Below are positions 1-64,000 of a DNA stretch of 64,000 nucleotides, in pieces. Made by a program: the position numbers and the translations under genes. The notes beneath the pieces were generated by a model, which saw nothing but the letters and a program-made list of their open reading frames with translations, was not told where the DNA came from and ran no database searches. Each line of letters opens with the position of its first letter. Positions within the stretch are counted from its first letter, which is position 1. Source of the DNA: Mollicutes bacterium (GTDB lineage Bacteria; Bacillota_I; Bacilli_A; Izemoplasmatales; Izemoplasmataceae); the NCBI GenBank assembly GCA_003558105.1, contig PWMS01000096.1, positions 1,083 through 65,082 on the forward strand, read 5' to 3'.

Positions 1-1591
1 ATTTGACGAAACACGGTTTTTGCCCGGGGATTTTTTTGACGTTTTTAACATCTGTATAATCCACAGGTACACTGGAAGAATACCGCATCTTCGAATGATA
101 AGCAGCCAGTTGAGCGGCGCTGCGAATCGTGGTTTCTTTGAGTTGGTCTAGAGTAGCTTTCACCACAACATGGGAACCCGGCGCCCCTTGAACATGAAAC
201 CAAACGTGATGCGGCCGTGCTTCTTTATGGGTGATTTGGGCGTTTTGAATATTATTTTTACCAACTAAAATTTCCATACCTAAGGCATCTTTATAAAGAA
301 GGTAATTTGCTTTTTTAGAAAGCTTTTTGTTTCTTTTGCTCGGTTTGATATAGCCATACTGACTAAGTTCTTCACGTATTTCTTCTAAATCACTTAGATT
401 GGTATCTTGAAGTTGACTTTCCAAGAGCCTAAAGTAGGTTCTTTCATTTTTGGCCTTAATGATCTCTCGTTTGATATGGGGCTTACTTTTTTTAAGTTTT
501 TTGTAACGTTTAAAATACGTTTGCGCATTTTCTATGGGCGTTAGATGTCGGTCCAAAGTTATATCTATGGCGGTTTCGGTTTCATAATCAAAGGCTTCTA
601 GATTCACATCGCCTGGGTTGATGTGGTGTTGATTGGCCAAAATGAGATTGCCTTTGGTTTTATAGATATCGCTTTTTTCGGCCTTTTTTAAATCTTGATT
701 CAACTGTTCGATTTTTCGGGTTTGTTTTTTTAAGTGTTTGGCGATCAATTGGTTTAAATCTTTGTTGCGCTGTTGGAATTTTTCCTTACTGTCTTTTAAG
801 GTATAGAATTTATCTAGCATCTCGCTTGGAGAATGATAACGTTGTTTTTCCCCTTGCAAGTGGGTTAAATCATAGACTGAAAAGGCCATTTTTTTAGCTT
901 CTATAATTTGAGGCGTATTTTCTTTAATCATCGTTTGCATCAACGTATTTTGGTCTTTATTTTTACGGTAGATAAATTCTTTTGCAAATTGTGGTGCAAC
1001 ACCTTGAAAATGGTTTAACAAGGCTTTGGTATTATCGATGGTTGTGGTTTTAAAAAAGGCTTGTCTTGCTTCACTGTCAAAGGGATTGATACGGTTATCC
1101 TCAGGGTAAATATATTTAGCCGAGGGAATCATCGTTCGTTGAACCTCATCAAAGGGGTGGGTGTGGTTTAAAGCATCCAATATCTTGTATTGATCATCGG
1201 TTAAGATGAGATTGGCATCTTTGCCTAAGGCTTCAAAAATCAGATAGCGTTTTGCCGTATCGCCTAGTTCATTGGTTCCTCTTAAGGTGAATGTCACGAT
1301 CCGGTCGTTGTCTTTTTGTTCAATATCGATGATATAAGCACTTTCTAAATGTTTTCTTAACAACATACAAAAAAGCGGTGGATTCATCGGCTTTTCGTAG
1401 CTATCATTGGTTAGGTGCATCCGGGTTTGGTGCTTAGAGGCGCTAATTAAGAGTTGCTGACGTTTTTGTTTACGCACATAAAAAAGAAAGCTAAAATCCT
1501 CTAGCTGATAAATTTTGTCGATACGTCCATGAATTAGGACCGTTTTAAGCTCTTCAATAATACGTTTTAACGCTAGGCCATCAAAGCTCAT
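1..1591 (-). CDS. rqcH: RqcH / FbpA-family (NFACT) ribosome quality-control protein. The C-terminal end runs off the window.
   Basis: Absent from the ORF track because it is open at the window edge. Manual minus-strand translation from ATG 1591-1589 (GGTGAT upstream) reads MSFDGLALKRIIEELKTVLIHGRIDKIYQLEDFSFLFYVRK... and stays open to nt 2, ending ...GAPGSHVVVKA...SVPVDYTDVKNVKKIPGQKPCFVK. A complete ORF here would have been listed on the track. It sits beside gmk-rpoZ, as yloA does in Bacillus. Confidence 0.8.
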   Translation of the reverse strand, partial: MSFDGLALKRIIEELKTVLIHGRIDKIYQLEDFSFLFYVRKQKRQQLLISASKHQTRMHLTNDSYEKPMNPPLFCMLLRKHLESAYIIDIEQKDNDRIVTFTLRGTNELGDTAKRYLIFEALGKDANLILTDDQYKILDALNHTHPFDEVQRTMIPSAKYIYPEDNRINPFDSEARQAFFKTTTIDNTKALLNHFQGVAPQFAKEFIYRKNKDQNTLMQTMIKENTPQIIEAKKMAFSVYDLTHLQGEKQRYHSPSEMLDKFYTLKDSKEKFQQRNKDLNQLIAKHLKKQTRKIEQLNQDLKKAEKSDIYKTKGNLILANQHHINPGDVNLEAFDYETETAIDITLDRHLTPIENAQTYFKRYKKLKKSKPHIKREIIKAKNERTYFRLLESQLQDTNLSDLEEIREELSQYGYIKPSKRNKKLSKKANYLLYKDALGMEILVGKNNIQNAQITHKEARPHHVWFHVQGAPGSHVVVKATLDQLKETTIRSAAQLAAYHSKMRYSSSVPVDYTDVKNVKKIPGQKPCFVK

Positions 1592-1717
1592 AGATATCAC
1601 CTACCTCATTGTATCACGAAAAATGGCTTTTTGAAAAAAAGTCAGCCTTTCTACTACCATTCAAGCGTTAAAAGTGTTATCATATAAAATAATAACGGTG
1701 GAAACGGAGGACGACTG

Positions 1718-2353
1718 ATGAAGCTTAATGAACGCGGGTTACTGGTTGTTTTAAGTGGTCCCTCAGGGGTTGGTAAAGGGACTGTTAGAAAAGCTTTGTT
1801 TGATTTAGAAGGTCATGACTTGGTCTATTCGACTTCGATGACTACCCGTCCACCGAGAGCTGGTGAAATCGAGGGCGAAGATTATTACTTCGTTTCCAAA
1901 GAAGAATTCGAACGCCGCATCAAAGCCGATGCTTTTTTGGAATGGGCAGAATTTGTTGGCCATTATTATGGTACCCCCAAAGATAAAATCGATGCGGAAC
2001 TAAAAAAAGGCAAGGAAGTCGTTTTAGAAATCGAAGTTCAAGGCGCCTTACAAGTTCGCGAAGAAGCACCTGATGGTGTATTTATCTTTATCGCGCCCCC
2101 GAATAAAGAGGCTTTATACCGACGTTTATTAAGACGAGGCACCGAATCTACCGAAACGATCCAAAAGCGTATGGACAAGGCTGAAAGAGAATTTCCTTTG
2201 GCCCATAAATATGATTACATCGTCGTAAACGATGAAGTTACAAATGCGGCCGACAGAGTTTTAGCTATCATCCGCGCTGAACACGCTAAAACCGAACGAG
2301 CGATTTACAAATACTATGAATTAATGGAGGTTGATAAACATGAGCAAAAATAA
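1718..2353 (+). CDS. gmk: Guanylate kinase
   Basis: P-loop GPSGVGKGT, then TTRPPRAGEIEGEDYYFVS and EIEVQGA motifs. GGAGG RBS upstream. Confidence 0.95.
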   Translation: MKLNERGLLVVLSGPSGVGKGTVRKALFDLEGHDLVYSTSMTTRPPRAGEIEGEDYYFVSKEEFERRIKADAFLEWAEFVGHYYGTPKDKIDAELKKGKEVVLEIEVQGALQVREEAPDGVFIFIAPPNKEALYRRLLRRGTESTETIQKRMDKAEREFPLAHKYDYIVVNDEVTNAADRVLAIIRAEHAKTERAIYKYYELMEVDKHEQK

Positions 2354-2555
2354 AGAAGGATTGCGTTACCCCTCAATCGATGAGCTATTACATAACATCG
2401 ATTCAAAATACAAATTGGCTTACGCCGCAGCGATGCGTGCAAAAATTATTCGCGAGCTTGATGATAGTACCATCGATGCAAAATGCGATAAACCGGTTGG
2501 TGTTGCTTTAGAAGAAATCAAAGCGGGAAAAATCGATATTGATTTTGAAAAATAA
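2340..2555 (+). CDS. rpoZ: DNA-directed RNA polymerase subunit omega
   Basis: Small protein with PSIDELLHNIDSKYKLAYAAAMRAKII, directly after gmk. ATG 2340 is preferred over the track TTG 2331 because GGAGG lies 9 nt upstream. Confidence 0.8.
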   Translation: MSKNKEGLRYPSIDELLHNIDSKYKLAYAAAMRAKIIRELDDSTIDAKCDKPVGVALEEIKAGKIDIDFEK

Positions 2556-2579
2556 GTAGATGTCCTCTACTTTTTTTTT
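2554..2579 (+). terminator. Rho-independent terminator after rpoZ
   Basis: AAGTAGA-TGTCC-TCTACTT stem-loop followed by a T9 run. Confidence 0.6.
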
Positions 2580-2588
2580 ACGAAAATA

Positions 2589-2597
2589 TGCTATAAT
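2589..2597 (+). promoter_or_regulatory. Extended -10 element (TGCTATAAT) upstream of polC
   Basis: TGnTATAAT 28 nt before ATG 2625, just after the rpoZ terminator. No clear -35. Confidence 0.5.
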
Positions 2598-2624
2598 CTA
2601 GTTAAGATATTGGAGTGTTTGATT

Positions 2625-5600
2625 ATGGAAAAAGCCTTTGACACTTTATTGACTGTATTGGATTTAACAAACCTCAAAACGACATTAAATGGGAAACTGG
2701 TTGAACTTGAGGTCGATGAAAAAACCAATGCATGGCACTTTGTTATAGAACTGCAAAAGCCTCTAGAAATAGAGGTTTTTAAGCGCTTCATCGAGCGTAT
2801 AGAAGATTTGCCCATCGTTTTAGATGCTTGTCAATCGGTCGCTTATACCATCGATTATGCCCAAGAAGATAGACGCTATATCAAGGATTATTATGCCTTG
2901 GCTTTAGACCGTCTTATTCGTCAAAAGCCACGTTATCAAGCGATTAAGGATATGGAAATTGAAACGATCAAACAAGGCTTACAACTTGTTTGTCCTAAAG
3001 ATGGGGCTTATGTTGAAGATATGCTTCAAGATATCAAAGATCAATTGTTGCGTTATGGTTTTTCCCTACAACTTCAAGTGCGCTATTGTGAAGAAGCGCC
3101 AACAATTACCGAGCGTATCGAAGCCAATACCGAAGAAGACTTACAGAGTACGGAAAACGAAGAAGTACCACTAAAATATGACAGTTTTAAAAATCAATCC
3201 GTTGCAAGCATCAAACAACGGATCGCAGAAGTCCCCGCCACAGAAGTCCAATTAAACGAGTATAAAAGTGCGCATCACAACGCCAATTTTACCATTGAAG
3301 GTTTGGTTGAAACCGTCGATAAACGGGCCATCAAAAAACAAACCACGCTATATACCTTTGTCTTAAGCGACGAAGATGATGCCATCTATGTTAAAAAATT
3401 TGTCCGTGACAACGATGAAGTCCAATTTTTAGATATCGTTGAACCCGGTATGAAGATGAAAGTTAGAGCCTACGCGCAATACGATCACTTTAACGATGAA
3501 GTCGTCTTGATTGCGGATAATATCGAAAGAACGAACCAAGTGGTATCGGTAGAAAACCGAAGCGATGAGGCTTTAGAAAAACGCGTCGAACTTCACTTGC
3601 ATTCCAAAATGAGTACCCTCGATGGGATCGATGCGATAGAAGATTATGTGAAAACGGCTCAAAATTTTGGTCATAAAGCGCTCGCTTTAACCGATCATGA
3701 TAATGTCCAAGCCTTTCCAGAGTTTGAAGCCGCCGCTAAAAAAGCCGGTATCAAACCGATTTATGGTGCCGAAATTTCTTTGGTGGATGAGGAACTCACA
3801 CAAATTGCTTGGGGTGATTATTCAGGCGATTTGCGCGATGCGACTTACACGATTTTTGATATTGAAACCACAGGTTTATCCGCCAATTTCGATCACATCA
3901 TCGAGATTTCTGCCATCAAGATTAAAGACCACCAAGTCATCGATCGTTTTGATGCTTTTGTTAATCCTAACCGCACATTAAGTGACTTTACCAAACGTCT
4001 CACCGGTATTGAAGATAAAGATGTAAAAAATGCCGATCCAATCGCGATGGTTTTGCCTAAATTTGAAGCCTTTTATAAAGGCACCATTATGGTGGCCCAC
4101 AACGCGCGTTTTGACATGGCCCATATCTATCAGAACTTAAAAAATACCGACCATTATCAAGGCAAGTTACCGACCATCGACACCTTACAAATTGCCCGTC
4201 AATTGTATGGTCATAAGTTAAAACGTTTCAATCTTAAAGCCGTGGCCAAATATTTTAACGTCGAGTTAAAAAGACATCACCGCGCTGAATATGATACCCG
4301 AGCAACGGGCGATATTTTCCTTCATATGCTTAGCGACTTAGATAAACTGGGCTTCAAACAATTTAACGACTTAAAAGACCCCAAGACGTTCATTAAAAAA
4401 TACAACCCTTACAAACATCACATGGCCGCTCATATCAGCGTTTTAGTCAAAAATAAAACCGGTCTTAAAAACCTATATAAATTGATTTCTTTAGCGAATA
4501 CAACATACTATTATAAAGGCCCTAAACTCCCTAAAAAGGTTTTTGAAAAGTACCGTGAAGGACTCTTGGTAGGCAGTGGTTGTATGAACAGCGATTTCTT
4601 CGAAATCGCTATTAACCAAGGCGAAGATCAGTTAAAAGCGAAAGCTGAGTGGTTTGATTATATCGAAGTTCAACCTTTTGATGATTACCTTTATAAGCAA
4701 AAAGACATGGAAAACATTGAAGACCGCATTAAAGCAACCTTGCAGCGTATTCAAACTATCGCTAGTGAATTGAATAAGCCTTTAATCGCAAGTGGCGATG
4801 TCCATCATATCGAAAAAGAAAGTGTTAAATTTCGCGATATTTATATCCAAACACCGATTGTTGGTGGAGGGTATCATCAGTTGTTTAAGTACGACGATAT
4901 TCCCGCCCAATATTTTCGCACCACCGAAGAGATGAAAGCCACCTTCAAAGATGTTTTCAGCCCTGAGGTAATCGAAGATATCGTCATCAAACAACCTGTG
5001 AATATCGCTGAAAAAATTGAAACCTTCGACGCTTTTCCCAAAGAACTCTTTGCGCCTAAGGATGATTTTTTGGCTTTAGAAGGGATCCCTTCCATTGAAG
5101 ATAAGATGTTGGATATGGTGCTTCAAAATGCGAAGAAAATCTATGGCGACCCTCTGCCTAGCTTGGTTCAAGACCGTTTGGATAAAGAACTAAAAAGCAT
5201 CACTGAAAATAAGTTTTCCACCGTCTATTACATCTCTTATCTGCTCGTTAAGAAAAGCTTGGATGAAGGCTACTTAGTTGGTTCAAGAGGTAGTGTGGGC
5301 TCCTCGCTTGTTGCAACGCTGATGGACATTACAGAAGTCAACCCCTTGCCGCCGCATTATGTTTGTCCAAAGTGCCACTTTACAAGCTTTAAAATGAATC
5401 CAGAAGAGAAAAAAACTTACGGCATCCATCCGGATGAACAAGGGCTACAAATGCTTTTAGAAGATGTCGATAGTGGTTTTGATTTAAAAGCCATGCCGTG
5501 TCCAAAATGCGATGCGCAACTTAAAAAAGAAGGCCATGATATTCCGTTTGAAACCTTCCTCGGTTTCAAAGGCGACAAAGTCCCCGACATCGATTTAAAC

Positions 5601-7067
5601 TTTTCTGGCGATTACCAAGCGCAAGTCCATGAATACATCCGTAGTTTATTCGGTCAAGACCGTGCCTTTAGGGCTGGGACAATTTCCACGGTGGCCCAAA
5701 AAACCGCGTTTGGTTATGTGAAAGGCTACGCAGAAAAAAAAGATTTACAGTTAAGAAAAGCCGAAATTGAACGCCGTGCCAAACAAATAACCGGTGTCAA
5801 ACGTTCTACCGGTCAACACCCGGGGGGCATCGTTGTTGTTCCCAATTATAAAGAAATATACGACATTACCCCCGTGCAATATCCCGCAGATGATACCGCC
5901 TCAACTTGGCGCACGACCCATTTTGATTACCATTCGTTTGAAGACAACCTCTTTAAACTTGATGTTTTAGGGCATGATGACCCGACCATGATTCGCTACT
6001 TGATGGATTTTGTGAAAACCGATCCCATCAATTTCCCCTTTAGCGATGCCCGTGATATTCCTCTAGATGACCATCATGTTTATAAGATGTTATCGGGCAC
6101 CGATGTTTTACATCTAAAACCTTCAGATATTCGTTCCGATGTTGCATCTTATGGGGTCCCAGAGATGGGGACCTCCTTTGTCCGTGGCATGTTAAAAGCC
6201 TCAAGACCTAAAACATTTGCGGATATTGTGAAAGTCTCAGGTCTATCACACGGTACCGATGTTTGGCTGAATAACGCTGAGATGTTGGTGTCTGGTAAAA
6301 CGCCTTATGGGCAAATCCCTTTCAAAGATGTTATCGGTTGTCGTGATGATATCATGGTATATTTGATTCAAAGTGGGTTACCTAGCGACCTCGCGTTTGA
6401 AATCAGTGAATTTATCCGTAAAGGCAAAGCTCAAAAACAACCCCAAACATGGGAAAACTATAAAAACACAATGCGAAAATATAAGATTCCTGAGTGGTAC
6501 ATTTGGTCTTCGGGTCAAATCAAATACATGTTCCCCAAAGCCCACGCGACGGCATATGTTATGATGGCATTGAGAATTGCGTGGTTCAAACTTCATCGTC
6601 CCATCTACTTTTATTCGGCCTATTTCTCAAAACGCGCCCAAGCATTTGACCTTGTGGCGATGCAAGGGGGCGAATATGCGATTGAAAAACGTATGGAAGA
6701 AATTCGCCTTAAAGGCAACAAAGCGACCGATCCTGAGAAGAAACTCTATACCGTCTTAGAAGTCGCCTTAGAAATGGTCAAACGTGGTTATCATTTCAAA
6801 CCTGTTTCAATCACGGAAAGTGCTGCGACAGAATTTAAGATTAGCAAAGATTCTGAGGGGTTGCGACTACCGTTTTTAGCTTTGGATGGTTTGGGTGGCA
6901 AAGTGGCCGATTCTATTACCAAAGCCCGTGATGAGAAGATGTTTACCTCACGTGAAGACGTCAAGGAACGTACCGCTTTATCTTCAACACTATTTAACAA
7001 ACTAGAAGCTTTGGATGCATTTGGGGATTTACCCGATACATCCCAAATGAATCTATTTGAATTATAA
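2625..7067 (+). CDS. polC: DNA polymerase III PolC-type alpha subunit
   Basis: About 1480 aa. Has a PHP region (HLHSKMSTLDG, LTDHDNVQ), an inserted DEDDh exonuclease (FDIETTGL, AHNARFD, HRAEYD), a Zn module (CPKCH...CPKCD) and polymerase core motifs. ATG 2625 chosen, with GGAG upstream. Confidence 0.95.
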   Translation: MEKAFDTLLTVLDLTNLKTTLNGKLVELEVDEKTNAWHFVIELQKPLEIEVFKRFIERIEDLPIVLDACQSVAYTIDYAQEDRRYIKDYYALALDRLIRQKPRYQAIKDMEIETIKQGLQLVCPKDGAYVEDMLQDIKDQLLRYGFSLQLQVRYCEEAPTITERIEANTEEDLQSTENEEVPLKYDSFKNQSVASIKQRIAEVPATEVQLNEYKSAHHNANFTIEGLVETVDKRAIKKQTTLYTFVLSDEDDAIYVKKFVRDNDEVQFLDIVEPGMKMKVRAYAQYDHFNDEVVLIADNIERTNQVVSVENRSDEALEKRVELHLHSKMSTLDGIDAIEDYVKTAQNFGHKALALTDHDNVQAFPEFEAAAKKAGIKPIYGAEISLVDEELTQIAWGDYSGDLRDATYTIFDIETTGLSANFDHIIEISAIKIKDHQVIDRFDAFVNPNRTLSDFTKRLTGIEDKDVKNADPIAMVLPKFEAFYKGTIMVAHNARFDMAHIYQNLKNTDHYQGKLPTIDTLQIARQLYGHKLKRFNLKAVAKYFNVELKRHHRAEYDTRATGDIFLHMLSDLDKLGFKQFNDLKDPKTFIKKYNPYKHHMAAHISVLVKNKTGLKNLYKLISLANTTYYYKGPKLPKKVFEKYREGLLVGSGCMNSDFFEIAINQGEDQLKAKAEWFDYIEVQPFDDYLYKQKDMENIEDRIKATLQRIQTIASELNKPLIASGDVHHIEKESVKFRDIYIQTPIVGGGYHQLFKYDDIPAQYFRTTEEMKATFKDVFSPEVIEDIVIKQPVNIAEKIETFDAFPKELFAPKDDFLALEGIPSIEDKMLDMVLQNAKKIYGDPLPSLVQDRLDKELKSITENKFSTVYYISYLLVKKSLDEGYLVGSRGSVGSSLVATLMDITEVNPLPPHYVCPKCHFTSFKMNPEEKKTYGIHPDEQGLQMLLEDVDSGFDLKAMPCPKCDAQLKKEGHDIPFETFLGFKGDKVPDIDLNFSGDYQAQVHEYIRSLFGQDRAFRAGTISTVAQKTAFGYVKGYAEKKDLQLRKAEIERRAKQITGVKRSTGQHPGGIVVVPNYKEIYDITPVQYPADDTASTWRTTHFDYHSFEDNLFKLDVLGHDDPTMIRYLMDFVKTDPINFPFSDARDIPLDDHHVYKMLSGTDVLHLKPSDIRSDVASYGVPEMGTSFVRGMLKASRPKTFADIVKVSGLSHGTDVWLNNAEMLVSGKTPYGQIPFKDVIGCRDDIMVYLIQSGLPSDLAFEISEFIRKGKAQKQPQTWENYKNTMRKYKIPEWYIWSSGQIKYMFPKAHATAYVMMALRIAWFKLHRPIYFYSAYFSKRAQAFDLVAMQGGEYAIEKRMEEIRLKGNKATDPEKKLYTVLEVALEMVKRGYHFKPVSITESAATEFKISKDSEGLRLPFLALDGLGGKVADSITKARDEKMFTSREDVKERTALSSTLFNKLEALDAFGDLPDTSQMNLFEL

Positions 7068-7084
7068 TTTTTTGAGGTGATGAT

Positions 7085-7852
7085 ATGTACAGAGGCACAA
7101 GAAGAAGAGGTATGCGCGGGATGGGTAGAAATCCATTCATGATGCGCATGCAAAAAAATGCTACCTTGGACGCGACAGACGCGGCCAGTTATGCGGGCGT
7201 TGTTTTTAAGACAACCTTGCTTTTAACCATCATGTTCGCACTCGGACTTTTAAGCGCAACAATGTTGGTTCGCCAAGAAGTTCTAATCGGCGGTTATGCA
7301 CTATTAATCGGCGCCCCGATTATCGGTTTTATCGCGGTTTTAATCGGGACATTTGTCCCCCGTTTAACCAAACCGATGGCCTTTCTTTACAGTATTGTAC
7401 AAGGCTTGTTTTTAGGCGCGATATCAGCGATTTATACGATAATGTTCGGCGATTACATTGTCCCCGTAGCCCTCATCGGTACGATGGGCATCTTTTTTGC
7501 CATGTTATTTCTATATCGCACCGGTCTTATCAAGGTAGGTTCAACCTTTAGAAAAATTGCTTATGCTTTACTCTTTGGTTTAATTTTAGCCAATTTCTTT
7601 TTGTTTATGATGTTTTTATTTATTGGCTTTGCACATTTTCAAACGATGTATTTATTCATCGTCATTATTGGCGTGGTTTTAGCCAGCATCTTCTTACTGA
7701 TTGATTTTGACAATATCACCAAGATGGTTGAAGCCGGCGTCGCAAAAGAATACGAATGGATGATGAGCTTTTCTTTAGTTATTACCATTGTTTGGTTATT
7801 TATTGAAATGTTAAGACTACTGGCCATTATCGCAAGTCGCAGTAGAAACTAA
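7085..7852 (+). CDS. Multi-pass membrane protein, probably Bax-inhibitor-1/YccA family
   Basis: About 7 hydrophobic helices, an Arg/Met-rich N-terminus, and a C-terminal WLFIEMLRLLAIIASRSRN that resembles the BI-1 family tail. GAGGTGA RBS. The family assignment is from memory of the motif only. Confidence 0.5.
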   Translation: MYRGTRRRGMRGMGRNPFMMRMQKNATLDATDAASYAGVVFKTTLLLTIMFALGLLSATMLVRQEVLIGGYALLIGAPIIGFIAVLIGTFVPRLTKPMAFLYSIVQGLFLGAISAIYTIMFGDYIVPVALIGTMGIFFAMLFLYRTGLIKVGSTFRKIAYALLFGLILANFFLFMMFLFIGFAHFQTMYLFIVIIGVVLASIFLLIDFDNITKMVEAGVAKEYEWMMSFSLVITIVWLFIEMLRLLAIIASRSRN

Positions 7853-7872
7853 AATAATAGGAGGCACTAATT

Positions 7873-9627
7873 ATGGAAACGTGGGATTTAAGTCCACTGT
7901 TTGAAAGTTATGATTCAAAAGCATTTAAAGATACCATCGCTACCATCGAAACCTTAATTGAAGAAGCCCAAGATTTTGCGAAAATGTTGGATGAACACAC
8001 CGATGAGGTGGCTATGATTAAAAAGTATTTAAACTTAGCCTCAGATTTAAGATCAAACTTTTTAAAAGCGTTTGGTTTTGTTAATCTATCCTTATCTACC
8101 AATGCTCAAGATGAAGCATCCAACACTTGGATGAACAAAATGCAACAACTTTCAAGTCAAACAACGACCTTTAACACCAAGTTCTCTAAATGGCTCCCAA
8201 ACGTCGAAAACCTAGACGCTTTGATCGAAAACGATGCGACGCTTAAGACCTATGAATACTATTTAAAAGCGATTGTCGATCGTTCTCAATACGTTTTAAG
8301 TGAAAAAGAAGAAGCGGTCATCTCAAAATTAACCCAGAGTGGTTCAAGTGCTTGGTCACAACTACAAGGCTTGCTGACCAGTATTTTAGACGTTGATTAT
8401 GACGGTGAAAAAATCACGTTAAGCGATATCAGGAACAAAGCACACGCGCGTGATCAAAAGGTACGTAAACAAGCCTATGAAGCCGAACTTGCGGCCTATA
8501 AAAAAATCGAACAATCGATCGCTTTCTCCTTAAACAGCATCAAAGGCGAAGTCAATGAAATCGTACAGATGCGTGGCTTTGATAGTGCCTTAGATGAAGC
8601 CGTCTATGATTCTAGAATGAAAAAAGAAACCTTGGATGCCTTGATCGCCAGCATGCGTGATCACTTGCCAATGTTCCGGTCGTATCTAAAACGAAAAGCC
8701 GATTTACTCGGGCATAAAAACGGTCTTCCGTGGTACGATCTCTTTGCCCCACTGGGCAAAAGTGAACGCGAGTTTAGTTCTAAGGAAGCTATGGACTACG
8801 TGATTAAAAACTTCCAAACCTTTGGTGATGATCTGGCCAACCTCGCGAAGCGCGCTTATGATTAAGCATGGATTGACTTTACCCCAAGAAGTGGGAAAAG
8901 AGGCGGCGCATTTTGTTTTAATATCCATCCCATCAAACAAAGCCGTATCTTAACCAACTTTGAAGGCTCGTTTTCCAATGTGATTACGCTAGCCCATGAA
9001 TTAGGCCATGCTTATCACGGAGACAAAATTTTCAACGAAAGTATATTGAACGCATCTTACACGATGCCTGTGGCCGAAACCGCTTCAACCTTATGTGAGA
9101 CCATCGTAAAAAAAGCGGCTATCAAAGATGCTCAAGACGAAGAAAAAATCTTTATCCTAGAACAATCCTTGATGGGCAGTACGCAAGTCATTGTTGATAT
9201 TTTATCGCGTTTCATCTTTGAGAAAAACGTCTTTGAACAACGCATGAACACCCCACTTTCTGTGGACAAACTCAAAACCATGATGCTTGATGCCCAAAAA
9301 GAAGCTTATGGCGATGGGTTGGACCAAGAAACCCTACATCCATATATGTGGATCAATAAGGGCCATTATTATCGGGGCTCTTTAAGTTTCTATAATTTCC
9401 CTTATGCGTTCGGGTTATTATTTGCTAAAGGTATCTATGCAATCTATCAAGAAAAGGGCCAAGATTTTGTCCCTAAAATTGACCATCTTTTACAAAAAAC
9501 CGGACAGATGGATGTCGAAGATGTGGCACAGTTAATCGGCATCGATGTTACGAAAAAGGCTTTTTGGGACAAATCCCTCAAAGTCATTAAAGAAGAGATT
9601 GATTTATTCTTAGATTTAACCCGATAA
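7873..9627 (+). pseudogene. M3B oligoendopeptidase F-like gene interrupted by one in-frame TAA (8863..8865)
   Basis: Track ORFs 7873..8865 and 8980..9627 are in the same frame. The codons between them (AWIDFTPRSGKRGGAFCFNIHPIKQSRILTNFEGSFSNV) contain no stop and continue the family alignment into the HELGH zinc site. The total of about 584 codons is the normal family length. Confidence 0.8.
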
Positions 9628-9633
9628 ACCCGA

Positions 9634-9668
9634 AAGCACAATGCGATACATTCGCATTGTGCTTTTTA
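9634..9668 (+). terminator. Rho-independent terminator after the interrupted pepF-like gene
   Basis: 13-bp perfect stem AAGCACAATGCGA/TCGCATTGTGCTT, 5-nt loop, T-run. Confidence 0.85.
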
Positions 9669-9686
9669 TAAAATAACCCTTATACC

Positions 9687-9715
9687 TTGAAAATAACGCT
9701 AACATCTATTATAAT
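9687..9715 (+). promoter_or_regulatory. Sigma-A-type promoter of the pheS leader
   Basis: TTGAAA (9687-9692), 17-nt spacer, TATAAT (9710-9715). Confidence 0.7.
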
Positions 9716-9721
9716 ATCCTT

Positions 9722-9928
9722 AGCACGTTGAAGAGGAACACGAGCCTCAAACAATCATCAAAGAGAAAGACCGGTGGTGAGAAGGTCTTATGGTTGAATG
9801 AATGCTTTTCATCCTTCGAGTGGCGTTAATCGCGTCCGCTAACTGGCGTTATAGTATTGAGTGCTTAAGTGAATTTAAGGTGGTACCGCGGTATATTATC
9901 GTCCTTATGGTTAGTAAGGATTTTTTTT
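9722..9928 (+). promoter_or_regulatory. T-box riboswitch leader of pheS (Phe)
   Basis: AGAGA box and GGTGGTGAGA distal-loop-like element. UUC triplets at 9808-9810 and 9815-9817. T-box AAGGTGGTACCGCGG at 9877-9891. Terminator TCCTTA-TGGTTAG-TAAGGA plus T8 at 9902-9928. Confidence 0.9.
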
Positions 9929-9952
9929 ATGTCAATTTAGGAGAGTGAATTT

Positions 9953-10987
9953 ATGGATATCAAAGCACGCATTAAAGAGTTAGAAACTGCGTTAACCTCG
10001 GCTTTAAAAAATGTTAAAGATCAAAACGACTTACAAAAGGTTAAAAGTAAGTTTTTAGGTAAAAAGGCCGACATATCAAAATTGATGCAACATATGAAAG
10101 ACTTACCCAACGATGAAAAACCGCGTTTCGGGCAAGCCATCAATGAAGCGAAACAACAGTTCCATCAATTGATTGAAAACAAAAAAGAGGCTTTGAAAAC
10201 CGAAGCGATCAAAGAACAATTAAAAAGTGAGACCATTGATGTCACACTCGATGCCCCTGATTTTTCTTTTGGTCAAACCCACAGTCTCAGTCAAATCATC
10301 GATAGCATCGAAGATTTGTTTATCGGCATGGGCTACACCATCAAAGAAGGACCGGAAATCGAGTCCGATGAGATGAATTTTGAAAAGCTTAACTTACCCA
10401 AAGATCATCCGGCTCGCGATATGCAAGATTCTCTTTACATCAAACCCGATACATTGTTAAGGACGCATACGTCCCCTGTACAAGTGAGAACCATGCTTGA
10501 GATGGGTGGAAAAAAACCTGTAAAAATCATCTGTCCTGGCAAGGTTTATCGCCGCGACGATGATGATGCGACCCATTCCCATCAATTTATGCAAATCGAA
10601 GGTCTAGTAGTCGATAAACATACCACGATGAGCGATTTAAAAGGCACCCTCTTAGAGGTCGCCAGACACATGTTTGGTCCGGATCGAGAAATCCGCTTAC
10701 GACCCTCTTATTTCCCGTTCACAGAACCTTCCGTCGAGGTTGATGTGACCTGTAAAAACTGCGACGGTAAAGGGTGTCAAATTTGTAAACAAACCGGCTA
10801 TATTGAAATTCTTGGTGCCGGGATGGTCAATGATAAAGTCTTAAAAGCCAGCGGTTACGATCCTAGGGTTTACCAAGGATTTGCCTTTGGGATTGGTGTG
10901 GAACGCCTGGCTATGCTTAAATATGGTATTGAAGATATTCGGCATTTTTATACCAACGACTTAAGGTTTAACAAACAATTCAAATGA
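9953..10987 (+). CDS. pheS: Phenylalanine--tRNA ligase alpha subunit
   Basis: Class II motifs ([27 protein letters not shown]...[11 protein letters not shown]). Preceded by a T-box leader carrying UUC triplets. Confidence 0.95.
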
Positions 10988-11700
10988 CGAAAGAAACCCT
11001 ATGTGTTATTGTCAATGGGGCTGGCACGACCGGTGCTGAATTATCGGGGTTACATAAGTATCTAAAAAAACACCATCCCGCAACCTTTGTATACTATCCC
11101 CATAATGTTCCCGGTGGTTTCGTTGGCGATTATTTTCCCAAAGCAAAAGTGAAAGACTTTAATCATTTTATCGATCAAACCATCGATATGATGCGCCAAC
11201 CGTTTAAACATGTGATGATTATCGGTTATTCTTTAGGGGCAGCCACCGCTAGTGTGATAGCTTCCAGAAGTAACCGTGTTGATAAATTGGTCTTAATTGC
11301 GCCGATTGTAAAAAACCCAAACTTTAGAAAATTTTTCCGTGGTTTTATGGCCAGTTTCGCGCATAAGAAAAACTTAACAAAAGTACAAAAACTCTTCTTT
11401 AGAGAATTTCTTAGACGCTTTCAATATGTTCCGAAACTACATGTATGGACCTTGCAACGATACTTCTGGTATACGAAAAAATACGTAAAAAAAATTCAAA
11501 ACACCAACATCTTAATCATCGAAACCCTACATGATGAAATCGTCAAAAAGACATCGGTCGACTGGCTGGTCAAAAAGATGGATACACCCAAAGTGGAACG
11601 GTATCCTATTGATTCTTCGCACTTTTTGTTTTTTGACAAAAAGGCCAGAATTGAAGCTTATCAAAAAATTAGTGCCTTTTTAAAGGAGGAAACCGCATGA
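10984..11700 (+). CDS. Alpha/beta-fold serine hydrolase (esterase/lipase-like), unknown substrate
   Basis: GYSLG nucleophile elbow (GxSxG). A later HDEIV Asp and SSHFLF His fit a Ser-Asp-His triad. ATGA start/stop overlaps with both pheS and pheT. Confidence 0.6.
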
Positions 11701-14060
11701 AAATATCACTCAATTGGCTAAATGACTACGTCTCTTTAGACGACATAAGCCACGATGAACTACAACGACGCATCACCATTCAATCACAAGAGGTAGACAG
11801 TCTGATTCCACTAACAGAAGCGAAAAACCTTGTGGTCGGTGAGACGATTACCTGCGAAGGCCATCCCGACGCAGATAAACTCAGTTTATGCAGCGTTAAC
11901 GTTGGTTCTGAGACCCTTCAGATTATCTGTGGTGCGCCCAATGTCAAAGCCCATCAAAAAGTTATTGTGGCCCTACCAGGGGCTATTTTGCCTAATGATT
12001 TCAAAATAAAGAAAACCCAAATTCGTGGCGTTGAATCCAATGGCATGATCTGCAGTTTAAAAGAACTTGGTATCGAAGAAAAATATCATCATGAAGATGG
12101 TATTCACGTTTTGCCAAACGATGTGGAAGTCGGCGCCGATGCCCTAGAAGTCTTAGGCTTTGATGATTATGTTTTAGATTTGGATTTAACCCCCAACCGT
12201 CCTGATTTGTTATCTATGCACGGGATGGCCTACGATATTAAGGCGTTGTTTGATGTGCCAGTCCATTTGCCAAGCCCAAAAGTTAAAACCAGCGAAAAAA
12301 CCAACCCTTTTACCATCAAGACCAGCACCGATAAATGCCTGAGCTACTACGGTGCTGTGATCGATGATATTAAAATCAAAGAAAGCCCCCTTTGGCTTAA
12401 AGCCCGTCTAATTGCCTCAGGCATCCGTCCTATCAATAACGTTGTTGACATAACCAACTACGTCATGCTTGAAACCAACCAACCTTTGCATGCGTTTGAT
12501 TACGCCAAGGTAAAAAGCGATACCATTCTTGTCCGTGAAGCTAAAGAAGGCGAAACCTTTACCACTTTAGACGAACAAAAACGCTTTTTAAAAGCGGGCG
12601 ACATCTTAATTACCAATGGCCATGAACCGATTGCTTTAGGTGGTGTCATGGGTGGTTTAGACAGCGAAGTTAGCGAAACGACAACCACAATCTTGTTAGA
12701 AAGTGCGATCTTTGATACGACGCAAATTCGTAAAACTTCACAACGGTTGGATTTAAAAAGCGAATCATCGATTCGTTTCGAACGCGGACTCGATTATAAA
12801 AAGACGGCGTATGCACTTAAAAGAGCGGGAGAACTACTCGCTAAATACGCCAACGCAACCATCAGAAGAAATACCGCATATTTTGATAATCACGACACAC
12901 AAACCGACGTTATTGATCTATCTTTAAAGAAAGTCAATCGTGTTTTGGGCACTGAACTTTCCGCAAAAACCATCCAAGACATTTTAAGACGGCTAGATTT
13001 TACTTATCAGTTTAAAGACGATATCTTTGCGATTGAAAAACCATCGCGCCGTGTCGATATCAAAACGTATCAAGACTTGATTGAAGAGATTGGCCGTATC
13101 TATGATTACAACAATCTAAAAGACACCTTACCCGTGACCATCTCCAAAGGTGGTTTAAGCGATTACCAACGCTTTAAACGGCAACTAAGACATAGTTTAA
13201 CCGGACTTGGATTAAGTGAAACCATCACCTACACCCTTATGAACGACCACCAGTTATTCGACTTGATGCCATACAAAGAATTAAAACCAGTAAAACTCGC
13301 CAATCCCATCAGTGAAGAACACAGCAGCTTAATTTTAACCCCGTTAAACAATCTCTTAAAGATGACGGCTTATAACGTGGCTCGTCGCAGTGAAAACGTC
13401 CATGCCTTTGAAATTTCAAAGACTTATCAACTCAACTATGAAACAGAAGTGCTTGGCATCGTGATGCAAGGACCCTATCAAAACCGCTACTGGCAAGCGA
13501 CAAGTCCGACCAACTTCTTTACCTTAAAAGGCGTTATCGAAGCCTTATTCGATCGTTTTCAGTTAAGTGGCATTCGTTATGAAAAGGGTGAAATCGATAA
13601 CTTCCATCCGCATCAAACCGCGTGGATTAAACATAACGATACGACGCTTGGTTATCTTGGGAAACTCCATCCCGCCTACGCCTCGCTTCACGATTTAGAA
13701 TCGGTGTACATGGCGCATTTGGATATTGAAAAAATCTATGATCTAATGACCAAGACCATCGCTTATGAAAAAGTCCTAAAATACCCTAGTGTCTCAAGAG
13801 ACATAGCGCTTATTTGTGATGAAGCCATTCCTGCGGGTACGATTATTCGAAGTATCCATGAAAATTCCACCAGCATCTTAAGGACGGCCCATATTTTTGA
13901 TGTCTATCGCGGCGACAATATCGAAACCGATAAGAAGTCCTTAGCGATACGGTTGCATTTTGAAGATAAAACAGGCACCTTAAAAACCAAAACCGTCGAT
14001 GAGATGGTGAAAAACATTCTAGAAGCTTTAAAACAAGAACATAACGCGGTTTTACGCTAA
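11697..14060 (+). CDS. pheT: Phenylalanine--tRNA ligase beta subunit
   Basis: 787 aa. N-terminal tRNA-binding domain ([12 protein letters not shown]...), B3/4 and B5 regions, and a C-terminal FDVYRG...SLAIRL motif. Confidence 0.95.
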   Translation: MKISLNWLNDYVSLDDISHDELQRRITIQSQEVDSLIPLTEAKNLVVGETITCEGHPDADKLSLCSVNVGSETLQIICGAPNVKAHQKVIVALPGAILPNDFKIKKTQIRGVESNGMICSLKELGIEEKYHHEDGIHVLPNDVEVGADALEVLGFDDYVLDLDLTPNRPDLLSMHGMAYDIKALFDVPVHLPSPKVKTSEKTNPFTIKTSTDKCLSYYGAVIDDIKIKESPLWLKARLIASGIRPINNVVDITNYVMLETNQPLHAFDYAKVKSDTILVREAKEGETFTTLDEQKRFLKAGDILITNGHEPIALGGVMGGLDSEVSETTTTILLESAIFDTTQIRKTSQRLDLKSESSIRFERGLDYKKTAYALKRAGELLAKYANATIRRNTAYFDNHDTQTDVIDLSLKKVNRVLGTELSAKTIQDILRRLDFTYQFKDDIFAIEKPSRRVDIKTYQDLIEEIGRIYDYNNLKDTLPVTISKGGLSDYQRFKRQLRHSLTGLGLSETITYTLMNDHQLFDLMPYKELKPVKLANPISEEHSSLILTPLNNLLKMTAYNVARRSENVHAFEISKTYQLNYETEVLGIVMQGPYQNRYWQATSPTNFFTLKGVIEALFDRFQLSGIRYEKGEIDNFHPHQTAWIKHNDTTLGYLGKLHPAYASLHDLESVYMAHLDIEKIYDLMTKTIAYEKVLKYPSVSRDIALICDEAIPAGTIIRSIHENSTSILRTAHIFDVYRGDNIETDKKSLAIRLHFEDKTGTLKTKTVDEMVKNILEALKQEHNAVLR

Positions 14061-14066
14061 CGATTT

Positions 14067-14103
14067 AAAACGCTGGTTTGAAAGATAAAACCAGCGTTTT
14101 TTT
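14067..14103 (+). terminator. Rho-independent terminator after pheT
   Basis: ACGCTGGTTT...AAACCAGCGT stem followed by T7. Confidence 0.9.
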
Positions 14104-14218
14104 ACACAAAAAACCTGTATTATAAAAACCCTTACATTTTTTCTGAAAACGGTTGTATAAAGCCACGCATTTTGATACAATTAAACCGTATTTGAAAACA
14201 TATATCGGGAGGATTTAT

Positions 14219-15337
14219 ATGAAAATTGGTGTACCTAAGGAAATAAAAAATAACGAGAATCGCGTAGGTATTACACCTGCGGGCGTTAGTTTACTTGTCA
14301 AAAACAACCATGAAGTTTATGTACAAAAAACCGCAGGTCATGGTTCTGGCATTGACGATCAAACGTTCATTGAAGCCGGCGCAAAGATTGTGGATGGCGC
14401 TGAAGAGGCTTGGGCGCAAGAGATGGTTATCAAAGTTAAAGAACCCTTGGAAAGTGAATACAAATATTTTAGAGAAGATTTAGTTATTTTCACATATTTA
14501 CACCTTGCGGCGGAAGAGAAACTTACGCAAGCGTTGATTGATTCTAAATGTAAAGCGATCGCGTATGAAACTGTACAAGTAGGTAAAGAATTACCGCTTT
14601 TACGCCCTATGAGCGAAGTTGCGGGTCGCCGTGGTACCATTGTGGCTGCGACTCAACTCGAAAAACATCGCGGTGGACGCGGCATATTGTTGAGTGGTGT
14701 ACCAGGTGTTAACCGTGGCCATGCGGTCGTTATCGGTGGCGGTACGGCCGGTGTTTCTGCGGCTAAAATGGCGATTGGCTTAGGTGCCCGCACCACCATT
14801 TTAGAACTCGATGAAGATAGAATGCGCTATTTGGATCATATTTTTGATAAAGAAGTTAGTGTTGTTAAATCGAACCCACTTAATATTGCCGAAGCGGTTA
14901 AAACCGCTGATGTGGTTGTCTCTACGATTTTAATTCCAGGTGCTAAAGCCGCGAAAATCGTCACAGAAGATATGGTTAAAACCATGCCTGAAGGCTCGAT
15001 TATCGTCGATATTTCAATTGACCAAGGTGGCTCTGTGGAAACGATCGATCGGATTACCACCCATGACAAACCCGTATTTGAAAAGCATGGTGTCATTCAC
15101 TATAGTGTCGCCAATATGCCAGGGGCGGTACCACGTACCTCGACCTTTGCGCTGACCAATGCGACCATCCCTTATGCGGTACAAATCGCCAATAAAGGGT
15201 ATAAAAAAGCATGTGAAGACGACAAGTCATTGCGTTTGGGCTTAAACGTCTTGAACGGTAAAGTTGTTTACAAAGCCGTGGCCGATGCGTTTGGCCATCC
15301 CTATCACGAGGTTGATGAGGTTTTGAAAAAAGCTTAA
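14219..15337 (+). CDS. ald: Alanine dehydrogenase
   Basis: MKIGVPKEIKNNENRVGITPAGV start, NAD-binding VIGGGTAGVSAA, and PGAVPRTST. ATG 14219 with GGGAGG RBS is preferred to the track start 14153. Confidence 0.9.
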   Translation: MKIGVPKEIKNNENRVGITPAGVSLLVKNNHEVYVQKTAGHGSGIDDQTFIEAGAKIVDGAEEAWAQEMVIKVKEPLESEYKYFREDLVIFTYLHLAAEEKLTQALIDSKCKAIAYETVQVGKELPLLRPMSEVAGRRGTIVAATQLEKHRGGRGILLSGVPGVNRGHAVVIGGGTAGVSAAKMAIGLGARTTILELDEDRMRYLDHIFDKEVSVVKSNPLNIAEAVKTADVVVSTILIPGAKAAKIVTEDMVKTMPEGSIIVDISIDQGGSVETIDRITTHDKPVFEKHGVIHYSVANMPGAVPRTSTFALTNATIPYAVQIANKGYKKACEDDKSLRLGLNVLNGKVVYKAVADAFGHPYHEVDEVLKKA

Positions 15338-15344
15338 CATCTTA

Positions 15345-15377
15345 AGCTACATTCTGCTAAAGGATGTAGCTTTTTTT
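15345..15377 (+). terminator. Rho-independent terminator after ald
   Basis: AGCTACAT...ATGTAGCT stem followed by T7. Confidence 0.85.
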
Positions 15378-15411
15378 ATTGCTTGAATTTATTAAGCCAA
15401 AGCTGTTTTTA

Positions 15412-15420
15412 TGCTATAAT
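15412..15420 (+). promoter_or_regulatory. Extended -10 element (TGCTATAAT) upstream of rlmN
   Basis: TGnTATAAT 17 nt before ATG 15437, after the ald terminator. Confidence 0.5.
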
Positions 15421-15436
15421 AGCCTCAGGTGATGTT

Positions 15437-16459
15437 ATGAAAAATTTATACGATTACAGTTATGAAAAACTTCAATTCCATTTGGTTAATGCGGGGTTTA
15501 AACTCTATAATGCCACACAAGTTTTTCAGTGGCTATATAAAAAGCGAATCACAGATTTCGATCAGATGAGCAATATATCAAAGCATTTACGCACGTATTT
15601 AAAAAACCACTTTACAACCTCACAAATCGGTTGTTTTACCCAACAAGAAGCCGAGGATGAAACCGTTAAATTTTTATTTTCCCTGGATGATAAACATCTT
15701 ATTGAGACAGTCTGGATGCACCATTATTATGGGGATTCTTTATGTGTGACCTCACAAGTCGGCTGTAATATTGGTTGTAGCTTCTGCGCCTCAGGCCTCA
15801 AGAAAAAAACGCGCAATCTTCGTGTCAGCGAAATGGTCTTACAAGTTTTAAAAGCCGAAGCGCTGCAAAACCAACGCGTCAGTCATGTCGTTTTGATGGG
15901 AACAGGTGAGCCGTTTGACAATTTTGAAAACGTCATGGACTTTATCGATATCATCAATCACCCCCATGCCTTTGAAATCGGTAAACGCCACATCACAGTC
16001 TCAACCGCTGGTATCGTACCTAAAATCGATGCCTTCGCCAAACGCCAAAGCCAAGTGAACTTAGCGATTAGCTTACATGCGACCAACGATGCGTTGCGCT
16101 CTAAACTCATGCCCATCAATAAAGTATACCCCATCAAAAAACTCTTAGATAGCGCCAAACGCTATACCGAAACAACCCACCGCAGGGTGACCTTTGAATA
16201 CTTGTTGTTAAAAGGTGTCAACGATTCGATGAAAGATGCCGATGACTTGAGCGATCTTTTAAGAGGTCTCAATTGCTATGTCAATTTAATTCCTTATAAC
16301 AGCGTCGCTGAATTTAACTACCAAGGTAGCGATCTAGCGACACAAGAACGCTTCTATAAACGTTTATTAAAACGTGGTATCACCGCAACACTAAGACAAG
16401 AAAAAGGTGCCGATATCGATGCCGCTTGTGGTCAATTGCGCATTAAGGAGGATGAGTAA
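15437..16459 (+). CDS. rlmN: 23S rRNA/tRNA adenine-C2 methyltransferase RlmN (radical SAM)
   Basis: CNIGCSFC radical-SAM cluster motif, MGTGEP, and a C-terminal DIDAACGQL. ATG 15437 follows AGGTGA. Confidence 0.9.
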   Translation: MKNLYDYSYEKLQFHLVNAGFKLYNATQVFQWLYKKRITDFDQMSNISKHLRTYLKNHFTTSQIGCFTQQEAEDETVKFLFSLDDKHLIETVWMHHYYGDSLCVTSQVGCNIGCSFCASGLKKKTRNLRVSEMVLQVLKAEALQNQRVSHVVLMGTGEPFDNFENVMDFIDIINHPHAFEIGKRHITVSTAGIVPKIDAFAKRQSQVNLAISLHATNDALRSKLMPINKVYPIKKLLDSAKRYTETTHRRVTFEYLLLKGVNDSMKDADDLSDLLRGLNCYVNLIPYNSVAEFNYQGSDLATQERFYKRLLKRGITATLRQEKGADIDAACGQLRIKEDE

Positions 16460-16463
16460 CGGG

Positions 16464-18899
16464 ATGGAAGCCATTTTAAAACGCATCAAAAACGCCACCA
16501 AACCCTTAGTCATTATCACAAGCAACGCTCATCAAGAGCGCCTTTTGCGTGCGATGCACGCCCAAAAAATCATCAAACCGGTACAATTCATCGTCAAAAA
16601 AGACCTTTTTCAAAGGGTCTTTTTCAATCTAAAACCCCATGCTTTAGACATGGCGGCTAAACATTTCAACACCGATATAAGCATCATTGAAGAACAATGT
16701 TCTTATATCCATAAAATAGAGATTGATCGATTATACCACCATCATAATCTTAAGCAATTAAAAGCCTTAAAAACGTATCTCATCGACCAAAATTTATTAC
16801 AATACCATCGTTTTCGCGATATACAGTTTGAAAACAAAACCCTTATATATTATGGCACATTTTACGATGCCCATCTTTTGCAAATCATCACTGAAATAAA
16901 GCAGGATCAAACGGTTGAACACCTAAGTCCCCCATCCCAAAATCAATCGATGCACCTTACCGCTTTTGAAGATAAGGAATCAGAAGTCCGCGATATTATC
17001 TTAAGAATTTTAGAACTGACAAAAGACGGCGTTTCTTTAGATAAGATTAAATTATACGATGCGCCCCAAGCCTATCATCATACACTTAAAAGCTTCTTTA
17101 GACGTTATCATATCCCTTTGGATTTAAACCAGACTACCCCGCTTATCGCTTTACCCTTTGTGCAAACATTTTTATCCAAACTCAAACAGCAACCCGCATC
17201 GTCTTTTCACTTGGCCTTAAAAACAACATTCGAACAGTCAGCTTTGAAACATCTATCGCCTTTTAACCGCAAAGTTTACGATAAATTACTACAAATTGCT
17301 AACCCATTAATTGAAGGCGATATGACGTTAGAAGAAGGGTTAAAAGGCTTAACATACCGACTTAAAAGACGCCGTATTAAAACCGTGAACCAAACCGGTG
17401 CGGTTGAGAATTTAAGTTATGAGCAACTCGATAGTGAAAATATCCACACCCTCTTTGTCCTCGGCATGGCACAAGGACTCAGACCTCAGATTAAAAAAGA
17501 CCATGATTTTTTAGATGAAACCGATAAAAATACCATCGACTATCCGACGGTTATCGCCGAAAACAAACTGGAAAAATTGCGTTATCTTGAAGGTTTAAAA
17601 CTTTTTAAAAACGTTCATTTTTCTTATGCGAAAACCATCGACAACGAACCGTATGAAAAAAGCACCTTACTAACAATCATCGACCCCAAACAAGTCGAAC
17701 CCCTACCTATCATCGCCCAAACACATAGTTATCGTGACGACAGAATTCGGGTGAAAAACGCTTATGACCAATACCAACTTTACCGCGAACAAAGCCAGGA
17801 TTTAACCGCTCTTTATCCTTTATTTAAAGATGATATTAAAATCTATGATCATCGCTTTAAAGGTTTGGATAAAGAGACACTAACGCGCTTTTTACGTAAA
17901 AAACGAAGTGTTGGCGTTACCGCTATCGAAAATTTTTATCAATGCCAATTTCGCTTCTTATTGTCGCATTTTCTCAACTTAGATACCATCGACAATCCAT
18001 TTTATCTCGATTTAGGAACGCTTTGTCACGATCTTTTAGAAATCGAGATTGAAAACGCTGAACTTCAGGATGAAACCCTAGATAAAAAGATTACAACCCT
18101 CATTAAAAAACGGTCATATTCTAAAAAAACACAAGTCTTTTTTGAACACTTAAAACCGACCCTAAAAGAAGCTTTTTACACGATTAAACAACAAGAAACC
18201 ATCACCCCATTTGACGTTTATCAACGTGAACTGGCCTTAACTAAAACCTACCCGCTCAACCAGACATTCACCCTCAAAGGGAAGATCGATAAAATTTTTA
18301 AAAAAGACAAAGACAGTGTTTTAATCGACTATAAGACCGGGCGGACAAGCTTAGAGCTTAAAACCGCTTATCATGGCATCGGCGCACAACTATTATTTTA
18401 TGCTTTGATGTATAAAAACACCGTTGAAGATGCCACGATCATCGGCTTATATGAACAACAACTCTTAGGCAAAAATTTCGATAAAAAAGACAATAAAACC
18501 CTAGAAAGACAAATCTTTGATTATTATCAAATGCAAGGTATCACGTTAAATAATCCTGAAAAACTAACGGATTTTAATCCTCAATATGAAAGCGACAATC
18601 TGATCAAAGGGTTTCACATCAACAAAAAAGATGGCCGGTTAAGCGCAGTGATGAAAACCTTTGAACCAGAGGATTTAGAACGTTTAACCAAGCATCTAGA
18701 TGCGTTACTTAAAAAGGCGTTTAACGAGATTGAAAAAGGAGATTTCAAGATCAATCCAAAACGGATTGGCAAAAACAATGTCAGCTGCCAGTATTGCCCC
18801 TTTAAAGATATTTGTTATCGCGATGAAAGCGATCTTGAAACCCACCCAGAATTTGATCATACCGAATTATTTAAAACCTTGAAAGCGGAGGTGAAATGA
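16464..18899 (+). CDS. addB: Helicase-nuclease AddAB subunit B (AddB/RexB type), compact form
   Basis: C-terminal RecB-type nuclease (IDKIFKK...VLIDYKTG). Four-Cys iron staple (YQCQF... and CQYCPFKDIC). Its stop overlaps the addA start. About 811 aa, and no GxxxxGK[ST] motif anywhere. Confidence 0.75.
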   Translation: MEAILKRIKNATKPLVIITSNAHQERLLRAMHAQKIIKPVQFIVKKDLFQRVFFNLKPHALDMAAKHFNTDISIIEEQCSYIHKIEIDRLYHHHNLKQLKALKTYLIDQNLLQYHRFRDIQFENKTLIYYGTFYDAHLLQIITEIKQDQTVEHLSPPSQNQSMHLTAFEDKESEVRDIILRILELTKDGVSLDKIKLYDAPQAYHHTLKSFFRRYHIPLDLNQTTPLIALPFVQTFLSKLKQQPASSFHLALKTTFEQSALKHLSPFNRKVYDKLLQIANPLIEGDMTLEEGLKGLTYRLKRRRIKTVNQTGAVENLSYEQLDSENIHTLFVLGMAQGLRPQIKKDHDFLDETDKNTIDYPTVIAENKLEKLRYLEGLKLFKNVHFSYAKTIDNEPYEKSTLLTIIDPKQVEPLPIIAQTHSYRDDRIRVKNAYDQYQLYREQSQDLTALYPLFKDDIKIYDHRFKGLDKETLTRFLRKKRSVGVTAIENFYQCQFRFLLSHFLNLDTIDNPFYLDLGTLCHDLLEIEIENAELQDETLDKKITTLIKKRSYSKKTQVFFEHLKPTLKEAFYTIKQQETITPFDVYQRELALTKTYPLNQTFTLKGKIDKIFKKDKDSVLIDYKTGRTSLELKTAYHGIGAQLLFYALMYKNTVEDATIIGLYEQQLLGKNFDKKDNKTLERQIFDYYQMQGITLNNPEKLTDFNPQYESDNLIKGFHINKKDGRLSAVMKTFEPEDLERLTKHLDALLKKAFNEIEKGDFKINPKRIGKNNVSCQYCPFKDICYRDESDLETHPEFDHTELFKTLKAEVK

Positions 18900-21800
18900 T
18901 GGCTTTTCAATGGAATGAAACGCAAAAACTTGCAATTGAAACCCCAACGCAAAACATCTTGGTCTCCGCAGCCGCGGGTTCTGGTAAAACGGCGGTTTTA
19001 ACCGCGCGTATCATCCGGTTGATCAAAAGCGGTGTATCTTTAGATAAACTCGTGGTTTTAACGTTTACAAACAAAGCTGCCAAAGAAATGAAAAGCCGAA
19101 TTCGAGAACGTCTTTTAGAACAAAGCGGTGTCTTTATCGATCTTGATTTACTGGATTCAGCGCATATCGAAACCTTTGATGCTTACGCCCTGCACATTGT
19201 AAAAAAATACGGCCATCACCTCAACATATCAAAACAAGCCACCGTGATGGAAAAAACAGAAGCACAAATTGAAAAAAAGCGCACCATTGAGGCGGTCTTT
19301 ACACAGTATTACGATAAGCCAACCCCGGCATTTTTAGATTATCTTAACGCGTATGCCAACAAAGATGACCACAGCCTACAAGCGCAGATTTTATATTTTT
19401 ATAATCAATTAGCGCTTCGCCCTAAACTCGCAAAAGACAAACATCAATATATCGACCGTTTTTTCACCGACCAGCATTTTGAAACATTATTCAATAGCTA
19501 TGAAGCGATGTTGTGTTCCCAAGCAAAAGCTATCTATCATGCGTTTGAAGCACTGGTAGAGAATGGTTTTTCAGACCCTGTGATTCAAAGAGTCGCCAAT
19601 GAAACTTTAGAAGCTTTGTCGTTTTTAATAGAAGCCACAGATTATGATACCCTTCAGCAAAAACTGACAAACTTTAAAATGCCACGCTTACAAGCAAAAG
19701 GCGATGAAGATCCAATCGATGAAGATGAAAAAGAAGCTTTTACACAACAACGAAAACAAATCAATGACAAGCGTTTTACCACGCTTAAGAAAAACGTTGC
19801 ATACGACAAAAAGACCCATTACCAAAGATTTATGGCTTCAAAAAAACACCTACCTATCATCGTGGATATTTTAGAAGCATTTGAAAAAATGTATCTCACT
19901 AGGCAAAAAGAAAAAGAACGCTTTGACTTCCCAAGCATCGCCGCGATGGCCTTAGAGCTTGTGGAAAATTTTCCTGAGATCAACCGACATATAAAGGCAA
20001 ATACGCATGAGATCTTAATTGATGAATACCAAGATACCAATCCCATGCAAGAAGCTTTTATAACAGCCATCAGCGATGATAATCTTTATATGGTCGGAGA
20101 CATCAAACAATCCATCTACCGGTTTAGAGATGCCGATGTGTCAATTTTTAGCGAAAAGTATCGGCGCTATAAAGAAAACAATGAAGGTTTGGTGATTGAT
20201 TTAAATCAAAACTACCGGTCGAGAAAACAGGTTTTAGATGATATCAATGCGGTTTTTACCCCCTTGATGGATGAGACGATTGGCGGGGTTTTATATGACC
20301 GCGATCAAAAACTATATTTTGGCAACCAAACCCTAGATGTTGCCGTTGATCATCCTTTTCCTTATGGTGGGTTGATCCATACCTATGATTCTGAGCTAAT
20401 AAAAGACGCCTTTCCTAAACCCTTCACCGCCAAAACCTTAGAAGCGTTTAAAGCCACGCACTTAATCAAAGAGCTTATGACCAGTCATCCCGGTATTAAA
20501 GCTGGCGATGCGAGCCGTGAACTACGCTATGGCGATATCGCCATCTTGATCGATCGCAGTACCGATTTCAAGATGTTTAAAGACGTCTTTGACACTGAAA
20601 ATATCCCCCTAATCCTACATAAAGAAGCGCCCTTTTTGGATCATAACGATGTGATGGCGTTAAAAAGTTTATTGATTTTAATCGATACCCTCCATACAAA
20701 TACGATCGATGAGACCTTTATACACGCTTTTTTAAGTGTGACACGCTCATTTATCTTTCAGTACCAAGATGCGGATATCTTTGCGTTTGTCCAAAAGATT
20801 CAAAAGACCACAAAAGCTTGTACAAAAACCAAACTTATACACGATCAAACCTTTGGGTCGTTTTTCCAAAAACTGTATGATTTAGTTGAAAACGTCAAAT
20901 GCTTAGCGCTTCATGAATTACTAGAAAGCGCCATCGACGTTTTTGAAGTTGAAGCCAACATGGTGCACCTTAAACAGACCAACACAGCTTTAAAACGTTT
21001 GGATACATTGCGTCAGGTAGCTAAAAATCAAAGCCAAGACGGGCTTGATTTAAAAGCGTTCTTAGCTTATTTTGATGAGGTTATCACCTTAGATGAAGAC
21101 ATTGAAACCGCCCAACCGATGTCATTTCATCAAAACGCCGTTCATCTGATGACGATGCATAAAGCCAAAGGCCTGCAGTTTCCTGTGGTTATCTTACCCC
21201 ATTTAGATAATGCCTTCCGATTTACTGAGGCAAGAGCGTATGCCTTTCATAAAAGCTATGGTTTCTTACTAAAAGGCGATATGGAAGACGGCTTGGTGAA
21301 AAGTTTTTTGTTTGATTTGGAAAAACAAAGCGAAAAAATCGAAATTATCAGTGAGCGTTTACGTCTTTTCTATGTGGCACTTACAAGAGCCATCGATCAA
21401 GTTCATCTCATCATGCCAAAACCGACTACTTCTAGACCTCGTCCGCTCACCGATTTTACCAAGACGACATTTTCATCATTTTACGATATGATCATCGGCA
21501 TCGCTGATCGTTTATCCTGGCATCGTCAATCCTTTGATGCGGCAGCATATAAAGATAAAATCAACTATCATAAACAACAAAGCCGCCAAAAAATGCCAAG
21601 CGAGAAAAAACATTCTAAAACGTATCAAGCCCCAAAATTTGAAACAACAGAAAAACTTTCTCGCTCTTATGCGCATGGGGTGAAAACCTTCTTGAGTTTA
21701 GAAGAAATTAAAGTTATGGCTTATGGGGATTTATTACACAATGTTTTAGAACATCTTGATTTTTATGCCCCCATCGCCCCACAACTCGATCAGATGGCGC

Positions 21801-22117
21801 TTGATGAAGAAGAAAAAGCGGTTATTCAGACATTCTTCACCCAACCCTTTATGCAAGATAAAGCATTGCAGGGGGTTTACAAAGAACATCCGTTTTTATA
21901 CGCGGATGACGATAGCGATGTTCGTGGTTTTATCGATTTACTCATCGAGACAAAATCAACCTTTATGGTCATTGACTATAAACTTAAAAATATCGATAAA
22001 CCAGAATATATCACGCAAGTCGAAGGCTATGTCAATACCTTACGTATGTTGAGTGATAAACCGGTAGAAGGCTATTTATACTCTATTTTAGACGGTACGT
22101 ATAAAAAGGTTGTCTAG
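18896..22117 (+). CDS. addA: Helicase-nuclease AddAB subunit A (UvrD-like SF1 helicase plus nuclease)
   Basis: Walker A AAAGSGKT, DEYQDTNP, VGDIKQSIYRFRDA, HKAKGLQFPVV, and a C-terminal nuclease motif GFIDLLIE...VIDYKLK. Confidence 0.85.
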   Translation: MMAFQWNETQKLAIETPTQNILVSAAAGSGKTAVLTARIIRLIKSGVSLDKLVVLTFTNKAAKEMKSRIRERLLEQSGVFIDLDLLDSAHIETFDAYALHIVKKYGHHLNISKQATVMEKTEAQIEKKRTIEAVFTQYYDKPTPAFLDYLNAYANKDDHSLQAQILYFYNQLALRPKLAKDKHQYIDRFFTDQHFETLFNSYEAMLCSQAKAIYHAFEALVENGFSDPVIQRVANETLEALSFLIEATDYDTLQQKLTNFKMPRLQAKGDEDPIDEDEKEAFTQQRKQINDKRFTTLKKNVAYDKKTHYQRFMASKKHLPIIVDILEAFEKMYLTRQKEKERFDFPSIAAMALELVENFPEINRHIKANTHEILIDEYQDTNPMQEAFITAISDDNLYMVGDIKQSIYRFRDADVSIFSEKYRRYKENNEGLVIDLNQNYRSRKQVLDDINAVFTPLMDETIGGVLYDRDQKLYFGNQTLDVAVDHPFPYGGLIHTYDSELIKDAFPKPFTAKTLEAFKATHLIKELMTSHPGIKAGDASRELRYGDIAILIDRSTDFKMFKDVFDTENIPLILHKEAPFLDHNDVMALKSLLILIDTLHTNTIDETFIHAFLSVTRSFIFQYQDADIFAFVQKIQKTTKACTKTKLIHDQTFGSFFQKLYDLVENVKCLALHELLESAIDVFEVEANMVHLKQTNTALKRLDTLRQVAKNQSQDGLDLKAFLAYFDEVITLDEDIETAQPMSFHQNAVHLMTMHKAKGLQFPVVILPHLDNAFRFTEARAYAFHKSYGFLLKGDMEDGLVKSFLFDLEKQSEKIEIISERLRLFYVALTRAIDQVHLIMPKPTTSRPRPLTDFTKTTFSSFYDMIIGIADRLSWHRQSFDAAAYKDKINYHKQQSRQKMPSEKKHSKTYQAPKFETTEKLSRSYAHGVKTFLSLEEIKVMAYGDLLHNVLEHLDFYAPIAPQLDQMALDEEEKAVIQTFFTQPFMQDKALQGVYKEHPFLYADDDSDVRGFIDLLIETKSTFMVIDYKLKNIDKPEYITQVEGYVNTLRMLSDKPVEGYLYSILDGTYKKVV

Positions 22118-22126
22118 GAGGTCTAT

Positions 22127-22828
22127 ATGATTAAATTTGAACAAGTATCAAAGATTTATCAAACCGGTAACATTAAAACAAAAGCCCTAGATCATGTCGA
22201 TGTTGAAATTTCTGCGGGCGATTTCGTGGTTATTTTAGGTCCCTCAGGCAGCGGGAAGAGTACGATGTTGAATTTGATGGGCGGGTTGGATTTACCAACC
22301 GAAGGCAATGTCACCGTCGATGCGATGCCCATCAGTACATTTGATGAAAAAAAGCTGGTGCAATTTAGAAGAAAGCATATCGGTTTTGTCTTCCAAGAGT
22401 ACAATCTTTTGCCCACGCTAACCAGTTATGAAAATATCGATATGGCCTATCATCTTTCCGATGATCCTTTGGATATCGATACTGCGTTAAAACAAGTCGG
22501 TCTTACAAAACACAAAGACAAATACCCCTATGAACTTTCTGGTGGCGAACAACAACGCGTCTCCATTGCCAGAGCTTTGGTAAAACAACCAAAAGTCTTG
22601 TTTTGTGATGAACCGACCGGTTCTTTGGACGAAGATATTGCCAAGCAAATACTGAAAGTTCTACAAAACCTAAATCAAACGATGAAGACAACCATTATCG
22701 TTATTACCCACAACACCGCAATCGCTCAAATTGCGGATCGCGTGATTCATCTTAATTCGGGTAAAATTGTCAAAGACATCCGGGTAAAAACAAAAGTTGA
22801 TTCTATGGAGATATCATTCAGTCCATGA
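22127..22828 (+). CDS. ABC transporter ATP-binding protein (MacB/LolD-like)
   Basis: Walker A GPSGSGKST, signature LSGGEQQRVSIARAL, Walker B VLFCDEPTGSLD. Confidence 0.9.
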   Translation: MIKFEQVSKIYQTGNIKTKALDHVDVEISAGDFVVILGPSGSGKSTMLNLMGGLDLPTEGNVTVDAMPISTFDEKKLVQFRRKHIGFVFQEYNLLPTLTSYENIDMAYHLSDDPLDIDTALKQVGLTKHKDKYPYELSGGEQQRVSIARALVKQPKVLFCDEPTGSLDEDIAKQILKVLQNLNQTMKTTIIVITHNTAIAQIADRVIHLNSGKIVKDIRVKTKVDSMEISFSP

Positions 22829-25149
22829 TGATCTACAAACACGTTTTAAGAACGTTTGCGAAAAAGAAATTAACGTTATTTTTACTCGGTATTGTCATTA
22901 TGTTGTCTTCGTTTGTCTATGTGGCTTTGCATATGGGAGCTGCCACGATCGAAAAAGCAACAGAAGCCTATTTTGATGATTATAATCAAGAGGATTTTGT
23001 CTTTGAAATGAGTCCTTATATCACCCCAAAAGAACATCAGCTTGATTTGGAACACTGTGTGATTCAAGCCCCAACCATGCCCGCGTTATACCAACAAGAT
23101 AAAGCGTGTTATTACGAACTCATCGATCAACGAATCACAGCCTTAAAAACCCTTGAAGCGATTACGCTTGAAGCTAGGTTTTTTAAAGATATCACGTCTG
23201 TACAAAACGACCACACACACCGGTTTCGTTTAATGCAGGAAACTGTGGCTATTAATCGAAGCTACTATACTCAAGGACAAAAACCGGCGTATGAAAACGA
23301 GATAGCGATTTTAGAAAATTATGCCAATCATAACGATATTAAGATTGGCGATACGCTTGTAATTCGCGGGGAAGACTATGAAGTTACCGGTTTTTTGTTA
23401 TTGCCGGATTATACCTTACCGGTGTTTGACCACGTCTTTGCGTATGGTACCGAATCACAAACGTTAATGATGGTGCATCCTGATTTCTTTGATGCGCTAT
23501 CAGAAGCGCCGAACTATCATCTGGGTGGCATATTTTTAGATGAGCCTTTTGGTGTGAGTGAGTTTTATGAACGACACGATACGGAAAATTATGGCATACA
23601 ACATATGATGTTGACGGAAAATAACATTCGTTCTGGCGCCATCTATACCGAAATTCAAGCCTCCTATGCCAGCGGTCTATTTATCAGTATCATCATCGCC
23701 TTTATCGGCATTGTCATCGTCGGTTTGATGATGAAAAAGACCTTAGAACAATCACAACGACCTTTTGGTATTTTAAAAGCTTTAGGCATGGAAAAAAAGG
23801 AATTGATGTGGCCTTATTTGACGCTTATCTTAGGTTTTTCTTTCTTGGCGCTTTGGCTGGGCTATATGATTGGATTCCTCTTCGCCCCAATATTGCGAGA
23901 TGTGTATTTGGCCTTTTATCTATTACCAAAAACCGATGTTGAATTTTCTTTTTTGGCGCTTCTCATTGGAGTTTTCGCACCGTTTTTAGTGCTGTTTGTG
24001 ATGGGTTTTTTCATCACGAATCGACTGTTAAACCAAGATGCTTTACATATGATGCATCCGCCGATTACGAAAATGGCTAAAGTTCATCAAAGTCGCTTGC
24101 GACGCTTGATAAATAAACTGGGCTTTAACACCCGCTATCAAACCATTTTTATGTTGCGGCATAAACTTAAGGTCCTCATCTATGCCGTTGGGGTTTTCTT
24201 TGCTTTTTTCCTTAGCTTCTTAGCACTTGGGATGCTCGATGTTTTTGAAGCCACCGTCACCGATTATTACGATTCTGTTCATTACACCCATATCGGATAT
24301 TACCCTGAAGAAGCCCAACCCGGAGACAAAGTGATTGAGATAAACGCTTTAATTTATGAATCTCCAGCAATGTTGATTGGGCTTTCTGAAAACCAAACCA
24401 TGCATCCATTGTTTGATAAAGATGGCCGTGATTTAACCCCGCGTTTAAATGAAGGACTCGTCATTTCGCAAAGCTTTGCGTTGTTAAACGATCTTGCGCT
24501 TAATGACCGTATCGAGATTTATCTTGGGGCTCAAAAAGAAACCTATACCGTGGTTGGTGTCGCTAATATTTATCCAGGGGATCACGTATTTACAGATCGC
24601 GCGATGCTTGCTAAGACGTTTTTTAACGATGCCGATTACTATAACACCATCTATGCCGATTATCCTTTGGATGAGACACAATTTCAATCGGTTTTCAGCG
24701 TCGATACGCTATTGAATCAAATCGATGATTTGAACGAAGTGACCATGCAAGTTTTTTATGTGATTGTATTATCGGGCCTTTTCATCGGGTTGATTATTGT
24801 CTATTTGTTAAGTGTTTTAATCGTGGAAGACCACTACGTCCATATCGCCTTGTTTAAAATGCTGGGTTATGATGATCAAGCGATTCATACGATCTTACTT
24901 GGGGGCTATCGAAAACTCAATATTGTGTTATTCATACTTTGTATTCCCTTTACGTTATGGGTCTTTGTTTTATTTAGAAACTTCTTTGCGATGATGTTTG
25001 GCTTTATCTTTGTGATGTCATTAAATCCATTACATTTATTCGGAATCGCCCTACTTTATGTTATTATTTTTATGGTAGCGAGCCGACATGCGAAAAAGAA
25101 AGTAACCGATGTTGCTTTAAGTGTTGCGCTAAAAGTCTACCAAAATTGA
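22825..25149 (+). CDS. ABC transporter permease, FtsX-like with duplicated permease domains
   Basis: 774 aa with two blocks of TM helices separated by large hydrophilic loops. ATGA overlap with the ATPase gene. Confidence 0.8.
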   Translation: MMIYKHVLRTFAKKKLTLFLLGIVIMLSSFVYVALHMGAATIEKATEAYFDDYNQEDFVFEMSPYITPKEHQLDLEHCVIQAPTMPALYQQDKACYYELIDQRITALKTLEAITLEARFFKDITSVQNDHTHRFRLMQETVAINRSYYTQGQKPAYENEIAILENYANHNDIKIGDTLVIRGEDYEVTGFLLLPDYTLPVFDHVFAYGTESQTLMMVHPDFFDALSEAPNYHLGGIFLDEPFGVSEFYERHDTENYGIQHMMLTENNIRSGAIYTEIQASYASGLFISIIIAFIGIVIVGLMMKKTLEQSQRPFGILKALGMEKKELMWPYLTLILGFSFLALWLGYMIGFLFAPILRDVYLAFYLLPKTDVEFSFLALLIGVFAPFLVLFVMGFFITNRLLNQDALHMMHPPITKMAKVHQSRLRRLINKLGFNTRYQTIFMLRHKLKVLIYAVGVFFAFFLSFLALGMLDVFEATVTDYYDSVHYTHIGYYPEEAQPGDKVIEINALIYESPAMLIGLSENQTMHPLFDKDGRDLTPRLNEGLVISQSFALLNDLALNDRIEIYLGAQKETYTVVGVANIYPGDHVFTDRAMLAKTFFNDADYYNTIYADYPLDETQFQSVFSVDTLLNQIDDLNEVTMQVFYVIVLSGLFIGLIIVYLLSVLIVEDHYVHIALFKMLGYDDQAIHTILLGGYRKLNIVLFILCIPFTLWVFVLFRNFFAMMFGFIFVMSLNPLHLFGIALLYVIIFMVASRHAKKKVTDVALSVALKVYQN

Positions 25150-25156
25150 GGGTTAT

Positions 25157-26023
25157 ATGAAAGAAGCGAGAATTGTAAAACTCATCGGTGGTATCTATAC
25201 ATTAAAAACCGAGGATAATGAAAAAATTGCGCTCAAACCACGCGGTTTATTTCGCCATGAGAACATCGATCCCAGGGTTGGGGATGTCGTGTTGTTTGAT
25301 GATGATTTCATCCAAGAAGTCAAACCCCGCCAATCGATTCTAAAGCGGCCTTCAATCGCCAATGTGGATCAAGCCTTTTTAATTAGTGGCGCTAAGGAAC
25401 CTGAGTTTAGTTTCTTCTTGTTGGACCGATTCTTGGTTCATACAGAACACGCCGGGATCGATGCAATTATCGTTATCAACAAGATTGATCTTTTAAGCCC
25501 TGCAGCCTTAGAAACACTTAAAGAACAATTTCGCCATTATGAAAAGTACTATACCATTTATTTTGTCAGTGCAAAACAAGAAGCAACCCTCCATGATTTA
25601 CGGGCTGAATTTAAAGATAAAGTCAGCGTCTTTGCCGGTCAAACCGGCAGTGGCAAAAGCAGCATTCTCAATGCGATTGACCCGAGTTTAAAACTAAAGA
25701 CGCAAATGATCTCTAAAGCTTTAGGGCGCGGACGTCATACCACAAGACACAGTGAATTAATCGATCTTTTCGGTGGCTTGGTCGCCGATACACCAGGATT
25801 TTCAAAACTGGATTTTGAAAGTTTAGATGCGACCGACATTAAAGATTGTTATATCGATTTTATTTCTTATACCGAGGCTTGTAAATTCCGGGGTTGCTTG
25901 CATCTAAAAGAACCGGGCTGCGCGGTTAAAAAAGCCGTTGAAGACCATGAAATACCACGTTTGAGATATGAAAACTATATCCGTATTCAAACCGAAGTTT
26001 CGCAAATGAAAAAACGATATTAG
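25157..26023 (+). CDS. rsgA: Ribosome small-subunit-dependent GTPase A
   Basis: Circularly permuted GTPase (NKIDLL before GQTGSGKSS) and a C-terminal Zn knuckle CKFRGCLHLKEPGC. Confidence 0.9.
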   Translation: MKEARIVKLIGGIYTLKTEDNEKIALKPRGLFRHENIDPRVGDVVLFDDDFIQEVKPRQSILKRPSIANVDQAFLISGAKEPEFSFFLLDRFLVHTEHAGIDAIIVINKIDLLSPAALETLKEQFRHYEKYYTIYFVSAKQEATLHDLRAEFKDKVSVFAGQTGSGKSSILNAIDPSLKLKTQMISKALGRGRHTTRHSELIDLFGGLVADTPGFSKLDFESLDATDIKDCYIDFISYTEACKFRGCLHLKEPGCAVKKAVEDHEIPRLRYENYIRIQTEVSQMKKRY

Positions 26024-26034
26024 GAGTGTTTAAA

Positions 26035-26670
26035 ATGAAAATAGCCCCTTCTATACTGGCCTCAGATTTTGCTAATTTAAGCGCTGAGCTAAACACCATT
26101 AGCGCGGCGGATTGGATTCACATCGATGTTATGGACGGTCATTTTGTCCCTAATTTAACGTTTGGTGCGCCGGTGGTCAAGGCGATCAGAAATCATACCG
26201 ACAAACCCTTTGATACCCACTTAATGATCAGTAACCCCGAACAATATCTGGATGATTTTATCGCCGCAGGCAGCGATCATATCACGTTTCATATTGAAAC
26301 GGTTAAATCGCCTAAAGCGCTTATTGATAAACTTCATAAACATAACGTTAAAGCTGGCCTGTCTTTAAAGCCGAAAACCCCTGTGAAGGATATCGAACCT
26401 TATCTAAAGGATATCGACGTGGTTTTGGTTATGAGCGTTGAACCAGGGTTTGGTGGTCAAAGTTTTATCGAGAAGACCCTTGCCAAAATGCAAAGGTTGT
26501 CGGACCTTAAAAAAAGGCATAACTATAGCTATGAGATTGTCGTCGATGGTGGTATCAACGAAACGACCGCAAAGCAGTGCCGGGATGTTGGGGTCGATGT
26601 TTTGGTGGCGGGGTCGTATATCTTTAAGGCTAAAGACCGCAACGAACGAATCCAGAGGTTAAAATTATGA
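26035..26670 (+). CDS. rpe: Ribulose-phosphate 3-epimerase
   Basis: MKIAPSILASDF, HIDVMDGHFVPN, MSVEPGFGGQ, VDGGIN. ATG 26035 lies 8 nt after AGGAG. Confidence 0.9.
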   Translation: MKIAPSILASDFANLSAELNTISAADWIHIDVMDGHFVPNLTFGAPVVKAIRNHTDKPFDTHLMISNPEQYLDDFIAAGSDHITFHIETVKSPKALIDKLHKHNVKAGLSLKPKTPVKDIEPYLKDIDVVLVMSVEPGFGGQSFIEKTLAKMQRLSDLKKRHNYSYEIVVDGGINETTAKQCRDVGVDVLVAGSYIFKAKDRNERIQRLKL

Positions 26671-27272
26671 TTGTTAAAATATTTGTTAATCCTCTAAGCT
26701 ATTCGATCGATAAAGTGTATCAAAAAGAGGAAAACGAGCTTTGTATTGGCGTCGATAAAGGCGCTTATTATGCGCTTCAAAAAGGTATCAATCTTGAACT
26801 AGCCCTAGGCGATTTTGACAGCGTCAGTCAACGTGAACTCGCCTATATTAAAAAACATGCGAAAAAGACCCAAACTCATGCTATAAGAAAAGATAAAACC
26901 GATAGTGATTTGGCTATCAGTGAAGCTTTAAAACTCCATCCTGATCGCATTGAAGTTTACGGCGGTATCGGGAAGCGCCTAGACCACACCTACGGGAATC
27001 TCATGTTTTTAAAACGGGGTAATATTATTTTGCGTACGGATGATCAAAAAGCCTTTGTCTTAGAAGCAGGAAGCTACGGCATTACCCATGATTATGATTA
27101 TATATCGTTTTTTGCGATAGAACCTATCAAGAAACTAACCTTGCGTGGTTTTTCGTTTGAAATCAAAGATTATGATTTAGCCGTGGATGATCCTTTATGC
27201 ATCTCGAATCAAGGTGAAGGTGTCGTCAGTTTTGAAAAAGGCCGTTTATTGGTTATCCAAGCCAACGATTAA
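26667..27272 (+). CDS. thiN: Thiamine pyrophosphokinase
   Basis: GDFDS motif, DKTDSDLA and GGIGKRLDH. ATGA overlap with rpe. Same position as B. subtilis yloS/thiN. Confidence 0.8.
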   Translation: MIVKIFVNPLSYSIDKVYQKEENELCIGVDKGAYYALQKGINLELALGDFDSVSQRELAYIKKHAKKTQTHAIRKDKTDSDLAISEALKLHPDRIEVYGGIGKRLDHTYGNLMFLKRGNIILRTDDQKAFVLEAGSYGITHDYDYISFFAIEPIKKLTLRGFSFEIKDYDLAVDDPLCISNQGEGVVSFEKGRLLVIQAND

Positions 27273-27278
27273 AAAAAA

Positions 27279-27300
27279 CACTGCGGATTCGCAGCGTTTT
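27279..27300 (+). terminator. Weak terminator after thiN
   Basis: CTGCG-GATT-CGCAG followed by CGTTTT. Confidence 0.45.
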
Positions 27301-27337
27301 CAAAAAGAAGAAGATTTATGAACAATGGTTTTCCATA

Positions 27338-27361
27338 ATAAAAGTCGACATGTCGACCTTT
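27338..27361 (-). terminator. Terminator after rpmB
   Basis: 14-bp palindrome GTCGACATGTCGAC followed on the minus strand by TTTTATTAT. Confidence 0.55.
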
Positions 27362-27374
27362 ACTAAAGCATCAA

Positions 27375-27566
27375 TTAAGCACGGGTTAAATTACTTTTTT
27401 TAAGTGCGCGAGCAGAGACAAATACTGTTTTCTTCTCGCCATTTTCGTCAATGATTCTAACCTTTTGTAAGTTCGCTTTCCACTTTCTACGTGTCGCAGT
27501 CTTAGAGAAAGAACGACTATTTCCAGTTAGATTTTTCTTGCCTGTGATATAACATGCTTTGGCCAT
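27375..27566 (-). CDS. rpmB: 50S ribosomal protein L28
   Basis: [50 protein letters not shown]. Confidence 0.9.
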
Positions 27567-27614
27567 ACGTCATCCTCCATTCACTTTAGAATCGTTGTCC
27601 GTAAAACCTAATAA

Positions 27615-27642
27615 ATTATACCACAATAAAATTAAATTGCAA
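27615..27642 (-). promoter_or_regulatory. Promoter of rpmB
   Basis: Minus strand: TTGCAA, 16-nt spacer ending in TGG, TATAAT. Confidence 0.6.
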
Positions 27643-27806
27643 GATAATCTGCGAAAAAAATGTGAAACGGTTAGAAATCGCTAATATGTTGCATATTAGC
27701 CTACATTATGATAAAATAAAATGACTATAAATATTAAGGTTATCAAAGTATTTTTTAGACAAAACAATTAGACATCGAACCTATAAAAAAAACGGAGGAT
27801 ATGATT

Positions 27807-29474
27807 ATGTGCCCAAAGGAAATCGATGGAAATTTAATGAGAATTATCATCACAAACGGTAGTATAAAATTAAAAAACAACCATCAATACATAAATGATT
27901 TAAACGTCTTTCCAGTGCCAGATGGCGATACTGGAAGCAACATGCAATCAACGATGATGTCGGGCGTAAAAGCGATTGAATCCCTAGATGACGCCACGAT
28001 TGAAAATATTGGTAAAGCCTTATCACGCGGGCTTTTAATGGGCGCAAGAGGCAACTCTGGCGTTATTTTGTCACAGCTTTTTAGCGGATTTGCCAAAGCA
28101 TTTTCATCGTTGAAGACAGCCAATGCCAAAGAATTTATTCAAGGCTTACAACAAGGTGTAAAACAAGCTTACAGTGCCGTAATCAACCCCGTTGAAGGCA
28201 CGATTTTAACCGTGGCAAGAGAAGCTGCTGATAAGGCAGAAAAAGACGTCACTGAAGATGCTGATATTACGGATGTATTGAAGGTTTATTTAGAAGAGGC
28301 TAAAATGTCCTTGGAAAGAACGCCCGATCTTTTGCCTGTATTAAAAGAAAGTGGCGTCGTAGATAGCGGTGGTGCTGGATTAATTGTCATTATTGAAGGC
28401 ATGATTGACGCCTTGGAAGGCGATATCATCAAAGAAGAGCGTTCTGCTCGAAGAGCCGCTCAAAAAACAGAAGCTCAACGCGAGACTGAAATTGAAGAAT
28501 TCGGTTATTGTACAGAATTCATCATTCAACTTGATCATGAGAAAAAATTTAATAAAGATAAACTGATTCGCCAATTGAACCGTCTTGGAGATTCTATCGT
28601 GGTGGTAGCCGATGAAGAAATTTGTAAAGTCCACGTTCACACTAAAAATCCTGGTGATGCGCTTAATATCGGTCAAAACTATGGCGAATTTGCCAATTTG
28701 AAAATTGAAAATATGACCATGCAACATACCGAGACCTTACTTCATGCTCCCCCTAATGATGGCGAACCACATATGTGTGGGCATGAACACACCGAATATG
28801 ATTTAGGCCCTCGGAAAAAATTTGGGTTAATAACCGTGGTCAATGGTGATGGTCTGCATGATATGTTTAAAGAGATGGGCGTTAATTACGTGATTGACGG
28901 CGGCCAAACCATGAATCCATCAACCCAAGATTTTATCGATGCGGTTGAATTGGTTAATGCCGATAATATCTTAATTATCCCCAACAATAAAAATGTTATG
29001 TTGAGTGCTGAGCACGCCTCAAAAGCGATTGAAGATAAAAACGTTATCGTCTTGCCTGCCAAAACGATACCGCAAGGCTATGCGGCATTGACAATGTTCG
29101 ATGCAAACCAAGAAGTTGAAGCCGCGGTCGAAGAGATGAAAGAATTAATCGACCATGTTGTAAGTGGTGAAGTGACTTATGCGGTTCGCGATACAAAAAT
29201 TAATGGATTTGAGATTAAAAAAGGCGATTATCTCGGCATCAAAGAAGGCAAGATAATCACCACTAAAGAAACCCGTTTAAAAACCACCCAAGCTTTGCTT
29301 GATGAACTGATTTGCGAGGACGCTGAGATTATCACCATCATGGTTGGTGAAGAGGTTGATAAAAAAGAAGTTGAGAAAATTCGTGAATACATCGAGAAAC
29401 ATTTCCCTGAGATAGAAATTGAAGTCATTCAGGGCGAACAAAGCATATACGATTATTTATTAGCTGTAGAATAG
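27807..29474 (+). CDS. fakA: DAK2-domain protein YloV / fatty-acid kinase subunit FakA
   Basis: LNVFPVPDGDTGSNM Dak2 motif and about 555 aa. Occupies the conserved rpmB-yloV-recG position. ATG 27807 preferred (8 nt after GGAGG), but 27801 is possible. Confidence 0.8.
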   Translation: MCPKEIDGNLMRIIITNGSIKLKNNHQYINDLNVFPVPDGDTGSNMQSTMMSGVKAIESLDDATIENIGKALSRGLLMGARGNSGVILSQLFSGFAKAFSSLKTANAKEFIQGLQQGVKQAYSAVINPVEGTILTVAREAADKAEKDVTEDADITDVLKVYLEEAKMSLERTPDLLPVLKESGVVDSGGAGLIVIIEGMIDALEGDIIKEERSARRAAQKTEAQRETEIEEFGYCTEFIIQLDHEKKFNKDKLIRQLNRLGDSIVVVADEEICKVHVHTKNPGDALNIGQNYGEFANLKIENMTMQHTETLLHAPPNDGEPHMCGHEHTEYDLGPRKKFGLITVVNGDGLHDMFKEMGVNYVIDGGQTMNPSTQDFIDAVELVNADNILIIPNNKNVMLSAEHASKAIEDKNVIVLPAKTIPQGYAALTMFDANQEVEAAVEEMKELIDHVVSGEVTYAVRDTKINGFEIKKGDYLGIKEGKIITTKETRLKTTQALLDELICEDAEIITIMVGEEVDKKEVEKIREYIEKHFPEIEIEVIQGEQSIYDYLLAVE

Positions 29475-29499
29475 AGGACCGAAAGGTCCTTTTTATTTT
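29475..29499 (+). terminator. Rho-independent terminator after fakA/yloV
   Basis: AGGACC-GAAA-GGTCCT followed by TTTTTATTTT. Confidence 0.8.
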
Positions 29500-29506
29500 G
29501 ATTTCA

Positions 29507-29515
29507 TGATATAAT
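29507..29515 (+). promoter_or_regulatory. Extended -10 element (TGATATAAT) upstream of recG
   Basis: Lies between the fakA terminator and the AGGTGA RBS of recG. Confidence 0.45.
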
Positions 29516-29531
29516 ACGACTAGGTGATAGT

Positions 29532-31529
29532 ATGCAATTAACAGACTTAAAAGGCATTGGTCAAAAGCGCGCTGAGAAACTAAAAGCGTGTCATATCCAC
29601 ACGCCTTTCGCCTTGGCTTCCACTTTTCCTAAACGCTATATTCATCGTCATATCACTGGTTTTAAAGATGCAAAAGTAGAAGAAACCATCTACTTAAAAG
29701 CCAAGGTTAAAAGCAAACCCAAAGTATTTTTTATCCGTCGCAACTTATCCAAACTAACATTAAAATCGGCTGTAGATGCCCACGAATTTAGCGTGGGTAT
29801 TTTTAACCAACATTATTTACGTCAGCATTTGCATATTGATACAGACGTTATCCTATACGGGAAATTCTCTGAAGCCAAACGAAGCTTCACCGCCCAAAAA
29901 ATTTTCTTAGCCAAACATTTTGTAGAAGGGTATATCCCAATTTACAATATGGATAACATCCCCGATCCAACCTTTTATAAATTGACTCAAACCGCCCTTG
30001 CACAAGTTGAACCACCAAAAGAGTATTTACCTAGGGCTTTGTTAGAAAAATACAAGTTATTTAACATTGAACAAATATACACACACATTCATCAACCCAA
30101 GCATGAAAAGATTTATCATCAACTTATGCGACGGTTAAAATTTGAAGAACTCTTTTTATTCCAACTCAAAATGCGTTATCAAAAAAGCTTGCGTCAAACA
30201 TCGATAACCCCCACTACCGATCAATCGTTTGATATTTTAAACCCTTTTTTTGAATCACTTGATTTCACCCTCACAAACGAACAGTTAACAAGCTTAAAAG
30301 CCATCATCTCAGACTTACAATCAGCCAAGACGATGTATCGTTTATTACAGGGGGATACGGGCTCAGGCAAGACGATTGTGGCTTTCTTGGCGGCCTGTTA
30401 TGTGATGTTACATCAAAAACAAGTCGCTTTTATGGCGCCAACGGAAATTTTAGCCAAACAACATGCTCAAACGTTTCAAAAACACTTTGCCCATACCCCC
30501 TTTAAGATGGTCTATTTATCGCAATCCTTAGATAGAGAAACGCTCAAAGATACCGCGCGTCAAATCACGATGCATGAAGCTGATTTCATCATTGGCACAC
30601 ACAAGTTATACAGCGAAAGCATCGCCTATCATGATTTAGCGTTTGTCATCACCGATGAACAACATCGCTTTGGGGTCAATCAACGAAAACAACTCACAAA
30701 AAAAGGTGCGTACGCCCATCGACTTCATTTGAGTGCTACCCCCATTCCTAGGACGCTCGCCCAAAGTTTATATGGAGATATGGATGTTAGTACCATTACA
30801 AAAAAACCCATGCAGCAAACGACAGTAACCACCAAAATTCATCCTGTATCTTATGAAGCCAGTTTATTTCAAACGATTGAAAAAACCGTACGCACCAAAC
30901 ACAAAGTATTTATTGTCTCGCCTGTTATCGAAACCTCAGAAACCTTTGAACATAGCCTTAAAGCCCTTTATAAACGCTATTCAAAACGCTTTAAAACGTT
31001 GAATGTCGGAATCTTGCACGGTCGGATGTCACAAACAAAGCAAGATGATATCTTACATCGCTTCAAAGAAGATCAACTCGATATTTTAATCGCAACCACC
31101 ATCATTGAGGTCGGTATTGATTTTCCCAACGCGACGTTGATGATCATTTATCATGCTGAGCGTTTTGGTTTTGCCCAACTCCATCAACTTAGAGGTCGCG
31201 TTGGCCGTGGCACGGTTGATTCGGTTTGTGTTTGTCTATATCAAAACAGCGATGAAGCCCCTGCTCGTTTGGCTGAGTTCAAAGCAACAACCGATGGCTT
31301 TCAACTCAGCCAGTATGACTTATCCTACCGTGGTCACGGTGATTTGATTGGGACCCTTCAAAGCGGTTATATCGCTTTTCGCTATACCGATCTTGCCCGC
31401 GATCAAAACATCTTAGAAGTCGCGGTGAAAGAGGCGAAAGCTTATAGCGCCACAATTTTTAACCCGAGCGAAAAAACCTACCAACACTTGCGCCACATGA
31501 TTAAAGAACAACTGAACCAAGCAAGGTAA
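29532..31529 (+). CDS. recG: ATP-dependent DNA helicase RecG
   Basis: N-terminal wedge domain, GDTGSGKT, TDEQHRFG, SATPIPRT, QLHQLRGRVGRG. Confidence 0.9.
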   Translation: MQLTDLKGIGQKRAEKLKACHIHTPFALASTFPKRYIHRHITGFKDAKVEETIYLKAKVKSKPKVFFIRRNLSKLTLKSAVDAHEFSVGIFNQHYLRQHLHIDTDVILYGKFSEAKRSFTAQKIFLAKHFVEGYIPIYNMDNIPDPTFYKLTQTALAQVEPPKEYLPRALLEKYKLFNIEQIYTHIHQPKHEKIYHQLMRRLKFEELFLFQLKMRYQKSLRQTSITPTTDQSFDILNPFFESLDFTLTNEQLTSLKAIISDLQSAKTMYRLLQGDTGSGKTIVAFLAACYVMLHQKQVAFMAPTEILAKQHAQTFQKHFAHTPFKMVYLSQSLDRETLKDTARQITMHEADFIIGTHKLYSESIAYHDLAFVITDEQHRFGVNQRKQLTKKGAYAHRLHLSATPIPRTLAQSLYGDMDVSTITKKPMQQTTVTTKIHPVSYEASLFQTIEKTVRTKHKVFIVSPVIETSETFEHSLKALYKRYSKRFKTLNVGILHGRMSQTKQDDILHRFKEDQLDILIATTIIEVGIDFPNATLMIIYHAERFGFAQLHQLRGRVGRGTVDSVCVCLYQNSDEAPARLAEFKATTDGFQLSQYDLSYRGHGDLIGTLQSGYIAFRYTDLARDQNILEVAVKEAKAYSATIFNPSEKTYQHLRHMIKEQLNQAR

Positions 31530-31553
31530 AAAGCTTTTAAGTCCATTATTTTA

Positions 31554-31562
31554 TGCTATAAT
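31554..31562 (+). promoter_or_regulatory. Extended -10 element (TGCTATAAT) upstream of plsX
   Basis: TGnTATAAT 31 nt before ATG 31593. Confidence 0.5.
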
Positions 31563-31592
31563 GGGAATACATATTAAGAAGAGGTGGTTGAC

Positions 31593-32600
31593 ATGATTAA
31601 AATTGCTATTGATGCCATGGGCGGCGATTTTGCCCCTAGAGAACAAATTGACGGCGCTTTAAAAGCGCTCGCAGAAATTTCTGACATTGAGATTACGCTG
31701 TATGGGGATCCTGAGAAAATCAAACCATACATTAAAGACGAAAAAAGAATTCGTATCGTCGCGAGCGATGGCGTTATTGATATGGGAGAAAAAGACCCTA
31801 TCAAAGCGATTCGCAGTAACCGGAAATCATCGATGGCGATGGCTTTGAGCAGCGTCCGCAAAGAAGAAAACGATGCGGTTGTATCCAGTGGCGCTACCCA
31901 AGCTTTAATCGCTGGCGCTCATATTTTGGTGGGCCGGATGAAAACCATGAAACGTACCGCGATAGCCCCAGTTTTACCGACCGCTTCAAAAAAACATTTT
32001 ATCCTTTTAGATAGTGGTGGCAATCTAGAAATAAAACCTGAATATATGGTACAACAAGCCTATTTTGCCAGTATTTATGCAAAAGAGATTTTAGGCGTTG
32101 AAAAGCCCAAAGTAGGTCTAATTAACATCGGGACTGAAGAAGGTAAAGGACGCCAGCTTGATACTGACGCTTACACGTTATTTCAAGAAAATAAACACAT
32201 CGATTTTGTGGGTAACGTAGAACCTAAAGAAATTTTAGACCCGCCTTGTGATGTTATGATTTCTGATGGGTTTACCGCCAATATTGTGATGAAAACCATC
32301 GAAGGCACAGCTAAAGGCATGTCTAGTATTATGAAAGAAGAATTGATGCGTGGTATCTTAGGCAAACTGGGTGTTATTTTATTGTTGAAAAATTTAAAGT
32401 GTTTCAAAAAACGTTTGGCCCCAGAAGAAATTGGTGGCGCCATGATTTACGGCCTTAAAGGCGTCGTTATCAAAGCCCAGGGTTCATCGCAAGCCGATGG
32501 CTTTTATAATGCGATTAAACAAGCCGCCCATGTCGTTAGACAGGATGTTATTGGCAAAGTCTCAGCCATCATCGAAAGCGAGGCCAATCAAGATGGTTAA
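31593..32600 (+). CDS. plsX: Phosphate acyltransferase PlsX
   Basis: MIKIAIDAMGGDFAP start and GFTANIVMKT motif. ATG 31593 follows GAGGTGG. Confidence 0.9.
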   Translation: MIKIAIDAMGGDFAPREQIDGALKALAEISDIEITLYGDPEKIKPYIKDEKRIRIVASDGVIDMGEKDPIKAIRSNRKSSMAMALSSVRKEENDAVVSSGATQALIAGAHILVGRMKTMKRTAIAPVLPTASKKHFILLDSGGNLEIKPEYMVQQAYFASIYAKEILGVEKPKVGLINIGTEEGKGRQLDTDAYTLFQENKHIDFVGNVEPKEILDPPCDVMISDGFTANIVMKTIEGTAKGMSSIMKEELMRGILGKLGVILLLKNLKCFKKRLAPEEIGGAMIYGLKGVVIKAQGSSQADGFYNAIKQAAHVVRQDVIGKVSAIIESEANQDG

Positions 32601-33273
32601 ACTCGAACAGTTTTTTAATTTAAACTTCCACAATCAACAATTGTTAAAAACCGCATTAACCCATTCTTCATTTGCAAATGAAGAACAATGTGAATCCAAT
32701 GAACGCTTGGAATTTGTCGGTGATGCGGTTTTAGATGTCATCGTGGCTAAATACCTTTATGAAGAAGACAAACACTATAACGAAGGCGATTTAACAAAAA
32801 GAAGAGCAAAATACGTCTGCGAAGCCGCTTTAGTAGAATACGCCAAGGCATGTGATTTAGGCAACTATCTCTTACTTGGACACGGCGAAGAAAAAAGTGG
32901 GGGTCGTCAGCGCGTTGCTTTATTAGCCGATGCCTTTGAGGCATTCATCGGTGCCATCTTTTTAGACAAGGGCATCGATGAATGTTACAAAGTCGCCAAT
33001 AAAGTTATTTTCCCCCTCCTCGAACAAGAAGAAGAAAAAAACTTTATCGATTTTAAAAGCCATCTACAGGAATTGGTCCAATCAGACAAACGGCAACTAT
33101 TTTATAAAGTTATTGATGAACAAGGCCCTTCACACAACAAAACCTTTACGATTCGCGTTTATATGGATGATATTTTAATGGGCGAAGGTAAAGGTAAAAG
33201 CAAAAAAGAAGCGGAACAACATGCCGCCGAAATCGCATTGAAAAAACTTGCCAAAAAAAGCATAAAATTTTAG
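32593..33273 (+). CDS. rnc: Ribonuclease III
   Basis: ALTHSSF..NERLEFVGDAVL signature and a C-terminal dsRBD (GPSHNKTF...GKGKSKKEAEQHAA). ATG 32593 overlaps the plsX end by 8 nt. Confidence 0.9.
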   Translation: MVKLEQFFNLNFHNQQLLKTALTHSSFANEEQCESNERLEFVGDAVLDVIVAKYLYEEDKHYNEGDLTKRRAKYVCEAALVEYAKACDLGNYLLLGHGEEKSGGRQRVALLADAFEAFIGAIFLDKGIDECYKVANKVIFPLLEQEEEKNFIDFKSHLQELVQSDKRQLFYKVIDEQGPSHNKTFTIRVYMDDILMGEGKGKSKKEAEQHAAEIALKKLAKKSIKF

Positions 33274-33283
33274 AGGTGAAAGT

Positions 33284-33907
33284 ATGAAACACATCCTCAA
33301 ACATTTGATCGACGAGGGCATTATCGACTTTAACAAGCTTGTGCTTAAGTATTATCATAAATTCGATTTAAACGAGCGTGAAGCGATGGCATTACTTAAA
33401 CTTTTTGCCCTACAACAAGAAAATGAAAAGATTATTCAACCGAAAAAATTCGCCAAATGGTTGCGAAGTTCTTCAAACGACACGGAAAACATATTAAGTA
33501 GCCTGATTGAAAAAGGCTATTTAATTATTCATCTAAGCGAAGACGACGAAGGTAAGGAATGCGAATCTTTTAACATTGACTATTTTTTAACCAAAGTCTT
33601 TGATCACATTAAACACACCAAAGAAAAACAAAAAGAAAACACCTTATCACAAATTGTTGATTATTTAGAAGATATTCTCAGCAAGCCATTGAATCAATTG
33701 GATTTAGAATTAATCAAAGCTTGGGTTTTTGAAGAACAATACGACATCGATATGATTAAAACCGCCGCTAATGAATCACTAAAAAGAAAATATCCTTCTT
33801 TAAAAACCATCGACCATATTTTGCGTAACCAACTAAAAGCTCAAGATACCACCACCCCTGCCAACAAAGAAGCCTTAAAGGAGTTCTATAAACTATGGGA
33901 AGAGTAG
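33284..33907 (+). CDS. DnaD-domain replication initiation / primosome protein
   Basis: N-terminal winged-helix-like region and a C-terminal DnaD repeat (ELIKAWVFEEQYDIDMIKTAANESL). dnaD-nth adjacency as in B. subtilis. Confidence 0.65.
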   Translation: MKHILKHLIDEGIIDFNKLVLKYYHKFDLNEREAMALLKLFALQQENEKIIQPKKFAKWLRSSSNDTENILSSLIEKGYLIIHLSEDDEGKECESFNIDYFLTKVFDHIKHTKEKQKENTLSQIVDYLEDILSKPLNQLDLELIKAWVFEEQYDIDMIKTAANESLKRKYPSLKTIDHILRNQLKAQDTTTPANKEALKEFYKLWEE

Positions 33908-34518
33908 AAGCCATCATGTCGGCTTTGGATGAGATGTTCCCCAACGCCGAATGCGAACTAAATCATACCAACGCTTTAGAACTACTCATTGCGGTGATGC
34001 TCAGTGCCCAAAGTACCGATGTATCGGTGAATAAACTCACCAAAACCCTATTTCAAAAATATCAATCCTTACAAGATTTTATCGATGCGCCTTTGGCTGT
34101 TTTAGAAAACGACATTCGTCGCATCGGTCTTTATAAAAACAAAGCAAAAAACATTAAAAAGGCCTGTCTTGCGATTCAAACCCACCACAAGGGCGGTGTC
34201 CCAGCAAGCCAAGAAGCCTTAGAGGCATTACCGGGGGTAGGAAGAAAAACCGCTAACGTTGTTTTAAGCGTTTGGTATGATGTCCCGCGAATCGCGGTAG
34301 ATACCCATGTTGAGCGGGTAGCCAAACGGTTGAAATTGGCTTATAATTCAGATTCAACCTTAAAAGTCGAAGAAAAACTCATGCGTAAATTTCCCAAAAA
34401 CCAATGGTCGCAACTACATCATCAAATTATTTTCTTCGGACGCTATCATTGCACCGCAAGAAATCCAAACTGCCAGGCGTGTCCTTTGATATCTTGGTGC
34501 CGTTATCCCAACATTTAA
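33895..34518 (+). CDS. nth: Endonuclease III
   Basis: HhH-GPD (LPGVGRKTANVVL, VDTHV) and the 4Fe-4S loop CTARNPNCQACPLISWC. Confidence 0.9.
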   Translation: MGRVEAIMSALDEMFPNAECELNHTNALELLIAVMLSAQSTDVSVNKLTKTLFQKYQSLQDFIDAPLAVLENDIRRIGLYKNKAKNIKKACLAIQTHHKGGVPASQEALEALPGVGRKTANVVLSVWYDVPRIAVDTHVERVAKRLKLAYNSDSTLKVEEKLMRKFPKNQWSQLHHQIIFFGRYHCTARNPNCQACPLISWCRYPNI

Positions 34519-34539
34519 CCACAATTTGTGGTTTTTTTT
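34517..34539 (+). terminator. Rho-independent terminator after nth
   Basis: AACCACA-ATT-TGTGGTT followed by T8. Confidence 0.75.
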
Positions 34540-34692
34540 CTTGTTTTAAAAATTCAAATAAAACGCAGTTATAACCTATACTTATACAGTGTATCACTTC
34601 AAGTGTAAAATAAGTTTTAAATTTTCAAAATATACCCCTTTTTTTATATCCTTATGGTTATTATAATGAGGATAAAAAAACAGGAGGATCAA

Positions 34693-35931
34693 ATGCAAAC
34701 AAAACAAATTAAGAAGTTTATGAAAAAGAAACTCGAGTTCCATCTAGCCTCATCGACAAACTATATTGCGGCCGCCGCAAAAAACGAACGGATTAGAAGA
34801 AAATTAACACAGATGCAAGTTGTGGAGGCATATTGTTACACCAATGGATCAAAACTTGAAAGGATGACAATCATCCCTTCCAAACAACTAGTTGAAGAAA
34901 CAGGAAAGGCTTTGGGATTACCTCTTACAGTGATGAGGAAGCGTCTTGAAGAAGGACAAATATTAAAAGAAGCGTTACGCGCATTTTACTATTTTGATTT
35001 TAAAAAACTAGAGAGTATCCATAAAGAAATGCAAGGCTTAAAATTAGAATTAACCAACGACATCTTCAGTTTATTTACAACAGTCTTGCGAAATGATAGT
35101 CATAAAAGCAAACCGATTATCGAAAGATGTATCAATAATATTTCGAACATGGATTATTTTAGTACTATCGCTGTTATATTTCTCAATGCTTATCATTGTT
35201 ACAACAATCATGAATATAAAAAGGCAAATGAACTTATTGAAAGTCTTGAAGATGCCCATGCATTTACAAATATATTTGCGATTTTATATCATGAGCTAAG
35301 ATATAAAATTAAGTCAAAAATTAATCACAATGCCGTTGCAGCACTCTCATACCAGCGTGCGCTTGATTTAATGAAGATAAATTTTCAATCAAGTCGCTTT
35401 CATCAACTACGTCTATATTCGATTGAACAGATGAGTGAGGAGTCCATCATAAAAGCTCATGAAGCTTTTAAAGATATGGCTATTGAAAATATGGACCATC
35501 GTACGAAAAATCATTATTTTTATTTAGATTTAAAACTTAAGTTCAAACGATTTAACATGTTTGATTCAAATATCTTTGATTATTTAAATCACAACTATAA
35601 AGATTCTTATTATTATCAATGCCTTATTATTATAAGTAGGAATTGTAAGGAAAAAGTAACAACAAAAATTGCGCATCTATTTGAAAATGCGCCCGAACAA
35701 TTTTTGCTTGAAAGAATGCTTTATACCGTCCAACGAAAATCTGGTGAATCGTTAATTGAATACATCAATGAAGTCGCTTTTCCGATGGCGATTCAATTAG
35801 ATTCTGTGACTTACATTAAATATTTTGGTCAGAAACTAATCGATGATAAAATTAGCCATAACCGCTATAAAGAGGCCTTTTTCCTTGAACGTCGCTACCA
35901 AAGTGCGATAAAAAAAATACAAAGTACCTAA
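34693..35931 (+). CDS. Orphan HTH (XRE-like) plus all-helical repeat (TPR-like) protein, possibly an RNPP-like regulator
   Basis: ATG 34693 follows AGGAGG. The N-terminus NERIRRKLTQMQVVEAYCYTNGSKLERMT resembles an XRE HTH. The remaining 330 aa or so is helix-rich and Tyr/Asn/Lys-rich. The gene is clearly more AT-rich than its neighbours. Confidence 0.45.
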   Translation: MQTKQIKKFMKKKLEFHLASSTNYIAAAAKNERIRRKLTQMQVVEAYCYTNGSKLERMTIIPSKQLVEETGKALGLPLTVMRKRLEEGQILKEALRAFYYFDFKKLESIHKEMQGLKLELTNDIFSLFTTVLRNDSHKSKPIIERCINNISNMDYFSTIAVIFLNAYHCYNNHEYKKANELIESLEDAHAFTNIFAILYHELRYKIKSKINHNAVAALSYQRALDLMKINFQSSRFHQLRLYSIEQMSEESIIKAHEAFKDMAIENMDHRTKNHYFYLDLKLKFKRFNMFDSNIFDYLNHNYKDSYYYQCLIIISRNCKEKVTTKIAHLFENAPEQFLLERMLYTVQRKSGESLIEYINEVAFPMAIQLDSVTYIKYFGQKLIDDKISHNRYKEAFFLERRYQSAIKKIQST

Positions 35932-35957
35932 AGCAAGGTTAAAAAAATCTCCGAAAG

Positions 35958-35966
35958 TGATATAAT
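35958..35966 (+). promoter_or_regulatory. Extended -10 element (TGATATAAT) upstream of the MATE gene
   Basis: 20 nt before ATG 35986. Confidence 0.45.
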
Positions 35967-35985
35967 TATTTTGGAGGTTTTTTTT

Positions 35986-37365
35986 ATGCAAAAAGAAGCG
36001 CGCAGTCAAATGTTAGGTCATATGAATGTAAAAAAATTATTGGTTAAATTGTCGGTACCAGCCACGGTAGCGATGTTTATCAATGCGCTTTATAATTTTG
36101 TTGATACCTTGTTTGTATCTTGGTCTGATGGTGAGATTGCCATCGGCGCGCTTTCAATCGCCTTCCCGATTCAAATGATTGTCATTGCGATTGGTTTGAT
36201 GATTGGAATCGGAAGTTCATCAATCTTTTCTCGTGCTTATGGCCGTGGCGATGAGGATTCTATGCGACGCGTGGTTAATACCGCTTTATTGGTTACTTTG
36301 GTATTATCCGTTGTTATTACGACGATTGGCTTGTTCATGTTGGATGATTTACTTAGATTTTTTGGGGCGACCGCGTCGAATATCGGTTATGCAAAGGATT
36401 ATTTACGCTTAATTCTCATTGGACTAACCCCCTTTTCGTTATCGATTGTTTTAAACAATTTAACCAGAGCCGAAGGTCGGGCCAATGTGGCGATGTTTTC
36501 GCTTTTAATTGGTGCAGGGCTTAATATTATACTTGATCCCTTCTTTATATTTGATTTTGGTCTTGGTATGGGCGTCACCGGTGCAGCCTTGGCCACGGTA
36601 ATCTCGAAAACAGCCTCATTTATCTTCATCTTCATGATGGCTTTAAGCCCTAAATCGACCTTAAAAATTAATCTAAGGAAATTATACAAGGTCGATTTTA
36701 AGATGATCGGTGAAATTTCAGCGATTGGCATGCCGACATTTGTGAGAAATATTCTCGCGGCTGTCTTGGTTATTATCATCAACAATCTTATTAACTTTTA
36801 TGCGAGCGGTGATCCCGCTATTTATATTTCTATTTATGGTGTGATTACACGTATGACCATGTTTGCTTTATTACCTGGTTTAGGTCTTGTACAAGGCTTG
36901 ACCCCGATTGTGGGCTTTAATTTTGGGGCCCAATTTTACCGTCGTTTGCATGAAGTCATCAGCTATGCTACCAAGCTTTTGGTTGCGTATTTCTTTATTG
37001 TGTCTGTTTTGGTTATCATCTTTGCGGAATATATTTTCTTGATGTTTTCTAGTGGAGAGAATAGCGCATACTTCATTGAATATGGCGCGATGGCTTTACG
37101 GGTTGTTGCTTTAGGCTTCACCTTGATTTCTTTCCAAGTCCTTCTAAGCAGTACTTATCAAGCGATGGGCTATGCGTTTAGAGCTTTCATTGTCGCTTTA
37201 TCAAGACAGTTTTTCTTATTTGTACCATTGGCTTTCTTATTGACACAGTGGCTCGGCCTCAACGGTATATGGTGGGCTTTTGTTACCGCTGATGTGATTG
37301 CGGGCTTGTTATCCTTCGGTGTTTATATGTACGAAATGTATGACTTAAAACGAAAAATTGTCTAA
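35986..37365 (+). CDS. MATE-family efflux transporter
   Basis: 12-TM protein with the typical N-terminus LLVKLSVPATVAMFINALYNFVDTLFV. ATG 35986 follows GGAGG. Confidence 0.85.
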   Translation: MQKEARSQMLGHMNVKKLLVKLSVPATVAMFINALYNFVDTLFVSWSDGEIAIGALSIAFPIQMIVIAIGLMIGIGSSSIFSRAYGRGDEDSMRRVVNTALLVTLVLSVVITTIGLFMLDDLLRFFGATASNIGYAKDYLRLILIGLTPFSLSIVLNNLTRAEGRANVAMFSLLIGAGLNIILDPFFIFDFGLGMGVTGAALATVISKTASFIFIFMMALSPKSTLKINLRKLYKVDFKMIGEISAIGMPTFVRNILAAVLVIIINNLINFYASGDPAIYISIYGVITRMTMFALLPGLGLVQGLTPIVGFNFGAQFYRRLHEVISYATKLLVAYFFIVSVLVIIFAEYIFLMFSSGENSAYFIEYGAMALRVVALGFTLISFQVLLSSTYQAMGYAFRAFIVALSRQFFLFVPLAFLLTQWLGLNGIWWAFVTADVIAGLLSFGVYMYEMYDLKRKIV

Positions 37366-37396
37366 AAAAAGCCTGTTTGACTTTGAACAGGCTTTT
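37366..37396. terminator. Bidirectional terminator between the convergent MATE and GGDEF genes
   Basis: A-run, GCCTGTT...AACAGGC stem, T-run. Overlaps the GGDEF stop codon. Confidence 0.8.
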
Positions 37397-38378
37397 ATTG
37401 TGTCTTTTTTAGACTAGATTTGTTTTTGTACATTTGTTTATCGACATCGATTAATGATTCTTCGATTTCTTTCTTAGTAATCGCAGGATTTTTTTTCAAT
37501 ACTACAACCCCATAAGCGACCGAAACATTTTTGTGATATTTTTGTAAAAGATGGTTGATCTCGGTGATTAAAGCTTCAATATTGAGGGGTTTGTCTTTCG
37601 GGGTTAAAACTGCGAATTCGTCGCCCCCTATGCGGTAAAGCTCACTTTCGATGGGTTCAACTTTCTTTTGTACGAACGTTGAAAACTTAACCAAGACTTC
37701 ATCGCCCTTGGAATGGCCGAGTTCGTCATTTATCAGTTTAAAATTATTGAAGTCAATCATAATTAGTATCATACTTTGTTTTTTTGTCAAGGTTTGAATG
37801 TCTTTGAAAAATTTTCTTCGATTGCCGGTGTTGGTGAGATAATCCGTGTTACCGACACGATGTAACTTCTCATTCAACTCGGTTAACTCAACATTTCTTT
37901 GTTCAAGCTTTCTTTGCGTATTGATTAAATCGCTGTTCAATTTGGTGACTTCTTCTAAAAAAACGCTATTGTCATCATCACCAACTTGTTGTGAGAGGGC
38001 TTGAGCTCGCCTGAGCATATTGGTTTGCTGGTTGTTGATACGGATGACTTCGTTTAATACATGCAGGGTTGATTCTGATTCGTTTAAAGACATACAGATG
38101 ATGTCCTCACCATACTGTAACATCGATAATGTCGTCTTTATCATCTGGTCTTTGAAGCCAAAGACAATCTCACCACCAAAGCTATAATCATCTTCATTGG
38201 TGTCTTTTAAAAATTCCATGAAACGATTAAGGGAGGTAGGCTCTATGTAATTGACAAGATTATCGCCCTTATGAAACAATTTGACATCCTCATCTTGACC
38301 GATGACTTTTTTTATATAGGCTTCTTCATCGATGATAAGCGCAAAGGCCTCAGGCTGTTTTAGCGACAAGCTGACCAC
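37395..38378 (-). CDS. GGDEF-domain diguanylate cyclase with an unassigned N-terminal domain and a long coiled coil
   Basis: DYLTNTGNRRKF, IDFNNFKLINDELGHSKGDEVL and RIGGDEFAV. No RxxD five residues before GGDEF (the sequence is IESE). The exact start is uncertain (GTG 38378 or TTG 9 nt downstream). Confidence 0.85.
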   Translation of the reverse strand: MVSLSLKQPEAFALIIDEEAYIKKVIGQDEDVKLFHKGDNLVNYIEPTSLNRFMEFLKDTNEDDYSFGGEIVFGFKDQMIKTTLSMLQYGEDIICMSLNESESTLHVLNEVIRINNQQTNMLRRAQALSQQVGDDDNSVFLEEVTKLNSDLINTQRKLEQRNVELTELNEKLHRVGNTDYLTNTGNRRKFFKDIQTLTKKQSMILIMIDFNNFKLINDELGHSKGDEVLVKFSTFVQKKVEPIESELYRIGGDEFAVLTPKDKPLNIEALITEINHLLQKYHKNVSVAYGVVVLKKNPAITKKEIEESLIDVDKQMYKNKSSLKKTQ

Positions 38379-39363
38379 CTACCTTTAACGCATCGACAGC
38401 GTTTTTCGCAAACCCATCCGCACCGATTATATTGTGCAAAGCCGTATCGTGTAAGAAGGGTTGTCCTCCGATAATGATTTTAACGTGATCTAAACGCGTC
38501 TCATCACGAATCATTGCTACGGTTTTTTTCATATCACCGATATGGATGGGCAAAGTAATCGATAAGGCGATGATATCAGGTTGGAAATCTAGGGCATATG
38601 CAACAATTTCTTTTGGGGGAATATTACAGCCTAAATATTGGGTTTGATAGCCATCAATTTCAAAAAAGTCCATCACCATGCGAATACCGATTTCATGTAA
38701 TTCCTTACCAACCCCAGCCCCTAAGACTTTTTTATCGTGTTTTTGCATCGCAAAGATTTTCGGATAAAGGGTTGCGATGACAAACTGCGTGATGACCGTG
38801 GCTAAATGTTCGTCGGCCACGGTGATTTTTTTCGTTTGCCACAGGTAACCAATTTCATACAACGAAATTTGAATGACGTCCATATACAAGGTTTTTAAGT
38901 CCATACCATCCTCTAGATATTGATTGACAACTTGCAAGGCTTGTTCACGATTTTTGTTCAACAATGCATCTAAATAGAGTTTATGGACCGTGTGTTTTTC
39001 ATCTATTTTAAAAGGGTCTTTGATCGTTAGGCTTTGTTCTATATCTAAGTGTTCTAAAAACGTTTTTTGCGCTTCACTTAAATACGGTAACAATTTCTCG
39101 CTAATGACGCGATGCATCTTAAACAAGATATCTTTTTTTATGTTATAGGCCGATAAAGTATCGATCAACCAGCGGTAATAATTGATAATCAAAGTCGCGT
39201 TGATATTTTCAATCCCTTCCATGGTAAAAAGCAACGTGTAGCGAATATCACGCTTTTCTTTCTCAAGATGGGTTTGTGAACGGTTTTTGTAATCGGGGTT
39301 GATGACTTCTAAAATTTCTTGAACTAACCATTCTTTGTCGTTTTTAATATCATCTAAATTCAT
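38350..39363 (-). CDS. Stand-alone cobalamin-binding protein of CarH photoreceptor type, lacking a DNA-binding domain
   Basis: YLWQTKKITVADEH gives W-x9-EH. GKELHEIG followed by 41 residues, SIT, 28 residues and GG matches the (D/E)xHxxG-x41-Sxx-x26-28-GG B12 signature. ATG 39363 follows AAGGGGGA. The stop lies inside the GGDEF ORF. Confidence 0.75.
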   Translation of the reverse strand: MNLDDIKNDKEWLVQEILEVINPDYKNRSQTHLEKEKRDIRYTLLFTMEGIENINATLIINYYRWLIDTLSAYNIKKDILFKMHRVISEKLLPYLSEAQKTFLEHLDIEQSLTIKDPFKIDEKHTVHKLYLDALLNKNREQALQVVNQYLEDGMDLKTLYMDVIQISLYEIGYLWQTKKITVADEHLATVITQFVIATLYPKIFAMQKHDKKVLGAGVGKELHEIGIRMVMDFFEIDGYQTQYLGCNIPPKEIVAYALDFQPDIIALSITLPIHIGDMKKTVAMIRDETRLDHVKIIIGGQPFLHDTALHNIIGADGFAKNAVDALKVGGQLVAKTA

Positions 39364-39387
39364 CACAGTTTCCCCCTTATTAACCTT

Positions 39388-39396
39388 ATTATACCA
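39388..39396 (-). promoter_or_regulatory. Extended -10 element (TGGTATAAT) upstream of the B12-binding/GGDEF pair
   Basis: Minus strand TGGTATAAT 25 nt before ATG 39363. Overlapped by a 5-bp inverted repeat, ACCAT-TGTTAC-ATGGT (39392-39407). Confidence 0.5.
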
Positions 39397-39414
39397 TTGT
39401 TACATGGTAAACTT

Positions 39415-39444
39415 TAAAAAAACCACTAATAAAGTGGTTTTTTA
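39415..39444. terminator. Bidirectional hairpin terminating mrp and insulating it from the B12/GGDEF operon
   Basis: A8-ACCACT-AATAA-AGTGGT-T6. Confidence 0.8.
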
Positions 39445-39448
39445 AGAT

Positions 39449-40453
39449 TTAAGTTTCTTTAAGCAATTTGTTGGCAAGGCCTAAATAAGTCACACCGATT
39501 TCTTCGGTCATGTCAAATAGACTGTGATGACCACTCTTTGGTTGTCCGATAGGAATCTGTTGTAAGAGATCGGTTTTCAGTTTATCGGCGACTTCTTTAC
39601 CGCCACCTTTACCAAAGATTTCTAAAACTTCACCAGCATGGTATAAATAGCTCATATTCTCAACTACACCAATGAGTTTATGTTTTAATTGTTGTGCCGC
39701 AAAGCCCGCTTTAACCGCGATATGAGAGGCACTCGCGTGAGGGGTCGTAACGATGATCATTTCACATTCGGGAATCAATTTTTGAATGTCCATCGCGACA
39801 TCACCGGTTCCAGGCGGTAAATCGATTAAAACATACTCCAAATCATCGTTCCATTTAACATCGTAGAAGAAGTGGTTCAACATTTTTCCAAGCATCGGAC
39901 CACGCCACATTAAGGGTTGGTCGGGTTTTAAGAAAAACTCTGTGGAAATGAGTTCAACCCCTAATTTGCTGAAAGGAATAATCTTTTCATCTTCACCCGC
40001 CGTTGGCATGGCAATAGGCACATCCATAATCGTAGGAATAGAACTACCATAGATATCGGCATCGATGATCCCAACTTTTTTACCGAGTCGTTGTAAGGCG
40101 ATCGCTAAATTGGCTGCGACGGTTGATTTACCAACGCCGCCTTTCCCACTTGCGATGCCGATATAACGAATATCTTTATGCAATATACTTTCTTTTTTTT
40201 CGAGAAGTTCAAAATCAATCGATAAGCCGTGGTATTGCATATCAAGTTTGATAATTTTGGCAATTTTACGCTTGAGTTGTTGTTTTACCTTGTCGTCTTC
40301 TTTACCCAAAGCGATCAGTAAATTGACCGTTTTTTTACCATCGCTTTCATCAACACCAACATGTCTGATGGCTTTTGTTTCTTTGAAAGGTTTTTCATTC
40401 GAGGGATCGACAACCTCGCCCAAAGCTACTATAATTTTGTCTTTTTTATTCAT
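39449..40453 (-). CDS. mrp: Mrp/ApbC-family Fe-S cluster carrier ATPase with N-terminal DUF59-like domain
   Basis: Deviant Walker A GIASGKGGVGKSTVAANLA, and DLPPGTGD. ATG 40453 preferred to 40471. Confidence 0.85.
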   Translation of the reverse strand: MNKKDKIIVALGEVVDPSNEKPFKETKAIRHVGVDESDGKKTVNLLIALGKEDDKVKQQLKRKIAKIIKLDMQYHGLSIDFELLEKKESILHKDIRYIGIASGKGGVGKSTVAANLAIALQRLGKKVGIIDADIYGSSIPTIMDVPIAMPTAGEDEKIIPFSKLGVELISTEFFLKPDQPLMWRGPMLGKMLNHFFYDVKWNDDLEYVLIDLPPGTGDVAMDIQKLIPECEMIIVTTPHASASHIAVKAGFAAQQLKHKLIGVVENMSYLYHAGEVLEIFGKGGGKEVADKLKTDLLQQIPIGQPKSGHHSLFDMTEEIGVTYLGLANKLLKET

Positions 40454-40506
40454 CTTATCACCCGTATGCATTATATGCGAAAATCATGAAACGTTCAAAC
40501 AAAAAG

Positions 40507-41646
40507 CTAAAAGATTATGACAGGCTGCAATTCTTTTTTGACCAAGTCACCTTGATAGCACATATCATAGATATCGCTGATTCTAAGTTCTATTTCTAAA
40601 AGCGGATGTTTGTCTCTTTTAATCTTCGTTATAATAGGTAGCGGTGGATCTTTTTTGATGGTGTTTAGATACGCTTGTCCGGTTTTGCGCATGCCTAAAA
40701 TTCTTAGATAAGGGACATCAAAAGACTTGATATCATCCTTTTCAATGTTAAGCAACATATGCATTAAAGCGCGTTTTATTTTCGCATTGGTGAACCGTTT
40801 TGATTTTAATTTATCGATTAACCCCTCCAACGATTTGATATCACGGTATTGTAAAAAGAGATTTTCAAGACCCGCATCAAAGGAAAAAATCCTTCTTAAA
40901 CTCTGGGGTGAGTGTTGCTTTAAAGCGAAAAGTAAAGTGGTCTCAAAGTCTTGCAAATCAACCATACTATCAATGTCTTCATGCACATAGGCGGGAAGAT
41001 AAGCCTTAATATCTTGTTTGTTTTTATAGGCTTCTCTAATGGCTGTAGCACTTTGAATTTCTTGATCTTGGTTTAACTCAGCGTAGTACCCAGCATCTTT
41101 GCGCTTGATGACGATGGGTTTGATATCGGCATTTAATTCAAAAATCGCTTGAATGTATTGGACGCCTAAGATATCGTTAGGGTGTAGGGTTTTTCTGATA
41201 TCCAACAATTCCCCTAAGGCTAGATCGGTACTGGTCGGATAAGAATTACCCGCTTGCATTAAAGTTTTGACTCGGGCATTATAGACATCGGTACGCATGA
41301 TCTCTGCGATCACTTTCAATTGGTCCACATCACCGCTTTCACTCCCAAAAACAATCGTATCAACGCCTAGGTGATGGAGAATCTCTACACTGGTTTTCGC
41401 AAAAATATCGGCGTTTTGCAAGACGAAAAGACTTGGTAGTTCCACCACCAAATCAATGCCCGCTTCTAAGGCCCATTTTGTCCGTTTGAATTTATCTACA
41501 CAAGCAAATTCTCCACGCTGCACCACGTGGGGGCTCATGACCGCGATGGTGAGATCAGGCTTGGTGATTTCTTTGGCTTTATTTAAGTGGTGTATATGCC
41601 CAAGATGCAAGGGATTATATTCCACAATCAAACCTAATATGCGCAT
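40507..41646 (-). CDS. tmcAL: tRNA(Met) cytidine acetate ligase TmcAL (YlbM-type nucleotidyltransferase)
   Basis: MRILGLIVEYNPLHLGHIHHL HIGH-like start, about 380 aa. Divergent from yceD-rpmF, as ylbM-ylbN-rpmF is in Bacillus. Confidence 0.7.
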   Translation of the reverse strand: MRILGLIVEYNPLHLGHIHHLNKAKEITKPDLTIAVMSPHVVQRGEFACVDKFKRTKWALEAGIDLVVELPSLFVLQNADIFAKTSVEILHHLGVDTIVFGSESGDVDQLKVIAEIMRTDVYNARVKTLMQAGNSYPTSTDLALGELLDIRKTLHPNDILGVQYIQAIFELNADIKPIVIKRKDAGYYAELNQDQEIQSATAIREAYKNKQDIKAYLPAYVHEDIDSMVDLQDFETTLLFALKQHSPQSLRRIFSFDAGLENLFLQYRDIKSLEGLIDKLKSKRFTNAKIKRALMHMLLNIEKDDIKSFDVPYLRILGMRKTGQAYLNTIKKDPPLPIITKIKRDKHPLLEIELRISDIYDMCYQGDLVKKELQPVIIF

Positions 41647-41744
41647 AAAGTGCACCCGCTTTCTTATGTGTCGACATTCATTATACCTTATATTTGACAT
41701 TAATGTAAATAGCCCTTATAATTTGAAAGACTAGAGGTGATAGC

Positions 41745-42218
41745 ATGAAATTCACGGTGGCTCAAATCAAAAAACGCGTCCATCAAGACCCGACGTTTGA
41801 AGAGGTTTTGGACTTGAGCGCTTTCGTTCCCAAAGACGATGACGTTATCGATGTTCAAAAAACGCATATTTCTGGGGAAATGTCCATCGATGGTGAAGAT
41901 GAATTATTCAATTTCGACCTGCACATCAAAACGACCTTAATCGTCGCTTGTGCTCGGACACTTAAGCCCGTAGAACTTCCTTTGGATTTTACCGTAAGGG
42001 AAACATTCAGCCATGATGAAACGGACGAATATCGTTTAATCGACGGAATAACTATTGACTTATCACCGATTATATGGTCTAATATATACTTGGAAAAACC
42101 TATGCGCATCATCCATCCCGATGCGAAAGATATGGACGATTTCACATCCGTAGAAGATGCCGATAAAAAACCTAAGGTTAATCCACAACTTGCTAAATTG
42201 AAAGACTACAAAAGTTAG
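41745..42218 (+). CDS. YceD/DUF177 family protein (rRNA accumulation protein)
   Basis: About 157 aa acidic protein immediately upstream of rpmF, the conserved yceD-rpmF pairing. Confidence 0.7.
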
Positions 42219-42229
42219 GAGGCACATCA

Positions 42230-42439
42230 ATGGCAGTTCCCAAAAGAAGAACGTCCAAAATGAGAAAGCGCAAACGCCGCACGCATTTTAAATTAGCGAT
42301 ACCAGGCATGGTGGTTTGTGATAATTGTGGCGAAATGAAATTAGCCCACCGCGTCTGTAAAGAATGCGGTCATTACAAAGGACGCGAAATCATCAAAGAA
42401 CCAATCACAGAAGAAGAGGAAGAAAGCACTGAAGCTTAA
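42230..42439 (+). CDS. rpmF: 50S ribosomal protein L32 with an acidic C-terminal tail
   Basis: [22 protein letters not shown], a CxxC...CxxC Zn ribbon, and the tail [13 protein letters not shown]. Confidence 0.9.
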
Positions 42440-42452
42440 ACATCCTCAAAAG

Positions 42453-42480
42453 AAGCGCTTTGTACAAGCGTTTTTCTTTT
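42453..42480 (+). terminator. Rho-independent terminator after rpmF
   Basis: AAGCGCTT-TGTAC-AAGCGTTT stem followed by a T-rich run. Confidence 0.7.
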
Positions 42481-42501
42481 ATCTAAAGATAGGTGATAAT
42501 C

Positions 42502-43422
42502 ATGGAACATATTCCCGTGATGCTCAAAGAAGCCATAAAACACTTAGATATTAAACCCAACGGTACCTATATCGATGCGACCTTAGGTGGCGGCACCCAC
42601 GCTGCGGCGATTTTAAAGCGCCTTAGTACCGGTCGTCTCATCGCATTTGACCAAGACGCCTACGCCCTTGATAAGGCTAAAAAAACCAAGGCATTCGACG
42701 TCGATAAAGTGACCTTTATTCACAGTAATTTTAAAAACTTAAGATCCGAACTTCAACACTTAGGCATCACCAAAATCGATGGCATTTTATTTGATCTTGG
42801 GGTCTCTTCCTTTCATTTTGACGATTTTCAAAGAGGGTTTAGCTACCGCGAGGACGCCCCTTTAGATATGCGCATGGACCAACGACAAGAAAAAACCGCC
42901 AAGATGATTGTCAATACCTATAGTGAAAGCGAACTTAGAAGTTTGCTTTATCGTTACGGTGATGAAAAGTTCGCCCCATCAATCGCAAAGAATATCGTTA
43001 AAGCCCGTCAAAAAGATCCCATCCAAACGACTTTAGAACTTGTGACGATCATTAAGGATAGTTACCCGAAAAAAGCCCTTAGCCAAAAAGGTCATCCCGC
43101 TAAAAAAACCTTTCAAGCGATTCGGATTGAAGTCAACGACGAACTCAACGTCTTAAAGACCGCTTTAGATGACGCTTTAAACCTCTTAAAATCCTCTGGT
43201 AGAATCGTTGTTATTACGTTTCAATCTTTAGAAGATAAAATCGTCAAACAAATCTTTAAGGATAAATCGAGTATCGATCATCCCAAAGGCTTGCCAACGA
43301 TGCCGAAAGAAGAAGCGCCATTCCTTTGGCCCACCAAAAAAAGCATCACCCCAAGCAACGAAGAAATCGCCTCAAATCATCGCGCCCACAGCGCTAAAAT
43401 GCGCGTTTTAATGAAACGCTAA
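42502..43422 (+). CDS. rsmH: 16S rRNA (cytosine1402-N4)-methyltransferase RsmH
   Basis: HIPVMLKEAI, DATLGGGTHA, DLGVSSFHFD. ATG 42502 follows AGGTGA. Confidence 0.9.
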   Translation: MEHIPVMLKEAIKHLDIKPNGTYIDATLGGGTHAAAILKRLSTGRLIAFDQDAYALDKAKKTKAFDVDKVTFIHSNFKNLRSELQHLGITKIDGILFDLGVSSFHFDDFQRGFSYREDAPLDMRMDQRQEKTAKMIVNTYSESELRSLLYRYGDEKFAPSIAKNIVKARQKDPIQTTLELVTIIKDSYPKKALSQKGHPAKKTFQAIRIEVNDELNVLKTALDDALNLLKSSGRIVVITFQSLEDKIVKQIFKDKSSIDHPKGLPTMPKEEAPFLWPTKKSITPSNEEIASNHRAHSAKMRVLMKR

Positions 43423-43449
43423 AAAATTCTTAAAAAGCGCCCTTTGTAC

Positions 43450-43479
43450 TTGACACAGCGAAACTTTTCATGGTATGAT
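43450..43479 (+). promoter_or_regulatory. Promoter of the tRNA-Gly pair
   Basis: TTGACA (43450-43455), 18-nt spacer ending in TGG, TATGAT (43474-43479). About 21 nt before the first tRNA. Confidence 0.65.
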
Positions 43480-43500
43480 ACTAACGCTTGCATAAGTCAA

Positions 43501-43574
43501 GCGGGTGTAGTTTAAAGGTAGAACCTCAGCCTTCCAAGCTGATAGTGAGGGTTCGATTCCCTTCACCCGCTCCA
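43501..43574 (+). tRNA. tRNA-Gly (anticodon UCC)
   Basis: Cloverleaf: acceptor GCGGGTG/CACCCGC, anticodon loop CUUCCAA, T-loop GGTTCGATTCC, encoded CCA. Confidence 0.9.
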
Positions 43575-43592
43575 TTCTCACAGGTTAAAAAC

Positions 43593-43666
43593 GCGGGTGT
43601 AGTTTAGTGGTAAAACACCACCTTGCCATGGTGGAATCGAGGGTTCGATCCCCTTCACCCGCTCCA
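43593..43666 (+). tRNA. tRNA-Gly (anticodon GCC)
   Basis: Same acceptor stem as the upstream tRNA, anticodon loop CUUGCCA, T-loop GGTTCGATCCC, encoded CCA. Confidence 0.9.
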
Positions 43667-43677
43667 TTAAAAATTCA

Positions 43678-43703
43678 AAGTGCCCTTGTGGGCACTTTTT
43701 TTT
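43678..43703 (+). terminator. Rho-independent terminator after the tRNA-Gly pair
   Basis: AGTGCCC-TTGT-GGGCACT followed by T8. Confidence 0.85.
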
Positions 43704-43705
43704 AT

Positions 43706-43731
43706 AAAAAAAGGATCTTTAAGATCCCTTT
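43706..43731 (-). terminator. Terminator after the OsmC-like gene
   Basis: Minus strand GGGATCT-TAA-AGATCC followed by T7. Confidence 0.7.
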
Positions 43732-44126
43732 TATTTAAAACTGACGGTATAATGCATCGTTGCAATCTTGGATATCGTTTGAAAGACACTACAGTATTTT
43801 GTCGCGAGTTCAAAAGCTTTTTCGACTTGGGCTTTTTTATCTTCATCAACGCCACTGACAATCACATCGATTTGGACTTCTTTTAAAGTTGTGGGAACCT
43901 CAGTTCTCTTCACACCTTCAATGGCGTAATTAACGCCGTGGATTTTGATTTGTTTTTTATCAAGAACCGATTGGAAAGTATGGTTCAAACAGCCACCCAA
44001 TCCGCCTAAAACCATATCATAAGGGGCGAGTGCGCCTTCTGAGGGCCCGACTTGTGATGAGCCGTGATGCCCGGTTAAAATACCATGCATTTGATTGTCA
44101 AACACCATTTTTACATTGTTAGCCAT
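43731..44126 (-). CDS. OsmC/Ohr-family peroxiredoxin-like protein
   Basis: 131 aa with two conserved Cys contexts (GGLGGCLNHTF and KYCSVFQT). The start lies 1 nt after the ppa stop. Confidence 0.75.
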   Translation of the reverse strand: MANNVKMVFDNQMHGILTGHHGSSQVGPSEGALAPYDMVLGGLGGCLNHTFQSVLDKKQIKIHGVNYAIEGVKRTEVPTTLKEVQIDVIVSGVDEDKKAQVEKAFELATKYCSVFQTISKIATMHYTVSFK

Positions 44127-44127
44127 G

Positions 44128-44634
44128 TTATTTAGTCTCCTTCTTTTTTTCTACCTGATAACGCTTTATCGAATCATCGATTAAACGAAACGCATACGTT
44201 TTATCATGAAAATCGTACACTTCGACTTTTTTGTTTTGTTGAAGATCTTTATAGGTTTTGAAAAAGTGTCGGATTTCCCGTTTCATGTGTTCAAGAATAT
44301 CGGTGATATCGTGGATATGAGAAAAGCGTGGATCTTTGTCCATGACGGCAATAATTTTATGATCCTTCTCATCGTTGTCAATCATATCTAAAGAACCGAT
44401 GACCCGTGCATCTACAATGCAACCAGGAAATGTTTTAGTCGATGCGATGACCAAAATATCCAAAGGGTCATTATCTTCCGCTAAGGTCTTTTCAATATAG
44501 CCATATTCAGCGGGGTAGGTCATCTCTGAATAAAGGACGCGATCGAGTTTGATTCGATTGCGGGCCTTATCGATTTCATATTTATTTTTTGTGCCCATCG
44601 GAATTTCGATGATGGCCTCAATCACACGGTCCAT
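44128..44634 (-). CDS. ppa: Inorganic pyrophosphatase, family I
   Basis: IEIPMGTKNKYEIDK, YPAEYGYI, DNDPLDILV, DEKDHKIIAV. Confidence 0.9.
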   Translation of the reverse strand: MDRVIEAIIEIPMGTKNKYEIDKARNRIKLDRVLYSEMTYPAEYGYIEKTLAEDNDPLDILVIASTKTFPGCIVDARVIGSLDMIDNDEKDHKIIAVMDKDPRFSHIHDITDILEHMKREIRHFFKTYKDLQQNKKVEVYDFHDKTYAFRLIDDSIKRYQVEKKKETK

Positions 44635-44692
44635 AGTATCACCTCATACGGATATTATAGTGTATTATAGAAGAACCCGTAAAGTATTTAGC

Positions 44693-45106
44693 TTAAAGAA
44701 TATCTTTTTTCATCATTCGGTGTTCGATATCGGCATCTAAGAATATCTCACCATAGGCTTCATAACCCAAAGCTTCATAAAAAGGAATAATATAAGTTTG
44801 TGCACCGAGTTCTAAGGTTTTAATCCCATTGTGTTTAGCAAAATCCTCAATGGCTTTCATCAAAAGACTGCCGGCTTTTTTGTGTCGGTGGTCTTTTAAA
44901 ACCGCAACCCGACCAACCTTATTTTTGTAAAGCCTTGCCGCTCCAATCACTAAAGTCTTATCGTATATGTTGAATAAGGTACTGTCATAGTCCCAATCGT
45001 CAAATTCTAAAGTCCAATCGATCTCTTGTTCAACGATAAAGACTTGACCGCGCACATAAAAGTGATCCAAGAGCGTCTTTTGGTCTTTAGCAATGATGAC
45101 TTCCAT
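44693..45106 (-). CDS. GNAT-family N-acetyltransferase
   Basis: RVAVLKDHRHKKAGSLLMKAIEDFA acetyl-CoA-binding motif. ATG 45106 follows GAGGAG. Confidence 0.75.
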   Translation of the reverse strand: MEVIIAKDQKTLLDHFYVRGQVFIVEQEIDWTLEFDDWDYDSTLFNIYDKTLVIGAARLYKNKVGRVAVLKDHRHKKAGSLLMKAIEDFAKHNGIKTLELGAQTYIIPFYEALGYEAYGEIFLDADIEHRMMKKDIL

Positions 45107-45202
45107 CTCACCACTCCTCGAATAAAAAACTAAAAAATCTTTTGTCACATTATACACGAAATCGTTTCAAAAATAAATGATTTGTGGTAAAATATCAGTA
45201 TC

Positions 45203-45216
45203 TGAAAACGTTTTAA
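45203..45216 (+). promoter_or_regulatory. cre-like palindrome (candidate CcpA operator) upstream of the EIIB-like/ptsH genes
   Basis: TGAAAACGTTTTAA matches 13 of 14 positions of TGWAANCGNTNWCA and contains the perfect 10-bp palindrome AAAACGTTTT. It lies between a TGGTAAAAT -10 and the RBS. Confidence 0.35.
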
Positions 45217-45229
45217 AGAGGTGAACCTC

Positions 45230-45571
45230 ATGGGGGCATTGACACAAACACAACTTCTTATCATTGCGATCATTGTTTTTATTTTGATTCTGATTTTAAT
45301 CCTCATTCTCAGAAAGCAAAAACGCAAAACCCCCGATTTACCTGATACAAAAAACATTCTTCAAGCCATCGGCAAAGACAACATTCAAGCCATCGATTAC
45401 ACGCGTCATAAAATTGTTGTGAAGACCTATGATATCAAAAAGTGCAACTTAAACGCCTTAAAAGAGACTGGGGCAGTTGGCATTAACGTTGTGGGTCCTA
45501 CCATAAAATTTTATTACCCTACCGACAATGAAAAGGTTTATCAAAGCCTTAAACTCGAAAGGAATGGTTAA
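45230..45571 (+). CDS. Membrane-anchored PTS EIIB(Glc)-like domain protein lacking the catalytic Cys
   Basis: One N-terminal TM helix (LLIIAIIVFILILILILIL). Then ILQAIGKDNIQAIDYTRHKIVVK...ALKETGAVGINVVG aligns by eye to the EIIB consensus LGGKENI..v..C.TRLR...G..gv, with Tyr where the phospho-Cys should be. Confidence 0.45.
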   Translation: MGALTQTQLLIIAIIVFILILILILILRKQKRKTPDLPDTKNILQAIGKDNIQAIDYTRHKIVVKTYDIKKCNLNALKETGAVGINVVGPTIKFYYPTDNEKVYQSLKLERNG

Positions 45572-45572
45572 A

Positions 45573-45833
45573 ATGAAGAAGGAATTTGTCATCTCGAACG
45601 AACAAGGGTTGCACGCCCGGCCAGCGACAACCCTCGTCAGCAAGGCCAACCAATTTAGCGCTAATGTCATTTTGCGCTACGAAGGCGAAACCGTCGATCT
45701 CAAATCAATTATGGGGGTTTTATCTTTAGGCATTGACCGCGGTGCGCTCATTGAGATTGAAATCGAAGGCGAAGATGAAGCCGAAGCTATGGAAGCACTC
45801 ACCAAACATATCAAAGAACTAAACGTTAATTAG
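45573..45833 (+). CDS. ptsH: Phosphocarrier protein HPr
   Basis: GLHARPAT (His15 site) and KSIMGVLSLG (Ser46 site). ATG 45573 lies 2 nt after the upstream stop. Confidence 0.9.
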   Translation: MKKEFVISNEQGLHARPATTLVSKANQFSANVILRYEGETVDLKSIMGVLSLGIDRGALIEIEIEGEDEAEAMEALTKHIKELNVN

Positions 45834-45855
45834 GCGGTTATTTGACCGCTTTTTG
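45833..45855 (+). terminator. Terminator after ptsH
   Basis: GGCGGT-TATTTG-ACCGCT followed by TTTTT. Confidence 0.65.
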
Positions 45856-45900
45856 TAATTTTTAATCACCCGCACCGCTTAGGTGCATGCTTTTTCGTGC

Positions 45901-45930
45901 GAAAAAAAAGAATCCACGGATTCTTTTTTA
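45901..45930. terminator. Hairpin terminating trpS (minus strand). Symmetric A/T runs.
   Basis: A8-GAATCC-AC-GGATTC-T6. Overlaps the trpS stop codon. Confidence 0.7.
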
Positions 45931-46923
45931 TTTTTTTCGGCCTAAACCGAGTTTGTGGTTGAATTTCATCACTTTTTTACGGGCAATTTTCTCCGCTTCT
46001 ATACGCCCTTTTTCTAAGATGTCATCGAGTTTATCAGATTTTATCAGTTCTTGATAACGCTCTTTGATGGGACGCAAATGGTCAATAACGAGTGTCGCAA
46101 GGTCTTCTTTAAAGGTTTGATAGGTCTTGTCTTGATACGCCGCTTCAATCGCCGCAAGGCTTTCATTCTTCACAGCCCCCATCAGCGTCATCAGGTTGGC
46201 TAGTCCGGGCTTATTGACCTTGTCGTAATAGATCTTACCCTCACTATCGGTCACCGCCGACATGATGCGTTTACGGATGATGTTATCATCATCGAGAAGT
46301 TCAATTCTCGATTTGACGTTGGCGTCAGATTTACTCATTTTCACAGTCGGATCGGCCAACGACATAATCCGTGCCCCGACTTTTGGAATCAACGGTTTGG
46401 GCACTTTAAAGAAATCTTCAAAGCGATGGTTGATTCTTTGCGCGATATCTCTTGTTAGTTCTAAGTGTTGTTTTTGATCATCGCCAACGGGAACATATTC
46501 CGCATCATAAAGCAAAATATCACCCGCCATTAAAGTGGGATAGGTAAATAATGCAGAACTTACCGATGCTTGTTTTTGCGCTTTATCTTTATATTGTGTC
46601 ATGCGTTCCAATTCGCCCATGTAGGTAAAACATTGAATTAAATAACTCATCTGTGAATGTGCAGGAATCTCCGATTGAATGAATAACGATAACCGTTCTT
46701 CCTTTAAACCACACGCTAAGTAAATCGCGGCCAACTCCTTAATCATCTTTCGCAGTTTTAAGCGGTCTTTTGGAATCGTAATCGCATGCAAATCGGCGAT
46801 GAATAGATAAAAATGATGATCCTTGTAGCTGTTTTGTAAAGCCACAAAGTTTTTAATACTGCCAAGATACGTGCCAATATTAATACTGCCTGTGGGCTGA
46901 ATGCCCGATACAATATGTTTCAT
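45928..46923 (-). CDS. trpS: Tryptophan--tRNA ligase
   Basis: MKHIVSGIQPTGSINIGTYLG (HIGH region) and KMSKS. ATG 46923 with AGGAGG is preferred to the track start 46968, which lies inside the T-box terminator. Confidence 0.95.
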   Translation of the reverse strand: MKHIVSGIQPTGSINIGTYLGSIKNFVALQNSYKDHHFYLFIADLHAITIPKDRLKLRKMIKELAAIYLACGLKEERLSLFIQSEIPAHSQMSYLIQCFTYMGELERMTQYKDKAQKQASVSSALFTYPTLMAGDILLYDAEYVPVGDDQKQHLELTRDIAQRINHRFEDFFKVPKPLIPKVGARIMSLADPTVKMSKSDANVKSRIELLDDDNIIRKRIMSAVTDSEGKIYYDKVNKPGLANLMTLMGAVKNESLAAIEAAYQDKTYQTFKEDLATLVIDHLRPIKERYQELIKSDKLDDILEKGRIEAEKIARKKVMKFNHKLGLGRKK

Positions 46924-46940
46924 AATATGTCCTCCTAAAC

Positions 46941-47145
46941 ATAAAACGCCCTTAACACGTAGACGCATTAAGGGCGAATAAATATCCGCGGTACCACCTT
47001 AGTTCTGGTAATCCAGCACTCTTGGTTTTAACGCTGCCAGCGGGTAGTATTAGTACCACTCCAAGGTCCGTCCCACTTTGTTTTGCCGGCTTTCACCATC
47101 CCGGCTTCGCTCATGATCAAAGGGGATTCCTTGTCATTGTGTTAA
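46941..47145 (-). promoter_or_regulatory. T-box riboswitch leader of trpS (Trp)
   Basis: On the minus strand: GGGATGGTGAAAGCCGG distal element, UGG triplets (CUUGGAG, CGCUGGC), T-box AAGGTGGTACCGCGG (46986-47000), and terminator CGCCCTTAA...TTAAGGGCG plus TTTTAT (46941-46976). The 5' boundary is approximate. Confidence 0.85.
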
Positions 47146-47161
47146 TCATAGTGTATATGAT

Positions 47162-48922
47162 TTATGCTTTAAGTGCAAGTTCAAGTTCATCAAGTAAGTT
47201 TTCTAAACGTTTTGCGACGGCTTCAAAAACATTCTTATCGGTTAAATCTAGTCCAGCACGCTCAACTTGTGCCATCGGGAAGTTATCGCCACCGGCTTTC
47301 AAAAGCGTCATATGTTTTTCGATGTTGCTGGGGTCTTCCTTAACCAATTCATAAAGTTTTAAACTAGCCGCAAAGCTTGTGGCGTATTGGTAGACATAAA
47401 ACGGGGCGAAGAACATGTGGGGAATATAGGCCCAAACATAAGATTTACCAGGTTCTTTTGAAATATCGATATCGTAGAAAGACAAGTAAAGGTCTTTCAT
47501 GATGTTGCTTAAGACTTCATGGGTGATGGGTTCACCTTTTTCCGCGATTTCATGCGCTTTTAATTCATAAGCGGCGAACAGGGTTTGACGGTAGAAGGTC
47601 CCCGCAATATCATCAATCGATTGTTGTAAGAGTTGTATTTTGTCTTCTTTTGTCCCCTTGTTGTTTTTGATAAAATGATCCAACAACAAATGTTCGTTAA
47701 AGGTTGAGGCGATTTCAGCTACAAAAATAGTGTAATTTTGGGTCGCCACCGGTTGGTGTTCTTTGGCGAACAAGGAATGCATGGAGTGTCCTGCTTCATG
47801 TGCCACGGTGAAGACATCACTTAAAGTATCATCGTAGTTGAGGAGAATAAAAGGATGCTCATTTAAGGCACTTGAAGAATAGGCCCCAGTGCGCTTGCCG
47901 TCTTGTTCATAAACATCAACATAGCCTTCTTTTAAGGCGTCATAGGCTTTATCTTTAAAGTCTTCTTCCAAGTGATCAATCGATTTAAAGAACATGTCCT
48001 TAGCTTCATCGTAAGAGAACTTTGAAGATGATTCCGCCAACGGCATAAAGCGATCGAAGGTGCGATGTTCATCTAAGTTCAAGTAGTCTTTGCGAATACG
48101 GTAGTATCGTTTCAACAAATCGGTACTGTTTTTAGCCACATCGATCAAATTATGATAAACAATTGGATCGATTTTATTGCCATGTAGGAAGCTTTCTAAA
48201 GAGCTGTTGTAACTGCGGCTACGCATATGGGCAATATCGGCTTGTAAAATGGTATTATATATTTCTGCAAACGTATGTTTATGTTGGTTATAATGATCGA
48301 ATACGGCTTTAAATACCAACTCTCTGTCTTCTTTATCTTGTAATTCTGCTAAATGACTTCGAAAGTTGCCTTGGGTAACACGGATGGTTTCACCGTTTTT
48401 AAGGGTAACGTCTTTCGCTTCATTATCGGCGGTACTAAGGGCACTGTGAAGTTCGCTACCTTGTGATGACAACAAGCTATAGTTGGCGAGTAACGCTTCT
48501 TTGTCCTTATCTAAAATATGCTCGCTTTGATGGAACAATTTTTCTAGTGGAAAACGGTATTCTTTCAAGCCTTCGTCTCGATCTAAAAATGCGAAAACTT
48601 TCTCTTTTCCAAGGGCTAAAATCTCCGGACGTTCAAAGGCGGTGTTTTGCGAATAAACATTTAGTAAATTCGCCATTTTTTGTACGCGAGCCGCATTGTC
48701 GACATCTTTTTTGTTGAGATCGCTTTTAAGCGATGCGTATTGATAGAGCTTATGCAATTTTACCGCAAGGTCCTTTTGTGTCTTATAGTACGTTTTAAAG
48801 GTTTCAAAATCCCCTAATTTACCTTGAAAGGAAGGCAAGGTTTCAATGGTTTTTTGCACATTGTCATACTCGCTTTTCCAAGAGTCAAGGTCTTCAAATA
48901 AATTTTTTAAATCCCAGTTCAT
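47162..48922 (-). CDS. pepF: Oligoendopeptidase F (M3B)
   Basis: 586 aa with the HEAGHSMH zinc motif. An intact paralogue of the interrupted gene at 7873..9627. Confidence 0.9.
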   Translation of the reverse strand: MNWDLKNLFEDLDSWKSEYDNVQKTIETLPSFQGKLGDFETFKTYYKTQKDLAVKLHKLYQYASLKSDLNKKDVDNAARVQKMANLLNVYSQNTAFERPEILALGKEKVFAFLDRDEGLKEYRFPLEKLFHQSEHILDKDKEALLANYSLLSSQGSELHSALSTADNEAKDVTLKNGETIRVTQGNFRSHLAELQDKEDRELVFKAVFDHYNQHKHTFAEIYNTILQADIAHMRSRSYNSSLESFLHGNKIDPIVYHNLIDVAKNSTDLLKRYYRIRKDYLNLDEHRTFDRFMPLAESSSKFSYDEAKDMFFKSIDHLEEDFKDKAYDALKEGYVDVYEQDGKRTGAYSSSALNEHPFILLNYDDTLSDVFTVAHEAGHSMHSLFAKEHQPVATQNYTIFVAEIASTFNEHLLLDHFIKNNKGTKEDKIQLLQQSIDDIAGTFYRQTLFAAYELKAHEIAEKGEPITHEVLSNIMKDLYLSFYDIDISKEPGKSYVWAYIPHMFFAPFYVYQYATSFAASLKLYELVKEDPSNIEKHMTLLKAGGDNFPMAQVERAGLDLTDKNVFEAVAKRLENLLDELELALKA

Positions 48923-49109
48923 AAATAGGCCTCCATTAATCTTGTCGTATCAGGAGTTATTATACCATATTTTCTAAATAATCCGCCACTATCGATAAAT
49001 ATTTAACACCACAAAAGCTTAGCTAAAGCCCATGAAAAAATTAAAACCCTTTCATCAAAAAAACAATAGAAACCTATTTATATTTATTCTAAACTATGTT
49101 ATGATAAAC

Positions 49110-49138
49110 TTGTCAAAAAGAAACTAGAACGTTATACT
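49110..49138 (+). promoter_or_regulatory. Promoter of spx
   Basis: TTGTCA, 17-nt spacer, TATACT. Confidence 0.55.
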
Positions 49139-49181
49139 TGTTTCGTTAAAATGAATTTATCCAAAAGGGGGTTTATATAAA

Positions 49182-49652
49182 ATGATTCAAATGTTTACAA
49201 CACCGAGTTGTTCCTCATGCCGTAAAGCCAAAAAATGGTTTGAAGAACACCGTATCAATTATCGTGAGAAAAATATATTTAATGTTAAACTAACCAAAGA
49301 CGATATCATGATGATGCTTAAAAACACCGAGGGTGGTTTCGACGATATTATCTCTACTCGATCAAAAGTTTTTCATGATCATAATCTCGATATCGAAGAA
49401 ATGACATTAAACGAGTTAACCGATTTTATCATCGAAAATCCGAGCGTTTTAAGACGGCCTATTATCGTTGAAAACAATAAAATGCAAGTAGGTTATAACG
49501 AAGATGAAATTAGAACTTTTATCCCGAGACGCTTAAGAGAAATCATTATGTGTACAACGTGTGATAAAGGTGAAGATTGTGATTATGTACATGCCCTCGA
49601 AAAATATTTTGCAGAATTGAAAGAAAAAGATTCAAAAGAAGCGTCTCGCTAG
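49182..49652 (+). CDS. spx: Spx/ArsC-family redox-sensing transcriptional regulator with a C-terminal extension
   Basis: MFTTPSCSSCRKAKKWFEEH (CxxC) and SVLRRPII. About 25 extra C-terminal residues include CTTCDKGEDCDYVH. Confidence 0.8.
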   Translation: MIQMFTTPSCSSCRKAKKWFEEHRINYREKNIFNVKLTKDDIMMMLKNTEGGFDDIISTRSKVFHDHNLDIEEMTLNELTDFIIENPSVLRRPIIVENNKMQVGYNEDEIRTFIPRRLREIIMCTTCDKGEDCDYVHALEKYFAELKEKDSKEASR

Positions 49653-49667
49653 ACGTTTCTTTTTTTA
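49637..49667 (+). terminator. Terminator after spx
   Basis: 10-bp stem AGAAGCGTCT/AGACGTTTCT (one G-U pair), 4-nt loop, T7. Confidence 0.75.
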
Positions 49668-49705
49668 TAAAACCCCTGAAAACGTTTTTAAACAGCGTGA
49701 TATTC

Positions 49706-49734
49706 TTGTATTATAGATTTTATTTAGTTATAAT
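49706..49734 (+). promoter_or_regulatory. Promoter of gap
   Basis: TTGTAT, 17-nt spacer, TATAAT. Confidence 0.6.
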
Positions 49735-49761
49735 GAATTTGAAAGAAAAAAAACGAATTAG

Positions 49762-50784
<1,023 letters not shown>

Positions 50785-50793
50785 TCGACACTT

Positions 50794-50829
50794 AAAACAT
50801 GTCCTCACAAGGGGACATGTTTTATTTTT
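50794..50829 (+). terminator. Rho-independent terminator after gap
   Basis: AAAACATGTCC...GGACATGTTTT stem followed by ATTTTT. Confidence 0.85.
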
Positions 50830-50895
50830 CGTTTGGTTTACTTTTCGGTTTTTTGATGGTATATTTAAAGATAGAAAACCAAAAAGGAGCACCCC

Positions 50896-52098
50896 ATGAA
50901 AACACGTTTTCGCCATCGTGTCACATTCTTTTTATTTCGCCCTTTTTTCAAACTTTTTTTCATCGTAAAATACAATGTGAAATTCATCACATTTAAACCA
51001 AAAAAAGGGACAAAACCCCCCTATTTAATTTTAGGAAATCATGCCTTGGCAATGGACCCTATCCTCTTAACATGCAATTTTAAGATGCCGATCCATTTTG
51101 TTGCTTCAGACATGATTTTTTCTATTAAATACTGGTCCTTTTTTATTAGGCATTTGGCCGGCCCGATTCCGAAAACCAAATACCGCTCCGATATCGCGAC
51201 GATTCGCGATATTAGGAAGGTTGTTAAAAGCGGGGGTACCATCGGTATTTTCCCCGAAGGCAATTCAACCTTTAGCGGTCGTGCGATGCATATTCCTAAA
51301 TCCACGGCTAAATTGGTCAAACTGTTAAAGATTCCTGTGGTATTTTATCGAATTGAAGGCTCCTATCTTTCCAAACCACGATGGGCGGCTTATTCAAGAA
51401 AAGGTAAAATCACGGGTTATGTGAAAGAAGTATGGTCTTATGAAGCCTATAAAGATTTATCCATCGATGCGATTTATGATCATATCACCGCGGCTTTGGA
51501 TGTCGATCAAATAGCCCTACAAGAAGAAGCGAAAATCTCATATCAAGGTAAGCGTCTAGCTGAAGACATCGAAAGTACCTTTTATTATTGTCCCAATTGT
51601 CATCAGTTTCACACATTATTATCCAGCGATGATGAAGTCCGTTGTTTAAATTGCGACCTTCATCTGCGGTTTACCGAACAAGGCTTTTTGACCCCGTTAA
51701 ACGCACAAATTGATTATTTTTCTAAAACAACCGACTGGTATGACGCGCAATGTGAAAAACTGCAAAGTTACCTTCAAAACAAAGCCTATCCCAAAGCCTT
51801 ACCTATCTTTCAAGACAACCATGAGCATGTCTATGAAAACATCCCCAATAAACGAAAGAAACGATTGGGTCAAGCAACCTTAGAACTATATGAAAACACG
51901 CTTAAAATCCATTTCAATCATCAAGACCCCACCATTTGGCCTTTGAAGGATCTAAATGTGGCTGTCCAACAAAAAAATAAGTTGATCGTCCATAACCACA
52001 CCTTGAAAAAGACCTATTACTTTATCTCACATCCAAAAAGAAATGCGATTAAATATGAACTCGCGGTCAAGTATTTGACACAAAAGGAGGCTACATAA
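50896..52098 (+). CDS. PlsC-family (lysophospholipid) acyltransferase with a C-terminal Zn-ribbon-containing domain
   Basis: HxxxxD motif (GNHALAMDP) and FPEGNST. The C-terminal 200 aa or so contains CPNCH...x17...CLNCD. AAGGAG RBS. Confidence 0.7.
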   Translation: MKTRFRHRVTFFLFRPFFKLFFIVKYNVKFITFKPKKGTKPPYLILGNHALAMDPILLTCNFKMPIHFVASDMIFSIKYWSFFIRHLAGPIPKTKYRSDIATIRDIRKVVKSGGTIGIFPEGNSTFSGRAMHIPKSTAKLVKLLKIPVVFYRIEGSYLSKPRWAAYSRKGKITGYVKEVWSYEAYKDLSIDAIYDHITAALDVDQIALQEEAKISYQGKRLAEDIESTFYYCPNCHQFHTLLSSDDEVRCLNCDLHLRFTEQGFLTPLNAQIDYFSKTTDWYDAQCEKLQSYLQNKAYPKALPIFQDNHEHVYENIPNKRKKRLGQATLELYENTLKIHFNHQDPTIWPLKDLNVAVQQKNKLIVHNHTLKKTYYFISHPKRNAIKYELAVKYLTQKEAT

Positions 52099-52099
52099 T

Positions 52100-53512
52100 A
52101 TGGACTATTCACAACTCTCAGTATGGGAAGGGGTTTTGCATTTTGGCGTTTTAAGCATCTTGCTTTTGACGGCCAACACTTTACGCCGAAAAATCCCTTT
52201 TTTAAGAAAGTCGCTTTTACCTACCGCGGTCATCGCGGGGTTTATCGGACTGATCTTAAAAGAGACAATCTTTATTCGTATCGTCTCAGAAGCACGTTAT
52301 CAAGCGAGCAGTGATTTTTTAAGAATTATCATCTATCATAGCATCGCTTTAGGCTTTATCGCCTTAGGGCTTAAAATGCAGAAAAAAGTTGTCGATGAGA
52401 AAGTCAAGACGCGTAGTCTTTTTAGTGGTCTTTTGATTGTATCGACTTATATGCTGCAAGGCATTGTAGGTATAAGCTTAACACTCGCGATGACATATAC
52501 CTTGTTCCCGCAATTGTTTAGCGGTGCGGGAATGCTTTTACCGATGGGTTTTGGACAAGGTCCAGGCCAAGCGTCTAATATCGGTTCACTTTATGAAAAC
52601 ACCTACGGTTTTATCGGTGGGTCCACCTTTGGCCTCGCGATTGCGTCCTTCGGATTTATTTGGGCCAGCACGGTCGGTGTGATATATTTTAATTACTTGT
52701 ACAAAAAAGATCGCTTACCCAAGCGTATCACTGAACACCGGCATTTAACCTCGCCCCAAGAGATCGATACGCCCGATGAAATTCCTGTGGCTGAGGCGAT
52801 CGATAAATTTACCATCCAAATTGCGCTTGTTTTCATGGTGTATATGTTTACCTTTGGGTTTATTTATGGTGCTGCGCGTCTTTTAGATACCGGGGTGCTT
52901 GGGAACTTTGGTTTTGAGACCATCAAACCGTTGATTATCGGATTTAACTTTATCTTCGGGATGCTTTTTGCTTTGGTCTTCAAACGTATTTTTATCGGTC
53001 TTAGAAAAATCAATTTAATGACCCGTCAGTATCCCAATAATTTTATGTTAAACCGCATTGCCGGCTTCATCTTTGATTTTATGATTGTCGCAGCGATTAC
53101 GGCGATTAGAATTGAAGATTTGCGTCAACTGTGGATTCCGTTTTTCATCTTGGTCTTCGCGGTTGGTATCGTTACACTTCTTTATATCAAATGGATTGTC
53201 AAACGCATCTATCCAAAATACGCTATTCCCGCAACCATGGGCATGTTTGGCATGCTTACCGGAACGGTTTCAACTGGCGTGGTCTTGATTCGCGAGGTTG
53301 ACCCTGAATTTAAAACCCCGGCGATCAACGATTTGGTACTCGGCTCAAGTACCGCTATCCTCTTTGGTTTTCCGATTTTGCTGTTGGTTGGTTTTGCCCC
53401 AATCAGCGTCTTATATAGCATCCTAAGCTTAGGTATTGTCGTGGTATTGTTTGCGATTGCCTTGAGCATTATCATGAAATTTAATCCGAAAAGCTCGAGC
53501 ACAGAAACTTAG
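52100..53512 (+). CDS. Polytopic membrane transporter, sodium/glutamate symporter (GltS/ESS)-like
   Basis: About 12 TM segments. The N-terminus (LRRKIPFLRKSLLPTAVIAGFIGL) and the glycine loops (MGFGQGPGQA, GMLTGTVSTG) resemble E. coli GltS as I recall it. The start is 1 nt after the acyltransferase stop. Confidence 0.5.
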   Translation: MDYSQLSVWEGVLHFGVLSILLLTANTLRRKIPFLRKSLLPTAVIAGFIGLILKETIFIRIVSEARYQASSDFLRIIIYHSIALGFIALGLKMQKKVVDEKVKTRSLFSGLLIVSTYMLQGIVGISLTLAMTYTLFPQLFSGAGMLLPMGFGQGPGQASNIGSLYENTYGFIGGSTFGLAIASFGFIWASTVGVIYFNYLYKKDRLPKRITEHRHLTSPQEIDTPDEIPVAEAIDKFTIQIALVFMVYMFTFGFIYGAARLLDTGVLGNFGFETIKPLIIGFNFIFGMLFALVFKRIFIGLRKINLMTRQYPNNFMLNRIAGFIFDFMIVAAITAIRIEDLRQLWIPFFILVFAVGIVTLLYIKWIVKRIYPKYAIPATMGMFGMLTGTVSTGVVLIREVDPEFKTPAINDLVLGSSTAILFGFPILLLVGFAPISVLYSILSLGIVVVLFAIALSIIMKFNPKSSSTET

Positions 53513-53516
53513 AATT

Positions 53517-53525
53517 TGTTATAAT
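53517..53525 (+). promoter_or_regulatory. Extended -10 element (TGTTATAAT) upstream of the Xaa-Pro aminopeptidase gene
   Basis: 20 nt before ATG 53545. Confidence 0.45.
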
Positions 53526-53544
53526 ATTTAATGAGGTGAAAAAT

Positions 53545-54810
53545 ATGAAAGAACATGTTAGAAAAGCCAGGAAGAAATTGCTTGAAAAAATGGATAAACA
53601 TGCGGTCGCTTTAATATATGCTGGGAAAGCGCCCCATAAATCATTGGATCAAAACTACGATTACACCCCGCAAAGAAACTTCTTTTATCTGACCAATATC
53701 AGCGAACCCAATATGATTTTGATGCTATTAAAAGGCGAAAAAACCAACAAAGAATTTTTGTTCATCGAAGAAAACACCGATCATAAAATCAAATGGGAAG
53801 GCGCTTCAATGGAAAAAGAAGACGCCTCAAAACGCGCCGGTATTGATGAGGATGCGATTTTTCCTTTGTCAAAATTTGATGCGACCTTTAACCAAGTGAT
53901 GAACTATGCCAGAAGTATCTTAGGCCGCCCGGCTAAGATTTTATATTTGGATTTATACCATCCAAGTGTTCAGAAAAAACCCCAAAGCTTGATTCATGCA
54001 AAAACCATTTTAGCGCATTATCCTGAACTCCAAGTCCAATCGCTGAACGAACATCTAGCGTATCTAAGAATGTTTAAAAGCGCCGCAGAAATCAAACAGA
54101 TTCAAACCGCCATCGACCATACTGCCAAAGGTTTAAACACTATTTTAAAAAATTTAAAGAAACGGACCCACGAATATCAATTGCAAGCGGATTTCCTTCA
54201 TGAAATCACCTTATCCGGTAGTGAAGGCCATGCGTTTGATACGATTGCGGCAAGTGGCAAAAACGCGACAATCTTACATTATACCGCCAATCGCGACACC
54301 TTGAATCAAGATGATTTAATTCTATTTGACCTCGGGGCTTTGCATGAGAATTATGCCGCCGACATCTCGCGGACATATCCTTTAAGTGGTGTTTTCCAAG
54401 GGCGTCAAAAAGAGATATATGAAGCGGTATTAAGCGTCAATAAAGCCACCATTGAAATGATTAAACCAGGTGTAACATGGAAAGAATTGAACGATTTTTC
54501 TAAAGAAATGCTCGCGAAAAAAGCCAAAGCCCTCAACATTATCAATGATGAAAGTCAAATCACCGAGGTATATTATCATAGCATTGGCCACTTTATGGGG
54601 CTTGATGTCCATGATGTCGGTCTTTATGATATGCCCTTAAAAGAAGGCATGGTCTTAACCATTGAACCTGGTCTTTATGTTAAGGATGAACAAATCGGCG
54701 TGCGCATTGAAGACGATATCTTAGTTACCAAAAATGGCTATAAAAATTTATCCAAAGCGATTCCAAAAGAAACAAAAGATATCGAAGCAATACTGAAAGG
54801 GTCTGAATAG
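53545..54810 (+). CDS. Xaa-Pro aminopeptidase (M24B)
   Basis: DLGALHENYAADISRT, HSIGHFMGLDVHD, IEPGLY, RIEDDILVT metal-ligand motifs. ATG 53545 follows GAGGTG. Confidence 0.85.
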   Translation: MKEHVRKARKKLLEKMDKHAVALIYAGKAPHKSLDQNYDYTPQRNFFYLTNISEPNMILMLLKGEKTNKEFLFIEENTDHKIKWEGASMEKEDASKRAGIDEDAIFPLSKFDATFNQVMNYARSILGRPAKILYLDLYHPSVQKKPQSLIHAKTILAHYPELQVQSLNEHLAYLRMFKSAAEIKQIQTAIDHTAKGLNTILKNLKKRTHEYQLQADFLHEITLSGSEGHAFDTIAASGKNATILHYTANRDTLNQDDLILFDLGALHENYAADISRTYPLSGVFQGRQKEIYEAVLSVNKATIEMIKPGVTWKELNDFSKEMLAKKAKALNIINDESQITEVYYHSIGHFMGLDVHDVGLYDMPLKEGMVLTIEPGLYVKDEQIGVRIEDDILVTKNGYKNLSKAIPKETKDIEAILKGSE

Positions 54811-54821
54811 GACCCTTTTTT
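54796..54821 (+). terminator. Terminator after the Xaa-Pro aminopeptidase gene
   Basis: GGGTC-TGAATAG-GACCC followed by T6. The loop contains the stop codon. Confidence 0.8.
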
Positions 54822-54853
54822 CTACAAACTTTCAAAACATTCGCATGCGATGA

Positions 54854-54862
54854 TGCTATAAT
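54854..54862 (+). promoter_or_regulatory. Extended -10 element (TGCTATAAT) upstream of recD2
   Basis: 19 nt before ATG 54881, after the aminopeptidase terminator. Confidence 0.5.
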
Positions 54863-54880
54863 AAACATTGAGGTGTCGTT

Positions 54881-57214
54881 ATGGAATATCTTCAAGGGAT
54901 TATAAAAAACATAACCTTTACCAACGAAGAAAACGCCTTTGCGATTTTAAAAATCGAAGTCACCGATTCATCTTTCACGCAAAGCTTACTCAATCCTGAA
55001 GGCGAAGTTTGGGCGGTTAAAGGTTACTTGCCAGACCCTAAGAAAGGCGAACATATTCGCTTTTTTGGGCATATGGAACATCACGATACCTATGGTGAAC
55101 AGTTTAACTTTGAACGTTACGAAAAAATTGAAGGCACCAACAAAGCTGGTCTCATCGATTATCTATCGAGTGACTTATTTCAAGGCATCGGCCCTAAGAC
55201 TGCAAAGAAAATTGTGGCTAACCTCGGGACTGAGGCGATCGAAAAAATCACCAAGGACAAAGACGTCTTAGACGATATCAAAGGCCTTTCTAAAAAACAT
55301 AAACAAACCTTGAAACAAGCTTTAGAAGCGCACAAAGCCAATGAGCAAACCTTGATAAAGCTGTACGGATACGGTTTTTCACCGAAAATTGCGAAGCGCT
55401 TGATCGATGCTTATGGTGAAGATGCCGCGCACAAACTCAAAGAAAATCCTTATCAAATGATTGAAGATATTGAAGGCATTGGCTTTGAACGGGCCGATGC
55501 GATTGCCAGTAATTTAGGGTTTTTACCCAACGATCATAAACGCATCAAAGCCGTGTTACTCTTTCTCTTAGAGACAACGGCCTATCAAGAAGGCCACACC
55601 CATCAAGATGAAGCGGACTTTTTGAAAAAAGCGATGGACTTTTTAAACCGTCAAGAATCCTTGGTTCAAAAAGGCGAAATAGAGACGGTTCTAAAGACCT
55701 TACAGCGTGAAAAGTTGGTGATTAAAGACCAAACATATCTGACCCTTCACAAATTTTTCAAACAAGAACAAGCGCTTGCGGATATGTTGTTGAATCGAAG
55801 TCAAGATGCAACTCTCATTGATCAAACTAAGATTCAAAGCATCATTCAAGCCTTTGAAAGCAAAGAAGACCTCAGTTACACCTCGAGGCAAAAACGCGCT
55901 ATCATTGCGGCGATGCAACATAAACTGATGATTTTAACGGGCGGACCAGGAACGGGTAAAACGACGGTCATCAAAGGCATCATCGCGACGATGCAAGGGT
56001 ACTTTAAAACCAAACCTAGCAGCATTCATCTGATGGCCCCCACCGGTCGTGCGGCGAAACGCATGGAAGAAGCAACCCAACAAAGCGCTTCAACCATTCA
56101 TAAATCCTTAGGCTTTGGCTATGATGGATTTTTCATGCACGATGAGCATCATCCTATTGAAGGGGATTTATTCATTATCGACGAAGCCTCGATGATCGAT
56201 TTACCTTTGGCCAGTCATCTGTTTAAATGTCTGCCGAAAACGGCCCGGATTGTGCTTGTGGGTGATGATGATCAACTGCCTTCTGTTGGACCAGGCCAAG
56301 TTTTAAAAGATTTGATTGATTCAGACATCATGCATACGACCAAATTAACCACCATTCACAGACAAGCCCATCAATCCAGTATCATTCAGTTGGCCAACTA
56401 CATCAAACAAGGCAATTTACCCAAACACATCTTACAACCTAAGGATGATCGCTACATCATCAATGAAGCGCCTAAAAGTTTTAAAGATAGACTTAAACGC
56501 ATGGTCGATTATATGATGGATAAAGGCTATAATCTCAAAGATGATATCCAGATACTCATTCCCATGTATAAAGGGACAGTTGGGATTGATGAAATCAACG
56601 ATTTTATGCAAAGAAGCTATAATCAAAACCAACATAAAACACTTGAATACGGCGACAAAAAATTCTTGATTGATGATAAAATTCTGCAGCTACAAAATCG
56701 TAGTGAAGACGGTATCATGAACGGCGATCAAGGTCGCATCATTGGGATTGACAGTGAATCTGAAACGCTATATGTCGATTTTTTCGGTAAGGAGATCACC
56801 TATCCTAAAAAGGATTTAGATCAGCTTACCCTCGCTTATGCAATGAGTGTACATAAAGCACAAGGCAGTGAATATCCTGTGGTCATTTTGCCGCTTTTTA
56901 AAAGTTTTTCCATCATGTTAAAACGACGCTTGATTTATACGGCGATTACCAGAGCCAAAGAAATATTGATTATTGCCGGGGACATCGATTGCCTCTTTGA
57001 TGCGGTTCAAAAAATCGAAGCGCCCAGACTTACCGGTTTAAAAAATAAACTAAAAGACCCAACAAAAAGCCGAGAAAAAACCATTGAAGTCGCTTTACAA
57101 TCCTTAAAAACCAAATCAGAAAAAACCTTTATCGATGATCCTGATATCCCCTTTGATACCCTTGGGGAAAACTTGCAGGGCAAAAGCCCTTATGACTTTA
57201 TGGATGAGTCTTAA
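54881..57214 (+). CDS. recD2: RecD2-type SF1B ATP-dependent DNA helicase
   Basis: N-terminal OB/HhH region, GGPGTGKTT, IIDEASMID, VGDDDQLPSVGPG, SVHKAQGSEYPVV. Confidence 0.9.
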   Translation: MEYLQGIIKNITFTNEENAFAILKIEVTDSSFTQSLLNPEGEVWAVKGYLPDPKKGEHIRFFGHMEHHDTYGEQFNFERYEKIEGTNKAGLIDYLSSDLFQGIGPKTAKKIVANLGTEAIEKITKDKDVLDDIKGLSKKHKQTLKQALEAHKANEQTLIKLYGYGFSPKIAKRLIDAYGEDAAHKLKENPYQMIEDIEGIGFERADAIASNLGFLPNDHKRIKAVLLFLLETTAYQEGHTHQDEADFLKKAMDFLNRQESLVQKGEIETVLKTLQREKLVIKDQTYLTLHKFFKQEQALADMLLNRSQDATLIDQTKIQSIIQAFESKEDLSYTSRQKRAIIAAMQHKLMILTGGPGTGKTTVIKGIIATMQGYFKTKPSSIHLMAPTGRAAKRMEEATQQSASTIHKSLGFGYDGFFMHDEHHPIEGDLFIIDEASMIDLPLASHLFKCLPKTARIVLVGDDDQLPSVGPGQVLKDLIDSDIMHTTKLTTIHRQAHQSSIIQLANYIKQGNLPKHILQPKDDRYIINEAPKSFKDRLKRMVDYMMDKGYNLKDDIQILIPMYKGTVGIDEINDFMQRSYNQNQHKTLEYGDKKFLIDDKILQLQNRSEDGIMNGDQGRIIGIDSESETLYVDFFGKEITYPKKDLDQLTLAYAMSVHKAQGSEYPVVILPLFKSFSIMLKRRLIYTAITRAKEILIIAGDIDCLFDAVQKIEAPRLTGLKNKLKDPTKSREKTIEVALQSLKTKSEKTFIDDPDIPFDTLGENLQGKSPYDFMDES

Positions 57215-57229
57215 TCGAAGGGCTTTTGC
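57180..57229 (+). repeat. 12-bp perfect inverted repeat bracketing the recD2 stop codon
   Basis: GCAAAAGCCCTT (57180-57191) and AAGGGCTTTTGC (57218-57229) with a 26-nt spacer. The right arm abuts the -35 of the alaS leader promoter. Possibly the recD2 terminator. Confidence 0.4.
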
Positions 57230-57258
57230 TTGCATTTTCACGTTTGCTTCGGTATAAT
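57230..57258 (+). promoter_or_regulatory. Sigma-A-type promoter of the alaS leader
   Basis: TTGCAT (57230-57235), 17-nt spacer, TATAAT (57253-57258). Confidence 0.7.
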
Positions 57259-57264
57259 GAAATA

Positions 57265-57467
57265 AATCATAGAAGAAGATGAGTAAACAAACGATAGGTG
57301 TCAAAGAGAGTTTGTGGTCGCTGAAAACAAACCACGTATCTTTGTTGAAGCTACTTCTGAGAGATGGCAAACCCGTCCGCTTCGGTAGCGTTATCACCAT
57401 AGAGTGCTTAATGAATAAAGGTGGTACCGCGGCTATGTCGTCCTTAGGTTATTTAAGGACGTTTTTT
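57265..57467 (+). promoter_or_regulatory. T-box riboswitch leader of alaS (Ala)
   Basis: Stem I can be drawn as GAAG-AUGAGUA-AACAAA...UUUGUU-GAA GCU A-CUUC, with the specifier GCU at 57350-57352. T-box AAGGTGGTACCGCGG at 57418-57432. Terminator CGTCCTTA...TAAGGACG plus T6 at 57439-57467. Confidence 0.9.
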
Positions 57468-57489
57468 ATTGATACTAGGAGGTAGAATC

Positions 57490-60114
57490 ATGAAAAACAT
57501 GCGAGGACATGATATTAAAAAAACGTGGTTAAGATTTTTTGAAGAACGCAACCACGCGATTGAAGAAAGTGCGTCGTTAATTCCTATCAACGATCCAACC
57601 CTACTTTGGATCAATGCGGGTGTTGCGCCTTTAAAAGGGTATTTTGATGGTTCGAGAGTCCCTAAAAACCCTCGAATTGCCAATGTTCAAAAATGTATTA
57701 GAACCAACGATATTGAAAATGTGGGAAAAACCGCTCGACATCATACTTTTTTTGAGATGCTCGGCAATTTTTCCATTGGCGATTATTTTAGAGATGAAGC
57801 GATTGAATGGGGATTTGAAATTTTGACATCGAATGACTATTTTGGCTTTGATAAAGATAAACTTTATATCACGGTATACCCTACCGATTCGGCTTCTTAT
57901 CAAAAGTGGCTAGATGTTGGGGTTGAAGAAAGTCATATCATTAAAAGCTATGAAAATTACTGGGAAATTGGCGCTGGGCCTTGCGGACCGTGTACCGAGA
58001 TTTTTTACGATCGCGGCGATGATTATGGTAAAAAAGATCTATCGTTGATCGAAAACGATATTGAAAACGATCGTTATGTGGAGATATGGAATATTGTTTT
58101 CTCACAGTTTAATGCTAAAAAAGGTCTTAAAAGAGAAGCGTATCCGGAACTGCCCAATAAAAACATCGACACCGGCATGGGTTTAGAACGTATGGCCCTT
58201 GTCATGCAAGATGTAAAGACCAATTTTGAGACCGATCTATTTTATCCACTAATCGAAAAAACCGAAGCGATTTCTGGGGTTAATTATACTGGCCAAATGT
58301 CTTTTAAAGTTATTGCCGATCATCTCCGTAGCGTCGTTTTTGCGGTAAGTGATGGCGCTACTTTCTCCAACGAAGGTAGAGGTTATGTCCTACGCAGACT
58401 TTTAAGACGTGCGATTAAACATGGTAAAAGCCTAGGGATTGAAAAACCGTTTTTAAAGGATTTGGTCGATACCGTCATCGCTATGATGAAGGAAACGTAT
58501 CCTTATCTATTAAACAATCAACCCTTTACCAAGGCGATGATTGAAAAAGAAGAAGATAAGTTTTTAGAAACCTTGAACCAAGGTGAAAAAATGCTGGAAG
58601 ATATCATCGCTAAAAGCGACACTATCATCGCAGGTAAAGATGCATTCATGCTTTATGATACGTATGGGTTTCCCGTCGAGTTGACCGAAGAATACGCTGA
58701 AGCCCAAGGTTTTAGCGTGGATAAAGAAGGATTTAAAGCCTACATGCAAGCGCAAAAAGAACGTGCTAGAAATGCGCGCAAAGACCTTGGCGCCATGAAA
58801 GATCAAAACAAAGCCTACCTAGATTTCAAAGAAGAAAGTACGTTTGTAGGTTATCAAAAAACATCGGTAAAAAGCGATGTCATTAAAGTATTTGATGAAG
58901 GTATTGTGGTTAAAGAAACTCCCTTTTATGCTGAAAGCGGCGGCCAAGTCGCCGATAGTGGTGTGATTGTTAAAAACGGCAAAGTCCATGAGGTATTGGA
59001 TGTTCAAAAACTCCCGAATGGACAATTCATCCACCATCTTGATGAACACGATATCCAAGAAAATGACCCGGTTGAACTTTACGTGGATGAAGCTTCTCGT
59101 GCCCTTACCAAGGCTCACCATTCCGTCACTCATTTACTGTTTTCTACATTGCGCGAGACGCTTGGTGAACACGTCAAACAACAAGGCTCACTCGTTGGTC
59201 CAAACTACTTACGTTTCGATTTTAATCACCTTGAACTCCCTGATGAAAAAACCTTGTTAGCGGTTGAAAAAACCGTCAACCAAAAAATTCAAGAAAGCTT
59301 AGATGTCGGTGTTGAATATGCCGATTTAGATACCGCAAAAGACAAAGGTGCCATCGCTGAATTTGGTGAAAAATACGACGATGAAGTTCGGATGGTTGAT
59401 ATGGGTGACACCTTAGATTTGTGTGGCGGAACCCACGTTGATAACACCGCTGAGATCGAGCGATTTGCGATTGTATCAATTGAATCAAAAGGCTCCGGCA
59501 TCTATAGAATTGTCGGACTGGCTAAAGATAAAGTCAGCGATATCGAAACCTATATGCGCGGTTTTATCAGCAATTTGAATCACCTTGAACAAAAGAAAGA
59601 CGATATATTAAAAGAAGCCGCCACAAAAAATATTGAGGTGGCATACCAAGCTCCAAAAAAACCAGAAATTATCGGGTCATATCAAGATATCGTCAATATT
59701 CGTGAATACTTACACAAAGTCCAAGCGCAAGTCAAAGCTTTAGAAAAAACATTTGAAGATAAAGCCAAACAAGCATCCCTACAATCGATTGACGATTATC
59801 TAGACCAACAAGACAAAAAAGGCAATATCATCATCAAGACAAACGACTATCCCATGGATACCGTTAAAACCTTAGCCGATCGTTTGATGGACAAGACGAA
59901 AAAAGGCGTTGTATTTATCGCCAATGTCTTGGATAATAAAGTTATCTTCATCGCCAAAAGCCAAAGCGATATTCACGCGGGTCATTTGGTTAAAAAAGCG
60001 GCTGAAATTGCTGGTGGCGGTGGGGGCGGACGTCCCGACTTCGCTCAAGCCGGGGGTCGAAAAATCGACAAAGTCGATGAAGTCATCGCTTATGTCAAGG
60101 ATAAAGTGTCATGA
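57490..60114 (+). CDS. alaS: Alanine--tRNA ligase
   Basis: FFEERNH, HHTFFEMLGNFS, editing-domain HSVTHLL...CGGTHV, and a C-terminal GGGGGRPDFAQAGG. ATG 57490 follows GGAGG. T-box leader upstream. Confidence 0.95.
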   Translation: MKNMRGHDIKKTWLRFFEERNHAIEESASLIPINDPTLLWINAGVAPLKGYFDGSRVPKNPRIANVQKCIRTNDIENVGKTARHHTFFEMLGNFSIGDYFRDEAIEWGFEILTSNDYFGFDKDKLYITVYPTDSASYQKWLDVGVEESHIIKSYENYWEIGAGPCGPCTEIFYDRGDDYGKKDLSLIENDIENDRYVEIWNIVFSQFNAKKGLKREAYPELPNKNIDTGMGLERMALVMQDVKTNFETDLFYPLIEKTEAISGVNYTGQMSFKVIADHLRSVVFAVSDGATFSNEGRGYVLRRLLRRAIKHGKSLGIEKPFLKDLVDTVIAMMKETYPYLLNNQPFTKAMIEKEEDKFLETLNQGEKMLEDIIAKSDTIIAGKDAFMLYDTYGFPVELTEEYAEAQGFSVDKEGFKAYMQAQKERARNARKDLGAMKDQNKAYLDFKEESTFVGYQKTSVKSDVIKVFDEGIVVKETPFYAESGGQVADSGVIVKNGKVHEVLDVQKLPNGQFIHHLDEHDIQENDPVELYVDEASRALTKAHHSVTHLLFSTLRETLGEHVKQQGSLVGPNYLRFDFNHLELPDEKTLLAVEKTVNQKIQESLDVGVEYADLDTAKDKGAIAEFGEKYDDEVRMVDMGDTLDLCGGTHVDNTAEIERFAIVSIESKGSGIYRIVGLAKDKVSDIETYMRGFISNLNHLEQKKDDILKEAATKNIEVAYQAPKKPEIIGSYQDIVNIREYLHKVQAQVKALEKTFEDKAKQASLQSIDDYLDQQDKKGNIIIKTNDYPMDTVKTLADRLMDKTKKGVVFIANVLDNKVIFIAKSQSDIHAGHLVKKAAEIAGGGGGGRPDFAQAGGRKIDKVDEVIAYVKDKVS

Positions 60115-60536
60115 AAATTCTTGCTTTAGATTTAGGCGATGCCTCTTTAGGGATTGCAATCAGCGACCCAACTAAAACGATTGCCAGAGGCGTCGAAAAC
60201 TATCGTTTCCAAGCCCAAGCATTTAACCTAGCCTTAGACAAAGTAAAAAGCATCGCTAAGGCAGAATCACTTGAAACGATTGTGCTTGGTTACCCCAAAA
60301 ACATGAATAACACCGCCGGTGATCAAGCTAAAAAAACAGAAAAATTTAAAACCATGCTTGAAGAAGCACTAGATATTCCGATTGTTTTACACGATGAACG
60401 GCTCACATCGCGACTAGCCAGCCAAACGATGCTCTATGCGAAAAAATCGCGTAAAAAGCGTCAAAAAACCCTTGATGAGATGTCCGCTGTGATTTTACTG
60501 CAACAGTATTTAGATGAAAAAAAACGAGGAGGCTAA
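60111..60536 (+). CDS. ruvX: Putative pre-16S rRNA nuclease / Holliday-junction resolvase-like YqgF
   Basis: MKILALDLGDASLGIAISD and HDERLTS. ATGA overlap with alaS. Confidence 0.85.
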   Translation: MKILALDLGDASLGIAISDPTKTIARGVENYRFQAQAFNLALDKVKSIAKAESLETIVLGYPKNMNNTAGDQAKKTEKFKTMLEEALDIPIVLHDERLTSRLASQTMLYAKKSRKKRQKTLDEMSAVILLQQYLDEKKRGG

Positions 60537-60539
60537 TCC

Positions 60540-60806
60540 ATGGAAGACAAAACGTTACGCGTCGTTGATGAAAAAGGCAATGAAAAAGATTTTGAAATTG
60601 TGTTGACCTTCAAATCTGAAAAGACTCATAAGTCTTATGTCGTCTACAAAGAACCCGGTGACTCCGATGAAGTCTTTGCGGCATCATACGATGAAAAAGA
60701 AACCGATGGTGGCGATTTAAGACCGATTGAAGACGATAAAGAATGGGACATGATTGAAGAAGTCTTAAACACCTTTTTACAAGAAGAGGAAGAAGAAAAA
60801 CAGTGA
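60540..60806 (+). CDS. DUF1292 (YrzB-like) small acidic protein
   Basis: 88 aa with FEIVLTF...YVVY and an acidic tail. Same position as yrzB after yrrK in Bacillus. Confidence 0.65.
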   Translation: MEDKTLRVVDEKGNEKDFEIVLTFKSEKTHKSYVVYKEPGDSDEVFAASYDEKETDGGDLRPIEDDKEWDMIEEVLNTFLQEEEEEKQ

Positions 60807-61423
60807 CCTATCTAGAAGATATCCATCCTGAAGAAAGCGCGTATTTTAAAAAACTACGCGCTTTTGCAGCGAAAAAAGATATTCCTATCATCACCCTTGA
60901 AACGATGCGCTTTTTAAGACAACTATTAATCATGAAAAAACCTAAAAAGATTCTTGAAATCGGGACGGCTATGGGCTTTAGCGCCTGTTTTTTTGCAAGC
61001 GTACTGCCTGGTGTAAAAATCACCACCATCGAACGTGATCCCGCGATGCAAGCCTTAGCTGAAGCGACGTTTTCTGCTTCACCCTATGAAGCTAGTATTA
61101 CATTGCTTAAAGAAGACGCTTTAGATATCGATACGACAACCACCCCCAAGCCAATCGATTTTATTTTTATCGATGGCGCCAAAGCGCAGAATATCAAGTT
61201 TTTTGAAAAATTTGAAAAACAATTGAATCCGAACGGCTTAATCGTTGTGGATAACGTTCTTTTTCACGATATGATCGATCAAAAAATCACTTCAAAAAAC
61301 TTACGTCAACTCATCGGTAAGATCGATCGTTTCAACCGTTATATCACGCAAAAACAGGGTTATGATACGGCTATTCACGCCATCGGCGATGGCTTAGCGG
61401 TTGCGATTAAACAAGGAGAGTGA
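60803..61423 (+). CDS. trmR: SAM-dependent O-methyltransferase, YrrM/TrmR-like (tRNA ho5U34 methyltransferase)
   Basis: Class I MTase motif ILEIGTAMGFS, plus DFIFIDGAK. The GTG start overlaps the previous stop. Conserved yrrM position. Confidence 0.6.
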   Translation: MTYLEDIHPEESAYFKKLRAFAAKKDIPIITLETMRFLRQLLIMKKPKKILEIGTAMGFSACFFASVLPGVKITTIERDPAMQALAEATFSASPYEASITLLKEDALDIDTTTTPKPIDFIFIDGAKAQNIKFFEKFEKQLNPNGLIVVDNVLFHDMIDQKITSKNLRQLIGKIDRFNRYITQKQGYDTAIHAIGDGLAVAIKQGE

Positions 61424-61427
61424 AACG

Positions 61428-62309
61428 ATGAAACACATGGTTACAGCTCCAAGACATAGCCTCGATCAACTGCTTGAAAAAGACATTGAAGGTATCATTA
61501 TCGGCATTGAAGGCTTCGCACAAAGAAGTGATGCTTTATATACGCCTAAAGAGATTACGCCTATTATAAAAAACGCCAAACGCCATCACAAAACCGTTTG
61601 GTTAAACTGTAATGCATTATTTCATGAACCGGATTTAACAACATTAGAAAACGTCTTAAACACCATCAAGACGTTAGATTTTGATGGGTTGTTATTTGCG
61701 GATTTAGCGGTCTATAGTTTAGCTGAAAAACTTGGTTTTACCGACCGTTTAATCTATTATCCTGAAACCTATATCACCAATCCCCAAGATCTTGATTTTT
61801 GGCAAAAACAAGCTATAAAAAGCGCTGTTTTAGCGCGGGAACTACCTTTAGATGCCATTGAAACCACCGCCGCAAAAACCGCCTTTCCATTAACCTTATT
61901 TGGACACGGGTATGTCAATATGTTTCACTCTAAACGTCGTTTACTTAAAACGTTTTTCGATTATACAAATTCTACGGCTGATCCTACTAAAAAAACGTAT
62001 ACCATTAAAGAGGAATTACGCGAAAGCACCCATCCTATTTATCAAGATACTTTCGGAACACATATTTTTAGAGAAAAACCGATGGCGAGTTTCAACGTTT
62101 ATAGTCAGTTGGTGCCCTTAATCGATTATTTAATCATCGATTCGCTTTTGATCGATGAGACGCGTTTTTTAACGATTGTCGATGATTACATCAAAATACA
62201 ATCGCAAATAGACATCGATATTGCTTCATATTCCGATCATGATGATGGTTTTTTCTTTAAAAAGACCATCTACCAACAAGCAAAGGAGACCGCTCACCAT
62301 GAAGACTGA
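61428..62309 (+). CDS. Peptidase U32 family protein (YrrN/TrhP1-like)
   Basis: Position and size match yrrN. Lacks the full catalytic-looking motif of its partner. ATG 61428 lies 9 nt after AAGGAG. Confidence 0.6.
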   Translation: MKHMVTAPRHSLDQLLEKDIEGIIIGIEGFAQRSDALYTPKEITPIIKNAKRHHKTVWLNCNALFHEPDLTTLENVLNTIKTLDFDGLLFADLAVYSLAEKLGFTDRLIYYPETYITNPQDLDFWQKQAIKSAVLARELPLDAIETTAAKTAFPLTLFGHGYVNMFHSKRRLLKTFFDYTNSTADPTKKTYTIKEELRESTHPIYQDTFGTHIFREKPMASFNVYSQLVPLIDYLIIDSLLIDETRFLTIVDDYIKIQSQIDIDIASYSDHDDGFFFKKTIYQQAKETAHHED

Positions 62310-63489
62310 ATTATTAGCCCCCGCTGGCGATTTAGAGAAGCTTAAAATAGCGCTACTTTATGGCGCAGATGCGGTCTTTTTAGGTGGCAAAGCTTTCTCA
62401 CTTCGCGCGCGAGCGTCCAATTTCACCTTAAACGATATCGAAGAAGCCGTCCAATTCGCCCATAAACTCGATAAAAAGATTTATGTGACCACCAATATAT
62501 TTCCACACCCTGAGGATTTAGAAGGGTTAATCCCTTATCTAAAAAAACTGGAGACGATTGGGGTGGATGCGATTATCTGCGCTTCAAGTGCGATCATCGA
62601 TGCAGCCTTAAATCATACCGACTTGGAAGTTCATGTTTCGACACAACAATCAATCACCAATTCTAAAGCCATTGAATTTTGGGCCAAAAAAGGCATCAAA
62701 CGCATCGTTTTAGCCAGAGAAGTATCCTTAGATGAACTAAAGACGATTCAATCGCATAGCACAATCGATACAGAAGTCTTTATTCATGGTGGTATGTGCG
62801 TCTCATACTCAGGCAAATGTACGCTGTCTAACACCATGACAGACCGAGATGCGAATCGTGGCGGTTGTGCGCATTCGTGTCGTTGGAATTACGATCTTTT
62901 TGATGCGCAGAAGAAAGTATCGGATGATACGCCTTTTTCCATGGGCTCAAAAGATCTACAAGCGGTACGCTACATTTCACAATTACTTGATTTAAATGTC
63001 GCTTCTTTAAAGATTGAAGGGCGGATGAAAAGCATTCACTACATAGCAACCGTGGTTAAAACCTACCGTAAACTGATCGATGAGTTGACCAAAGAAATCG
63101 ATGTTGATATTCCCCGATATCTATTAGAAATTAAAAAAGCGGAGAACCGGCTATCATCGAAAGGCTTTATGGAAGGACTGACAACTTTAGAAGAACAGCT
63201 TTATAACTTAAGAAGTGAACAACCAACCCAAGAATTTATCGGTATCGTTCAATCATACGACCCCAAAACCCAACAAGTTTTGGTTGAACAACGCAACCAT
63301 TTTAAGGTAGGAGAATTGATTGAAGTTCTAAGTCCGAATTTTGAACCCGTCAGTTTTGTGGTTGAAAAAATGCAAACCATCGATGGGGAAAAGCGCGATG
63401 TTGCTAGACATCCAAAAGAACAGCTATATATCCCTATACCAATGCCTTTATCTCCCTACGATATGCTTCGAAAAGCGCGTAAAAATTAA
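62299..63489 (+). CDS. Peptidase U32 family protein (YrrO/TrhP2-like)
   Basis: MKTELLAPAGDLEKLK, the U32 signature region EVFIHGGMCVSYSGKCTLS, and SLKIEGRMK. ATG 62299 follows AAGGAG and overlaps the upstream gene by 11 nt. Confidence 0.7.
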   Translation: MKTELLAPAGDLEKLKIALLYGADAVFLGGKAFSLRARASNFTLNDIEEAVQFAHKLDKKIYVTTNIFPHPEDLEGLIPYLKKLETIGVDAIICASSAIIDAALNHTDLEVHVSTQQSITNSKAIEFWAKKGIKRIVLAREVSLDELKTIQSHSTIDTEVFIHGGMCVSYSGKCTLSNTMTDRDANRGGCAHSCRWNYDLFDAQKKVSDDTPFSMGSKDLQAVRYISQLLDLNVASLKIEGRMKSIHYIATVVKTYRKLIDELTKEIDVDIPRYLLEIKKAENRLSSKGFMEGLTTLEEQLYNLRSEQPTQEFIGIVQSYDPKTQQVLVEQRNHFKVGELIEVLSPNFEPVSFVVEKMQTIDGEKRDVARHPKEQLYIPIPMPLSPYDMLRKARKN

Positions 63490-63545
63490 CGATTGTAACC
63501 GATAAAAAAACATGATACAATAACGTCATAATCAAGGAGGCAACC

Positions 63546-64000
63546 ATGGAAAAGAAAAACAACAAACAAGTCTATCAAATTACCCAATCGGGTTTGGATA
63601 AACTTAAAACCGAGTTAGAACATTTAAAAACCACCGAAAGAGAAAAAAACTTAGAAGCCCTGAAAGAAGCGCGTGCGCAAGGGGATTTAAGTGAAAATGC
63701 CGATTACGATGCCGCCCGCGAACAACAAGCGCGTATCGAATCACGTATCAAAGAAATCGAAAACATTCTTAAACACGCTGAGATTATCCGCGATGATACG
63801 AAAGGCAATAAAATCACCATCGGTAAGACGGTTAAGTTAAAAGTCAACGGTAAAGAGCCTGTTGAATATACCGTTGTCGGTTCTTTAGAAGCGGATCCTT
63901 TCAACCATAAAATTTCTAATGAATCACCAGTAGGTAAAGCCATTATCGGTCATAAGAAAAACGATACCGTCACTTATAAAACCGATACCAGAAGAGAGAT
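63546..64000 (+). CDS. greA: Transcription elongation factor GreA. The C-terminal end runs off the window.
   Basis: Absent from the ORF track because it is open at the edge. Manual translation gives MEKKNNKQVYQITQSGLDKLKTELEHLKT...ARAQGDLSENADYDAAREQQARIESRIKEIE...ISNESPVGKAIIGHK. AAGGAGG RBS. Confidence 0.9.
   Translation, partial: MEKKNNKQVYQITQSGLDKLKTELEHLKTTEREKNLEALKEARAQGDLSENADYDAAREQQARIESRIKEIENILKHAEIIRDDTKGNKITIGKTVKLKVNGKEPVEYTVVGSLEADPFNHKISNESPVGKAIIGHKKNDTVTYKTDTRRE

What the first reader, a model, noticed from the sequence alone, without database searches (positions are those of the whole stretch)
37395..39448. CarH-type cobalamin photoreceptor module without a DNA-binding domain, translationally coupled to a GGDEF diguanylate cyclase
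**What the sequence shows.** Two minus-strand genes sit behind their own extended -10 element. Hairpin terminators insulate them on both sides.

The upstream gene (38350..39363, 337 aa) carries three features:
- A helical-bundle segment YLWQTKKITVADEHLA. This is W-x9-E-H, with the W codon at 38841-38839 and the EH codons at 38811-38806.
- A Rossmann-type B12 domain with E-L-H-E-I-G (38703-38686; His codon 38697-38695). It is followed by exactly 41 residues, then S-I-T, then 28 residues, then G-G.
- No MerR or HTH domain. Instead there is a helical N-terminal region of about 130-150 aa in which I recognise no motif.

The stop codon of this gene lies 29 nt inside the next ORF (37395..38378). That ORF has an intact GGDEF domain (GNRRKF, NDELGHSKGD, RIGGDEFAV). 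It also has an unassigned N-terminal domain of about 110 aa and a long coiled coil.

**Established knowledge.**
- (D/E)xHxxG-x41-SxL/V-x26-28-GG is the lower-ligand cobalamin signature (Pfam B12-binding PF02310, with the cap domain PF02607).
- W-x9-EH is the signature of CarH-family AdoCbl photoreceptors, where it packs against the 5'-deoxyadenosyl group.
- Characterised members regulate transcription, either by DNA binding (CarH) or by antirepression (AerR/PpaA).

**Inference.** A B12 and light (or B12-availability) sensor may control c-di-GMP synthesis through protein-protein contact with the cyclase. To my knowledge, such a two-protein arrangement has not been characterised experimentally.
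Basis: partly seen in the sequence, partly recalled or inferred. Interest (0 to 1): 0.8.

Follow-up and report, generated by a model that had tools for sequence, protein, structure and literature searches.

The report
Split B12-bilin light sensor with diguanylate cyclase
Two overlapping genes in a wall-less sediment bacterium (Izemoplasmatales relative) encode a vitamin-B12 light-sensor protein of the recently described "photocobilin" type and a partner enzyme that makes the signalling molecule c-di-GMP; it is a natural two-protein version of a fused system characterised in 2024, so it is a new member of a known kind, not a new kind.

Summary
In detail: every motif, spacing and coordinate was verified.

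**The sensor (38350..39363, minus strand)**
- It has a CarH-like AdoCbl module (Pfam B12-binding_2 1e-12, B12-binding 5e-22).
- W175, E185-H186 and H223 align with Trp61, Glu71-His72 and His108 of the solved photoreceptor SasPcob.
- These residues are invariant in 65 homologues.
- The "motif-less" N-terminus is a photoglobin, a bilin-binding globin. Its profile hits allophycocyanins and the SasPcob globin at about 1e-6, and the best fold match is 8J2W.
- The protein is therefore a photocobilin with the globin placed first.

**The cyclase (37395..38369/38378)**
- It overlaps the sensor gene by 20-29 nt.
- The pair is conserved in Izemoplasmatales, Acholeplasmatales and other Mollicutes MAGs at 38-69% sensor identity, in different flanks.

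**What is already known**
- Zhang et al. 2024 showed light activation of a fused photocobilin-cyclase.
- The same paper showed activation in trans with separated domains.
- Schneider et al. 2021 described such operons computationally.

**What this work adds**
- The first ~175 residues of the cyclase form a module with no Pfam or PDB sequence match.
- The module heads at least 747 protein clusters (histidine kinases, GGDEF, SpoIIE).
- These proteins usually sit just downstream of such sensors.
- It is probably the sensor-receiving module.

No biochemistry was possible. Interest is moderate.

The parts
39417..39443 (-). Intrinsic-terminator-like hairpin plus T-run ending the upstream Mrp/ParA-type gene (39449..40471). 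It insulates the pair on the 5' side.
   Evidence: Folds at -11.6 kcal/mol, z -4.1, with 0 of 200 shuffles as stable. Sequence read.
39388..39396 (-). Extended -10 element TGgTATAAT. It is the probable promoter of the two-gene operon. There is no convincing -35.
   Evidence: Direct reading. Not listed as a full sigma-70 site by the consensus scan.
39371..39378 (-). Shine-Dalgarno-like AAGGGGGA, 7 nt before ATG 39363.
   Evidence: Direct reading.
38350..39363 (-). Sensor gene: a photocobilin-type protein of 337 aa, built as photoglobin + four-helix bundle + Rossmann B12 domain.
   Evidence: AlphaFold2 model has mean pLDDT 94.6 and pTM 0.90.
38989..39363 (-). Photoglobin (bilin-binding globin) domain, residues 1-125. 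R38-D39 and W65 align with the bilin-contacting Asp270 and Trp296 of SasPcob. There is no Cys at the CxRD/CxQD position (E36).
   Evidence: Profile A3 against PDB hits allophycocyanins at 9e-7 to 1e-6, SasPcob 8J2W residues 227-319 at 3.5e-6 and AbPcob 8J2Y at 3e-4. Domain model pLDDT is 92. Foldseek top hit is 8J2W (TMq 0.65, rmsd 2.6 A), followed by phycobiliproteins and smURFP.
38767..38976 (-). Four-helix-bundle cap (Pfam B12-binding_2), residues 130-199. It carries G172-x-x-W175 and E185-H186, the W-x9-EH adenosyl pocket.
   Evidence: Residue-by-residue alignment to SasPcob. Invariant in 65 homologues.
38386..38730 (-). Rossmann B12-binding domain, residues 212-326. It carries E221-x-H223 (lower axial His), G245-x3-P249, S268 and G299-G300.
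   Evidence: Foldseek matches photoreceptor cobalamin-binding domains 8JBS, 8J2W/X/Y and 5C8A at rmsd 2.2-3.7 A.
37395..38378 (-). Effector gene: a diguanylate cyclase, 327 aa from GTG 38378. The start is more likely TTG 38369 (324 aa), preceded by AAAGGTAGGTGG. It overlaps the sensor gene by 20-29 nt.
   Evidence: P0121, the 324-aa call of the 99%-identical protein.
38043..38378 (-). N-terminal alpha/beta-looking domain of the cyclase, about residues 1-112. It is the first part of a conserved partner module with no Pfam or PDB sequence match.
37854..38042 (-). Helix 'VIRINNQQTNMLRR' followed by the coiled coil 'LNSDLINTQRKLEQRNVELTELN', residues 113-175. This is the second, most conserved part of the partner module and links to the GGDEF domain.
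   Evidence: N148 and R156 are invariant across partners of GGDEF and HisKA type. The Paenibacillus, Saccharibacillus and Bacteroidota partners that lack the N-domain keep this motif.
37413..37850 (-). GGDEF catalytic domain, residues 177-322, with an intact RIGGDEF. There is no RxxD inhibitory site (P-I-E-S at -9..-6).
   Evidence: Direct reading of the translation.
37367..37396 (-). Bidirectional terminator hairpin shared with the convergent MatE/MurJ-type gene (35971..37365).
   Evidence: Folds at -13.5 kcal/mol, z -4.6. Also found by the consensus scan.

Best explanation
The two genes form one operon. It encodes a two-protein photoreceptor-effector system of the photocobilin kind.

**The sensor.**
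- The 337-aa protein binds adenosylcobalamin in a CarH-like pocket, base-off and His-on through H223. W175 and E185-H186 hold the adenosyl group.
- It probably also binds a linear tetrapyrrole non-covalently in its N-terminal photoglobin domain. That domain packs against the corrin.

**The signalling steps.**
1. In the dark, the AdoCbl-loaded sensor is a head-to-tail dimer.
2. Green light breaks the Co-C bond, and so does red light if a bilin is bound.
3. The adenosyl group leaves, the E185/H186 helix shifts, and the sensor changes its quaternary state.
4. The sensor contacts the cyclase through the cyclase's N-terminal ~175-residue module, which is a small domain plus a signalling coiled coil.
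5. The change in the sensor is passed down the coiled coil and alters how the two GGDEF domains meet.
6. This changes c-di-GMP synthesis. By analogy with AbDPcob, light most likely increases it.

**Shown here.** Domain identities, motif conservation, gene-pair conservation, and the partner module shared across output types.

**Inferred.** Cofactor binding, photochemistry, the physical contact and its site, and the sign of regulation.
For: **Sensor identity.**
- Pfam B12-binding_2 and B12-binding are both present.
- The phmmer alignment to SasPcob (8J2W, E=4e-17) places W175, E185, H186 and H223 on its Trp61, Glu71, His72 and His108. Numbering was checked against PMC10979010.
- These residues, plus G245/P249 of the GxxxP element of the SignatureFinder light-response signature, are invariant in 65 homologues.
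- Foldseek puts the B12 part closest to photoreceptor cobalamin-binding domains (8JBS, 8J2W/X/Y; rmsd 2.2-2.8 A).

**Photoglobin.**
- The N-terminal profile hits allophycocyanins and the SasPcob and AbPcob globin domains. D39 and W65 fall on the bilin ligands Asp270 and Trp296.
- The fold search is topped by 8J2W, followed by phycobiliproteins.

**Coupling.**
- The genes overlap by 20-29 nt, with a single promoter-like element and flanking terminators.
- The same overlapping sensor+GGDEF pair occurs in seven sampled homologues with three kinds of flanks (L001, L003, L005, L006/L007, L008, L014, L090). Five come from Mollicutes-labelled assemblies or share the window's synteny.

**Partner module.**
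- 40 of 49 genes directly downstream of homologous sensors, across many phyla, share the whole N-terminal 175-aa module of this cyclase. Another 8 share only its coiled-coil motif. Their outputs are HisKA/HATPase (37-39) or GGDEF (7).
- The module heads 747 clusters (E<=1e-10), always at the N-terminus. Outputs among the top 120 are HisKA 80, GGDEF 23, SpoIIE 2 and a class III cyclase 1.
- In reverse look-ups, 4 of 5 complete loci have a B12-binding_2+B12-binding gene immediately upstream.

**Precedent (PMC10979010).**
- The fused AbDPcob is activated more than 10-fold by light, and only with AdoCbl.
- Separate photocobilin proteins activate the isolated cyclase domain in a concentration-dependent way.
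Against: - There is no experimental datum for this protein pair.
- No complex structure prediction could be run.
- The domain order (globin first) is the reverse of both solved photocobilins. The relative packing of globin and corrin is therefore assumed, not shown.
- The window holds no cobalamin uptake or adenosylation gene, no haem oxygenase, and no ABM monooxygenase. ABM is present upstream of the sensor in 19 of 25 sampled loci of other lineages. No other c-di-GMP gene was seen among the 30 ORFs scanned plus those identified by synteny, so the supply of both chromophores is unknown.
- Relatives are Izemoplasmatales and Acholeplasmatales from sediments and soda lakes, where light may be scarce.
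- The GxxH element of the published signature reads GxxxH here (G219-K-E-L-H223).
- The residue after Trp is Gln, not the His that forms the bis-His light state in CarH. SasPcob also has Gln there.
- The sign of regulation is uncertain. In vitro, AdoCbl-only SasPcob had the opposite effect to holo-SasPcob.
- One module-bearing kinase (L095) has no sensor gene next to it.
Confidence: 0.65

Rival explanations
1. The sensor reports cobalamin availability, cobalt redox state or oxygen in the dark, not light. It would work as the B12-binding antirepressors AerR/PpaA do, and adjust c-di-GMP to corrinoid supply in a B12-auxotrophic sediment fermenter.
For: - Close relatives come from Izemoplasmatales, Acholeplasmatales and other Mollicutes MAGs of sediments and soda lakes.
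- No chromophore-supply genes are present in the 64-kb window.
- In AbDPcob, AdoCbl binding alone already lowers activity relative to the apo protein. Cofactor occupancy is therefore itself a signal.
Against: - The full adenosyl-pocket motif (W-x9-EH) is invariant. That motif marks light-responsive domains.
- A bilin-type globin with conserved ligand residues is fused to it. A pure B12 gauge would not need this.
- In other lineages the cassette often carries an ABM monooxygenase upstream (19 of 25 loci). The photoglobin paper lists ABM monooxygenase and haem oxygenase among the oxygenases it found in photoglobin operons.
Confidence: 0.17
2. The two proteins are co-expressed but do not touch. 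The cyclase would be controlled by a ligand sensed by its own N-terminal domain, and the B12 protein would act on another target.
For: - The N-terminal domain of the cyclase has the look of a small alpha/beta sensor domain.
- One module-bearing kinase lacks an adjacent sensor gene (L095).
- The interaction itself was not tested here.
Against: - The overlap and adjacency are kept across many phyla and across changes of output domain.
- Fused versions exist in nature (AbDPcob).
- An interaction in trans has been shown for the separated domains.
Confidence: 0.12
3. The B12 protein is a corrinoid methyl-carrier of the MtaC/MtbC/MtgC type, serving a methyltransferase.
For: - The best NCBIfam hits by E-value are MtgC, MtbC and pyl_corrinoid (8.6e-20 to 1.3e-13).
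- Some database records name homologues 'methanogenic corrinoid protein MtbC1'.
- Methyl-carrier structures appear among the fold hits (7XCN, 3EZX).
Against: - All those scores are far below the curated cut-offs (71 against 370, 54 against 310, 51 against 350).
- The W-x9-EH residues align with the photoreceptors.
- A photoglobin domain is fused to the protein.
- No methyltransferase gene is nearby in any of the loci examined.
- The rmsd to 7XCN is 8.6-9.1 A, against 2.2-2.8 A to the photoreceptor domains.
Confidence: 0.02

Closest known systems
AbDPcob, the photocobilin-diguanylate cyclase fusion of an Acidimicrobiaceae bacterium (Zhang et al. 2024, PMC10979010; PDB 8J2Y for the sensor part)
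   Same: - It has the same three sensor domains (four-helix bundle, Rossmann B12 domain, photoglobin) and the same GGDEF output.
- It has the W-x9-EH and ExH motifs.
- Light with AdoCbl raises cyclase activity more than 10-fold.
- The separated sensor activates the separated cyclase domain in trans.
   Different: - Here the sensor and cyclase are two polypeptides from overlapping genes.
- The globin is N-terminal, not C-terminal to the B12 domain.
- The bilin-ligand Asp is kept here (D39), whereas AbPcob has His and binds biliverdin poorly.
- The cyclase carries its own 175-residue N-terminal module in place of a flexible linker.
- Sequence similarity is low (E=8e-10 on the B12 part).
SasPcob, the standalone photocobilin of Saccharothrix syringae (PDB 8J2W dark, 8J2X light)
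   Same: - It is a standalone sensor without an output domain.
- It is the best PDB sequence match (4e-17) and the best fold match for both parts.
- Trp61, Glu71, His72, His108, Asp270 and Trp296 all have aligned counterparts here (W175, E185, H186, H223, D39, W65).
- It has Gln after the Trp, and no Cys for covalent bilin attachment.
   Different: - The domain order is permuted.
- Its genomic partners are STAS/SpoIIE-type proteins, and its natural target is unknown.
- Here the cognate target is evident from the gene overlap.
Photoglobin + B12-binding genes in signal-transduction operons (Schneider et al. 2021, PMC8717448)
   Same: - This is the computationally defined family (5975 photoglobin genes) to which the sensor belongs.
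- The paper notes fusion and operonic linkage with histidine kinases, GGDEF, SpoIIE, ABM monooxygenase and haem oxygenase.
- The authors state that none of the loci has been studied experimentally.
   Different: - In the passages I read, that work does not define the N-terminal module shared by the downstream effectors.
- I found no mention of Tenericutes in its main text. The term Mollicutes was not searched.
CarH/LitR, the MerR-family AdoCbl photoreceptor repressors (T. thermophilus CarH, PDB 5C8A/5C8D)
   Same: - It has the same four-helix bundle + Rossmann module, with W-x9-EH and the lower axial His.
- Light-driven loss of the adenosyl group changes its oligomeric state.
   Different: - The window protein has no MerR HTH domain, so there is no DNA binding.
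- It has no His after the Trp, so no bis-His light state is expected.
- It has an added globin domain.
- Its output is an enzyme partner, not transcription.

Membership tests
Photocobilin (photoglobin + CarH-like AdoCbl domain) | Four-helix-bundle cap plus Rossmann cobalamin-binding domain | tested here: met
   Pfam PF02607 at 1.3e-12 (residues 130-199) and PF02310 at 5.4e-22 (residues 212-326). Foldseek to 8J2W/8J2X/8J2Y/8JBS gives rmsd 2.2-2.8 A over about 205-217 columns.
Photocobilin (photoglobin + CarH-like AdoCbl domain) | W-x9-EH adenosyl-pocket motif and (D/E)xH lower axial His, aligned to the solved proteins | tested here: met
   W175, E185, H186 and H223 align to SasPcob Trp61, Glu71, His72 and His108 (numbering). 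They are invariant in 65 homologues.
Photocobilin (photoglobin + CarH-like AdoCbl domain) | Fused photoglobin (phycobiliprotein-like five-helix globin) domain | tested here: met
   Profile of residues 1-125 against PDB hits ApcF at 8.6e-7, 8J2W residues 227-319 at 3.5e-6 and 8J2Y at 3.2e-4. The fold search is topped by 8J2W (TMq 0.65) and then phycobiliproteins. The domain order is reversed relative to the solved members. Zhang et al. note that both orders exist.
Photocobilin (photoglobin + CarH-like AdoCbl domain) | Bilin-contacting Asp and Trp of the globin pocket (SasPcob Asp270, Trp296) | tested here: met
   D39 (at least 90% conserved) and W65 (invariant) fall on these positions in the profile alignment. 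R38-D39 matches the 'RD' of the CxRD bilin motif. The Cys position is Glu, so binding would be non-covalent at most.
Photocobilin (photoglobin + CarH-like AdoCbl domain) | Binds AdoCbl and biliverdin, with green- and red-light-driven Co-C cleavage | not testable with these tools
   Needs purified protein and UV-vis spectroscopy.
Photocobilin (photoglobin + CarH-like AdoCbl domain) | Full SignatureFinder light-response signature (GxxW, EH, GxxH, GxxxP) | tested here: inconclusive
   GxxW (G172..W175), EH and GxxxP (G245..P249) are present. GxxH reads G219-K-E-L-H223, one residue longer.
CarH/LitR MerR-family photoreceptor repressors | N-terminal MerR-type helix-turn-helix DNA-binding domain | tested here: not met
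   No HTH or MerR Pfam hit at E<=1. The NCBIfam CarH model scores 35.9 bits against a cut-off of 400 and matches only model positions 87-226. The N-terminus is a globin.
CarH/LitR MerR-family photoreceptor repressors | His next to the pocket Trp (TtCarH His132), which becomes the upper ligand in the bis-His light state | tested here: not met
   W175 is followed by Q176, as in SasPcob (W-Q). The SasPcob light state is water/hydroxide-ligated.
Corrinoid methyl-carrier proteins (MtaC/MtbC/MtgC) | Score above the curated family cut-off | tested here: not met
   MtgC scores 71.1 against 370 and 54.3 against 310. MtbC scores 51.2 against 350. MtaC scores 21.7 against 450.
Corrinoid methyl-carrier proteins (MtaC/MtbC/MtgC) | Cognate methyltransferase genes adjacent | tested here: not met
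   In the window and in related loci (L001, L003, L005-L009) the neighbours are Mrp/ParA, MatE, GGDEF, HisKA and similar. No methyltransferase of that kind is present.
Active GGDEF diguanylate cyclases | Intact GG(D/E)EF active-site loop and conserved substrate/metal residues | tested here: met
   PF00990 at 1.5e-24 over profile positions 2-157 of 161. RIGGDEF, the D of MIDFNNFK and the N..HxxGD of NDELGHSKGD are read. The allosteric RxxD I-site is absent (P-I-E-S), so no product inhibition is expected.
Active GGDEF diguanylate cyclases | c-di-GMP synthesis from GTP | not testable with these tools
   Needs an enzyme assay.
AerR/PpaA B12-binding antirepressors | Binds a CrtJ/PpsR-type repressor, and uses hydroxocobalamin with two His ligands | not tested
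   No PpsR/CrtJ-type gene was seen among the scanned ORFs of the window, but no specific comparison was made.

The most novel reading that the evidence does not exclude
The first ~175 residues of the cyclase are a small alpha/beta-looking domain, an 'INNEQxNxLR' helix and an 'LNNELxNxQRELxKKNxEL' coiled coil. Together they may form a dedicated, so far unnamed receiver module for standalone photocobilins.

- The module would dock the B12-bilin sensor and relay its light state to interchangeable outputs: histidine kinase, GGDEF, SpoIIE phosphatase, a class III nucleotide cyclase or a Cys-rich tail.
- That would define a widespread two-protein photoreceptor-transducer system, at least 747 clusters at 50% identity across many phyla and including archaeal MAGs. 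It would be analogous in logic to sensory rhodopsin with its Htr transducer.
- This Mollicutes-lineage pair would be a minimal, soluble, cognate example of it.
Probability: 0.4. Interest if true: 0.6.

Novelty: new member of a known kind. Interest (0 to 1): 0.4.

Why it matters
- Photocobilins were characterised only in 2024. The authors themselves say that the function of standalone photocobilins is unclear.
- This locus and its many relatives show that the standalone form normally comes with an obvious cognate effector, encoded by an overlapping gene.
- Those effectors share one N-terminal module whatever their output. This gives a concrete, testable answer to how standalone B12-bilin sensors signal.
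- The pair is a small natural cognate system: two soluble proteins of about 330 aa, with no membrane parts and no product-inhibition site. It suits biochemistry and green/red-light optogenetic control of c-di-GMP.
- It also places light or B12-linked c-di-GMP signalling in the wall-less Izemoplasmatales/Acholeplasmatales lineage, where sensory biology is little known.
- It does not reveal a new kind of system.

Tried and rejected
1. **Whole-protein Foldseek.** Only the B12 part aligned (~209 columns), because the globin is permuted relative to the solved photocobilins. I solved this by modelling residues 1-125 alone.
2. **Word-indexed protein search with the cyclase N-terminus.** It found nothing. 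With alignment A4 it returned only 11 proteins.
3. **Exhaustive representative search with A4.** It was rerun with an allowed alignment, A5.
4. **Is the cyclase N-domain a PAS domain?**
   - hhalign against PYP gave E=0.029 and probability 1.7%.
   - hhalign against LOV2 gave E=0.16.
   - hhalign against an alignment of residues 171-330 of longer partners (presumed to hold their internal PAS domains) gave E=0.041.
   - jackhmmer and phmmer seeding with LOV2 found nothing usable.
   - The result is inconclusive and the fold is left unassigned.
5. **Sequence searches of the module.** The profile against PDB gave 0 hits at E<=10. Pfam at E<=1 gave only coiled-coil noise.
6. **Methyl-carrier reading.** Rejected (cut-offs).
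7. **Chromophore and c-di-GMP genes in the window.** I looked for cobalamin uptake or adenosylation, haem oxygenase, EAL/HD-GYP and PilZ genes. The 30 ORFs scanned are housekeeping genes. The rest of the genome is not available.
8. **Upstream protein of the exception locus L095.** It is not a photoglobin.

Full report
**1. Observation**

ORF listing and direct reading confirm two minus-strand genes.
- The sensor is 38350..39363 (337 aa from ATG).
- The cyclase is 37395..38378 (327 aa from GTG).
- All quoted codon positions are correct: W175 at 38841-38839, E185-H186 at 38811-38806, and E221-L-H223-E-I-G226 at 38703-38686.
- The spacings are also correct: 41 residues to S268-I-T, then 28 residues to G299-G300.

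Pfam finds these domains:

| Domain | Residues | E-value |
|---|---|---|
| B12-binding_2 | 130-199 (sensor) | 1.3e-12 |
| B12-binding | 212-326 (sensor) | 5.4e-22 |
| GGDEF | 177-322 (cyclase) | 1.5e-24 |

No HTH domain was found.

The sensor's stop codon lies 29 nt inside the GTG-started cyclase ORF.
- The public gene call of the 99%-identical protein starts at TTG 38369 (P0121, 324 aa).
- That TTG is preceded by AAAGGTAGGTGG, so the overlap is more likely 20 nt.

An extended -10 (TGgTATAAT, 39396-39388) is present without a good -35. Terminator-like hairpins flank the pair: 39417-39443 (z -4.1) and 37367-37396 (z -4.6).

**2. What the sensor is**

*The B12 half.*
- The best PDB sequence matches are SasPcob (8J2W/8J2X, E=4e-17) and AbPcob (8J2Y). 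These are the two photocobilins solved in 2024. A CarH-like domain from Chloracidobacterium (8JBS) also matches.
- The printed alignment puts W175, E185, H186 and H223 on SasPcob chain positions 55, 65, 66 and 102. These correspond to Trp61, Glu71, His72 and His108 in the paper's numbering.
- In an alignment of 65 homologues, W175, E185, H186, E221, H223, G226, G245, P249, S268, G299 and G300 are invariant.
- An AlphaFold2 model is confident (pLDDT 94.6, pTM 0.90). Its B12 half superposes best on photoreceptor cobalamin domains (8JBS, 8J2W/X/Y at 2.2-2.8 A). It fits methyl-carrier complexes poorly (7XCN, about 9 A).
- NCBIfam hits to MtgC, MtbC, MtaC and CarH are all far below their cut-offs.

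They form a photoglobin.
- Many homologues carry a precomputed weak Phycobilisome (PF00502) hit.
- A profile of this region (A3) hits allophycocyanin subunits at about 1e-6. It hits the C-terminal globin of SasPcob (residues 227-319) at 3.5e-6 and that of AbPcob at 3.2e-4.
- The domain modelled alone (pLDDT 92) has 8J2W as its best structural match (TMq 0.65, 2.6 A). It is followed exclusively by phycobiliproteins and biliverdin-binding smURFP.
- In the profile alignment the near-invariant D39 and invariant W65 fall on SasPcob Asp270 and Trp296. These residues hold biliverdin and contact the corrin.
- The motif reads E36-K-R38-D39. The 'RD' of the phycobiliprotein CxRD motif is kept but the Cys is not, as in the non-covalent SasPcob.

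The protein is therefore a photocobilin with the globin placed first. Zhang et al. note this arrangement among predicted members.

**3. The pair and its relatives**

The same overlapping sensor+GGDEF pair occurs in seven sampled homologues with 38-69% sensor identity. Five of them come from assemblies labelled Izemoplasmatales or Acholeplasmatales, or share the window's synteny. The flanks are of three kinds:
- the same Mrp/HIGH-NTase/MatE synteny as the window (L001, L006/7, L008);
- a gyrase/PlsY context (L003);
- unrelated contexts (L005, L090).

The closest GTDB species representative is an uncultured Candidatus Izemoplasmatales bacterium (69% identity), order Izemoplasmatales, class Mollicutes. 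The rest of the window is housekeeping and consistent with that lineage: PolC, PheST, AddAB, RecG, PlsX, AlaS and others.

The sensor family is very large. At least 542 loci in one-genome-per-species GTDB contigs encode a relative. Sampled lineages include Paenibacillus, Balneolales, Bacteroidota, Chloroflexota, Spirochaetes, Deltaproteobacteria and archaeal MAGs.

In 49 sampled loci the gene directly downstream starts within a few bases of, or overlaps, the sensor's stop. It encodes a HisKA/HATPase kinase in 37-39 cases and a GGDEF protein in 7. In the non-Mollicutes lineages sampled, an ABM-family monooxygenase often sits just upstream (19 of 25 sampled). The photoglobin paper lists ABM monooxygenase and haem oxygenase among photoglobin-operon oxygenases. 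The window has no such gene next to the pair.

**4. The partner module**

The cyclase's N-terminal 175 residues are shared with these downstream proteins irrespective of output.
- jackhmmer seeded with the window sequence recovers the whole module in 40 of 49 partners. In 8 more (Paenibacillus, Saccharibacillus and Bacteroidota loci) it recovers only the coiled-coil part.
- The alignment shows a ~112-residue domain with an alternating beta/alpha-like conservation pattern. Then comes 'ELMxINNEQxNxLR', a variable acidic linker, and 'LNNELxNxQRELxKKNxELExLN'. N148 and R156 are invariant.
- The module has no PDB sequence match at E<=10. It has no Pfam match beyond coiled-coil noise.
- An exhaustive profile search of 1.84 billion representatives finds it in 747 clusters at E<=1e-10 (1305 at E<=1e-3). 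Among the 150 best listed it begins within the first ~30 residues in 148.
- Among the best 120, outputs are HisKA 80, GGDEF 23, REC 10, SpoIIE 2 and a class III cyclase 1.
- Reverse look-ups of six such proteins show a B12-binding_2+B12-binding gene immediately upstream in four of five complete loci. There is one exception (L095) and one truncated contig.

This reciprocal, output-independent linkage is the main comparative argument that the sensor acts on the effector through this module. Whether the small domain is PAS-like could not be settled.

**5. Mechanism**

Steps established for homologues (PMC10979010):
- AdoCbl binds base-off/His-on.
- The adenosyl group stacks on the Trp and is bridged across a head-to-tail dimer by Glu-His.
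- Green light cleaves Co-C, and red light does so through bound biliverdin.
- The Glu/His helix moves ~2.4 A and the SasPcob dimer falls apart.
- In the fusion AbDPcob the protein stays dimeric but expands, and kcat of the cyclase rises more than 10-fold. This happens only with AdoCbl.
- Separated sensor domains activate the isolated cyclase domain in a concentration-dependent manner.

By inference the window pair works the same way in trans. The cyclase's N-module would be the docking and relay element, and its coiled coil would set the geometry of the two GGDEF domains. The cyclase has an intact RIGGDEF and substrate/metal residues but no RxxD inhibitory site. Its output would therefore depend mainly on the sensor.

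I put 0.65 on this overall reading. Within it, I put about even odds on 'light activates' rather than 'light inhibits'.

**6. Rivals**

| Reading | Confidence | Main points |
|---|---|---|
| Dark B12/redox gauge | 0.17 | Fits the sediment habitat and the lack of chromophore genes in the window. Does not explain the invariant adenosyl pocket or the conserved bilin-type globin. |
| Mere co-expression without contact | 0.12 | Hard to square with the conserved overlap and the module/sensor co-occurrence. |
| Methyl-carrier protein | 0.02 | Effectively excluded. |

**7. Comparison with what is known, and novelty**

The sensor meets every sequence- and fold-level criterion of the photocobilin family that can be tested here. 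It fails the CarH criteria of a MerR domain and the His following the Trp.

The concept is already published.
- Photoglobin-B12 sensors linked to signalling genes, including GGDEF, appeared in 2021 (PMC8717448).
- Light control of a diguanylate cyclase by a photocobilin, fused and in trans, was demonstrated in 2024 (PMC10979010).
- A 2024 signature-mining paper also lists DGC-linked light-responsive B12 domains (PMC11796333).

I therefore rate this a new member of a known kind.

What appears not to be described in the papers I could read is the shared N-terminal module of the effectors. The Mollicutes-lineage pairs are also compact natural cognate examples. The most novel reading not excluded is that this module defines a general photocobilin-transducer system (probability about 0.4).

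**8. Limits**

- No biochemistry and no complex prediction were possible.
- Only 64 kb of the genome is available.
- Literature coverage is limited to open-access full texts.

Noticed in passing
window 37854..38378 (-), and loci L010-L089 downstream genes: The N-terminal ~175 aa of the cyclase is a conserved module. It consists of a small domain, an INNEQxNxLR helix and an LNNELxNxQRELxKKNxEL coiled coil. It has no Pfam or PDB sequence match. It heads at least 747 protein clusters with HisKA, GGDEF, SpoIIE or class III cyclase outputs, usually just downstream of a photoglobin-B12 gene.
   Followed up: yes
L016:5238-5549, L020:5544-5843, L023:765-1064 and 16 other loci (upstream of the sensor gene): A ~100-aa ABM-family monooxygenase gene sits immediately upstream of the sensor in 19 of 25 sampled loci (Balneolales, Bacteroidota and others). 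It may be a bilin-producing haem-degrading enzyme (my inference). It is absent from the window and from the Mollicutes-lineage loci, so their bilin source, if any, is unknown.
   Followed up: partly
L063:4279-5013 (proteins P0124, P0125): A 243-aa protein carries the same partner module followed only by a short Cys-rich tail (LIPICASCKKIRD...HGLCDECAHKLYP). It has no kinase or cyclase domain, and this output type is unassigned.
   Followed up: no
L092:3501-5351 (protein P0137): One 616-aa partner carries the module followed by both a GGDEF domain and HisKA+HATPase. It overlaps the sensor gene by 4 nt and lies in a large PAS/GAF/REC signalling cluster.
   Followed up: no
L017, L021, L033, L048, L049 (Paenibacillus/Saccharibacillus) and L052, L062, L073 (Bacteroidota); downstream genes: The partners here lack the small N-domain but keep the LNNEL..QReL coiled-coil motif at their extreme N-terminus. 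They are ~560-580 aa in Paenibacillus/Saccharibacillus and ~270-290 aa in the Bacteroidota loci. In three of the sampled loci the gene just upstream of the sensor is of MarR type. This suggests that the coiled coil is the minimal conserved element.
   Followed up: partly
L095:1223-4100: This is an exception. A 771-aa PAS-HisKA kinase with the partner module is preceded by a 169-aa protein with no Pfam hit. That protein is not a photoglobin (hhalign E=0.28), and no B12 gene is adjacent.
   Followed up: partly
window 7873..8865 and 8980..9627 (+): An oligopeptidase F (M3) gene appears split into two ORFs, one with Peptidase_M3_N only and one with the C-terminal part of Peptidase_M3. It may be a frameshifted pseudogene or an assembly error. 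An intact paralogue lies at 47162..48922 (-).
   Followed up: no
L003:6911-7891: In the Acholeplasmatales MAG a radical-SAM gene overlaps the 3' end of the cyclase gene by ~60 nt. It may be a third member of that operon. It is not present in the window.
   Followed up: no
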